Assembly: GCA_013239625.1 (NCBI GenBank)
Contig: MU053513.1
Span: 3,212,927 to 3,276,926, forward strand
Source of the DNA: Lama guanicoe
Taxonomy: Eukaryota
Direction: 5' to 3'
DNA: 64,000 nucleotides
The notes under the pieces were generated by a model that did not search any database, had not been told where the DNA came from, and worked only from the letters and a program-made list of their open reading frames with translations. Position numbers and translations under genes: made by a program. Below, piece after piece: positions 1 to 64,000 of the stretch (position 1 is its first letter; each line of letters starts with the position of its first letter).

Positions 1-473
1 TAACTCAGTGGTTATCAAATTGTGGTTCAGTAGAGTTCAAGAATGGTGCCTGCCACACAGGTGGAGGTGGAGAGAAAAAACGAAGACCAGCAGGGGGCGC
101 TCTGGGCCTCCTTCCCTAATCAGAATAAATTCTCTGATCTGTTTTATACATCAGAGATGCTTAGAGGATTTAACAAAAGGGTATGTTTAAAAAACTTAAT
201 CAAAGCCCTAATACATGTTGGAAAATTTTAATTTTGTCTCTGTAAATATAAAATTAATCTGATGTTTATTTTTAAAACTTGGGGCAGAATGTGAGGCAAA
301 AATCAGATTTGATGAAACTCCAAGTGCAAAGATAATGTAAAAAAATGAGTAAATTAGTGATTTTTAGTTTCTACATAATGCTTCAAGTTGAGATACATAA
401 TACTTGGATTACCCAAAGTTAGAATTTCCAACTTCATCTCCACTGAGGATGACCTCAATGACAAAGTCACTCA

Positions 474-499
474 GCACACTTGGCACACTTGGCACACTT
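474..499 (+). repeat. 9-bp tandem repeat (GCACACTTG) x~3
   Basis: gcacacttg-gcacacttg-gcacactt read directly. Confidence 0.9.
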
Positions 500-1194
500 C
501 TGAGAGTCTTTATTCAGGCCTATCTGGAGGACTGATAAAGGATGTGCTGGGGTTTTGAACTCTGAATCACTGATTATCAATCTTTGTGGATGCTTTGGGA
601 ACAAAATCAAGATGGATGAATCTTCCAGTGCGTGGGTGGGGGTGGGGGGAATTACAAGAATTAAAACACACTGAAAAAGCCAGTGTCCTTGCTCTGAAGG
701 ATTTTTCTGCAAAATATATTGGTAGAGACTTATCATTTTCAGTGGAGCGTAACATTCGAGCCTGTCAGTGTTGACAGTCTGCTCAACGCGAGCCTTGTTA
801 GCATGTGCTATTGGCAAGACGATGAACATACAGTCCCACGATTACAAGCCCAGACAGACTGCTACAAACTTGGAGAAACAGAAATTGCTTTGACATCAGT
901 GACTCAGTATCTCAAATAGCTCCAGTGTCTGTGCTCCAGAGGAAACTCCTTACTTACTCAGTCAACTTGGCTCCAACCCATCCTATGGTGAAAAAATCCA
1001 CAAGAGGAAACATACCCTCCAGCCAGGCAAATCTACTCCAAGTTTTTTAATCACTCCTAAACCTTTACCCTCCTTAAATACCACTCCTGAAATGTCTCTC
1101 TGCTTCTATACAAATCATCTTCATTCTTCAAGAACTAAACCAAACTCTTTGTGCTTTTTAATCAGCTCTATCTAATGTAATTTCTCTATTCTCC

Positions 1195-1330
1195 AAATTC
1201 ATTCATTCATTCAAATATTTACTGAGCATCTACTATATATTAGACACTGTTATTGGTGCCGTGGATAGAGCAGTAAGTGAGACACACAAGTTCCCACTTA
1301 TTAAGCTTAAAATCCTAGTGGGGAAGACCA
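1195..1330 (-). mobile_element. LINE-2 3' end fragment
   Basis: ttcattcattcaaatatttactgagcatctacta...gacactgt matches the recalled L2 3' terminus in antisense. Confidence 0.65.
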
Positions 1331-1385
1331 TGGGGAACAACAACAACAAAAATTATGCGTATATATAAAACACATAAAATTTTTG

Positions 1386-1427
1386 TCTCTCTCTCTCTGT
1401 ATATACATATATACATACACACACATA
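1386..1427. repeat. compound (TC)n/(TA)n/(CA)n microsatellite
   Basis: read directly. Confidence 0.85.
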
Positions 1428-1564
1428 TTTATATTTTTATGACTCCAAGAAATAGTGCTATGTGGAAATATAAAGGATAAGGGAGTCTCTAATATCTACT
1501 GTCTATGACACTCATTTTTGATATAACATCTTGCATTCTGATTGATATTTTAATCTGAAATAAT

Positions 1565-1680
1565 TTTGCAAGCGGCTTAAGGGAGAGATGTACTATCTTT
1601 GTATCCTACGTAATGCCTAGCTCAGATCAGGCAACAGATGGCCAATAAATATTTGTTGATATTTTCTTGATTAAATGAAA
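1565..1680 (+). mobile_element. LINE-2 3' end fragment
   Basis: ctttgtatcc...aatgcctagctcag...caataaatatttgttga. Confidence 0.5.
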
Positions 1681-2409
1681 TCCATTTGCTGACATCATGG
1701 AGGGGGATTTTGACTTGATGCTGTCTAATGGGCTGGCTTAGTCCCTACATAAAGACCAGAAGCTTCGGGAATGGTTTGCAGCTGTCACAATGACAGATGC
1801 TAATTTAAGTCACAGATATTTTGTTTTGAATTGTGCACAGGTTTCATCTATGCAATATTTATTGTAGTGACACTGTGGTGGTTCTTAAGCTTTAATGTTC
1901 GTATTTTCTCCATTTTCTAGTATAGTTTTCAATCTATATATCTTTATTCTTTTTGAAATGAAGATTGTAACTATTTAATTACATTGATCACTTTAATTTA
2001 TATAAATTTAAGAATTTTTTATACAAATCATGGGAAAAAATAACACGGAGTGAAATAGCATTCTGTGGAGGTTCTTTTTCTGTAGCACCTTCAGTGTCCT
2101 CACATAACCAGAATCTGAAAGGCATGTTTTTTATGCCATTCTTTGCTCTGTGAATAAGTTATGTTTATAGTAAGTCAGTTTGTTAAAGATTTTTGGCGTG
2201 TCCACAGCCACGAGACTGACCTGGATGAAGAGCGTGGAAATGCAGGCAATGACGAAATTCTGCACTTGCCCTGGGATGTAGGGATCAGCCGGATTCTTAA
2301 TGTACTAACTTTCTTATCAGCAGCTTTCATTTCTTTTCATCTTATTATGATTCAGAAAGCAGAGCACCCCTCCAGGATGCCCTTCATCTTGTGGTTGTTG
2401 TAAACAGAA

Positions 2410-2625
2410 TGTGTATTCTAGAGTCAGACAACCCTGGATTCAGATCGTAATTCTGCTACTCATGTGCCAGGTGACCATCTTTCTGAGTCTCAGTTTCCTC
2501 ACTGTAAAATGGACGTAATGATAACCACCTCTTAAGAGTTGCAATGCGGATTAAATGAGATAAGGTGCATATTAAATGTCTTGTGCATGAGACTCAATAT
2601 ATTATCACTATTTTCATCATTATTT
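2410..2625 (+). mobile_element. MIR SINE
   Basis: gagtcagac...ctgagtctcagtttcctcactgtaaaatgg...ggattaaatgagataa MIR core. Confidence 0.75.
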
Positions 2626-2679
2626 CTCACTTGCAATAACTTTGTGCCATTGAAATAGGTCACTTTGTGACCATTGAAA

Positions 2680-3400
2680 TAGAAATATGAACAAGACAGC
2701 TTCTAAGACTTTAAGAAACTCATAGTCTAGATGGGGAGAGAGAAACATAAGTAGACAATTCCAACTAGTGAATGGGCAGAAAATACTGATAATGCGTGCA
2801 AGGACAGAGACATGCCCAGGGTAGTGTGGGAGCTCGGAGGAAGAGTATCCAACTCATGAGGCGGGAGGAGGCTTCCTAATGGGTATCACATAGTTGGTCT
2901 TAAAGGGTAAATGGGATTCAGCAAGAGGGAGAATGGAAGAGTGGTCCAGGTACAGGGAACAGCATCAGCAAAGGCATGGAAGCAAGACACAATAGCGTGC
3001 TCAGGGAGCAGCAAGCCATTCAGTGCTGTTGCCCGCAAAGTCTAAGGCACAGGGTGGTGAATGTGGAGAGAGGAGGCTAGAGGCAAGCAGCTCATGGAGG
3101 TATGTCATGGCAAGGATTTTGAATTTCATCCTGTAGAAAACTGGTAGAAAATGCAATGAGAGCATTTAAATAAATAATTGACATAGTGATATTTGAATAA
3201 AATATATCTCACTGGTGGCTTTGTGGAAAAGGGATTGGATGAAGATGTGAGGAAGTGAAGAAAGACTTAAGTAAGAGCCTAAACTAGGGCATGGTTGTAG
3301 GGAGGGATTTAAGAATTAAGAGGGAATGAGGCAAAGCTTGCTACAGAGAGGAAGAAATCAAGGAGAACACACAGGTTTCTACCTAGGGGTAGAAGTGGAA
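2680..3400 (-). mobile_element. LINE-2 fragment
   Basis: atgaacaagacag...ctcatagtctagatgggg...gggaacagcatcagcaaaggcatgga typical antisense L2. Confidence 0.6.
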
Positions 3401-5753
3401 TGTGTTCAGAAGGTCCAAGGAACCTGAGGCCCCAGTGGGTGTTGATACATCTACCCTCCAAGCCCCTGAAACACCCTATGATTATGGTAGAGGTTGGCGT
3501 AGAGAGTGATGGTGAAAACTAGAGACTTCGGTGAATTAGTCACAATGACATTCCAACACTATTACAGACAGCAGTTGCTAATAGGCTGTAATATAGCTTG
3601 GTGGTTGGTGTCAACCTCCCTAAAAGTATGAGTTTTATACAAGAGGAGAAACATGCTCGTGGCAGTGGGGTGCTTGGGGACCCCAACCCTCCACCTGCGG
3701 TGTGTGTCCTTGGGGAGAACAGTAGCCCCACCGAACAGGGCTGGAGGGACAATCGTGCACTGAGGGGAGAACCAGGGTCCAGCCAAGACCTAAGGGAACG
3801 CAGCATTTTGTGACGAGAGCTTAAAGATGAAGGAGTTTGGTAGCAGTGGTACAAGATTTCCCCTCACCCTTAGATCTATCAATTCCCATACCATCTTCAG
3901 TCATGCCGATATTAAGTGCTCTCTAATTTATTATCTCTTCCTCCCTTAACAGAGTGGGCTATTAACTATTCTGACCTCAGCCGCCACATGCTCCTCTTCA
4001 CTGATACAGTGATCAATGCCCATAATATATCTTTCTCCTGAGAAGTTTCAAGCACCTCAGAACTCATCACAGTGGATGAGCAGCTTAAATCGTTTGCTCC
4101 TTGGAGCCTCAATGGGATGAAGAGAGCAAGTGTCAAGGGTCTGCGGTCTTGATTGACTCTCCTCCTGGCACCACGTGCAGTGCGGGGACCCTCAGGGATT
4201 TGCCTTTAACAGTCGCCTGAAGAGGGGGTTACTCAGTGCGTCTGACCTCCCCTCACCAAACAGGACCAGACTGGCTGGGTCTTTCTAAGGATTTCCATTA
4301 CCTTGCAACAGACTCATTAACAGTTCTGAACTTCTGACTTTAAAATCCATTTTCACTGAGCATGGATATGAATGCTCTAACTCAGCGAATACAATATTTA
4401 GAGGATTAGATACTTGTAGATGCCAACAAGAGGTTATGTAAATCGAAGGAGAAGTTCTCCTACCCTTGAATATATGTAAATTCAAAGCCATTAATATATA
4501 TCTGTAAAAACACTGAGTTCTCTTTATCCTCTTAGGGCTGGAAATGCTACCCTTTTTGGTCTTCTAACAATGTCAACACTAACAGATGTGTCTACTGACA
4601 TGTGTTCCTCGAATATAGAGGTTACCAAACGCACCCGTGGTATGGGATTCAGGCTATTTATTAAACACTACCTTCAGCTATACTGAGAAAGCAAAAACGT
4701 GCACAAAATGCTTTTAAGAAAACTCTTTCCAGATAGTACATAAAAAGACAAAGAAAAATCCAACGTTTTGACTGTAGGCTTATCGTTCTCACAAAATAAC
4801 TGGGCATGGCATTCATTCCTCTACCTTCTGACTCCCTTCTTGGCTGTGCTCACCAATAAAGAACTAACTCCAGGTACAAACCTAAGAGACTCCTTGACGC
4901 GTACCCTGTAACAGTGACCATCCCGCCTCCTCTGGTCGGTGAACTTATTTTGACCAAGAGTGGCCTCTCCAACCTCGCAGAAGTGGAAATGAAAAGAGCG
5001 CTAGCATCCACAGCAGCCTACTGATAGAGCGGCTGTGCAACAAACACTGCAGGAATGAGGGTGCTGCCTGCTTTTTAGGAAGCTAGGTTGGCACAGAATA
5101 AGCTTTCCATGGATATATTTCTGGCTGTTTTGAATCCATTTTAGGGCAAAAGTGTGCGAGACCAGAAGTAAGAAACGGAGAAAATCTTACATAACAGCAG
5201 TTTCCAGGATACAGCCACTTCTTGGTAGAAAATAAGAGAGAAGACACTGACAGCTTATTTAAGCGGAATTCTCAAGTGAGGTTCTGTGAACAAGGATTTG
5301 ATGGAACCTGTGCTAAAAGCATCTGCAAACAGGAAGAAATGGTTTGCGTTTTTGCTTTTGTCTTTTAAAGTTGCGATTTTGCTTTCCAAAGGCTCCCTGG
5401 CACCCCTGATGCCTGAACACAAGTTTGTGAATGCTCATACTCATTTGAGAATATGTGGACATTTACATTTCAATAACATTTTGCAAGATTAATTTTGGTT
5501 GTTCCACTGCTGTGTGCATTGCAAAGAGCTTTATATCGTCCCAGAATTATCATGGATTTTACAATATGTAGTTATGTCTAAAGGCTGCAGATTCAGCCTG
5601 AATTTCAGCAACCTACAAACTCTGTAGACTTGAAAAGTCCCAATGAGAACCAAGTGTCCATGGTCTTTCAATTCAGGCATAGAAAAGTGACAGGTAACCA
5701 GTTTTCCCACCTTGGCCAACCAAACATGGCCAGGTTGGAGATGGTATGTAAAC

Positions 5754-6276
5754 TGTTGAAACCAAGTTCCCCTAAAACCCACAACTGAGTTTATGATTAA
5801 TCTCTCTATCCACCACTTCCTCCCTTTCTTGTCCCCTCTGACCTCTATCCTGGGCGAACTGAACACTAGTCAACCAGAATCAGACGACTAAAATCACTGT
5901 TGTCGATAACCATGTTAATGCACCAAAATTGCTGTTACCTATATCATCGTTAACGTACAAACACCGTTAATGTTTCTTCAGAGCAAAATGAGCGAACAGA
6001 CCCCTGAGTCACGGACCACCTGGCCAGAGAATTGTAAAACAGAGACATCCTGATACCCTACAAGTAAGAAATGTCACAAGATGGTGATTAATCTCAGCTC
6101 CTTTGTTGTTCCCCTTTAAAACCCTGCTAACTCAAAGACCAAGTTGGAGTGAATCTGAGACTTGACTCCCACTCCCTTGCTGGCATCCTGCAATGAGCTC
6201 TCACTTTGCTGCAGGCACCTGCTGCCAGAGTTTGGCTTTCCGTGTGGTGGGGACACTAGCCTTTGCTCAGCTATAC
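5754..6276 (+). mobile_element. ERV solo-LTR-like element (boundaries approximate)
   Basis: TG start, TATA-like ccctttaaaa (~6112), U5-like gagtttggctttcc...ctagcctttgctcag end; no clean TSD seen. Confidence 0.5.
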
Positions 6277-8502
6277 TGCGGTAGTTACGGAATGAAGCAT
6301 CAATTTTCTCTCCCTCGCTAGAGTTAAATTTACTTATTGATGTTGAAGGCTTACCTTCTCAAAACATAAAGGACTGGTTGGCCTTTATGTTATTTAATTT
6401 TAATTAAGCACGACAATGTTTACTAGCTGTCTTCTGCATGCCGAGCAAAGTACAAGGTACAAAGCACATGCCAATGAGTTAGACTAAAATAATCCACCAA
6501 GATGACAATCCATGAGACATTAATAGTCGAGGGAAAAAAATACGTAGGGTATTCAAAATAGAATGCCAAATAATATTTTAGTTCTAAAATTTTTTTAATG
6601 TATGTGAAAAAATACTATGCAATTTTATAATCGTTTTCATGATTATGCGTGATCCACTTTTAAGAAATGGTACCCTGTACCCAAGAACAGCTGGGGATCC
6701 TGGGGGAGATCCACTGCTGCCAGATGTGGGGTCTCCATGTAGATGCAGAGACACATTCACCATCAAAAACACCGAAATGTCTGCTCTAAACTGGCTACTT
6801 GCTGGTCTCTGTATGCCAGTTGTCTTCAAATTTTCTTGCTTATGTGTCCCCCAACATAAGTATAAAAAACTAAATACACCTTTATGTATTCTTAGATTTT
6901 TATCTTAAATGTTTCCATAGTAGTTTAAAACGTTGCAAAGACAATTTCTAGCATATTATAAATATCAAGTGTTTCATTATGTTTTTAAACAAACACAATG
7001 GAATCTAAGTACCATAGTGTTTGATTCCCACCACTATCTGTTTAAAAGATACATGAAAATAATCTTTGACAGTTGGACACTTTACACAATAGTTTTTCTC
7101 CTTGTGAAGTTTTTCCATCCTGCTTCCCTCACATAATTTTATCCTAAGGTAATACTATGCTATGCTTGAAAATAATTTATTGATCACCCTATTTCTCTGC
7201 TACAAATGTATTTCTAAACTGAAATTTATAAGAAAGAAACTGCTTCTTTTGTAAACATAAAGCTCTAGGTGTTCAATTATTTTTCACTATTGTGTTGCTC
7301 TTAGAATTATTAGTTGTACATGATGGATTAAGGCAACATAACTACGTTTCCAATTTTGGAAAGTAATCATTAGACAAAACAAGTAAAACGTTACTGGGTA
7401 GGCAATACCTTTTTTCACAACAATTCATGTAAGCTTGGATGAAGATTATTTAATGCTGAAATGAAACAGGGTTCAACGTCAGTTCAAATCTATTAATCTT
7501 TCAATGCATTTAGGTGCTGAGGAATCACTGGATGGAATTGGACAGGGTTCTGATATAACAGAGTTACTCAGTTTTTGACCTTCTAAGTTAGATGCCAAAA
7601 ATCACACAGTAATCGATCATCAGAAATTATTCTTTTCATGATCTTTCATCTGACAACTCAAAGGAATCCTCTTTGGTTTTGTTGATAACAAGGAATTGGA
7701 GATAGTCTGACATAAGAGGGTGTGTTACTGCCGCATCGCAGCCATTCACTCTTCAGTTCCTGGGAAGTCAAGCTAACCACAAAAGCTTCACAGAGACTTA
7801 TCAAGTAATCATTCAATATTAATTAAATTCATTATAGTCTTTCACTTCCACAAGAGGCACCTTGTTTGTAAATTTAAAATTAGCTGAAACTGGAACTTGC
7901 ACTTTTTAGGCTTTTTTCCCCATTGCCTATGAACAAAGACTTGTATCTTCCTGCTAAACTTTCATTTATAAGACATATCAAAGCAACTTTAAAAAGGCAC
8001 GGTAAATAGGTAGACAAACACTTGATATTAATTTATAAAAATAGATTATACTATTTTCATTTCATAGTTGAAGATTATTAAATTTATAGTTAGGAATCTG
8101 ACAAAATTGGAACAGCATATCAATATCTGAGAGGGGAAGACACTGATCCTATTTAAGTGAAGTTAGTTTTCTAAAGTCCAGTGCATTTCATGATAGATTG
8201 CATTTGAGGACCATTTCATTCTGTACTGAGAAATTAACATCCAGCAGTAGTAAGGGCTTGGTTTAAAAGTTAATATGGGTATATAATAATTGTTGTTAAG
8301 TGCATTCTTTGCAGTAGAACCCACACATATTCTGGTTAAATTAATCTATATTGTATAAAGAGATAGAAATAAAATAAATTTTCAGAAAGAAGATTAAAAG
8401 ATGACAGTGAGTCGGAGACTTACTCCCAAGTTTTTAAAAATATATATATTTATAACATTCAATTATTTTTGGCAAAAAGTCATGAAATTATTTTCCCTAC
8501 AG

Positions 8503-8702
8503 TTCTAAAAAAATGTTTAAGAAACACCTGTTTCATTTTCACAAAGATGCAATGTAGACCTGTTGAAAGTCAATGTGGACATTTGTACTTCCTCCTCTTT
8601 GAAATCATACAAAATGCATGACCAAATAAAAGCACTCTCTTGTCCTTTTTTCATTATTGACAATGGTGAATATGCCAGAATGATGTGCTTCAAAATCAAT
8701 GA
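8503..8702 (+). ncRNA. candidate internal exon (200 nt) of an unannotated plus-strand transcript
   Basis: strong acceptor ttattttccctacAG (8501-8502) and consensus donor GA|GTAAGT (8703); no frame is open end to end. Confidence 0.33.
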
Positions 8703-8763
8703 GTAAGTGTTCACCAGCATTCTTGTTACGAATCTTAATGATCTTAAGATAAATTGGTGAATG

Positions 8764-9327
8764 TGTATGTCAGGGTCCAGTCAAGAAAACAAAAGCGGCA
8801 GAAGGCATTTTTAACATCATATTACTACAGGGAATTGGTTTACCAGATGGTGGGAAGCTGAATGGCCCAAAAGGGTCACCAGGGTAACTCCGATACACAA
8901 CAGCATGAGCACCTGCCACCCAGGGAAGAGGTTGGAATTATCAGAGCCCAGAAGCTCAGAGAAAGAGTCCTGCAGAGCTGGGGCGCAGACCTTTGAGGAA
9001 AGGCATGACCCGGCTGCTGCTAACATTCTGAGAACATGCCCAGCGGCTGCTTCTGAGGATGCCAAGAGAGACTGGACACCAGAACCGACTGCTGCTGGCA
9101 GACGAAGGCCATCACTGGGGTGATGCTGAGGGAAACAACAAGAAAACAGGGAGGAGAAAGGCCCTTCCTTCCTCCATTCTTGCAGACTCCCTAGGCTGTT
9201 CCTGTTGGCAGACCCTTACAGGAAGCCAGCTGGCAAAGGAGAAAGAGTCTGCAGAATCCCAGCCCCATCCCGCCCCACAGAGTAATGTGTGGAAGGGGAG
9301 ACTTGCAGCTGAGCGGTAATACCTACA
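8764..9327 (-). mobile_element. MaLR/ERVL-type LTR (old MLT-like)
   Basis: tgtatgtcagggtccagtcaagaaaac...cagggaattggtttac resembles an antisense MLT terminus; explains the overlapping ORFs 8817-9452. Confidence 0.55.
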
Positions 9328-9374
9328 TAAGGCTGAGTGAAACCTGAGCTGGAGATAATGGGGGCTGCCTGTTC

Positions 9375-9472
9375 ATCTAGGAGGTGGGCACCCGGGTTTT
9401 GCTTTTTCCCGACTCTTGCATCCCAATGCCTGGAACAGAGTCTAGCACTCAATATTTGTTGAATGAATGAAA
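9375..9472 (+). mobile_element. LINE-2 3' end
   Basis: cccaatgcctggaacagag...ctcaatatttgttgaatgaatgaa. Confidence 0.65.
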
Positions 9473-10278
9473 TTCAAACCTAGATCTCGATTGCAAAGTC
9501 CACGGTATTAACTGTCTTTATTATGGTTACAACATCCACTGCCTTTAAGGGGGAATAATCCAAAGAAATCTCTTTCCACTTTATAAGTCTGCCTGTAAGT
9601 GTTCTTGGCAGCCTATTTTATTAACGTCTCCAGTGCTACCAGAGTGAACCAGAAAGAACTGATAAAACATCAGCAGTGACTAATGACTTTCACAACATAG
9701 AACAGAATTTTACCTGGCGACCAAGCTGACATAAAATCTTCACACACAGAGACAGTACAGGTTTTATTTTGTGTTAAACTGAACTACAAATACCACAAAG
9801 TGATAACTGCTCCAAGGATCTCAGGAATGTCTCAGACATGCTTTTTTTCCTAAAGAGACCAAACTATGTACATCACTTTCTATTCAAACCTATAAAAACT
9901 GAAATGACCTCAGTGCCAAAAAACAAGTTGTTATAAATGAGTTGTGGCCCCTTAAGCCCATAGATTCCTAGATTCGCAAATTCACGCTTTGCTCTTGAGA
10001 ATGCATCACTCCACCCCTCTGTCTGCCCTGAGTCAGGCTCCTAGCACAACAGGCAGCCTCTGCTCTTCAAAGCCAGGAGACATCAGTGCCATTCTCGTTT
10101 GCATTTTCAAAAAGAAAAAGAAGAAGGGGAAGCTTTTCATATTTAAAAAAAATCTAATTAATTCCACACAACGTTGTGATAATCCACTGGGGTACACCCT
10201 TTCGAATTGCAAGCATGTAGGCATTTAGACTTTTTTCCACCAGCCCTGATGGGCTTAACTAACCTTTCTCAATGGTGT

Positions 10279-10280
<2 letters not shown>

Positions 10281-10321
<41 letters not shown>
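10281..10321 (+). repeat. (CA)20 microsatellite
   Basis: perfect CA run read directly. Confidence 0.98.
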
Positions 10322-10323
<2 letters not shown>

Positions 10324-11410
10324 CAGTTACCAGCCCATGCCCGCAACAGGAGTAAGCAGGTCACTGTAACCTTGGGCCATCTTTCACCCAGCACAGAACT
10401 TTGAAGCTACTTTACTTTTACCATCAGTTGGGTTTGTGTTCTATAAGGCTGTGTGGGACTCTGGAGTTTCTTTGGAAACTTGTGCCTGGTCTTCAACCCT
10501 GTTCTGATGTCTCTCACATCACCTTGAAGTTCAAGGGCATGTAATAATGTTGTGGATTCCCAAGGCTCCTATGCGCAAATGTCAAACATTAATGTAGTTT
10601 TGCTTTAGAATGTTGTTTATTGATTCAGTGTATTTTTCTGGGTTTTGTGTCTGATGCTCAGTTTGGAGGTGAGTTTTGCCCTTTCCTCTCACTTGTAGGC
10701 TTGTCTGATCGTATTCCCTTTCTGATCCTGGTGAATGAGCCACTGGGTTACTTTACACTCAGTCACATTCACCCACAGTGGATTTTATGACAGTTATGGT
10801 GTTAAAGCCAGAGTCTCACTTGGAGAAACGAAGTATTGGCATCTGAGTTGGAAAAGCGTAGGCGGAGGTTGTTTTTGTACAGTATGGAGTAATACTAGAC
10901 CAACATATGGCTTTTGACTGTCGGTGTCTCCGCCTTTGGGGCCCGCCTGTGGGGAGGGTCTCAGGCACACCACTTGGAACTGGTGGCTGAAGCAAAGTTG
11001 CCTTGTTAGATCAGAATGGGTAACGGGTATTTGGAGCCACTGAGCAGGCAATTTTTACCATTAGTCTCCTACCCCACAGCATATACCCTTTTTCATTATC
11101 TCTTTCTTCTCCTCCTTCTACCGCTGTTTCTTTATCTTTTTCCTTCTCCTTCTTTGTTCTGCTTTCTCTGAATCTTAGCTGTTTCACGCCTAACCCTGTT
11201 AATGTTACATGGATTTAAAAGGTTGTGGATCCCCAATTCAAAACAATCTTTAGACTGTGGTCTGGTTTTCCATATGCCTCCAATGCAGGTAATCACACAC
11301 AGGTGATAAAGGAATTTTACAGTGGCTCCGTCATCTAACTCATGAGATTGATGCTAATATCTCTTTTAGACAGAGTTGCAGTCTTACCACCAAGATTGCT
11401 TTCCTTTAGG

Positions 11411-11838
11411 TTAGCAGCTCTCAAGGAATCCTGGGGATCACTGAAATGCTTTCAGGGACTCTGTGAGGTCAATATTTTAAATACAATAATACTGAGACTT
11501 TATTGGCCTTTTTCACCCTATCCTTTTAGACGAGTGCAGTGAAGTTTTCCAGAGGCTACCTGATGTGTGATACCACAACAGACCGAATGCAGAAGCAGAT
11601 ATGAGAATCCAGTTGTCTTATCTTCTGTTAAGTGACATTAAAGAAATTTTTTAAATGTAAAGCAATGGCATTATTCAAAGTGTCTTCCATTGTGGAGAAT
11701 ATAATTTTCACCAAAAAAATAGGTTAGTTCTGATAACATGTGATCTAATCAATCCACATAAACAAAAGATTCTCTGGGGTCCTCAGTAATTTTTACGAGT
11801 ATATACACTTCGCAGATCAAAAAGTCTGAGAACCACTA
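11411..11838. mobile_element. hAT-Charlie non-autonomous DNA transposon
   Basis: degenerate TIRs (tagcagctctcaa ... tgagaaccacta) and Charlie-like internal gttttccagaggctac...gaatgcagaagcagatatgagaatccag. Confidence 0.7.
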
Positions 11839-11974
11839 TGTTAGACCACAGCCTAAGCAGACAAGTATCAGTCTTCATTTTAGAGTAACTTCCGTAAAGT
11901 GCAGACTCTGTGGGAGAGTTTTAACAGGTCAGAATAAATTCTGATAGCTTGAATTGCTAGCTATGTTAAGAATC

Positions 11975-12640
11975 CAACCACAGCTCACCACCCTCATGGC
12001 CTATACTCTAGTCCACCTCTACTGGACATATTTTCTCCAAGTGCGTCTCATTGCATCCACTTGTGCCCCTCTACAATCCATTCTGAATATCTCAACCAGG
12101 GTGACCTCATAAAAATGCATATCTGATCATGTCTCCCCCTTACCCAACCCTTCACTGTCTTCTCATCACACTAAATATAAGCCTTGGCAGGCCTGCAAGA
12201 TCCCGTGTGATCCGGTCCTGCCAATCCCAGCCTCCTCTCCAGTTACTCCTTGCTGGTCACATTGGCCTTCTTGCCGTTCCTGAGATAAGCCTGATTTGTT
12301 CTTATCTCAGGGCCTCTACCCATGTTTGCTCTGCTTGGAGGGTTCTTGCTTCAGATATCTGCACGGCTCCACTTGCCCCTTTGTCATCTCCTCCGAGTTC
12401 TCTAAAATCTTTTAAAAACCATCCCTCTCCATCTTCTTTATCCCCTATGTCCTTCTTTCTTTCTTTCTTTCTTAGCATTTCACTGACATTATATTATACA
12501 TTCTTTGTATATTGTCAGTCTTTCCAGCTAGAGTGAAACCTCCAGGAAGGCAGAGACTCTGACTAGCCTGTTTATCACAGTATATCCAGTGCCTGGTACA
12601 ACGCTTGGCACTGAGTAGATGCTCACACATTTGTTGGCGA
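11975..12640 (+). mobile_element. LINE-2 (L2a-like) 3' region
   Basis: tctgatcatgtctcccc...aaacctccaggaaggcagagac...cagtgcctggtacaacgcttggcactgagtagatgctca; accounts for ORF 12129-12536. Confidence 0.8.
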
Positions 12641-13199
12641 CGTGAGACCTAAATGCCCTATACCAATACAGCCATGTAGTAACTCAACTTGTGCTACGTA
12701 TTGAGCTCTACGCTAGGTACTAGGACATGGAGGTGAATAAAACACAGCCCGAAGCCTGTATTATAAATCAGAACGACATTTAGAAGAGAGGTACAGGTAA
12801 GGCGTATGGAGAGAAGTACAAAGGAGAAAATGATGAATTACCACTGTGAGATTCAAGGAAAGCTTCATGATGGAAGGAATAACTGAAAATGTCTAGTAAT
12901 GCTGATTTCAGTTTTATCTTGTTTGGCCTTTGCTAAATAATCTTTTCAGATTGTTGTAATCCTAACTGCAACCATTCAAGGCTTTCGTCTTAAGACATCC
13001 AGAGGATCTGCTGGTTCATTCCTGCTACAAGAGTCAAATGACAGAAGCAAAGGGAGGAAGCTAATTTTTACTAAAAGAAAAGAAAGAAAAGAAAAAAAAA
13101 AACCCCGACGAACAGTGACTACTCTGGCCCCTGCTGCCGAGGAGTCTCGAGGCCTTTGGCCCCAGTCACTTAGTCCAGATGGTTTTTACCTTGGAGACA

Positions 13200-13370
13200 A
13201 AAAACCATGACGCAATTTCACAAGCTCTGATCTGGTGTCAGGAAAACCCACAAGATCTAATCAACATTTTATAAGAGTCATTTAACCAGATCAATGTGCT
13301 ATGAAAATTCCCATGAGCATAAAAAGAAGTGGAAACTAAATATTTCAGCACACATTGTTCACTTCCACAC
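13200..13370. promoter_or_regulatory. candidate enhancer (C/EBP-ATF, kB-like and ETS/IRF-like motifs)
   Basis: TGACGCAAT 13208-13216; AGGAAAACCC 13240-13249; GAAAATTCCC 13303-13312; TTCACTTCC 13358-13366, in sequence not recognised as repeat. Confidence 0.3.
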
Positions 13371-14029
13371 TTTTGCTAGAATGAGGACCGAGAATTTGAA
13401 AGATTAACAAAGAGAGGCACCTGGAGTCAGAGGGACAGAGGGACAAGGGAGGGAGACAAAGAGGGAGAGACGGAAAGGAAGATGGGGAGAAAGTGAGGGA
13501 GAGAGAGCACAAAAGATACAACCTTTATGGAGACTTACTAATGTTTGAAAAAAATAGAAGTTTTTTTGTAATGAATAGCCTCAAATATCACATAAATCCA
13601 TGTCACCTCTAAATCCTGAATGACTTTTTGATGTCATCCGCCTCTGACTAGAGGTGAAGTGATTCTAGTGTCTCAGTGGTATCTCATAATGGGGAGCTTT
13701 CAGTGACTGCCCCTTTCCCAGTGTGTACAGATTTTCCATACTGCACCCAAATCTCTGGAGCCAGTCATAACCTTGATCTTTATTTCCAAGTCCTGTGGAA
13801 TAAGATATTTTAAAACCAGTAATACCTCATCAGACCTCATGCATCAGTACCATCCAGTGGGGGTCTGGTTCCTGGACTACAAGTCCTACCACATCAGAAA
13901 CTAATTATAACTGAACATGTTTTGTGAGTGAACACTAGATCATGTTTAAACACTAGGTGACTCATTTCTGGGTATTACTGTTCTCTCTGAAATTCCACAT
14001 ATTGCAGTTTAAAAATTCTGCACACTGAG

Positions 14030-14460
14030 TGGCCATCCCTTGATTGTTGGCCTAGTCAGGGAGATCTGTAATTTCTCTGAATCCTTGCCCAAAGCATTGG
14101 TTTATCTAGGGATCACAATGATGTCATTGAGGACCCAGGTTCTTGATCTGTGTCTCCACTCTTCTGTCCACAGAGTGGGCTGCCTCCTAAGGCTGGTTCC
14201 CCTTGTGGACAGAGGATGGTTGCTGGTAGCAATCAGTAATGCATGCTGTTTTGTTCACATTCAGTAGGAGAGAGAGTCATTTCCAGAAATGTTATCTCAA
14301 ATGTAATAATAGTCTTTTCCAGAAGCCTCCAGAAAATTCTTTATGAAGTCTCATTGCCCTGAATTGGCTTCAGACCTACCTAACCCTGTACCCATAACTG
14401 TGGAAAGGAGGATGGGCCCATCTGAGCTGAGGATCAGCTCCCCAGTCCTCATGGCTGGAA
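14030..14460 (-). mobile_element. MaLR LTR (MLT1J/K-like)
   Basis: gatgtcattgaggacccaggttc...ttttccagaagcctccag...gtctcattgccctgaattggc recalled MLT1 motifs. Confidence 0.55.
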
Positions 14461-14993
14461 TGCAGTGGGGAGAATGAATTGAGGTGACAACCACGGTGTC
14501 CACAACAGTTGAGGACCTTATAGGAACTTCGTTTATATTCCTGGTGATCTAACTGTAATTCTTTCAAGCCTGGCAAAGCAAAATCACTTTTGAATGGAGA
14601 GCATGTATACTGTAGACCTGTAACCCCCTACCTCCTAAGTTTATTTAATTGTTTTATTTGTAGATGTTTGTCTGCATTCACCATTTGTTTCCATCAAAAC
14701 CCCCTTTACTTGGCCATACTAAGTAAGAAGATGTTCTCTGATTCTTGACTCAGAAAAGAGAGACCATATCTTCATTCAGCACTTAGGCTGCATGAAAGAA
14801 AGCATTAATTAATGCACTGAAATTGGCCAGCTGCTGAAGGAACCCTGACAGGTGGGAGTGTTGATTCCTCACCCTTCCACCTGAGGAGTCTTCATCAACC
14901 AAAGAGCATCTGGAGGAGTAATGAGGGGACTCCAGGGGGTAAAGGTACTTTATCATGTTGATCTGAAACTGCCTTCACTTTCTTCTTTCACAG

Positions 14994-15530
14994 GCATGAT
15001 TAAAAATTGGCAATTCACAACAAATGTTATCCTGTTTGTATAGATCTGCACTTCAATGGGTACTTTGCCACGTGGATTTATCGGGTTCATCCAAATACTT
15101 TAAAGCCCTTGAGGATGCCCAGGGAGAAATGGATGCAAAGGCATCTCCTGCGAGGCCTGAAGCATCCCAAGAAAAATCCTCTGATGAGCCTGAGACTCTC
15201 CTTAGGAGGCTTCCACTCCAGGCACACTGGGACATTTCCCGGGTGTACGCAGATGCTCCCAACAGAAACAAACAAATCCAGCGTGATTCTCAACCGACTT
15301 CAAGTCACAGAGAAGACTTCTTCCGTGCCTGCTGGAGCGGCCCACTTAGGGTTTGTCTGCTCTCTCCTCTTGCTGAAAGCACGATCAATTGTTTCTGATC
15401 CAAATCAATAATCCTCACCCTCATATGAACAGGGAATTTTATACTAGCTGTTTGTTCTCCTGCTGTCCTTTTTCTAATGCTAGGGACAACTAGTTTAAAG
15501 TCCAATAAAAATTCTATCTTAGCTTGTACA
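14994..15530 (+). ncRNA. candidate 3'-terminal exon of an unannotated plus-strand transcript
   Basis: strong acceptor ccttcactttcttctttcacAG (14992-14993); AATAAA at 15504-15509 and 15606-15611; not recognised as repeat. Confidence 0.35.
15024..15398 (+). CDS. hypothetical 124-aa ORF inside the candidate terminal exon; no recognisable homology
   Basis: ATG-initiated ORF 30 nt after the acceptor; weak Kozak context; upstream out-of-frame ATG at 14996. Confidence 0.13.
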   Translation: MLSCLYRSALQWVLCHVDLSGSSKYFKALEDAQGEMDAKASPARPEASQEKSSDEPETLLRRLPLQAHWDISRVYADAPNRNKQIQRDSQPTSSHREDFFRACWSGPLRVCLLSPLAESTINCF

Positions 15531-16642
15531 CTATCAGCATCCTCTTTTACCCAGAAAAAAGGAAGAAAATGTTTACTTATATTCTTGGCCGTGGCTTCCT
15601 CATGAAATAAAGCTCTTCTTTATAGACATTTTATTCTCACAAGTCTTCACAATACAGACTTTAGAAGATTGCTTTCTGGACATTCTCTGATCCAAATATT
15701 TGTTCAAGACACCATGAACATCTCATGTGACTGAGTACCAGACCATGTTATTAAACATAAACTGAATTGGCGATGTGAACATCTCTGTGAGAACTCGCAC
15801 ACAGCAATTGGAAAGTACAGAATCCTAGGTGAGCCACGATGCAGCCTCAGGGAAGATCCTAAATGACAGCTTTGCACTACACAAAGCCACAAACTGAAAG
15901 AAGTCAAGAAACATTAGCTTGTCATCCAAACTTCCTTTAAAGCTTAACAGGCCAAATTCCATCGAATGCAGCTGCTTCCCTATTTCAAGTTCAAAGCTCA
16001 CTTACAAAAACGGGGGAAAAAGGCCTTCTTAGGATCTAATCGGAGGCTATTGATAATTTTTTTTTAAGCCAGTGCCACCATCCAACATCATGGCAGTCAC
16101 TCAGGATCATTCTGTTTGCTGGCAAATTAGTTAAAGATGAGATAACTGAAATTTCTGCACCATCAGCTGAAGTTACCACTTGCAAAACTGAGCCAAAAGG
16201 AGGATTAAAAGACATATGTATAAGAGCTAGGGACATTTTCCAAGAAGAGACAGTAAATTCCAAAGACAGAGGCATCGCTCAGCATCACTGCACAGCATCA
16301 GTTTTATCTGTCCGTGACAGATGTCTGAGTTGGCTTGAAATCGGGCTAGTCAATGGTTTTCTAAACTGACTTAGAAAATAGACCCCAAAATTGGATATAT
16401 CTCATTACTAAGTACAACCTACCTTCTACCATTATCTATCAATCTGAAATATCTCTCAATAATAAAAATTTTGAGATCTGAAGTTTGCATCTAAGTTTGC
16501 ATTGGGAGCCAATTCACCATTTTCCCACTCGTTTAATATCAAAGGAGAGGACCTCATCATGACCTCACTGCGTCTGCATCTCTGGTCTCAACAGAGACTC
16601 TTTCTGAGGCACTGGAAGGATCTGGGCCCTGGTGATTTGGAG

Positions 16643-17205
16643 TGTAGGGGAGCAAAACTTGCCACCCCAAAACGTCTCTTTGGCATGTGGATTATTTTAA
16701 GCTGGAAACAATCGAGGCTCAGATGACTCAGGAGTAAACTTCGACCTTCCCCACTAACTGCCTGAAGAGCACAGACAAAGAACCTGTTCCAGGAAGGGAG
16801 CTGTCAGGATAGATAACTATAGTGAGAACCAGGTTTATAAATAGGGAGAAACCTAGCAAGGTCTGTGTGTTAAAATTCCTCCATCCCACTGTCTCTGCTT
16901 GGTCGAGCAAACATTTATTTATCAAACATTTGCTTTTTCATCTCCATGTGAATTGCCTTCATCCTCTCTGAAGTCCCAAACCACTACTCACTACATCCTT
17001 CTTCATCTTTAGCTGAAGGTGGTATTTAAAGTGAGGGTTTCAGCCATTTGGGGGAGTTACTCAGTTTTTTTGGGTCTTTCCTCCTGTATACATATTATTA
17101 AACTTTTGCTTGATTTTCTTCTGTTAATCTGTTTCACATCAATTTAATTCTTAGATCAGCCAGAAGAACCTAGAAGGGTAGAGAAAAATTTCTTCCTCCC
17201 TGACA
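16643..17205 (+). mobile_element. ERV1-class solo LTR (MER34/MER39-like)
   Basis: TG...CA termini, perfect 4-bp TSD GGAG (16639-16642 / 17206-17209), TATA-like gtatttaaa and ATTAAA poly(A) signal. Confidence 0.9.
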
Positions 17206-17519
17206 GGAGGAATAGAAAAATGACAATGATTTATTGCCAAAACCTGCCTGGTTTGATTAGAAAGGCCTCACCTGGAAGGCTTTCTTTTTATTCATTTACT
17301 GAGCCTCTATGGGACTTCTACTAGCAGTTCTGTGATGGACACAAAAGTAGAAGACACTCACCTGGAGTGAGAGCTATTGTTAACTTCTAGTCAAAAAGCC
17401 AGAGAGGAAAAAGTACACCTGCTTACACGCAGAAGTTCTGGGTATTCAGTCACATCTTCCTCTGTAACCTGGGGAATTCTGTACCTCCAATTGTGAAGTG
17501 CTAGCTGTTTACATATGGG

Positions 17520-17720
17520 TTAGGGACACAGGGTCTGGAGCCAGCTGTAAAACCCAGCTCCTCGACCCAGTAGCTACAGGACCTGGACAAATTACTCAAA
17601 TTCTCTGTAACTCAGTGTCCTCATCTGTGAAATAAGAATAACACTACCACCAACCTCAGAGGGCTGTTGTGATGATTAAATTAATTTACATATGTAAAGT
17701 ACCTAGGATAATGCTTGGCG
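17520..17720 (+). mobile_element. MIR SINE
   Basis: ctggacaaattactc...ctcagtgtcctcatctgtgaaat...gttgtgatgattaaa. Confidence 0.75.
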
Positions 17721-18259
17721 TTTAAAATCAATATATATAATATTCGTATTAATAATATATGTTTAAAATTCATACACATAATAAATATTTCAAAAGTATA
17801 TAATAAAAGCTAAATAAAATTAAATAAGTTTTATAGTAAACATATAATTATATAGGAGGCTAAATAAATTCTCTGATTCTTTAAAATCACTTGAAAAATG
17901 AAGGTATGCTTCAAGTCATAGAAAACGGAAAGAAAATTAATATACACACTGATTATAAAAGGGACCCCAATGTTGAAAACACATACAACTTTGTAAAAAG
18001 TCTAATCTAGAGCTTCTATGTTAGTAGCAGTAGATTCACAAAGAATATATAAGAGGTTCTTTTAATGATCCAGATGAATCCAGTGAAGGGTGAGATGATA
18101 TCTTTTTCTTTCACCCCTTTTAGTATTGAGGAGAGTCATTAAAATAATTTTATTAACCTCATAGCTTAACGTAACAGGTATTCAATAAGCGTTTATCATT
18201 GTTAATAATTATGACAGGGATAGCTCTCTCACAAACAAAATAGTACTATTTCATTATTA

Positions 18260-18480
18260 ACAACTAGCATTTGATTAGTTCTTTACAAAGCACTTCCCAT
18301 ATATTATTTTGAGAGAGCCTCAAAGCTTCCTATGGGGAGAATAGGCCACTTTTTCTTTTTCTTAGATGGAAAATGTAACTCAGGATAGTTGACCTACTTG
18401 CTGAAGGTTACACGGCTTATAAGTAGTAGAGATAGACCTCAAATTCAAGTTCATTTTTTTCTGAACTCTAGATGCTCCCA
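18260..18480 (-). mobile_element. MIR SINE
   Basis: ttagatggaaaatgtaactcagga...acttgctgaaggttacacgg antisense core. Confidence 0.55.
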
Positions 18481-18989
18481 ACCAACCAAAGTCAGATTGT
18501 TATAACTGTTCAAGGACTACTGGTGATGCTGATGTGGATGACAGGAGAGAGAGCTAGAATGTCCCCCTCTAAGACACTTATCAACACCACGCATTTTCTT
18601 TTCTTTTTTTTCCTGCCTCTGTTACCAGTAACGCCTCTATGTTTCTTCAAAGTTATCAGTGCAGCTGTCTCAATATCAGACGAAAGCAAAGCTCACAGGA
18701 AATAAACCTATGTGGGCTAAGTCATTCTTTTTAACAGTTCTTTCTGGTCACTACGGTATAACCTTGACTTGCCTGAGTCTGTGGTTATTTAAAGCAACAG
18801 GAACCAGCATGATCACACATTTTATTAACTGAACTTAATTCCAAATTACTTTGGACTATTTTTAAAAAAGTAAATTCACCACCAAAGAGTAAACATTCGC
18901 TACATAATCAAGGATACTCAACATAGAAAGGAAATCTCAAAAAAAAAATTCCAGAAAATTTTGATCAAATGTACATCATTAAAATAAGA

Positions 18990-19750
18990 GTGGGGTTCTG
19001 CTTCTACGTGGTGTGTAAAGAACCAGAAAGAGCATTGCTCTCACTCTAACAGTGAGAGCTGAGGTGGCAGGGTAACACAGCTGCTGAAATTCCAAGTAGA
19101 GACAGGCCCTTTCAAGGAGAGTGGGGCACACAGACTGGCTCATCTGTGGCAGAGCAATGGAGAAAAAGTTACCGGCCACCCGGCAACTGGGTAAGAAGAA
19201 ATCAATTAAAATTTTAACAAGTTGCTAAAGGCCAGATGTGAGCTAGTGTGTCCCGGGACTCTCACAGGAGTCCCAAACCAAAGAGGAGTTTGCACTCCCA
19301 GCAGACTCATCTCCCTGAACCTCAGGGAGGAATGGGGCAGATGGAACACTGAAGAGAGTCAAATTCAGGGATGCAGAAGGGGATGAGCTCCCTCTGAAGA
19401 CGAAAGAATCTAATCTGGATCCCTTCCTGGGTCCCTTCTCCCACAAGCCACAAGGGGTGGGCAGCAAACCCAGTTGCCCTTCAAGGCATCTGTAAGTTAC
19501 TCATTGCTGCTGGGGAAAGGGTGGAAAGAAAAAGCTCCCCACCCCTGGCGAAGAAGCAGAAAAATCCCCCAGCCCACGATCCCACAACTACACTGTTAAG
19601 GGCTCCCTACCACTGTGGGGGAGGCAGATACTCTTTTCCACCAAGACATACCATAAATACAACGTGGCTAGGCTGCTAAGAAGAGAGGGGACAGAAACAT
19701 CGAGAAAGTACCCCCCTCCCCAGGGCCTAGCTGGAACTGAGCCAGACAGA
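18990..19750 (+). mobile_element. probable old L1 5' UTR fragment
   Basis: GC-elevated block whose start resembles L1M-type 5' ends; recalled similarity only. Confidence 0.35.
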
Positions 19751-19759
19751 ACAATAGAG

Positions 19760-20500
19760 GAGTGGAAACAGAGAAGCCAGTTAGGAAATTACTGCAGTAT
19801 CCAGGGACAGGACCATGACGGGCTTGAAGCAAGATTGTAGTAATGGCAGATGTAAAAAAAATTGGTAGATTTTGGACTGATTCTGAAGGTACAGCTTATA
19901 TTTCTTGATGGCTTGGATGTGGGGAAAGAGTAGAGTGTCACAAATTTGCTTTGCTTTGGAGAATACCACTTTCAGCCTGTTCTCTGGGAGTAATTGGTAA
20001 TAGGGCTTTCTTTCATCCTGAAAGTATCCTGGTTTGCACAATAAATTATATGAATGCCCTAAGTTTGAAAGAGAGAGGAGTCAAGGATGCCCCCAACTGT
20101 TTGGGATAAGCAACTGAAAGGATGAAGCTCCCTTGCCATGGGAAGTCTTCAGGTGGTACAGCCTTAGGAAGGATGATCAGGAGCTCAGTAGGATGTTAAA
20201 TTTAAGATGTCCATGAGATGTCCAAGTGGAGATATCAAGTAGGCAATTTGCTGTTCAAGTCTATACTGTGGGAGGAAGAACTGGGTTGGAGATATAAATA
20301 GGAGTCATCAGCATATAGATGGTACTTAAAGCAGTTAGACTGAATGAGATCACCACGGGGATGTGTGAGAAGAAAACAAGATCACAGGCTGAGCCCTGGA
20401 CTACTCCAGCTCAGCCAAGGAGAGTGAAAAGGCTCCACTACTATGCTAGGAGAAAAAAGAGAGAGAAAATGCCATGTCCTAGAAACCAAGTGAAGAAAAT
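19760..20500 (-). mobile_element. LINE-2, interrupted by a MER94-like element
   Basis: gagaagccagttaggaa...ggagtcaaggatg...gagatgtccaagtggagatatcaagtaggca...gactgaatgagatcacc. Confidence 0.75.
19931..20061 (-). mobile_element. hAT-Blackjack MITE (MER94-like) nested in L2
   Basis: ends ...aaagtatcctggtttgcacaataaattatatgaatgcccta, the reverse complement of the recalled MER94 start; degenerate TIR tagagtg. Confidence 0.65.
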
Positions 20501-22191
20501 CAAAGTCCATTTTTTAAAATGTTATACTACTAATTTTACAGTAGGTCATATTGACCTTTCTCCAAATTAAGCTGTTCATGAGCTTTAAAAATTTACAAGT
20601 ATCTGTAAGAAGTGGTCCTTTATTTATGTAAGGTCAGAGATGCAGTAAGAGATAACATGATATGAGGTTTAGTCCAAATTCTAATGATAACTTGCTCTGC
20701 AACTTTAAGTCAGTCATAGTCTAGTTGTGTTTCAGTTCTTTCACCTGCTAAGTTTTTTAGTCTTTTATTCATTCATAACGTATTTGTGGAGTGCCTACTA
20801 TGTACAATGTCCAAGTGGGGTCAATTTTTTATCACCTAATCATTAGGATAGATGTGATAATGTAAATGCTTTGGGAAGTTCGCTATGTAAATATGCTACA
20901 TGCTACATATGATTTTGCTGACAATTCTTTTCCAAAGATTCTTAAAATCTAAGATATGCTATAAGCATGTCCCTTAGACGACTTTGAGGTAGTCCTATTC
21001 AGAATTAGAAGAATGACCCAGGACCTCCTCTCAACATTCACTCATTCTTTTTCCCGCGTGAAATTTCCAGTGGGTTCTAGGCCCTGCACCAGCTCTGGGA
21101 ACACAAAAATGAACAAAACACAGTCCTTGCCTTCAAGTAGCTCATAATCTAATAGTCAAGTGAACAAACACATACATTACAATGCACTTTCCTAAGACGT
21201 TTCTCAGCAATCTCTCTTGACTAAGCAACGGTCAGATGCATTTAAGAAATCACAGATGGCAAAGCTTCTTTATCTTTACTGACATATTTAACTTACTTTT
21301 TAAAATTGCATACTAGAGGGAGAAACTGTTCGCTTCCTATCAACTGAGAACAGTTAAAGAAATCAAAATGCTTTAAAAACCTCCTGGAAACAAGTTGATT
21401 CCCTGACAAAAATCATTATCTGAAATGTTTCTTGACTGAAGGGTGAATCACACCATGTCTGGACAAAACAATGCAGAAGAAAGTTAGCAATAAAGTGACA
21501 GCAAAATTAAGGCATTAAAGCTCCAAAGATCAACATCCTGACAGCTATTTTCAGGAGTATTCACCCCTCTAAGATAAAGCCAAAAATACTACCTTAGAAT
21601 TCTCTTAGGGATTATCTGAAATTCTGCAGGCCAGCACTTTCTGTAGTGTGGCATTTCCTGATAACACACGAAATACTTTGCTGATTCACAGTAAGATCCC
21701 ATCAGAACCGTCAACCTCAAGGATGGGTCAGGAAGTGAATGAAAATGCCCTGAGGAGGAAAAATTGCATCTTTTCATTGTCTTATCCATAAGCAGTTACT
21801 CTGTTATTAAGAAAGCAAGATCTCATTAAAATTAGAAAGAAACAAATGTTTGCCTTTCCAAGGGCAGGGCAAGAGGGGATGAAGTAAAGTTAGGGGAGGG
21901 GAGAATTAAAACTGAAAGTCCAAAATGTAAAGGGAAAATAACTTCAAAAAGTATTTAGCTGAGTTAACCACCACAGCATTTTTATAATAACCAAAGGGCT
22001 TACTTTGAGAGTTTTCCTTAAAGAGAACAAAGTCACTACCTTATAAAAGAAAGAGATGGCTACTTCTTCTGAACACTGAACAGTCTCAGTTTTCATCTAT
22101 CACAGAGGGGTTAGTTATGCTTATGACTGTGGCCTTTAGGACAAAGTACTTATTTAAGTCGCCAGCTAAAAATGAAGAAGTAAATAAATAA

Positions 22192-22639
22192 TGAAGGGGA
22201 CTGCAAATAAGAAAAGTATATTTGGAATCTAAAGAACTGTGATTCAGAAGACACGGATTTGGGTAACCGTGAGAGTGCTCCCAGGAAGAGAAAGAGTCAG
22301 GGGCTTACAAAGATAAAAAGTCACAAGGTTGTTCAAAGTTGCCTGGCAAGAACTGTGATAGACTCTGAAGCAAGACAGAAAACATCTGACTTAAGGAATC
22401 ACATGTAGTTTCAGGGTCAGTGTCCAAAAAGTAGACAGGCTGTCACGAGTTACTTTAGGGCAAGGTTCCCGTAAGTATCTTGAATTTCTGGCAGGTGTTC
22501 TGGGTGATGTCATCGGGTCAAAAGGTCATGTTCCACCCAGGCTAAGATGTGCAAAAGTCAAACTTCCTTAATGGCCTCCTGGCTCCATTCTAGTCAGCTC
22601 TCTTAGCAATACCGACTCCATTCTGATTTTCCTTTCACA
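22192..22639 (-). mobile_element. ERV solo LTR (MER90/MER110-like)
   Basis: antisense begins tgtgaaaggaaaatcagaatggagtc and ends ...cccttca; AAATAA on both sides (22186-22191 / 22640-22645), possibly chance in AT-rich DNA. Confidence 0.7.
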
Positions 22640-24650
22640 AAATAAAAATCTATTTAGAAAAAAATTCTTCTGAGTCTACATTTCCCACCACCATTCTCAC
22701 CATCATAGTTTATTAAATTGGTGGTTGCTTGGTTTTCACCCAGTTTCTCTCCTCCGTTAGATTGGGAGTGTTGATTTAATATGAGTTTAAGAAGAAAGAT
22801 TGCATATTTCTTTTGAAAAATCCACTACATGTCCTATTCAGACAATGACATTACAAACTGATTTATAAGGCCAACCTATATAATTTTCAAATATGTGAAG
22901 AGACCTCAAAGAATGAGATCGCTTTTGCCTGATAGGCGTGATTGCAGATATGAGGTCTCCATTAAGACTGTTTTTTACCCCTTAGAAAATTTTAAATGAC
23001 ATCCAAATAATAGTTAACTTCAAAACATAAGACACTAGCAAGTAAATTGTATAGTTAATGTATCATAGGAAATGCTAGCACTTTGCACTTCCAGTGCTCC
23101 CTTTATTCAAACAACAATAAAAAATATTACAAAAGTAGGCAATCTTTATCTCCGATATCTAGCACTATTTCTATAATCGGCAATGTGACAAAAATACTTA
23201 GGAGCCAAAGAAAATGCTGTATTTGATTTGAAGCACTTTTTTCATGGCTCAGGACCCTGTGAAATCTTCCAGGAAATATCCACCCATGTAAGTGTGCATG
23301 GCCAATGTGACAAGGAAGAGATGCGATATCAGGGATTCCAGAATGCCCATCTGCTGTGTCTCCTCAACCAGCCTCTCGTGATACCACAGATTCCTCCCCA
23401 CAAAGCCCTGTTCAAAAGTAAAATATAAATCCAGACAGGAATAAAATCAAGAGGTTATTAGCACTGGCTAGTACGTGACTAGGTGTTAGTTGCTGTCTTT
23501 CGGAAAGAAAAGAATATATAATACCTCACAGATTTGTTGTGAAGGTTAAAAGAATTAATACAAAAAAGGTATTTAGAACAGTGCCTGCAGATTCTATATA
23601 ATCAATAAATTATCTATAAAAATTTATATAATATAATTATATTAATATAATAATGAATAATAAATAAAATATAGTAATAGTTATCAACTTTGAATAGAAA
23701 GCTCCTCTATGGTTCATAGAATATGAATAAGGAACTCAAAGCACTATGACTCTCTGTCTCCAGGGACACTAGGGATACTTAAGTGTGCTGGTGGGTTATG
23801 GATAGTTTATAAAAGAATAAGCTAGATACTTATATTTTAGTTTGGCAGTCATGGCCACAATTGTACTTCTATCCCTCTGTCTCCTACAGCTGTTAACATT
23901 GGCAGATATAACCAGAAGCTTTCGTTACGCCAATTTCAGTCTAAATACCTTATCTAAAAAGCGTCAAATCCATTAGAATAGCATGTCTTTACATTTTTAG
24001 AGAAGGCAGTTCCAAGGGGCAACCCCAGTTATATCTACACTCTAATACCCACTCCTAGGGGCTCCTGCCACAGGTACCATACAGACAGAGGACACAACAT
24101 ATAGAATCTATATGGAATTAGAAAAGCAAAGCCACCGAAGGATTCTCCCAGGTTGAAAATGACAGATCAGCATCTGCACAGGAAAGAAAAAAGGGGGGGG
24201 GGCGCTTCAACTCTCTTCATTTTTCGATAATAACAGTATTCTGAATGCGTAAGTGTGTGGAAGCTTTTGTCTAGTACACCAGGGCTGAATCTTCTGGATG
24301 AACATTTAAACATGTAAAAGAAAAGTCTTCAACAAATAATCAGTTCCAAGTAGCTTTGTATACAGAACATTTTCAATACAAGTCAAACACAAAACAAAAT
24401 ACTTAAGCATTACTTCCAATTAGAAAAGTCTTTTGGGTGGCTATGTGACATGAAATCTGCTTCTGGTGAGGTTTTGCATCCAAACATGAATGCATTTAAG
24501 ACAAAAGAGCAGATCAATGCATGAAAGATTTCATCACTTCCTTTATCACAAATGTTATTTCAACATGGGTCTTGTCACGGAAGCAAGCTAAGATGATCTT
24601 TTGCCATCTTGGTGGAGTGGATAGCAAGGACTTCAACCAGGTTGTATCTT

Positions 24651-25166
24651 TTTTTGAAAAGAAATTGAGATATAATTGACATACAATGTCATATTAGTTC
24701 GGGTGTACAACATAATGATTCGATATTTGTACACATTGGGAAATAATCACCACAGTAAGTCAAGTTAACATCCATCACCACTCATAGATAAACATCTTTT
24801 TTTCTTGTGAAGAGACCTTTTAAGATCTACTCTCTTCACAACTTTCAAATATGCAATGCAGTGTTATTAACTATAGTTATCACGCTCTATATTACATCCT
24901 CATCACTTATTTTGTAAGTGGAAGTTTGAACTTTTTGACCCCCTTTACTCATTTCACCCCCTCCCCACAACCTCCCATCTCTGGCAGCCACCAGTCTGTT
25001 CTTTGTATCAATAAGACTGGTTTTTTTGTTTGTTTTGTTTTGTTTTAAAGTCCACATTTAAGTGTGATCATATGGTATCTGTCTTTTTCTGTCTAACTTA
25101 TTTCACTCGGTATAATGCCCTCAACGTCCATCTGTGTTGCCACAAGAGGCAAGACTTCTTTCTTTT
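24651..25166 (-). mobile_element. 5'-truncated L1 3' end (L1MA-like)
   Basis: classic antisense L1 3'UTR; degenerate 17-bp TSD caaccaggttgtatctt (24634-24650) / cagccaggtcacatctt (25167-25183). Confidence 0.88.
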
Positions 25167-26982
25167 CAGCCAGGTCACATCTTGATTACACTACCATATT
25201 GAAAATCCAAGAAAGGCAGAAAGATTTGCAGCCCTTGAAATAATTCATTTGGTCACATTCCCCAAAGCATTAGAAGACCAACCGATACTACACCTCCTGA
25301 CCAAGAACCCTCTTTAGTTTGAAGGCACCGCCATACCCTGACTCTTCATGTTTTTCCTTGTCCCTTCTCATCTACTAACATAAGCTTTTGCAACAAGTGA
25401 CTTTGAGTAATACTAGTTCATTAGAAGAAGGGGGAAAAAAAATCCTTGAGACAAGCATCCTTACTGACATAAATAATAAAACGTCATTTTGAAAGTTACT
25501 TGCAAAAGTTGCACATTTTATTATAACTATACTGATATTTGTCATAGATGTGTCCCACCCTAAAAGAGAAATTTCAGAGACTACTAAGAACATTACTATC
25601 TGAGCAAAAGCCGCAACAAACCAAGTTCACAGACTATAAGATCCTAGCTGATAACTGACAAAAGCAAGTTGACAGAAGCCCCTGAATGTACCATTCTCCT
25701 TGTCTGAAGCAGAGACGTGGTTTTGAAAGAGATTGGAACTGAGAATTACTGAAAGAAACGACGTCAGTCTAGTCAGTATGTCAGGTCAAATTACATAAAC
25801 AGGGATGTAAACTATTACTTCCCCAGCTACAGATCTAGTTACATAAATAAGATAAATGGGGTGTCGGGTACAATGCCCTTCCCATTTTCCTCTGTTCAAC
25901 TTTAAATCCAATTCCTAACTCCTAAACATACGCAGACTACACTGGGTAATCTCGCATTGCTTTATCTACTGTCTCGGTCCCTCTCTGTCTCCGTGTGTGT
26001 GTGTCTCTCTCCTTCTTCTATCCCACTATCAATTTCTCTCTCTTTTTCAAATATGGTCTGAATTAGTCAAAATTAACTTGTCTAGTGATTCCTGGGCAGT
26101 CTATCAGATACAAGTTTCCTAAGGAAATCAGCTATAAATCAAAGTTTGGAAAATGCGGGATTTAAAATGACCATGACCATTCATTCTGAAACAGTATGAT
26201 TTTTCAAACGGAAAACCACCTAGGATTTAGTTTTCCCCACTCACCCATCCCCTTCTAAACAGCCTGTCTTCCAACTAAAACAAGGAATTGGTTGCTTGCT
26301 GAGTCACAGTCTGGTGTGGTAAATGAGTACATGAAGTGTGGTCATAAAATATCAGAATGAATTTTTTATCAAAAATACCAGTCTTGATGCTTGAGAATCA
26401 CATTGGGAGGCTGCATAATTGTGCCACTGCTCCACGTATTTCTGAAACTCTATAATTCTCTTTTGCGATTTTGTGATCTTCAGTTTGAAGTAAATTTTCC
26501 AGCTTTGATGGTATATATTATTTTTGAAATATACTCCAAATCATTTAGAGTTAATTCAGTGATTGAAATTGGGTAACTATTATTTGAGGTCAAAATAAAA
26601 TATGACTAACCAGTTCCAGCCAGAATATGTTATTCACCCTTCACTCCTTTCAGTGTCTAATACTAGCACACTCTCAAGAAATGCTAGTCAGAATAGATAA
26701 CAGATGACATTGCATGGTTCATAACTAGATCTGAAGACTTTGAGAACCACAGAATCTCTCTTAGGTGTCTACTTTGAGTGAAACAGCACTAATTTTATAC
26801 ATGTAAATTCTAGTGTTTTACAAATCTCTTTACTTTATTGACACATTTTTAATATGTATCTGTTGATTGGCTCTGGCCATTTGCTGCAAGTTGACTTACA
26901 CAGCCTAACTTCTATTCAGATATCCTGGCATGCCTGTTAAAGATTGAAACAGAATAAGCTATGGTTTCATTTTGGTGTAGAG

Positions 26983-27303
26983 CAGGGGCTGGCAAACTTT
27001 TTTTTTTAATAAAGGACTGGACAGCAAATATTTTAGACTTTATGAACCAAACAACAAAATAAAGGATATTATGTATTATTAATGAAATTCAAAATATAAT
27101 CATAATAATTGAATACAATTTTTATAATATAAATCTAATGATAAGAGTAAAATTACTTCCTAGAGGGTAATATTTCACTTAATTGTGGTCATAGTCACTG
27201 CTACCCATCATCACATTGATTGCAAATGTTCATTTGTGTAAACAACCCTTACAAAAATGGGTATTAAGCCAGATTTGCCCAATAGTCAGTTAGCCAACCC
27301 TTG
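26983..27303. mobile_element. hAT-Charlie MITE (MER58-like)
   Basis: TIRs caggggctggcaaact ... agttagccaacccttg. Confidence 0.75.
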
Positions 27304-27376
27304 GTCCGCTGGCTGCAGTGAGTCACCACTCATCCCAGGGGTTGATTTAGCTCTCCAAGGAGAAGTGGAAAGAGTC

Positions 27377-27723
27377 TGCTATGATCTGAATATGTGTGTT
27401 CCCCCCAAATTCATATGCTGAACTCCTAACCCCCAATGGTAACGGTATTAGTAGGTGGGGATCATTGGGAGGTGATGGGGTCATGAGGATGGTGCCCTCA
27501 AGAATGACATTAGTGCCCTTATAAGAGACCCTGCAGAGCTTCCTCACCCCTTCAGCCGTGGGAGGATACAAGAAGTCTGTGACTTGGAAAAGGCACCTCA
27601 CCCAACCATGCTGACACCCTGATCTCGGACTTACAGCCTCCAGAACTGCGAGCAACCAATTTGTTGTTTATAGGCTACCCAGCCTTCTGTATTTTGTTAT
27701 AGCAGCCCAAATGGACTACAACA
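27377..27723 (+). mobile_element. MaLR solo LTR (MLT1A-like)
   Basis: tgctatgatctgaat...attagtgcccttataagaga...ttgttatagcagcccaaatggactacaaca. Confidence 0.85.
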
Positions 27724-27888
27724 AATCAGCCTGCATTTAATCTCACTAAAGGTAGGAACCATTTCCTGGATGCCCAGGATCCTTGACTGATTTCAAGCCC
27801 ATCTCCTCGGTGCTCTAGGGTAGAGAGGAACTGAGGGGGAGGCTAAGACATCTAACAGGCACCTGGTTCTGAATACTGTCCTCTGATT

Positions 27889-28062
27889 TACTATATTTCA
27901 CTGATTCAGAGACACAAAAGTTTTTCACATTTTATTATCTCTGAAATTGGGTTGAGCCTTACCATCTATGATTTAATTGGCAAGATTTATTTTTTTCTGA
28001 GTGCAGATAAAACAGTGAGGAGACTTACACTGATGGCATCTTAGCTTCTGTGAAATATGATA
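27889..28062. mobile_element. Tc-Mariner MITE (MER104-like)
   Basis: TA-flanked degenerate TIRs ctatatttcactgattc ... gcttctgtgaaatatga. Confidence 0.6.
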
Positions 28063-29964
28063 ATATTTCTCATTCAAAGCTGCAGTTCAGCTCCCTCCAG
28101 AGTCTCTTCACCCCTGTCTGAGTCATTGCTTTTCTTATTAGAGCTTATGTTCTGCTTTCTTCTGTTGCCCCAGAAATGGGCCCTTTTGGAAATGTCGTTC
28201 CCAGTGAAGTCCCCAGCGTACATCAAGAAGCTATCAATTTTGGATTACTTGGTAGCTGGGTGTGACAGGGCTGTGTTTAGGGGTAAACTTTCTAGTAAAA
28301 CTAAAGTTTTATCTTTTTAAAAAAATTAAAATTCCTTTCCTTTCCAAATGACAGGAGAGAGAGTATTCGTGAGGGTTAGCACATCCAGTGTACAACCTCT
28401 CCCTTCTGGATTAGCCTCCCTGGAGGGGAAAAGCCAGCCTGCCTCCTGAGTTGGCACAGAGCCCGTTCCCTTGACAACTGCCTCTCCAAGTCTGATGCCA
28501 GGTGCCACCTGGTGTCTGCATCAAGCAGGCACAACAAATAGGTCTGATGAAGGAAGTTTGAAGGGTGAGCAAAAGTTGAAGTGCAATGAATAGAACCAGG
28601 AAGTCAGGCTTAGACCAGATGAGGCATTACAACATATGTATCTGCTTTACCACATAGAATATGGAGGCCATATAGGAGTAAACATAGTGTAACATAACTA
28701 ATTTTAAAAAACACAGTTATTGCAGAAAGAGCATCAAACAGAAGTTGGATGTCATTTGTATTAATTCCGGGTTTGCCACTAATCAGCAGATTGCCTGTTA
28801 CATGGCAGGCACTTTAGTAGGTACTTGACCCTAGTTTTGTGCTAAATGGCCTCTGTAGATTATTTCATCCAAACCTTATACTAACCTATAATGTTGGCCT
28901 CTCCTTTCTGTTATCGGTGCAATATTCTGGGAAGTAGCTTTTGAAAAGAACTCAGGATGTTTAACATTGTGAAAGACCTAATCCTCTTCAAGAGGTGTGC
29001 AAGCAGGAGAAAGGCTCATCACTGGTCTGATTAAGGGCTAAAATCCTCACCATTGGTGGTGGAAATGTCTCCTTACAGACAAGACTATCCCCAAGTTGTT
29101 ATAAAAGTATGCTACCAATCTTCTTTTTGTGCTCTCCTGGCCTCACTGAAGATCAAATGACTTCTTGGTAGAAGTCAGGGTTCCCAGAGCTATTTCCACT
29201 ACTCCACGTCTGTCTGAACTCTCCGTCATTGTGCAAATGCCAAGAATTGCATCACATCACTGCAGCAGCCGCCGCACCATTCCTGAAGCCCTCCCAGCCA
29301 TCAATCTCCCCAGCACCATGAGCAGCCAGGGCTTGAGCCAGAGATGAATCACAGACATAAGGAAAGAAAAACGTATAAGCATATGGAGGAAATAAAACTC
29401 TCCTGGAAAGTGGCAGAATTTATTTTCACCCTCCAGGAGCTGTCCTCCAGACTTGAAAACCTCCACCTTCTTGAAAAAGCATCTGGAAGTTCAGAATTAC
29501 TTTCATCTGGCAAACTCATGAACTGTGACTCCAATATTTTGTGTCTATTTTTTTTCACGGAAGACTTTGCGAGCACTATAGGAAGAGCATTTTCTCTCAT
29601 CTTTTACCATCTTCACTCTTGAGAGGTTTAGGATCAGTTTAGGTCGACTCATAAAGGAAAAATAATAATAATTTGAATCCCAGGCAAGCTTTGAAGTAAA
29701 TGAGACCATGTCTATGAATACTATGTGGAAGCTGAAAAGTACTGTGAATGTGTCAGGCTTCCGTCAGGAAAGCAGAGTACTATGAATATTGTAGATTCAG
29801 CAGAGGAACTAGACTTTACCCAAAACATGGGAGTTTCTGCAGAAGTGAAGGTCTGGAAGAGGAAATTAGAGAATCAGAGAAAGAGCCATTAACCAATGTA
29901 CCTAAAGCTCTGGCACGGAAGGACACGTTATTATATCTCTCCTAGCCCAGGTCTCCTCGGCTGC

Positions 29965-30260
29965 AGCAGTAAGGAATGGAGCATCTAGAACCTGACCACC
30001 TGTGTTCAAATCCTGGACCTGCCACTTGTTAGCTGCAGAGCCCTGGGCAAGTTACTTTACCTCTCTGTATCTCATATCTGATACAGATTGTTGTGAGGAT
30101 TAAATAAGAGGACACTTAGAAATGGGACTAGAATATGTGAGCATTCAGTAAATGTAGTCCTCTTTACTGTCATAGGAACACAGTAACAGCTAAATGAGAT
30201 GTACATCAAGCAGCTAGCGCGTTACCTGGAACATGATAAGGGCTCAGGAAACACTGGCTA
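29965..30260 (+). mobile_element. MIR SINE fragments
   Basis: gttcaaatcctggacctgccactt...ctgggcaagttactttacctctctgtatctca...gttgtgaggattaaat. Confidence 0.7.
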
Positions 30261-30299
30261 TGTGTTATGCTGATTTAGGATTTTGAGTCAAAGACACTG

Positions 30300-30920
30300 A
30301 GGACAACATGGGGAAAGTTTGGAGGTTGGAAATGCAGGATATGTTAGGGATCAGTAGCATAGCTGGAGGATAGGTTCTGAGGGGGACTGATGGGAAGTGT
30401 GACTGGAGACACAGGCCAAGTCTAAAGCAGGAAGCACTTGACTATCATATAAACAAGAGCCACAGCATGCCCTTGAGATGGATATACCAAGAGATGTGCT
30501 TTTTAAAGACTTCCTGGCCCAGCTTGTAGATTACAATGGGAAATGAGGCGGTAGGGAATCTAATCTACAAAGAGAAAGACTCATTAGAAAGTTCTTATAA
30601 TAAAATAAGGCAAGCAGTAAAGAGGACCTGGATTATGACGGGTTGGAAATAAAGAGATGGAGTAAAAGTATGTCACATGGCAGAACTAACAGATCATTTA
30701 AACTTCTGGACACTGGATATCATGAAGAGGAGGGAGCAAAGGTAATTTGTAGGTTATAAGAATTAGAAAAAAAATGTAGGCATTGATGGAAGATAATTTT
30801 TGAGCAAGTACAAATGAGCTATTCAGGTGACTATGTGTGGTCTAGAGCTCAGGGGATACGTCAGGGCTGGAGATAATGATCTGAGATGCATCTGCTGAGA
30901 GATAATGGGAGTGGGAGAGA
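30300..30920 (-). mobile_element. LINE-2 fragments
   Basis: gtgactggagac...ggtctagagctcagggga...tcagggctggagata. Confidence 0.55.
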
Positions 30921-31304
30921 AAATGCCCTCATTGCCAATCTCACTTTGGAATATGGCCAAAGGGGAAAAAAAATCAAGAAATCAAAAAGGAAAAGAGAGA
31001 AAACCCTAAATATAGTTTTAGAAAATTTCATTTAACCATGTATATGTGCATGTAAAAAGAAACAGAAAGATATAGACAGATAGAACATGATCAATTAAGA
31101 TTTATTCAAGGAGTTGAAAGATGGCTTAACAATAGAAAGTCTAGTAGCATAATTTACCATATTACCAATTAAAATGAGAAAAACAAATGACCATTTCAGT
31201 AAATGTAGAAAAAAACCATTTGATAGAATTCAACAACCATTCATGTTGTTTAAAAAAAAATCCAGAAAACTCTTAGCAAACTGGGAATAGAAGATACATT
31301 TCTT

Positions 31305-31456
31305 TTTTGTTTGTTTGTTTGTGATTTTTGGGGGGTGGAGGAGGTAATTAGGTTATTTATTAATTTTTTTATTTTCTAACGCAGGTACTGGGGATTGAAT
31401 CCGGGACCTCATGCATGCTAGGCAGCAGCTCTACCACTGAGCTATATCCTCCCTCT
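31305..31456 (-). mobile_element. tRNA-derived SINE (camelid-type)
   Basis: antisense has A-box tagctcagtggtag, B-box ggattcaatccc and an A-rich tail; 15-bp TSD gaagatacatttctt (31290-31304) / gaagataaatttctt (31457-31471). Confidence 0.9.
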
Positions 31457-32516
31457 GAAGATAAATTTCTTAACATGATAAAGAACATTTACCAAAATCT
31501 ACAGCAAATATACTCACTGGAATATCACTAGAAATATTCCTTTTAAAATCAGAAACTAGACAAAAATACCCTCTATCAACATATCTTTTCAACATTTCAC
31601 TAGAGGTCTAAGCCCAGATAGCAAGACAAAGAGAAATAAAAGGACTGTAAAATAAGAATAAAACATGCTATTCTCAGACAATATGCTAGATGGAAAAATT
31701 ATTTTTAATGAATAAGTCAGTAATTCATAATAAAATTTTTCTGCAAGTTTTCAGAAAAAAGATCAGTATGTAAAAATGAATTGCATTTCTAAATACCATC
31801 AACATTTATAATAGCAGCAAATATACATATTACACATATATGTGTTATATAATGTAGACATATCATACAATCTCATGTCATGTATGCATGTTTATATACA
31901 TATATATCATATATATGATAATGAAGAATAAATCCAAACTAAAAGTGCAGAGACATTTATGAAGAAAACATTTTTAAATATTAAAAGATATTACAGATAT
32001 CCCAAATAAGTGGAGAGATACACAATGTGAATAAAAAGACTCAATACTATAAAGATGTCAATTTCCTAAAATTAATCTAATGTTATTTCAACTAAATCTT
32101 CATGCATTTCACAATGTAGTTTTAAAATGTGTATGGGAAAACAAAAGACAAAAAATGAATATGAAAATTTTGAAGAAGAAAAACAAGATTGAAGGATTTG
32201 TCCTACCTAACCTCAAAATTTATTATACATCTATGGTAATTAAGACAATGTGATTTTAGCTACAGATAAACAAAAGACAAATGGAATAAAATAGAGAGCC
32301 TGAAACTGACCTATGCATATCTAGAATCCTAATATAGGATATATGGAGCCTCATAAATCATTAGGTTAAGGAGAAACTATTAAACCATGCTAAAACAGTT
32401 GATTTTTCCATGAGCAAAAAAAAAAAAGTATATTTCTACCTCACACTATAAACAAAAGTAAATTCTAAATGATTGAAAATTTGAAAAGCCAAACTTTAAA
32501 GAAAATTACAATATAT

Positions 32517-32577
32517 TGACCACAGGTATTTGTCTTTTGTTTGTTTGTTTGTTTTTTCAATGACCACAGGTATTTGT
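32517..32577. repeat. perfect 17-bp direct repeat flanking a 27-bp T-rich insert (tail-only retroinsertion)
   Basis: tgaccacaggtatttgt at 32517-32533 and 32561-32577. Confidence 0.8.
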
Positions 32578-32797
32578 GATTCTCACACAAAACACAGAAA
32601 CCACAAACCAAAAATAAAAAGACAGATTAGGCAATTACCACAGAAATGTGATGCCCATGATATCGTATAATAAAATGCTCATACAAATTGAAAAGGAGGA
32701 AGATAAGCAACTCAAATGAGAAATAAGCCAATGATATGAACAGGCGGTTCTTAGAAAAGGAAACCCAATGGCCAATAACACTATGAAAAGCAGCTCA

Positions 32798-33222
32798 CAG
32801 ATGAACAGATATTGAGCAAAAGGAGCACAAATCCACTGAGTGGATCTATTGAGTCAGCAGGACCACCTAACGAGTCATTGCTGTTTCTAGTGGACTTGAA
32901 GATGAGCTCATGCTTCACCCAGTAATTTCATTCCTAGGTGTACACCTCAAAGGGCACAGTATTGCCCCCTGGGGGAATTTAGAAATTTGTCCGCTATCAC
33001 CTGACTCCAAATTATAAAACCTACCTCCAGTCATAAAGATATGAGAAAATTAGCAATTTCATCTTGAAAATATTAATGTAATAGATTGTATCCTCTTAAC
33101 TATATAAAGGGGTAAGATTTCTTTCTGTCTTTGCAGTCTCTTAGTAGATTGCCTGTAATGCACGTCATATTCTGGTTTAATGTTTATTCAAAAATAAAAC
33201 TGGTTTTCTTTCTCTTAAAGAA
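32798..33222 (+). pseudogene. probable processed retrocopy of a non-coding, LTR-terminated transcript
   Basis: interrupts colinear L1; TSD aaaagcagctca (32786-32797) / aaaagcacttca (33223-33234); AATAAA 33193-33198 followed ~18 nt later by an A-rich tail. Confidence 0.55.
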
Positions 33223-33638
33223 AAAAGCACTTCAAACTCACTAGTAATCAGGGAAATGCAAATTAAAATCATTAGATACCATTACATACCCATCAAAAAA
33301 TAAAATCCAGGAATAGCAAGCACGGTGAGGTCATGGAACAGCTATAACTTTCATACACGGCTGGTGGAAGTATAAACTGGTATCCACTTTGGAAAACAGC
33401 TTGGTGTTGTATAGTAAATTTGAAGAAGTACATACCCTTTGCTCCAGCAATCCTCTCCCTAGCTATGTATACATACCCAAAAGAAACTCTTGCATGTGTG
33501 CACTAGGATACATGTATACAAAAGGTCGGCACTGTTTTTAACAGTCCAGACCTGGAAACCACCCCAAATGTGTTTCAAAGGGAGAATAGGCAAACATTAG
33601 CTTCTTGGAATAATATGAATAAATCTTCCAAACATAAC

Positions 33639-35007
33639 TGAGTAATGAAGAATTAACCTTACTCTCCACAAACAATAAATGCTGGAGAGGGTGTGAAGAA
33701 AAGGGAATCCTCCTATATTGTTGGTGGGAATGTAATTTGGTGCGGCCACTATGCAAAACAGTATGAAGATTTGTTAAAAAACTAAAAACAGACTTACTAT
33801 ATGATCCAGCAGTCCCACTCCTGGTATATACCTGGAGGAAACCCTAATTCAAAAAGATACATGTACTCCAGTGTTCATAGCAGCACTATTTACAGTAGTC
33901 AAGATATGGAAGCAACCTGAATGTCCATTGACAGATGATCAAACAAAAAAGATGAGTTATATACAATGGAATATGATTCAGCCATAAAAAAGAATGAAAT
34001 AATGCCATTTGCAGCAACATGGATAAACCTAAAGATTATCATATTAAGTGAAGTTAAGTCAGATGACAAAAGACAAATATCATATGATATCACTATATGT
34101 GGAATCTAAAAAGTTACACAGATGAACTTATTTATAGAAGACTCACAGATATAAAAAACAAACTTATGGTTATCAAGGGGAAAAGAGGGGGAAGGAATAA
34201 ATTAGAAGTTTGAGATTAGCAGATTCACACTGTAGATAAAATAGATAAACAACAAGAACCTACTGTATAGCACAGGGAACTATATTCAATAGCTTATAAT
34301 AACCTATAATAAAAAAGAATATGAAGATATATATAATATGTATAATTGAATCACTATGCTGTACACCAGAAACTAACACAACATTGTAAATCAACTATAC
34401 CTCAATTAAAAACTTTAAAAATTAATCTTACTCAAAGAGACACCTGCCCTTTGCCCTTGGCTAGTAGGAGTTGATCTCCAAGTCTTCAAAATGGTGTACC
34501 TGATAGGAGTGTCTTTTTTTGCCTGGGGGGCCTTGGCCACCACACGGTCAAACAGTGTGATTTATGGTGGGGGTTTGGGCCACTCAGTATCCACTTTACC
34601 TCTGGAGGGGCTGCAAACTTGAAGTTAGCCACATGGGCAGTCAACCATGGAGCCCCAATAAAAACTGTGGACACCAAGGCTTGGGTGAGCGTTCCAGGCT
34701 GGCAACATCCCATGCATATTGTCACACATTTTTGCTCATAAATAACTCCATCCATGACTCCACAGGGAGAGGATGACTAGAAGCTTCATGTGTGATAGTT
34801 TCCTGGACTCTGCTGCATGCATTTCTTCCCTTGGTTGATTTTAATCTGTATGTTTTCCATATAATAAGCCATAAATGTGAGTATAACAGTTTTTGATGTG
34901 CTCAGTGAATCTTTTAGTGAATTATCAAATGTGAGGGTAGTTTTGGGACCCCTTGAACTTGCAGTTGGTGTCAGACATGAGGACATACCCCTCTCTCCAA
35001 TTTTGCA
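33639..35007 (+). mobile_element. ERV LTR (MER21/MER68/MER77-like), split by a young L1
   Basis: tgagtaatgaagaattaaccttactc|caaagag...gaattatcaaatgtgagggtagttttgggacccc...gaacttgcagttggtgtcaga...ttgca; host L1 resumes after it. Confidence 0.75.
33665..34419 (+). mobile_element. lineage-specific 5'-truncated L1
   Basis: ORF2 C-terminus, 3'UTR and A-tail; 14-bp TSD aattaaccttactc (33651-33664) / aattaatcttactc (34420-34433). Confidence 0.9.
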
Positions 35008-35499
35008 ATGATGTTTAGGGAAAGAAGTAAATTATATACATACATACATTTGGTATAATACCATTTATAAAAAGTCCCCATGCAGACAAAATGATGAAGG
35101 TCCTGCATCTCTCTTTGTGTAGGCTATCTACTGCACAATTTTAGGGAACACTTTCCCTACCATAGCCTTTGTAAACTGTGCCTCCCTAGACTCATGCAAG
35201 CACATGCTGCTCAAGTGGACAAGAAAATATCATAGCAAACATTTTTAGTAACAGTATAAAACATGCATGAGAATAATAACCCCAGCCCAGGACACTGGTT
35301 AGCTCTTCGGTGGTGGGGAGGGGTGGTGACAGGGTGAAGACAGGAAAATAATAAAGAAATCAAGAAGACACATACAGGGAACTTCAGCAATAACTGTAAT
35401 ATTTTATTTCTTAGGCTGAGTGATGAGTGTTTGGGTGTTCTTTATATTATTCTCTATCTACTTTCATGTATATGAAAAATTTCATTTTTTTAAAACCCG

Positions 35500-36325
35500 G
35501 TATGTAAGGAACAAAAGGAGGAAAATAACCCAGAGAAAGAAAAAAGTTCAGAGAGATAAAAGGGAGAAACCAGCAGAGCACAGCATCAGGGAAATCAAAA
35601 GAAGAGTTTTAAATAGCACACAATGCTCACAGTGCTTCGAGGAGCTAAGGAACAATAAGAAACGATTCGTGGATTTGGCAGTTAGACCATTCTGACCTTT
35701 CAAAGAGCAGCTTCAACAGAGTAGTGAGAGTGAAGCCAGACTGCAAGAAGTTGAGGAGAGAGCAGGAAGTGACGACGTGGAGACAATAAGTGTTGATGCC
35801 ACTATCTGGAAGTTCAGCAGTAAAAGACAGGAGGTGGAACAGGAACTTCAGCTGCAAAGAATCACAGAGTTAAGAGTCTGCTATACACTCTTAATGTTTG
35901 TGTCCCCCAAAACTCACATGCTGAAGCCTAGCCACCAATGTGATGCTATTAGGTGAGCCTTTGGGAGGTGACCAGGTCATGAGAGTGGGACTAGTGCTGA
36001 ATGGGACTAGTGCTCTTATTAAAGGAATCCCAGAGAGCTCCCTCTCCTCCTTCCAACATGTGAGGATATACTACACGAAGATCCCTTCTACAAACCAGGA
36101 AGTGGGTCTCACCAGTCACCAAATCTGCCAGCACCTTGATCTTGAACTTCTCAGCCTCAGAACTGTGAGGAATAAATTTCTGTCATTTATAAGCTGCCCA
36201 GTCTATAGTATTCTGTTGTAGTAGCCTGAATGGACTAAGACAGAGTCTTGTTTCATTTTCTTTTGTTTTTGAGGAAGGAGGACATTGGTGAACTGATGGC
36301 AGAGAAGGAGAAATTAAAGATTGGA
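35500..36325 (-). mobile_element. LINE-2, interrupted by an MLT1A-like LTR
   Basis: ggatttggcagttagacc...tgacctttcaaagagcagcttcaacagagt...gtgaagccagactgca. Confidence 0.65.
35879..36242 (+). mobile_element. MaLR solo LTR (MLT1A-like)
   Basis: TG...CA termini with perfect 5-bp TSD GAGTC (35874-35878 / 36243-36247). Confidence 0.9.
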
Positions 36326-36343
36326 AAGGAAATATATAATTTC

Positions 36344-36380
36344 CACGTTGTAAACTGACTATATTTCAATTAAAAAAAGA
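36344..36380 (+). mobile_element. micro-L1: terminal ~30 nt plus A-tail
   Basis: ttgtaaactgactatatttcaattaaaaaaa matches the 3' end of the L1 at 52314-52344; flanked by TATAATTTC (36335-36343 / 36386-36394). Confidence 0.7.
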
Positions 36381-36969
36381 AAAAGTATAATTTCATTGTC
36401 ATTCTTTGGAAACACTTCCTCTCTTCCCTCATATACCTTCTAGAAGACCAGGCACAGTCGTTGCAAGTAATTTAAATAGTTTCCTCATCAAGATCTTCAA
36501 TTACAAAAAGGAAAATCACTTATAAGTTTGCAGCTTTGAGTGCATTTTTCTGACAGATGTTGCAAAGAATGGTTGGTTTCTATGCAAATCTTTATAACGC
36601 ATACGGAGTAAGCAACAGGCTAAAACCTGTGAATCTGCCATATTCCCCGAAGAACACCTTATTCTGACCAGCTGACAAAACATTCATAAGACATAAATTA
36701 GGAAAAAAATAGACTTTAAAATCTTTCTCTGGAACGCAGGCGCTTGAGTGAAAACAGGGATAAAGGGGCAGGGACAGCTAGATTGACATATTTGTCAAGA
36801 ATCTTCTGAAGGGGCCTCCAGTTGGTTCTCAAGGCTGTTAAATGGGATGGCCACTGGCTCTTTTGTTCAAGGCCGGGACTTAGATAAGAACTAGATACGT
36901 CAGGGAATCCCTCCAAGTTTATGTTTGTACCCACCGTTCCTCTGAGAGGCTGAGTGCCTTCTGTGAAAA

Positions 36970-37570
36970 ACCATTTGAACCTGTCCACAGGGCGGCAAGT
37001 GCCAGGCACGCGCAGGGCTGGGGCAGGGCTGGGGCGGAGGTGATCAGCGCAAAGGACAAAGGCCCTCCGGGGGACTTCTCCTTTGGGAAGGAGTCTGGCT
37101 CGGCTTGCTGTGAAGAAATAGGGCAGGAGGGTCTGAACGCAGCGCAGTCCCTGGCAAGCCCACTACCCAGGTGGGGAGAGTGTTGGTGTTGTGAGCTATT
37201 TCATGAAATCCTGTAACATTCCTAGATCCAGGTGACTCGGTTTTGTGAGGCTCCAACACACACACGCGCACACACACACACACACACACACATACATATC
37301 ATATCACAGGGGACAGGGGCTGCTTCTCTCTCATCTAACTTAAGACTGAGCACAGTCAGGTCCAGGATGAAAGACCTGGATCCAGGTCTGCCCTCCACGT
37401 CAATGCTGGCGCAGCTCCCAGAGAGACAATGGCTCACTAAGGTACCACAGAAACCTGGAAGTAGCTCGGTCCACCCGGCCAGCGGCAGCTGCCGAGGCGG
37501 ATGGTGGTCCTGGTCCCATGTAAGACTTGGGACTCCCATATACACTAGGGGGAATGAGTGAGTCGGTGGG
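36970..37570. promoter_or_regulatory. CpG/GC-enriched promoter- or enhancer-like island
   Basis: local CpG retention; GC box GGGGCGGAG 37031-37039; G4 motif 37015-37034; DR1-like aggacaaaggcc; kB-like gggacttctcc 37071-37081. Confidence 0.5.
37256..37292 (+). repeat. (CA)n microsatellite with a CG interruption
   Basis: read directly. Confidence 0.95.
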
Positions 37571-40229
37571 GCAGGACTTTGCACACTGGACGCAGGCATG
37601 GAACCAATGAGATATGGGAAATAATATTAATACAAACTCATTTATCACACAGGCACCTAAGGCTAACCATTTGAAATACATAACTACACTTAGAGCAACT
37701 ACAGCTTCCTTTTTCTTGATCCCTGTGACTCAAGAGCTGTCATTATTAACTCTCATTAAGGTCATTTTTAGCTCACAAATAAAAGGAACACCACAAGCTG
37801 CTTCTGCTCAGAAGGCTACAAAATTTCTTCAAAGCAAAAGTCCTTTCTCATCCTGTATAGATTCTTGCTTTCTACCCAAATTTCACAGTTATGCCCAGTC
37901 CCTCTAGAGTTATTTTTGTCCTGCTTTTGCTGATTCTTATACAAACAAGAATGTTGGCTCAGTGGATGGAGTCACCCACAGCGTCTCACTGGCCTCATGG
38001 CTTCACCCCACGGCAAGGCTCTGTGGCCAGTGACCCAGACTTCCGGTCTGCACTGTCCCTGAAAATGATGAGCCTAAATGGCTGAAAACATAACTAATTT
38101 GATAGTTTTAGCCTAATCTTCCAAAACTCCAGCCACAGGTCCCTAAATCCCACACGGGGTAGAGAAACTACAGGAAAGGGGGAGTTCCCTACCACCAAAA
38201 AGGGGTGAGGGGAGGACATCAGTGTCTTCCCCTCCAACTCCTCAGAGATTTAAAAGGCTGCCTTTTCCATCTAAGGAACAAAAAGAGAGAGAGGGAGCCA
38301 CAGGATGGCAGGAAACCCTGAAGTCCAGAAAATAAACAAACAAAAAACTAGCCAGCTTGTCAGCCAAAGATATGGGAAGCAAAGAAAGGAGAAATGGAAG
38401 AAGAGGATTTTCCCTCCGCAGCCGTGAGGACAGAGAAGGCAAACGCCAGCAGAAGGAAAAAGCAGAGAGGGCAGTGACGGAAGAGCTATAGGGGAGAGGG
38501 GGCAGAAAGCAAGGTGGGGAGACAGCCCAACAGTGTGACCATTTTTGTACCGGGGGCATTCAGAAATCTAATGTAAAATTCAAAACTATCTGTAACAACT
38601 TTGTCAAGTATCAACATGGTATTTGGAGACCCCCCTCCTTCCACATGGAGTAATCTTGTAGCAGTTGCAGACTTGTGTAGCAAACAGGACTGTCCAACAT
38701 CATGAATTTCACAGGTTCCCGTCTAATACATGACTTAAAACTTCTACACTCACGGAAGGCATGGAGTTGTGCAGAAGGAGAAACAAGGCAGCGTCTGTTG
38801 GACTCTGATATCTATTGAAAACAGGCTGATTTGATGCATTATCCCACCCTCAGCTGGTCTAGGATGGTTACCCAATCACATCCAGTGCCGGATTTTTACA
38901 CTTACACTATCCCTGTGCTTATACTAGTTATATAAATTAAATATTGCTTTGGTCACTAAAAGTCAGCAAACTGGTATTCTGGATTGGGATGGAACAGAGC
39001 ATTATCTGGAACAAATACGTTTGTTTTCAGTCATATGGATTTTTGTTTGTTTATCAGCTGTGTAATCCTCTTGTGGTGTCAGAGGCCAAATCCATATTCT
39101 CGTAAAAACCATGGGCACAGTCTGTGACACAAAGGAAATGGGACTGATTTGGGGGAGCCCCTGCCACCAAGGCAAGTAGGTATCTTTCCAGTTCTGCTCC
39201 CTGGTGCTATGTTCCCAGAACCCATTCTTTTACTCATCTCCCAAACTCTCTGACCCTTCTTTTTCAGCAGCTGCCCCTCACTATCCCATTTCTGACCACA
39301 GGCCTTCACTGGTGACCTTCACTGGAGGATGTCCCTACCTCACCCTTCCCATAGCCATTTTCCTTCAGCAGCTGCTGCTTGGTTGTCTTCTTCCCTCGGG
39401 TACACAATACCCATAGGTCCCCATGACGGTAGCTGTGCTCTAGACTAGCTGATCAATAAGTTACATACCAATAAATTATAATACCTATGTTGTCCTCAAA
39501 ACTAATTTGGACCATTTTCCTTCAGGCCCTTTAGGAATCCCAATTATACAAATCAAGTATCAAACTCTTATGCCTAGAGGGTCTAGTGGGTAACATAAAT
39601 GTTTGAAGAAGATAGGTAGGGAGACACTAGCGCATGGTGGGGACTGAGGCAAACTGGAAAGCACATGTCCCATCCCAAGAAGGGACAGCCAAAATTCAGC
39701 TTGAACCAACTATTGCCAAGGGGGAACAAACTAGGACCATGCATTCCAGATCCTTTGACTTTTTCAGAAATCTCCCAATTTTTTTTAATGCTGACAACTA
39801 ATTTAACATTAAATATATACATACACACACACACACATATTTACTGTATGAACTGCTACTATGAGGAACAAAAGAAACACCTGTAACCCCAGTTTGTGAT
39901 GTGTGACATGTTCATTAATAACAGAAGTGTCAACAGGGCATTGATACGTGAGTCTCTGTGACAGACAGCCCCAGTCAGATAATGACCATGGGCCACACCA
40001 CAATTCTCTAGCTTCTATCATGTTATGATGAGCAGCATGGAGAAATGAATCCTAGCTGGAAGCAACACAGTATTATTTGCTCTCTCCTGGTTAGGTAGAA
40101 GAGGAAATAGAAGAAGGATCAATAATGTATGTACTTCAGGGGCACTTCAATCAGGCTATATAACCATGAGCTGAGTTCCGGTTCCAAAGAGGCAGCCCCA
40201 GAGAAACTAAATCCATGTCTCTAGACCCA

Positions 40230-40503
40230 GGGAAGTTCCGTGGATTTCAAAGCCCTTTGAGGGAGGGAGGGAGGGTTCAAAGTGAAAGCGCTATGAGCTG
40301 GAGCCTAGCTTTCGACTTTCTAGCAATTAAGGTCCTCAAAGAGTGAGACATATAAATGTGACACGAAGAATTATGCTTTACTTCTTATGTGGACCAGTGG
40401 CCATGTGACTTTCCCGTCAGCTTTGCACCCACCCAAACCTTCCCTTAGGACCTTGATTCAGCACCTCCCTAGCAGCGTGCTTAGGCTCAGGCTATATGCA
40501 TAA
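40230..40503. promoter_or_regulatory. candidate IRF/NF-kB-responsive promoter or enhancer
   Basis: GGGAAGTTCC 40230-40239; (GGGA)3GGG 40261-40275; IRF-E AAAGTGAAAGC 40279-40289; inverted GCTTTCGACTTTC 40308-40320; GTGACTTTCC 40405-40414. Confidence 0.4.
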
Positions 40504-41539
40504 GCTTGCCAAAACCCTAACCCCCTGAGCCCCAGGCTGCCAGGTGGGTAAATGGCAACTGGAGCCCCTCAGCCTGTCACTTCTAACCACAAGCAGCCTA
40601 GTCTATTTATTCTACTGCGATATAAAAATATTACTGTTTTTGATATGCCACAAGGAAGAAAAGATTCGAAAGCACAGATAACACATCTGTCTGCAGGGTT
40701 CTTTATGGATGGGTTTGCCCTGGAGGTGGCCTGGGTTTGTCATGAACATGCTGTTCAGATCTCCCCAGCTGCTGGGAGTGTTGGCGGCCGACAGCTCTCA
40801 GCTGCATCCCTCAAGGGCGCTCCTGCCCTCTGGTGAAGAGAACCATCTGACTCAAGGTCACTGCCCTCCTCAAGGACGGCCTGCAAGGAATTACTGTTTA
40901 GTGATGGGGAATGGGAATGAAGCCCGGCTTCCCTCTCTCCAATCCTAGTCAAGTTTGTAGGGCCATCTCAGAACCACAGCTCCTGTTAGTTCAACTGAGG
41001 CCTCTGTTTCAATGACTGCAGTTTAATTTCCCTTCCTGCCCAGTCTGGCCATCTTTTCCCTTACAGGTGCTGCTCCTGGGGGCACACATGACAAGCCTCC
41101 CGCATACAAATCTCCATCTCAGAGTCGCCCTCCTGGAACTGGAACCGACCTGCGACCAACTCCAATTCAATCTCTCTCTCACGTAAAACTCATCCCCTCT
41201 GGACACATGTAGAAACATAACTAAGCATAACCTTGCCATCTCAGGTGAATCTCATTTCAACGTCCATTTCCCACATAGGTTATTAAGGTCTTAATTCCTT
41301 CTAAGTCCTTTTCCTCACGTGGCTCGTGGGTCTGCTTTCACTCTACTGGACTTCTTCAGTGGGGTTAAGAAAACAAGTTCTACACAGTGGGGAAAAAAGG
41401 TAAATCCACAAGAAGTAAAACTTCCCATTCTAACACCCTCCCTCCATCTCAGGCCAACCACAAGCATCAGATGTTGCTGTCCTGGGGTAGACTCAGGACT
41501 GGATTGTTTCTGCTATAATCCTTACTTAGATAATAATTA

Positions 41540-41790
41540 CAGTAATAATAATAATAACCATGACTACCATCAATCATACACTTGCTATGTCATAAGCTCC
41601 ACACTAAAGGCTTTTTTTAATATATCATCATTAACTTTTTCAACAAACCCAATGAGGAAAGTATTATTAACTATTTCTAGAGAGCATTAAAGTGAAGAGA
41701 GTCAAGTTGCCCAAGGCCTCACCATTCTGGAACTGGGACTAATGCTGGATCCCTACCCCTTCAAAGTCCACCTTGTCCCTCTGCACCAGC
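41540..41790 (-). mobile_element. MIR SINE
   Basis: ttttcaacaaacccaatgaggaaagtattatta...aagttgcccaaggcc. Confidence 0.6.
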
Positions 41791-41829
41791 TCTCCCTGTG
41801 CTCCATTCTCCCCACCTCCCCTGTTCGTA

Positions 41830-41975
41830 GTTCACTTTGGAGGGAAAGCTCCATGCGGACAGGGATTTTTGTTCTTCATTGTATCTCAGTGCCCACAACA
41901 GTGGCTGGCATGTGGCAGGTGTCCAATTAGTTGTTTGCTTGTGTGAACGAATGAATGGACGGATGGATGGATGAG
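41830..41975 (+). mobile_element. LINE-2 3' end
   Basis: aagctccatgcggacagggatttttg...gtatctcagtgcccacaacagtggctggcatg...gaatgaatgg. Confidence 0.7.
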
Positions 41976-43419
41976 ATCCAGTGGCACAATCCCAGCAGAG
42001 TGGACATTAAAGAGTACTAAGGAATATGCCTGAACCCATTTGCTTCTGAGCAAGTAGCTGCTGCTGGCCCACACTTAAAGTCACATACACCTATCAGAAA
42101 ATTGTCTTCCTATGTGGATTTCTCAGAACAAGATACTTTACTGCCATTTGCCCCAAAATAATAGCTGCACAGACCTACCATATTGATGATGTGGACAATG
42201 TCCTCTTGAATGTGGTGCTTTCTGCACCAGAAAACCTGCACAGCCACGTATGGCTTCTCTACCGAGACTGGCCAGGCCTAGTTTATGCTTTTGTCTAACT
42301 AGATACTGGGGTTAAATTTGCCTTATTTTCTGACTGTTGGAGTCTGACCCACGTTTGTTTTTAATTCCTCATTCAGCTACCTTTTGTCAACTTTGAGACA
42401 ATGGCCAAAGTCTCAGAAAGTTTGCTGGATGATAGTCTTGGTATTACCCAGGCTCTCCACTCTGCAAGGTTCATGCTTTCAAAGAGCTCTCTTATCACTC
42501 TTTGATGGAGAGCTATTTTCAAGAGCTATACAATTTCCCGACATTCTTTTTTGCTTGTTGAAGACAGATTCTCTTGAGAGAGTACAATATCTTAAGTACT
42601 TTAAAAACACCGTGAATGTCATTGCCTCGCTTCCGAACCAGGCTTTCTTTCTCATCAGAAATCTTCCTCTCTGACCTCCTTTCACAGTCTGTTTTACTCC
42701 CTTTGTCCCAGACAGATGAAACAACTGGTCTGGAAAAGGTCAAACTCAGCATACCAAAATAATATATATTTCTATATTTCTAATGAAAAGAAAAGCAGGT
42801 TGAAAGTTAACATTAACCAATCTAATCTCTAAGATTCTTGAGGAAGAGACACCAGAAACGTGAAATCATGAATAGTCTTTGATCAGGGATGCCCAGATGC
42901 CAGTATATAAACAAACTGAGTTTTTATTTTACATACAGTTCTTTACAAAGGCCAGGAGAGAAAATAAAACAAAAGGAATGTGCCAGGCCGTCCTGCTGTT
43001 ATAAAATATACAAAAGCAAAGGCAAATCTGACAGGAACCAAAAATCTAGTTGGCCTAATTCCCAAGATGCTGAAGTGAACGTGACTTGGGAATATAAATA
43101 GGTCACAGTAAACAAATACCAACTTTACTCTGATGATTGGTTCAGCCCACTCGCCGTGGCAACTAAGCTAAACCTTAACACCCCAGGCAGATCTAAGTTA
43201 TTCCCACATCTGAGAACCCATTGCATTTTGTCTGTTCCTCTGTTGGAGTATTTGAGATGTTGTACAGAATTTTCAGCTCACTCATCCATCTCTTCCCCAT
43301 TGGGTTGAGATTACTTGAGGCAGGAACCACATTTTACACATTTTCATGTGGCCAGCAATGAGTATAATGTCTGACATTTCATGGGTGTACACAATGCTTT
43401 GTGGAAGTCAGCTGGATGT

Positions 43420-43764
43420 TGCTAAGGACTGAATGTGTGCCCCCTAAATTCATACTTGGAAGCCTTGGTCCCCAGTGTATTTGGAGGTGGGACTTTTGGG
43501 AGGTAATTAGGTTTAGATGAAGTCACAAAGTAAAGTCCCTGTGATGAGATTGGTCCTTATAAGGGAATGAAGAGATCAGAGCTCTTTCTCTAGCATGGGA
43601 GGACACAGCGGGAAAATAGCCATCTGCAAACCGGGAAGAGGACCCTCACCCAATCATGCTCACACCGTGGTATCGGTCTTCCAGCCTTCAGAACTGTAAG
43701 AAATAGATGTTGTTTAAATCACCCTGTCTATAGCATTTTTCCTATAGCAGCCCAAGCTAAAACA
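43420..43764 (+). mobile_element. MaLR solo LTR (MLT1A-like)
   Basis: TG...CA termini with perfect 5-bp TSD GATGT (43415-43419 / 43765-43769). Confidence 0.9.
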
Positions 43765-44334
43765 GATGTTTTTCCATTGGTGTAAAGGAATTAGACACCA
43801 TTCTTTATTATGAAATCTTGCTTCTGGATAGTAAAGGGAGAGGTGTCATCATCAGCATCCAGAAGGCTCAAAGGACAATGTCCACTACAGAGAGCTTTCT
43901 CCCTCACAATGCTCTGCACACACTGGTTTCCTTTCATTTCTCTTGATTTGCTGAAATTCACCCATTTCTAAGAAATCTTTGTGTATTGTCCTATTGTGTG
44001 CAATGACTCAAGCAATGAAATGCAGGTGCCCAGAGGAAGTCTGTGACTGTCACAATATCGGGCATGAAGCAAATGGACAGAGTTCCCATACTACTACACC
44101 AGCAAGGTGCTTAAAGATGCTGCACAGCACGTGCCGTGAGCTACACAAATGAGGGCTCTCAGAAAGAGACTCTGCCCACCCCAGGGCTTCTACCCTCTTC
44201 CTCTGTCACTCCACCACATTCCAGAATAATCCAGCAGAGGATTACAGCCCCTATTGCAAAGAGTATTTATTCTTTAAAAAGAATGCAGTTTCCAGAACAG
44301 AACACTGTAGCCCCAAATGAGGCAAATATCGCAG

Positions 44335-44560
44335 CTGACATCTGAAAGCACTTATCATATGCCAGGCAGTTGCTAGGGACTTGACAAGCATTCATCCTTG
44401 AAGTTTACTGAGGGAAGGAGGCACTCTTGTAGTCTCCATGTTACAGACAAGGAAATTGAGGTTTACTGAACAGGTTAGTAGTTTACCTAAGGTCTCACGG
44501 AAAGTAAGAAGCAAAGCCAGCCTGGAACCACAGTCTGTCTCCTAGAGCTCTGCACTCTGA
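44335..44560 (-). mobile_element. MIR SINE
   Basis: atatgccaggcag...ccatgttacagacaaggaaattgagg...tacctaaggtctcac. Confidence 0.7.
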
Positions 44561-44584
44561 GCAGGTGCATAAGCAGAAATTGAG

Positions 44585-45945
44585 TGTGGTAAACAAAGCT
44601 TACCGATGTATTTGGGTTCTTCTCTTCTTCTGAACACACGAGTGGATTACATGACCCTACCCATTTAAGTTAGTCGATCTATTTTGGCCAATGAAATGAC
44701 ATAATATACTTCATGGCAGAAGCATTTAAGATGCAAAGTGCAATTCTCCACTTCTCTTGCCATAGCAATGCCTGGACGTCATGTTGAGATGGAAGCATCA
44801 TCCAATGCCCACTTCATACCTGGGACCAGGGATGATAACAGAGAAGGAACGACCTCCTAGAGGGCCAAGCCAAGGAGACTGATAGACCTGGGGACTTTCC
44901 TAGAGGTCAGAATGGAGCTCAACCTAGGAATATTCTCCACTTCCAAGGCAGGGAAACATCACATGCCAGTGAGTTCTCAGACTTGCTGTGTGTTTCCCAT
45001 TCTTCCTCTTACAGACTAGGGATGCTTATTGAAGTCATCCACAGGGAGGGCAAGGGCAGGGGGAAGATGATTTGCCTTTTTAATTCACAGTGTTTCACGG
45101 GGATTTGGGGTTCTCTCCTTGGCAGGATGCTATGACCTGAATGTTTGTGTCCCCTCAAAGTTCATACGTTGACATCCTAACTCTTGAGGTGATGGTATTA
45201 GGAGGTGTGGGCCTTTGGGAGATGATTATATCATGAGGGCAGAACCCTCATGAATGGAATTAGTGCCCTCATAAAAGAGGTCCAAGAAAGCTCCCTTTTT
45301 TACCATGTGAGGACATAGCATAAATATGCCGTCTATAAGCCAGAAAATGGGCTCTCACTAGACACTGAACCTGCCAGCATCTTGATCTTGGATTTTCCAA
45401 AGTTCAGAACTATGAGAAACAAATATCTGCTGTTTACATGCTACTGAGTCTCTGGTATTTTATTAACAGCCCAAACGGACTAAGACACGGAGGGTAAGGA
45501 CCATATTCTGCGTGCAGGGGCAAAAAGTGAACCTAATGTTTGGTTAGTGATAGGCCTTATAAGTTACTCCTCAATATTTCTCTTCTCCCCTTCTTCCTGG
45601 AGTACTAGCAGATTATAAATCTCTGTCTCTTGAAGTTAGGCATAGCCAATGGCTCGCTATGGTCAATGGGATATACGCAGAAATGATGTGTCACATCTGG
45701 GCAGACACATTTAAGATCCAGTGCATGGTCATCTATGCTTATTTCCCTTGTCACAGCAAACCCTGACGCCCTGAGTGGAAATAGCAATGTTGTAAGGTGA
45801 TAAAGCTTGCATCAGCCAGGCTGACTGTCCCCTGCCAACACAAGTACGATGTGTAGTATTAGAAAAAAATAAACCTTTGTCATTTAAACACAGAGAGTCT
45901 GAAGGTGGTTTGTTACACCACCTAGTCTCTAGTTATAACTGATTC
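44585..45945 (+). mobile_element. degenerate old MaLR element: LTR fragment, internal remnant, LTR (MLT1H/I-like)
   Basis: two related LTR-like blocks (~44585-44810, ~45545-45945; aagttag...ggccaatgaaatg...gcatttaaga vs aagttagg...ggtcaatggga...acatttaaga) around internal-like sequence. Confidence 0.55.
45128..45487 (+). mobile_element. MaLR solo LTR (MLT1A-like) nested in the older MaLR
   Basis: tgctatgacctgaatgtttgtgtcccc...cagcccaaacggactaagaca. Confidence 0.85.
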
Positions 45946-46700
45946 TCTCCTGATCATACCCTAAAACGTGGCATTATGAGGGCCCTGAAATTAGAAGTTA
46001 ACATTGCAGCTCAGACTGGATATTAAGGGTTAGCAGAGCAATGGGACACACCCAAAAGAGAACCTAACATGAATATGAGCTCTTTTAGTTAAACTGTCCA
46101 GCAACTGCTCCTTAGTGAAGGAGATGAAATAGGGTTTATTGAAAATGCACATATATAATAAAAGATATATGGTTTATGGAGTCACTTATTTGCTAAAAAA
46201 TGCTTTATTCATCTTCAAAAAGAACTGAGTTAAAGATCCCTTTAGGGATCCCCAGAGAGGACAACCTGGTAAGGAACACATTTCTCGTAATGTGCTTTGT
46301 CAACATGTTACATCAGAATCACCAGAATCCTTATTAAAAATCCAAGTTCCGAAGCCCTATCACTGAAAGAAACTCACTGCTTTAGCAAATTCTGTTTTAA
46401 GGAGCCTTATTTCTGTCTGGGTATGCTATATAATATTCTTTGACTTTTCCTAGAGTTACATAACTCCCAGGGCAGTAATCCCACAATCCCCTTAAGTCCA
46501 TAGATATTTAAGACCATTAACAATTCCTTAGGAGTTAATGCCCAAGCTAATAACGAAAAAGTGAATTATAATCATCTGACTTTTAAGCAGGCATCCGTGA
46601 TGGACTTAGAATAAGGAAGAATCCATAATTACCTGTGAAATCAGTATTTGAAATATCCTTTAGTGTTAATGTCAAGAATATTAAACACCTGCTATGTTCT

Positions 46701-47717
46701 TAATTTTAACCATTATTCTGGGTGTTAGGTAGACAAAGATAATGGTTCCATGTCTTAAGGAATTCCCTGAGGAAGGAACAATTCTGTCAGTTCTCATTAT
46801 TCACCACTGTTATGTTCTTTTAAGTCACCACAAGCACTGAATTAGCAAATACTGAACCACTAATCCTAGGAAATGTGGGGTTAGATTCCTGTGAGCCTCC
46901 GATCATAACATTTTTGTCATCTAATAAATACATAACCTTGTTTTATGTGTTTCTGTTTACAGACAATTTATTTAATACATATTGCTGATTAATTAACATT
47001 GAACTCACTGCCAACAGCACTATAACTCATGCCTGAACAAAGCTTCTATAAGGCACATCACGGCCCTCTGGCACTTAGGAACACCACACAACGCTTCAGC
47101 ACTATGCTTGGGGGTGGGCATTTCATACAGCAAAATCACCAACAAAAAGCACAAAAATGTGAAAACCATAGCATGAAACGCCACAGAAAGGACATTTTAT
47201 TTCACAGCGTGAGAGCTGAAACAAGCAGGCTGCCTGCCTGAACCTCAGCTGGGAACATGCATGATGGGTGACTCACATTTTTTCTTCTGGGGGTGTATCC
47301 ACAAGTGACAATGAACATGTCACAGGTGTTGGTTGGGGGATCACAGATTCATTTTAGTGAGTGCAGAAATTTGAAAATACAGAACTGTGAATAATAAGGA
47401 TCAACTGTGTATTTGTTGATAATGTGCAAATGCTGTAAAGGAAGCACAGACTAGGTATGATGGAAATGCAGAGGAAGAAAACTTAGAGTTTGCTGGGTGA
47501 GGATGGAGGAAGGCAGAGAAGCAGTCAGAGAGGAATATCCCTATATTTCCTAGGAGCAGTGGTTCAGTATTTGCTAATTCAGTGCTTGTGGTGACTTAAA
47601 AGAATGTAAAAATGTAAATAATGAGAATCGACTGTATCGTTCCTTCCTCAGGGAGTTCTTTGAGACATAGAACCGTCATCCTTGTATAGCTAACACCCAG
47701 AATAATGGTTAAAATTA
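46701..47717. repeat. ~190-bp inverted duplication (arms 46701-46890 and 47531-47717)
   Basis: hand alignment gives ~27 differences in 190 nt, with perfect 47-bp and 28-bp blocks. Confidence 0.93.
46784..47407 (-). mobile_element. TcMar-Tigger element (MER82-like)
   Basis: TIRs ctgtcagttctcattattcac ... gtgaataataaggatcaactg; internal acctcagctgggaac and gagagctgaaacaag. Confidence 0.8.
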
Positions 47718-48539
47718 TTGCTCTGCTTAAGCAAAGACTTGTAAAGTGAACAGGAATTTGACCAATAGGTAAAGAAGAGAGTATTCCAGGAAGAGAGAAA
47801 TGTGTGTGGGAAGAAAGTGGGACTAGACAGACTACTGGGCAATGATCCTGAAAGGCCTTGCATGCCAAGCTGAGGAGGTTATATTTTATCCTCAGAAAAT
47901 ATCAGCAAATGATATCCTGGTTAACTAAACAGACTTTCAATTTCCATCTCCCCTCTATTTGTCACATTGCTACCTCATCATCAAGTACCAAAAGAGTGTA
48001 AATTATTATCTTCAGAATAATGATTGTTTGCCCCATTCCTTTTGTAATTTCTTCTGCTTAAATTTCATTTCCTAATCATGGCTTGCCTGAAAGCTGCACA
48101 GTATGATTTATTCACTGAGTAATTTCATATTTAGGAGACAATGTTTTGGCAATGTTTTGATTAGATGAGAATCCAAGACATGGAACATGACATGAATCAA
48201 TATCTGTCTAATCCCCAGATAACTACAACTCAATCAAATAAAACCCATCAGAGTGGCTATGATGTCTACCACATTTTAGAAATGTGTTTTTGACCAAGCA
48301 GAGGGAAATATCATCAAGGAGCAAGCCTCTGTACATTTGGAGAAGGTAAACCAATTCAAAGACTGGACAAATTGATCAGCTTGTCAACTGAGTGGAATTT
48401 GTGTTACTAGGGACCTTATGATGGGTGTTGTCATTGTTTTAAGTGCCTGGAGTCCTTTCCTTGCTTTACCAGTCTTAGACAGTGCTCAGACAGATCTGCC
48501 TTTCATTCACTAAATGGAATTACTGCAGTTACCTAGGTG

Positions 48540-49230
48540 ACCAGATGTGGTCACCGGGCACCAGTTCAGGCCACTATTATTCATCACCTTTTCTATTACT
48601 ATAATTGCTTCATTGTCCTTTCTTATGCTAATCTTACTTTTTCTCTCATTTATTCTCCATACTCCTTCCAGAGTGACCTTTTTAAAGTGGTAAAGCCAAC
48701 ACATTGCCTTCCAGCTTCGAAATCTTCACTCTCCTTAACATGATTTTAAGACCCAGCTTGCTCAGGTTTCCTTCAACTCCTTCATGATTCTCATGCTTAC
48801 ACTCAGTGTTTGAGCTCGTGGCTAAATAGGCCACTGTTTAACATTCTTCTTCCAAACCATAATTTGTGCTGCCTCGGGACCTTTGCACATGCTGCTCCCA
48901 CAGCCCAGAACATTGTTCCCCATTCCCCACCACAAATTCCTACTTATTTAGTCTGTCTCATTTTAGAATCACCTCTTCCAGAAAGCTTTCCTTGACCACC
49001 TCATCACTCCCCTGGCCCTAATGGGACTTCCATCATTCCCTGTATTTTCCCTAAGAAAGCATGGATCACCCTGTATTAGTCCTTCCCATTCACTTGACTA
49101 TCTTACCTCATTAGACTGTACGCCTCACCAGAGTAGGGACTATGTCCTATTCTCTTTTGTATTTCAAGAGCCAGCACAGTGCCAACACTGTGCTCATAAA
49201 TGTTTGTTGAACGTTTGAGTAAATGAACAG
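48540..49230 (+). mobile_element. LINE-2 3' region
   Basis: ccagagtgacctttttaaa...gggacctttgcacatgctg...ttagactgtacgcctc...tgctcataaatgtttgttgaa. Confidence 0.75.
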
Positions 49231-50899
49231 TGAGCAATACTGGCCTTTCCCTCTACTTCCCCCACCAAGGAGACAAGACAGGATTTAGAATTTGAAAAAA
49301 AAATGGGTGTGAGTTCCAGTTTCACTTGCAGTTACTTATTTGTGATTATGAGTAAGTTATTTGTTCTTTCTGTGACCCAATTCTTATGTGCAAAACAGGG
49401 AAGACAATAACACATATTTCACAGAATTGTAGTGATGGTTGATTAAAATGTGCATAAATAGGCACTATAAACTGTGATTTGTTAAATACATGCTAGTTAT
49501 TACATACATAGAAAATATATATTTTTATTGTTCAGAGCATTAATGTTTTAAACCACTGATTTCATTTAAAAAGAGAGCTTAATTTGGTGCTGTGGATGCA
49601 ACTTTATCCTATGAATGCAAATCGTTGTACTGTGAATAGATTGGGATATTAGGACCCTCATGAAATGCGGCAGGAAATTGGAAATGTTCTTTAAAAAAAA
49701 GGAAGAAAAAGCTAAGTAGAGGGAGAGGGAGGCTGTTGCAATTCTAAGCTTTCAGCATTCACTGAAAAAAAAATGAATATAGTATGCAAAGATTTTTTTA
49801 AAAATCCTCTTTCCAGTATAAAAGAAAAGTGATAACTATTTGCTGACACTAAAACACTAATTTATAGACAACCCATTTTCTGTGTGATCAAGTGGAAAAC
49901 CGGACATTGCAGATGATCTTGGGACACGTAGACGATGGAAATTCTACTCTTCAGCTCATTCAACCGTACAGAACTTTCGGCTTGCTCCTCCATAGACCCG
50001 GCACAGAAAGTTTCATGGGCAATAAATAGCTCAGCTTCACTAAATGACCAGGGGAGCTAATGAACAGTCATGCTGATCTCTTCATGCAGTGGAAAGAGTA
50101 CTTCTCACTGCTGGCTTTCAGACCATTGAATCTACTTCTTTTCCAATTTCTAGATTAGCAATCGTTTTTAAAGTTTGGAGAACTGGCTGGTTATCAGTAT
50201 ATGCCCTCCCAGTGACCTCCAATATGGAACATTCAAGTGGTTCAAATAAAACAAGGGTCTATTCAAACCAATTCCTGCCCCCAGGCCCCAATTATAAGTG
50301 AATGTCATGTAAGCAGGCAGAGTTTTCAGTTGCTGTTTTCACTAAATTTCATAGGTACAGTTTGAGAATCTAGAAAATATTTCCCTAGTTATTTCCTCTG
50401 AGTTCTGATACTGAGGTGGGCAGGCCCTCAGCCCCACTGTCTTTCAGTTTATCTCTGCAGATCCATGCTGCTTCTTCTCTGTCTGTTTCCGCCTGTTCTC
50501 TTCAAAGAGAAACTATCCATCTTTCCCAACAGCTTAGCCTTTCCTCTGAGCTCTTTGCTACTTATCTTGTCTTCTCTTGTCTTTCTATATCCTAAGCAGG
50601 AAAAAGATAGTTAATAAACTTATTGATTAATTGATCTTGAATCCATGCCAATACCTCCCTCTGTAGCATCTTCAATAAATACACTGACCTTTATTTGATA
50701 CCCTGAAACATGCCCAGAGCGCTCCTTACCTTAAAAAAAGCAAAAAGTGCCACTCAGCCAATTCATTTCAACAAATACTTGCTTAGTATTTAGATGTGTT
50801 CAGAGAACTATGATGGCAGCATAAGGAACTCAAGAGAAATAGGAGTTTTTCCTCCCAAAGAACCTTCCAGTCTAGCTCAAGAAATGACACATAATGAGA

Positions 50900-51100
50900 T
50901 GCTGGTTTGAAGAGCCTGGCTCCTCTGCAGACCTGTATGAGTTGTTCATCCCCTCCAAACCTCAGTTTGCTGTCTGTAAGACAGAAGTAGTGATGGTGCA
51001 AACCTCAGCGAATTGTTGTGGGACTGAATGCATTAATGATGTGAAGCACTTTGTACTGTGTGGTTCAAAGTCAGTGTCAGATAAGTGCTTGCAAAAATAA
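50900..51100 (+). mobile_element. MIR SINE
   Basis: aaacctcagtttgctgtctgtaagacag...gaattgttgtgggactgaatg. Confidence 0.65.
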
Positions 51101-51589
51101 TAGACTGAATACATATAATATGGAAGAAAATCTCTTATCCCTACAACTTCTGAATGACTTGCCAAGTTAAATAGATGTTCTACAATCCTTTTATAAAATG
51201 TACTAAATACCACGAGGCGCCATTGAAGGTTTCTTAAGCAGAACTTTGACATGATACAATTTATATTAAAAATAAAAGTAAATACAAATAGAATTTTAAA
51301 ATTAAATGAATAAATAAAAATAAAAGTTAAACTGAGTAGTAAGAACTGTTTTTCAAAAAAATAAATAAAATCTATCTATTCATCATCTATGTTTGTATAA
51401 GTTTGTGTTACTAGGAGATGGGTGAGGAAGAAGACAAACCAGGCTGTTAATAGATTACTCAGGGGGTGTAAGAGAGGAAATGAGTAGATTTGTCTTTATT
51501 CACATCCGCACAATAGAGTTTCACTTTATAAAATAAAATTAGTTTTAATTTGAAAAATATCAATAGGAAAAAATGATTTTAAAAAGATA

Positions 51590-52520
51590 ACTCAGTCTAC
51601 AATGTGGAGAAGAGATCATCAGGTGGTGAGGGTAGAAACTGGAAGGCCAGGTAGGAGATTTTGATGACAAAGCACGAGTTGATGGACAAGGGTTGGAAGC
51701 AGTGGTGATGGAGAGAAGTGGACAGATTTGGGGTATATTTTGGAAGTAGAGCTAATGTATTGAATGGCAGTGGGTAGGGGAATAGTGAAGGCAAGAGTAG
51801 AATCACTATTTACAATAGCCAAGACATGGAAACAACCTAAATGTCCATCCATGGATGACTGGATAAAGAAGTTGTGGTATCTATATACAATGGAATAGTA
51901 CTCAGCCATAAAAATGACAACATAATGGCATTTGGAGCAGCATGGGTGGACCTGGAGTTCACCATTTTAAGTGAAGTAAGCCAGAAAGAGAAAGAAAAAT
52001 ATCACATGCTATTACTTATATGTGGAATCTTAAAAAAAGACACAAATGAACTTATTTATAAAACAGAAACAGACCCACAGACATAGAAAACAAACTCATG
52101 GTTACCAGAGAGGAAAGAGGGTGAAAGGGATACATCGGGAGTTCGAGATTTGCAGATACTAACTACTGTGTATAAAATAAATAAACAACAAATTCATACT
52201 GTATACCACAGGGAACTATATTCAATGTTTTGTAGTACCTATAATGAAAAAGAATATATGTACAAATATGTATGGCTGAAATATTATGCTGTCCACCAGA
52301 AATTGACACAACATTGTAAACTGACTATAGTTCAATTAAAAAAAAAGAGTAGAATCAAAAATGACTGTAAGGTTTTGGTTTGAGTACTTGGGCAGGGATG
52401 GTATCATTTTGTGAAAGGTAAGACTGGGGAAGGAACAAGTTTGGGGAGGGGTGCCAATAGGTAAAAGTTCTGTTTGGTAAATGTTAGTTTTGAAATGCCT
52501 TTTGACATCCATGTGGAGAT
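51590..52520 (-). mobile_element. LINE-2, interrupted by a young L1
   Basis: gcagtggtgatggagagaagtggacagatttggggtatattttgga...agagtagaatcaaaaatgact...ttttgaaatgcc. Confidence 0.75.
51806..52344 (+). mobile_element. young lineage-specific 5'-truncated L1
   Basis: L1 3' end with A-tail; perfect 13-bp TSD aagagtagaatca (51793-51805 / 52345-52357). Confidence 0.93.
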
Positions 52521-52689
52521 GGATTTCCCTCTGGACTGTGTTATTTAGGATGTGAATGCGGAAGCAAATCGCTCTGTATGAACATCAGCATTACATAGGA
52601 ATGGCGTGGAAGAGAAGACTTTCTCCCTGCCTACTTTGAGATACTGCTTTCCTACAGACCAAGAGTTGTTCTTGACCAAAGAAATATAG

Positions 52690-53150
52690 CACAGAGGTAG
52701 CTAGGTTTTTACCTCAAGATCTGTTCTCTCCTTCTTCCTATGTTATAGAACCTTTGATTTTTAATTGGGCACATGGCCAAACTGCGGCTAAATTTACACC
52801 TGGGAGGTACAAAAACTGTGCTGTCTGGTAGTTTCAGAAAACCCACATTAAAGTACAGTTGGCATGTGCCTTTTGCACCTTCTTCATTTATCTCTTTATC
52901 CTGCTGCTAGAGGCAGATGTGAGTGCTGGAGCTCCAGCAGCTACCTTAGCCTACACCATAGGGGTGACAGAGAAGAGAGATGGAAATAGCTCGGGTCCCT
53001 GATGACGCAAAGGAATCATCATTCATCTTTGGACAATCTTCTTGTTGACTTCTTTTATACAAGGAAAAATTAAAATTCTGTCATGTTTAAGTCACTGTTA
53101 TTTTGACTCTTCTGTCATATACTGTCATCAAATCTAGTTCTGTCTGATAA
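52690..53150 (+). mobile_element. old MaLR LTR (MLT1J-like)
   Basis: gctggagctccagcagctacctt...gggtccctgatgac...atgtttaagtcactgttattttg. Confidence 0.6.
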
Positions 53151-53279
53151 AGAACAGAAAGAAGATACTCTTAGTTACAGGATTTGACACTCTCAGAGTT
53201 CCTTATCCTTCTCTTCCTGATCCTCACATCAGCAACCTCTAAATTCATAACTGGAATTTGCTATGATTTTCTTCTTTTA

Positions 53280-54250
53280 CTGTTTTCTCTCAGCTTTGGG
53301 TATTAAAGTTATGCCAGACACATGAAAGGAATTGGGTTTATAAAATAAATTTGGGCCCTTTCTATCTTCCTCTATAACTGGAATAGTTTAAAAACACTGG
53401 AATTATCTGTTCTTTAAAAGTTAGACAAAAATCCTGCTGAGAAACTTACTGATTCTGCTGTCCTTTTTTAACAGTTGATCTTTAGTTATATTTCCAATGT
53501 ATGCTGTAGGCATTTGTCTATTCAAGTTTCTACTTCTTATGCCAACTTTGATCATTTGTATTTAACTAGGAAAACATCTCTTTCCTAGATTTTCAAATGT
53601 ATCACAAAAAAGTGCACATAGTGGTCTCTCTACTGTATCTAGTCGCTTTTTTTTTGTCTCCAGTTGTTTCCAGTTAAGTCTCCTTCCTTATTTCTGAATA
53701 CTTTTCTCTCTTCTTCACCTTCCCTTATATTAAGCCTCTGTTCCAGTTCCTTTGCTTGCTTGTGTCCATTGTCATATATTTTCTTTACATGGGGCATAGC
53801 CTCAAATATCTCTACTTTAGCCTGACCCTTGAATTGTATCTTGACTATGCTTAGATCCTTACATTTTTATTCCTTTTCTCTAAGTCATTTACCACTTCAA
53901 ATAATGCAGAAGTTCAAAGCCAGTCAGACTGATTTGCCTTTGTAATCACCTTTGTCTTTCTGCCTGAAATTGTGAGGTTTCTCTTTATCGTGCAATTCAG
54001 GAATTATACCAGGATGTGCTTAGATAAGTTTTTTCGCTTCAGTCTTTCCTGGAACACTTTCAAATTAAAGTCAGGTCTTTCTTCAGCTCTCTCGTCCCTC
54101 TGTTTCTTTTCTTTTAGTTGGAATTTCTGTAATTCCCACGTTAGATTTTTCACAGATCTTTCCTCCAAGTCTATTCTCTTTTCCATCATGAATGCCATCT
54201 TTTTGAAAGTTTCCTCTGTGTCTTGATATATTTTATCCTTCAGACCAGTA
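53280..54250 (-). mobile_element. old L1/HAL1 ORF1-region remnant
   Basis: C-terminal part of ORF 54004-54516 (RIDLEERS...KHILV) resembles L1 ORF1p motifs DLEDRSRRNN...RHILV. Confidence 0.6.
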
Positions 54251-55805
54251 CACAGCTCTTGACTAGGACAATGCCTAATCCTAACGCTATACCTTGAATG
54301 GAGGAGAATTTTGATTACGCTAGGCTCATTTGAAGTAAGGGGCATGGATTTCCTGAGAGGGGAGTAGAGGCATTCTGAATGGAGACAATAGCATTGATAC
54401 ACGACAACAGACAGGACGAAGAATGCACTAATATGAATCAGGTAAGGGTGATTAGCACTGTGATTAGTGTGGCCAGAATTAGAGCCTGTATTAGCTAGAA
54501 AATGAGGGAGAAGCAAGGCTGCCTTTAATGTCTAAGAATGCAGAGAGAGCCTGTTTTTCACATGTTGTGATTTCACCAACTCCAGAAAAGTCCTTCTAAT
54601 TATAGTAAATGCTTCCTCAATCCCACTGATGCCCAAAATTAAACCTTTTCAGATTATAAAGCTTGTTTATAAAGAGGATAGGTAAAAACAGCACAACAAC
54701 TCTTATGTCACTGTATCTTAATGGCTATGCATTTGTCACATCCTCTGCTGAGAACACAAAATGTGGCGATGGAAGAAAATGAGGATTTTTGGATGGAAGA
54801 TAGGAAACACAACAGCAGAGGAAGAAGAAGAATTCACAATTTTGCCTTGAGTCTTGGTCTAGAAGTGAGGCTGGGGTCTGTGGGACAAAGTCTTTAAAAC
54901 TCATTTATTCCCCAGAAGGCTACATTTTATTTATACATTGGAAAATCTAGTTTGTTAATTCATTAGAACTCCCTTTACCAACATTCCCCCACACCCTAGA
55001 AAAGGAGACAAATATACCAGTGCCTGAGTCATTAAAGTGAATAATAATTTTATTTCTATCAAATAGACTAGAGTAGGGAAGCATACTTGAGTGATTTATA
55101 CTTTTTCCCAACTGCTTTTGATCTTGCATGAGATTTGCTGGGAGGCCTTTTTAAAAAGTCACTTCAAGGACAACAAGTTCCAATCTGATTATTATTTCTT
55201 TTGACAATACTTATTAAAACCTGGAAAGACAGAGACACTGTCAATTTCTCATTTTGGTTGACCTTGTCATTTTCTAATGACATCAGCAGGAATAAGGTAT
55301 ATCTCTGCCAAAGGTAATATTATTTTTATTAAGAGGGTATGTTGGAGGAATTAACTATCTAGCAACTTGCAATTTTTTATCTTTATATCATAAAACCAAA
55401 GAAAAGAATAGAGAATAATATTGGTCAAATATGTCTTCATTTAAAGTCCACCTGGCATTCTCACTATCAAGTATTCCACAAGCATAAAAGCTCATGTTAA
55501 GAAACTAATAAAAACCCTTTTAATAATAATGCTAGTACTACTACTAATGCTAATAATGTTAGCTTCATACAGTCTGTGTGCCAGTGACAGGTGCTTTTAC
55601 ACTCATTTTTTAAAATGTAATTCACACAAAAACCCTAGGTCTACCTAAATTTCAAAACATGTCAAACACTGTACTTGGGTCAGTCAGACCTGGGCTGGAG
55701 CAGGGTCTCTGACATTTACCAGTTGTGTGAGACAAAGAAGTTACATCACCTCTCTCTTTTGCCTCATCTAAAAAAGCTGGATACTCATAGAACCTACTAT
55801 GTAGG

Positions 55806-56231
55806 TATGATGGTTAGCTTTATGTGTCAACTTGATTGAGCCACAAGGTGCTCAGATATTTGGTCAAACTTGATTCTGGGTGTTTCTGCGAGGGTGTTTT
55901 TGGATTAACATTTGAATGTGTAGACTGAGTAGAGCAGAGTGCCCTCCCTAAGGTGGGTGGGCTTCATCCAGTTGAAGGCCTGAATAGAATAAAAAGGCTG
56001 ACCAAAGTAAGAGAGAATTCCTCCTGCCTGACTGCCTTTGAACTGGGACATTGGCTTTTTTCCTACCTTCACACCCAAACTGAAATATCAGCTCTCCCGG
56101 GTCTCCAGCCAGCCAGCACACTCTAGGACTCGCCAGCCTTAGTAACCATGTGAGCCAATTCCTTATAATAAATCTCTTTATATATGTTTACCTCATTGGT
56201 TCCATTTCTCTGGAGAAGTCTGATTAACATA
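55806..56231 (+). mobile_element. ERVL solo LTR (MLT2-like) nested in a MIR
   Basis: atggttagctttatgtgtcaacttga...tggttccatttctctggagaa; near-TSD gtagg/atagg; MIR continues on both sides (~55670-56300). Confidence 0.88.
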
Positions 56232-56939
56232 ATAGGGTAGTAAGACCTAAATAGAACAATGAAGTATACTGAGAACACTGCCCAGCACATACTAGCACAA
56301 ACCACTATGCAACTGCCTCTCTCATAACAGTCATAACACAACTCTTTTTAGCCTCTTGATGAAGTGAACATATCCCAGGGCTGTTCTCTTGGACTTAAAA
56401 CACAGAATGAATACAATAGTATTGACCATCCTTGCTTATCATTCACTTCATAGGCCTTTGTTGGATGAACTATTTGTTTTAAAGAAATTACAGATGGGCT
56501 GATTTTAAGATCTATCTTGGGTTAGTTATTAAATCAATGCTATCAAAGTCAGGAAGTACAGTGTCAGGAATTTAGAGGCCAACTCTTTTTTTTTTTTTAC
56601 TTTTCTCACATATAGGTATTTTAGACCCTTCATCTTTTAAAGCTGTACTTTCCTGAAAGAAAGAGAATCTTTGAGGAAAATAGCAGTTCAATAAATAAGC
56701 TATTCAATCAATACAGTAATATGAATCTATGTTATACAAGTGACAGGATAATTACTGCCTATAAAATATTCTCGTGAAAGATATGCCATCAGGGCATACA
56801 GAAAGGACATGGTGTAAGTTGTTTTAAATGACCTGCTCCCAAAATGAATCTTCCAAGTAAAAATAGAAGAGTACACACAGGGGTCCTCATAATGAACAAA
56901 TGTATATGATAAATATCCTTCAAAACCTCAATTCGATTC

Positions 56940-57340
56940 ACTATATATTCCACATTTATTTTGAGCCAAGCATTGTGCTTGGTCCTAGGCATATAAAGGT
57001 GAGTGGGGCCTGCTTTCTGCTCTCAAGGAGATCTGGCTTTCATTCAGTGTAGAGGATACAAGGAAAAAGTGGTCAGCTCTACCTGGAAGATCAGGATAGA
57101 GTGGACAACAACATGGTCATGGTGATGGAGAGAAAAGAGAAAGGGAAAGAAGGTGGGGGAGGGCTTAGGGAGAGGGAAAGCATATTGAAAAAAAGACACC
57201 AAAGCATGGAAACAGCATGATGGGTGAGGAGCGGACAGAGGCTTCTCACGACTCAAAGAGGGGATAGGTGGAGGGAGGAGCACAGAAGTAGATGGTGCTC
57301 AGGTTATGGAGGGTCTTCAATGTCATGTACAAGAAATTAG
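56940..57340 (-). mobile_element. LINE-2 fragment
   Basis: catttattttgagccaagcattgtgcttgg...ctgctctcaaggag...ggagggtcttcaatgtcatg. Confidence 0.6.
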
Positions 57341-57595
57341 ATGGGTCACATAAATCATCTGTATTCATCCAACATGACAGTGTAAAGTACGTTAATAACA
57401 ATCATTGCTAAGAACAAAAGACACCTCTTTTGCCTTCAAGTTCACTAGTCTATTAGTGCAGGATTCCTTACCATATGATTTGCTATACTGTGATCTTCTA
57501 GCAGGATCTATTTTATAGCATTCCTTTCTTTATCATCTGAATAAAGAGAGCTAGAAATGGGGAGAGGGAAGAAGAGAATTGGGAAGAAACCACAG

Positions 57596-57724
57596 GGTTT
57601 TGGGGGAGGTTTGGGGGTGAGATTAGGCTTACTTGTTTATTCAGTGTAGCTACTGGGGATTGAACCCAGGACCTCATGCTTGGTAGGCATGCACTCTACC
57701 ACTGGACTACACCTTCCCCCACCC
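57596..57724 (-). mobile_element. tRNA-derived SINE (camelid-type)
   Basis: ctggggattgaacccaggacctcatgc...ctctaccactggactacacc; degenerate TSD agaaaccacag / agaaatcatag. Confidence 0.85.
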
Positions 57725-59899
57725 AGAAATCATAGTTTGATATTTGGTCTTTCTCCATTTTACCATTTTCCTAACGATAGAGGGAATTGTGGGAAAGGTG
57801 AAGATGTTCCACCCGCCTCCCTCTCTCACCCTGGAAAAAGCTGGAACTCCCAGGAGGACCATCAGTGAGGGTTTGAAGATTACTATTTCTTGCCTGGATT
57901 TGCTGAGAGCAGACTCACTATAGAGCTAATAGAAGGCCTGTGGGGTATTCTCTGGCTACAAGAAGGAGAAACATGAGGTTTCCATGCTACTGGTTGCCGA
58001 TGATTTGGAGATGAGTTAAGAGAGATATCAAACTGCCTGGGACAGCCACCCACCTAGCCAGAAACTACACACCTGAAAAGGTATGTGGTGCACTCTCCGG
58101 AAGGGAGGTTGAAGTGAGAGGAGAGCTTCCTCCTCTGGGGGTCTCCCTGGCCTGGCAATGGATCAGGGGAGCACAGATGGATCAGATGGGAGCCTGCTTC
58201 ATACTGCATCCAGGTGGAGACATGATCTGCAGACATGAGCAACTCTATATGTCACCAGTGTCTGACAGAGAACCAAATATCCAACAGAAAGTAATTCACC
58301 TGCTTATTTTTAAGGTGTGGACAGTAACCCAAGTGGACTGCTCTCTCTCCTTACCCCACCCCTACTTATGTCATGAAGGGCAAAAGCACAAGAGACAGGG
58401 AGAAAAAAGATGGAGGGAGAGGAGGCCATATCTTTTGCATCCTTCATTGACCATATTCAGAGGGTAAGGATAGAAGATTTACCTGAGATGAAACAAAGAC
58501 TTCAGTAGCAAGATTAGACTCCCAGTCACTGGATTGGGACTGAGGTATAATTAACTGGCAACTCTGTTTTCTTTTTCTTTTCTTCTCCCACCTAGTGATG
58601 GGAGTTCTGAATTGCAGTCAACAGTCATGATTAGTATGAAAATAGGTACTTGGAAAAGGGGTGTTGCAAATGACAGAGCTTAACGTGTGGGATTGGCTCA
58701 GTCAAGGAGAGGTATGGTCAGTGGGCTTCCTCTTGACCCCACCTGGAAGTTGGCATTCCCTGTAATGCAGCAGGAAAGTTGCTGATTAAGCCTGCTGGTT
58801 AAACTGTCACCTATTGTATCTTAGGGCCTCAAACATGACACTTGAGGCTTGTCTTGACCACTGCCACTGGCTAGTGAGGATTTGGGGCTGGGGCTTCTTC
58901 TGTGAGTCAGGGAAAATGTACCCCTCAAAACTGACCCTATGCAACAGGATAGTTAGTAATTGATTGTGAGAAGGGATTTTTAAAATTTAACGATGGCAAT
59001 AAATTGGGAGCATTTTAATATTGTGTAACTCTCTTTGGGGCTATGCTTTTACATGGCGCCCATTTTAACAGCCCTGTTTCATAAGGCTATGCAGCTGGGC
59101 ATCTTTGAGATGGCAGGAATCAATAAAAAATAAGATTGAGAAAACGTAAAAAGACTTGCAGAAAGCATTGAAACCAATTAAATACGTGTTGCCTAAACAG
59201 TTGTTGAAAATATGATGGTAAAGCATTAAAAAATGGCAAGCAATGAAGTAATGATTTAGAGAACACAACTAAAAATAAAGTTGTTACACTGACAATACAG
59301 AATAGAAATAACAATAATGTGAATCTAAAACAGGGCATTATATCACCAATGTAAGGAAGTGGATCAATAGAATACTGCTTATATATTAGCCAATAAGAAG
59401 ACCTAAAGACATTTCAAGCAAAGATTGAGTGAGCCATATTCTCAAGCAAGCATACAATAAGTCCAGAAATAAATGACTTCTACACAGCAGGTATGCCATA
59501 AATATTGGTTGTATGATTGACAGACAGACTGAACTTGATGAACAGTAAAAATGTTAAAAAGTGAAAGGAACATAAGAATGGAGAGGTTTGCTCAACTGGG
59601 TAAAGCTATCCCTGAAGCTAGGGTCAGTATAAAAAAAATTAGGAAGGTATTATTGAACATTTTCAAAAGAACAAGAAGTCAAAATGTAGAAGGAATGAAG
59701 ATAATGGAGAAAATAACTGAAATATACGGCTAGAAAGAAATCCAAAGACAAACTGCTTTTCTTTTCATTTCCAATATTACTGATTTTTAAAAACCCAATC
59801 ACATTTTTCTTTCCTAGTTAAAAAAAAAACAGAAAAACATTACAGAATTTTGAGACAGAAGATAGAGCTTTTTCCCTGAAAGAGGCTATTTATCTCCTT

Positions 59900-60160
59900 A
59901 AGAAGTTGAAAAACACAAATAATAATCCATTACGCTTGGACGGTGCTTTGTAAGTCACAAGGAATTTCTCATATTACCTACTTTATCTTTTGCAACAACC
60001 CTATGAAGTAGGCATAGTAGGATTTTTGTTTGTTTGTTTGTTTGTTTGCAGATAAGGGAATTAAAGTTCAGAGGGGTTAAAAGAGTTGTTCAAAGTTACA
60101 CATAAGGTGAGTAGGAGAGCCAGTACTTAAACCCAGGCCCTCTGACTCCAAATCCAGCTC
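59900..60160 (-). mobile_element. MIR SINE
   Basis: caacaaccctatgaagtagg...gcagataagggaattaaagttcagagggg...aaacccaggccctctgactccaaatcc. Confidence 0.75.
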
Positions 60161-61149
60161 TATCTCACTACGTCGCAATGAAAAACTGAGTTAAATACAC
60201 AGGAAAGTCCATTCAGTTTATCAGTGAAAGAATGATTAGCAAGCACAGCAGCATTTGCAAGCAAGCCATAAAAGCTCCATCTGGAACAAACTGCCCAATT
60301 CCACAAATAAAGGCCACATAAAAATCCTATCTTACCTGAAATTGGAAGGGAAAACTCAACAACACTGTTGGGTGACACTTTCACAGGGTAGCTTCCTCAG
60401 CTTCATAAAGAACAGTATTTTCATTCATCATCATTATTATGCTGACCCATATTCTCATCTAATAGATGATGGCTGTGGGCATAAAAAGAAAAATGTTATT
60501 CTTTAAATAAGTTTATCACATGACAAACTTTCTTCAACTCTTTCAATGACTGTAACTTTGAATCAACATAATATCTGTATTCAAAAGCTACTGTAAACTG
60601 ACTAAACGTCAATACAAAAATTAATTTAAAAAAGTAAAATGATTTTAAAAAGTATTACTTGCAGCTGGAAAAAACTGTGAAAATCATAAAACAATATATA
60701 TAAATTGAATATGTAATCTCTAAGAAAACACTGAGTAAGAGAATGATTATAGTGACATGGGATAAATCATAAAGGGTGATAAAAATAAGCTGGAGGTGGT
60801 AGGGGTGGAAATCACAAGAAGGATTCCCAGGTTAAGGCAATAGGATATTGAAGGAAAGGGTGGGAATGACAAGACCATAGGTAGAAGATAAAAATAAAAT
60901 TAATTTAGTTGGGGCAGAAAGGGGCTTGCTGGGAGATGGCAAAATAAAAGATGCTTTGGGACTACCAGGGTAAGGATTTTAGGTGCTATTATGCAACTGG
61001 GAGCATTTGATCCATGGAGACAATGAAAATGATTAGAAGACTTATTTGGCAACTATGGATAGGATAAATATATATATAGGAAATCCAAGAAAATAGTAAT
61101 AAAAATATAGTCCTGGTAAAGACACTGAAAGTCAAAGAAATATAAAATT

Positions 61150-61600
61150 TAAGAGCTGGAGGGAAAAAAACGGACTGATGTGGTGGTAGTTATCACCTTA
61201 ATCAAGAATAAAACTTTGCCTCACTAACAGTGGGACAATCTGACATAATGCACCTTCTGTTATGATACAAAACATACACCAGTGTCAACTAAAAAGAAAT
61301 CTTGTCAAAAATGCTTATATTGAACCTAATGAAGTTAGATTATAGAAACTATTTATTAACAGATAAAGAAGTTAAATCTCAGTATGAGCAAGCAATTAGA
61401 CAAATCCGAATGTGGAATATACTACAATTATCATGCAAATAGCATGAAAGAAGGAGATTGGGAACTGTTTCGAAGTCCAAAGAGACAAAAAAAATTAAAT
61501 GCGATGTATGAATCTTCGCTGGATTGGTATTTTTTTAAAAAGCTCTAAAAACATATCTTAGGACTTGGAGAAATTTGTTTGTGGACTAGACATCAGATGA
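61150..61600 (+). mobile_element. old L1 3' region (L1MC/ME-like)
   Basis: caccttaatcaag...gggacaatctgacataatg...agacaaatccgaatgtgg...ggagaaatttg. Confidence 0.6.
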
Positions 61601-63489
61601 TTCGGAGATGAGCTGGAGAAGAACTTAGAAATTATGTCATATGACATATTCAGTTGACAGAAGAGGAAACTAAGGCCCGGGTTGTTTACAAGCAATTTGC
61701 CCAAAATTATCTATTTAATTAACGATAGATCAAGTTTAGACCCAGGTTTTTTCATTCTCAATACAATGCTCTTTCCTCTAATAGAGACAGATGGTATTTA
61801 TATAAATCATGCCTATTATAGAGAAAACAAAAATAACTAACCATATAGGAAGTAAGGTAAAAAAATGCTACTTCTTTAATATCTTTTAATGATGGAGTTT
61901 ATAATTTGCTGAATGAATATTTGAGAACTGATTTGTTCTCCCCTCAATGAGTAATGTCTCCAGTCCCAGTCTTTTTGCATCCATGTATTGCTCATTGTCT
62001 TTTCAATCCTTCAGAATTAAAAGACTTCTTTTGCCCTGCCAGTCCAATAATTAAAACCACAACTGAAAAACCACAGCAGAAAGCACAAAGGAATCTATCT
62101 TGTCCTTCTTAATTATACAAGTGTATGCTGCCTCCCAGAGAAATACAAATACAATGAAATGATGGAACAAGAACAAAGACGTACAATAATCCACAACCTA
62201 AAGTTTCTAGGGTTTGGGTCCATTATTGTCTTTCTATCTCCTTCCACAGCTGACATTCAATTCCTTTCAATACTGAGAGAATGGTCACTTGTCCATGGAT
62301 GTATGTCCACAACACAATAGACTTACCCAAACATAGGTTAAAAAAAAAAAACAGAGCGTACCACGATTGACAAAATTCTGATTCATTTTTCATTTTATCA
62401 GGGAGCTGACTAAAGCTGTAGATATGCTTGTTCACTAGGTACTGACTTGTATTTTTGTTTACTTGGTTGCTTGTTTTGAAAGAGAAAGCAAGCTCCATTT
62501 GTTTACAAGACAATTGTTACAGAAATACATAATACAATCAATTTTCATTTATGCACTGAAATGACAAGAATTGACAAAACACAGTGATATTCCACACAAC
62601 AAAAGCTTTTCATTTCAATATACTTTTTGACCAAATATTTTATTTTAAAAACAAAATTAGCTTTAAGAAAGTATCTAAACATACTGATTTTAGTTTATGT
62701 TCTCTGCTAGTCAATGGATATTGACATTTCTAAAAGGTGACCTGAAGAAACAGAAAAGAGAAAACAAGAAGCCTAAATAATATACAGGGTTTATAACCAA
62801 CTCTAAGAGGATTAGTCATAGATCTGCAAATATTTAAATTCCCCATTTCCCTCAGAAATCTGTCCTCTGATCTAGCCTTTCATATTGTGATTGAGTCCCA
62901 GGTATTAAGACCAACTCATACGCTGTATCAGATCATAGTTGTTCTCAGATTTGTTATTGAGATGAAAAATATCAGTTATCAAGTCCACAAAGAAACACTA
63001 GATTATCACTAAATATAAGAAAGTCTCTTTATTTTGGAGAAAGTTTAGTTATAAAGGTTTAAACTAGCTAGAGGTAACTGATTTGCCCCAAACCAACTTT
63101 TTATGAGTAATAATGACAAGACAGTGATGCTTTATGATCTGCTGAAACCCAAGGAGAACTTCCATAAAGCAAAATGTGTATGGGGTCCTGAGGCAGAACA
63201 ACTGAATAAGCAAGAACACTATAAAATAATCAGACCCAATTCCACTCTTGTGTCCCTGCACAGAACATCCTCTTTGATGGTGAGAGGATATAGCATCTTC
63301 AAGATGTAAAGGAAGAACTATCTCTGTGCATTTCCACACTTCCCCTCCCCAGAGAGAAGATCCAAGAAAGAGACATCCCTTCTGTTTTACTCATTGTATT
63401 CCTAAAGCCTAGTCCATGGACAAATAGTTGGCACTGAATACACAGTGACTGAACAATAAAAAGGGCTGAAGTGAAGGGCACACTTAAGA

Positions 63490-64000
63490 AGATTCTTAAA
63501 ATCTAGAACGAGAGAAAACTGTAGGAGAAAAAATTGAGATATATAATAGAGACTTCATTAACAGACCAGAAATAAATTCACAGAGAAGAAATAGCAGAAC
63601 TTTTTAAAATTTTTGTGTTTTGGTGGATATAAAAAGCTTACCAGATACCAGGTAAAACTGAAAAGACAAAAACAAAAACAAAAACATCTAGACATAATTC
63701 AATGACATTTTAAAATTTCAAGGATAAAGAAATTTAGAAAACTAAAATACAAACATAAACAAAAATGTGATCTAAAATATTTCCACGAATTAATACCAGA
63801 GAAATCTTACTCAGCATTCACCAAACTTCAAAGAGAAAGATTCTGCAATATACAACCAAGTTGTTGTTTGTGTAAAAAAAGAAAGATATTTTTAGTTATA
63901 CAAAGATTCACAACACATACTCCTAAAATTACCTTCCTAAAAATATTTACTTGAAAGAGGTTGAGGGGAAAATTAAAATTAAAGAAATTAAGTTTGAGAA
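63490..64000 (+). mobile_element. old L1/HAL1 ORF1-region remnant
   Basis: A-rich; catctagacataattcaatgacattttaaaatttcaaggataaaga resembles the decayed ORF1 segment PRHI.V.F...KDKE. Confidence 0.5.

Follow-up and report, generated by a model that had tools for sequence, protein, structure and literature searches.

An old inverted copy of a DNA-transposon end and its flank in Lama guanicoe, probably made by template switching

The left end of a decayed DNA transposon, together with 83 nt of the host sequence beside it, is present twice and in opposite orientations within a stretch of 64,000 nucleotides of Lama guanicoe DNA (hereafter the window), and the evidence supports a single local duplication event as the origin of this inverted pair. 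The event was probably a switch of template by a polymerase, during replication or break repair, by which one local templated insertion would have been made without a transposase. Read in this way, the locus is a further instance of a known mutation class, a small and ordinary inverted duplication.

An inverted copy of a transposon end and its flank

Comparison of the 64-kb window with itself by BLAST gave a minus-strand match between 46701-46890 and 47717-47531 (190 columns, 85.8% identity, E 4e-56), the sole minus-strand match among 11 off-diagonal matches. The arms were identical in 163 of the 190 columns and differed in 27, three of these being gap columns, which bears out the preliminary description of 47531-47717 as the reverse complement of 46701-46890 with some 27 differences. 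That description had placed about 83 bp of flank and about 105 bp of element in the copy, about 125 bp past the other end of the element, and these figures also held, with 83 nt of flank and approximately 100-107 nt of element found and a distance of 122-123 nt measured beyond the right terminus. Origin of the pair by chance was ruled out by the E value.

Read from the left, host repeat is followed by the 624-bp element, from which the inverted copy of 187 nt is separated by another 123 nt of host, and past the copy the host repeat probably resumes. The donor arm, or template, as delimited by the self-BLAST alignment, lies on the plus strand at 46701-46890 and comprises 83 nt of flank (46701-46783) and the first 107 nt of the element; it is the original arm because it is contiguous with the remainder of the element. 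The element itself (46784-47407) is a non-autonomous DNA-transposon relic with terminal inverted repeats, of which the left (46784-46806, plus strand) is decayed and the right (47385-47407, minus strand) is followed by TG and then TA. We take it to be MER82-like, of the Tc1/mariner group, and the host and flank repeat to be L2. MER82 is placed under Mariner/Tc1 in the accessible text of PMC5753468. The host repeat between the right end of the element and the copy occupies 47408-47530 (plus strand), and the copy (47531-47717, minus strand) is made up of an element part at 47531-47634, a TA at 47635-47636 and a flank part extending to 47717.

TA adjoins the copied terminus only (TA followed by CAGTCG), the original left terminus having TT (followed by CTGTCA), and the copied terminus matches the right terminus at 18/22 positions where the original matches it at 16/22. 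The letters thus confirm the cleaner terminus that had been noted in the copy, but this says little on mechanism, as it amounts to four substitutions, within 8 nt, in the original arm. Compared with the copy, the left terminus of the original has a small mutation cluster at 46783-46790, for which no exact inverted or direct template was found within 3 kb. After the right terminus, 47408-47411 carry TG and then TA rather than TA directly; the target may have mutated, or two bases may be extra.

Between the arms, 72 of the 82 flank positions at 46701-46782 were identical (88%), and this common flank rules out two independent insertions, in agreement with the earlier proposal of a single local event rather than two MER82 insertions. 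The donor flank matched weakly to a profile of LINE-like relics taken from the window and is probably an old LINE relic. Membership of the shared flank in a longer repeat had been set against a single event beforehand; the single event nevertheless stands, as independent LINE relic copies in the window hardly align, far below the 88% of the two arm flanks. Pairwise, the flanks aligned with other relics in the window no better than shuffles did, and the window held no second copy of the element, the best score being no higher than those of shuffles. A flipped spacer was ruled out as the origin of the pair by the continuity of the element from the left arm.

The host repeat had also been said to resume after the copy, which is weakly supported here. 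The host sequences to the left and right of the copy were joined (the resumption being placed at 47718-47900, plus strand), and over its whole length the joined piece aligned with a single relic copy of the five tested, at 2670-3200, with 1/100 shuffles scoring as high; the other four were not significant (13-19/100 shuffles as high). A profile of nine relics gave the joined host a score of 2.0 bits, where the best of 200 shuffles reached 1.6. Six bases past the outer junction of the copy lies a perfect 10-bp palindrome (47724-47733), which may be there by chance.

An assembly artefact was ruled out by sequencing runs, with 14 of the 24 runs listed containing 0.91-0.97 of the words sampled from 46300-48300; removal of two possible source entries left 12 runs from 6 studies under 4 organism labels. 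As 200 of the 1971 31-mers of the region (10%) owe their existence to the copy alone, runs at 0.95-0.97 must contain it, and since such runs were found under four organism labels (A, C, D and E), the copy is common to several close taxa. Six further runs, two of them recorded as RNA, gave shares of 0.06-0.20 and are no evidence of transcription. A pattern scan of viral contigs for other family copies or orthologues returned 0 matches, and a single match in a metagenome contig (L001, 678-703) was rejected as a chance match of 23-26 nt inside bacterial-looking DNA.

Junctions and mode of origin

Neither junction of the copy coincides with a terminus: the outer one falls in the flank, 83 nt away from the left terminus, and the inner one falls within the element, at a distance of 107 nt. 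The sequences flanking the copy have 0-1 nt in common for three possible copy starts, and no target-site duplication was found around it, though one of 2 nt could have eroded and this absence is weak evidence alone. Only one terminus is present in the copy, still attached to the old left flank, and neither an excision footprint nor a second terminus was found there. The donor element is whole, and comparing the window with itself gave no further duplication in the vicinity.

The preliminary description had proposed alternative end transposition, with a replication template switch as its fallback. The former gains no support from the absent target-site duplication or from the borders, because no border is a terminus, one terminus only was copied and the old flank was kept. 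In maize Ac/Ds, according to the accessible text of PMC4270019 and bioRxiv 2020.01.07.897926, the termini, once excised, are joined to a new target and form the borders of the composite insertion, which is flanked by an 8-bp duplication; linked duplications, deletions and footprints accompany these products. Like those events, the present locus includes the end of a transposon and donor flank, inverted and close to the donor, but the duplications in those sources measure kb to Mb, with reciprocal deletions and bordering termini, whereas the terminus here is internal and joined to old flank. The fallback is the reading supported by the data, both by the junctions away from the termini and by the insert being the reverse complement of a nearby template, 640 nt away.

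By template switching, synthesis proceeding from left to right would have halted at approximately 47530-47536, and its 3' end would have annealed about 640 nt back, probably via a 6-nt match at 46885-46890. Some 187 nt of the opposite strand would then have been copied back to 46701 before synthesis returned to the original template just ahead, giving the order 3-2-1-4, and it would have been by chance that the copied piece took in the left end of a transposon relic, which was old by then. The motif concerned, AGGAAT (47531-47536, plus strand), stands at the inner junction, and its complement on the donor side (46885-46890, plus strand), the proposed inner switch point, is shifted by two bases relative to the core alignment and has a second possible site at 46523. 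The match may be microhomology that pre-existed and primed the switch, or may merely be copied sequence; a priming test was negative, the rank of the observed donor site among 740 windows being 29, 196 and 226 for the three primers. Folding at the inner junction was not unusual (z +1.43), and no microhomology was evident at the outer junction.

In its inverted repeat and spacer, and its nearby opposite-strand template, the locus resembles the four-point short-range switches (3-2-1-4 and 1-4-3-2) described in the accessible parts of PMC5453318 and PMC7954356. In those switches synthesis returns just ahead of its exit, as host collinearity weakly supports here, and the 3-2-1-4 class plus its mirror accounts for 31% of high-confidence human-chimp events (PMC5453318, accessible part). 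At 187 nt, however, the copy exceeds every gold-standard short-range switch reported for apes in the available text of PMC7954356 (median 12, maximum 128), and it differs from them also in being far older, with arms 14% diverged. Closer in size are the small inverted duplications of humans, of which 277 with a median of 284 bp, mostly with 1-15 bp of microhomology and ascribed to a replicative origin, are given for long-read data from 1,019 genomes in the accessible text of PMC12350158; templated insertions also occur as germline variants, according to that of PMC8421209. The locus agrees with the human inverted duplications and MMBIR insertions of these two sources in size, in having an inverted template close by, in short or absent homology at the junctions and in germline occurrence, while those are present-day polymorphisms with sharp junctions and this one is old, with microhomology that is not confidently readable.

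A back-of-envelope scaling, which assumes a constant ratio to point mutations, gave 1,600-3,400 such events per lineage, or 0.05-0.11 per 64-kb window. By rough estimate a DNA-transposon fragment end would fall in about 5% of 187-nt pieces and one of Tigger class in 0.8%. Counting against template switching, chance capture of a Tigger-class end is thus expected in only about 1% of events; over a large number of windows a coincidence of this kind is expected.

The position of the copy also bears on a switch steered by the element without transposase, in which terminal repeats paired within a single strand would stall the fork or shorten the distance, so that the acceptor, located 123 nt beyond the right end of the element, would come close to the donor, 107 nt in from the left end. 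The donor is indeed close to one end of a single inverted-repeat element and the acceptor close to the other, and in the accessible part of PMC7954356 some of the ape template switches are preceded by structure that already existed. Such steering is nevertheless unlikely, given terminal repeats of only about 22 nt that were decaying already and symmetry centres of the arms (47209) and the element (47096) that lie about 113 nt apart. The arms are out of hairpin register by this distance, and the copy is therefore no extension of the terminal-repeat hairpin.

A free fragment of DNA or cDNA captured by end joining at a double-strand break, or invasion of the sister chromatid, would account for the missing target duplication, the little homology at the junctions and the negative priming test. 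We give this very low probability, as a donor merely 640 nt from the acceptor favours local templating and the copy has neither a poly(A) tail nor a sign of splicing, although end-joining capture and template switching are inseparable from the sequence alone.

Divergence of the arms and age of the copy

Of 179 sites compared between the arms, 17 carry transitions and 6 carry transversions (K2P 0.144 +/- 0.032), with similar values for the flank (0.136) and the element (0.150). Among comparison pairs from the window, K was 0.29-0.35 for three old LTR-like pairs, 0.23 for LINE and 0.16 for tRNA-derived SINE. Mismatches were less frequent between the arms (23/179) than in the old pairs (258/1014; P=0.0002), and this lower divergence suggests that the copy may have arisen tens of millions of years after the insertion.

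The divergence is uneven along the arms. A 47-nt run at 46815-46861 (plus strand), mirrored at 47558-47604, is identical in both (P=0.011 by shuffling; 0.001 without terminal runs), whereas the same longest-run test on five control pairs gave P values of 0.52-0.92. This candidate correction tract was probably produced when, after the template switch, at least the 47-nt run of one arm was overwritten by the other. A perfect-identity patch inside diverged arms is like the homogenisation of inverted-repeat arms by template switching described in the available text of PMC8604942, but the yeast repeats described there are short, while the arms here are 187 nt long and 640 nt apart. Omitting the 47-nt run raised K to 0.20 (95% 0.13-0.32; P=0.052 against the old pairs), and omitting a 28-nt run as well, which overcorrects, gave 0.27 (0.17-0.44; P=0.55). 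The date of the copy is soft because the 47-nt run points to later correction and so to the higher K of 0.20.

At long-term rates of 1.5-2.2e-9 per year, the K of the arms corresponds to 33-48 million years. The rate of 2.5e-8 per five-year generation that is used in the accessible part of PMC8605555 converts it to 14 million years. As a soft estimate from the letters of the arms, the copy would be roughly 15-60 million years old and later than the insertion.

The main placental groups split about 85-95 million years ago, and the insertion of the element should predate that split. Both arms presumably share about three departures from the family consensus outside the 47-nt run, near 46808, 46870 and 46876, and on this assumption the copy would postdate the insertion. 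One MER82 copy is conserved between human and mouse in the accessible text of PMC6979391, and a family common to both was active before the split of their lineages.

These dates can be set against a transposase-born event in the period of family activity, by which an inverted whole element with its left flank would have been placed 123 nt beyond the original. A deletion of about 520 nt would later have removed the transposed right end from this unstable near-palindrome, and partial homogenisation of the remaining arms would hide their age. Maize composite insertions can include donor flank, which is reached when re-replication starts at the transposed terminus and passes through the element, and can carry this flank past the far end of the element (PMC4270019 and bioRxiv 2020.01.07.897926, accessible text); arm homogenisation is indicated by the 47-nt run, the K obtained under extreme correction overlaps the old repeat pairs, and the family was already active before the human and mouse lineages split. 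The deletion that this reading requires is unseen, however, all of the transposition marks sought at the junctions are absent, both the uncorrected K (0.14) and the moderately corrected one lie below those of the old LTR-like pairs, and the presumed shared departures place the copy after the insertion. We thus consider an origin by transposase highly improbable, and it would be equally surprising if the locus were a mammalian fossil of one-ended or alternative Tigger-type transposition, trimmed by deletion and kept young-looking by conversion. Were this true and the locus transcribed, the arms would yield a long hairpin RNA over the terminal repeat, like maize 'Ac killer' alleles. A literature search, with most subscription journals outside its range, returned nothing on this locus or on mammalian transposase-made duplications of flank plus end.

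Meaning of the locus and other features of the window

If template switching is the true explanation, the locus matters little, being probably one of a few thousand (a rough figure) old small inverted duplications per mammalian genome. Its presence or absence could serve as a marker in the camelid or artiodactyl tree, and it could be used as a test case for germ-line mutual correction of inverted arms 640 nt apart. Greater weight would attach to it only with a genome-wide excess of such copies at DNA-transposon ends, or with an orthologue date within the mobile period of the family.

No function of the inverted pair is indicated. The arm-arm RNA duplex was predicted at approximately -250 kcal/mol, as any such repeat would give, and Rfam gave nothing in the region and 2 tRNA-like matches elsewhere in the window. 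No genes were seen in 1-24000 and 27000-60000 of the window, which contains 17 open frames of at least 110 aa.

Several other repeats were observed in the window. Four old LTR-like copies of up to about 350 bp, 69-75% alike, lie at 27370-27718, 35872-36242, 43634-43755 and 45128-45487; we take them to be of MLT1 type, and three of the four served as the internal clock. The Rfam tRNA matches correspond to minus-strand copies of a tRNA-derived SINE (31380-31451 and 57645-57716), presumably of camelid type. Two LINE-1-like 3' ends (33878-34412 and 51798-52342) are 77% alike, and a 47-nt fragment at 36345-36391 matches the end of the second at 87%. Two (CA)20 microsatellites (10281-10321 and 37256-37296) and three short tandem duplications (474-499, 11084-11153 and 63557-63593) were also present.
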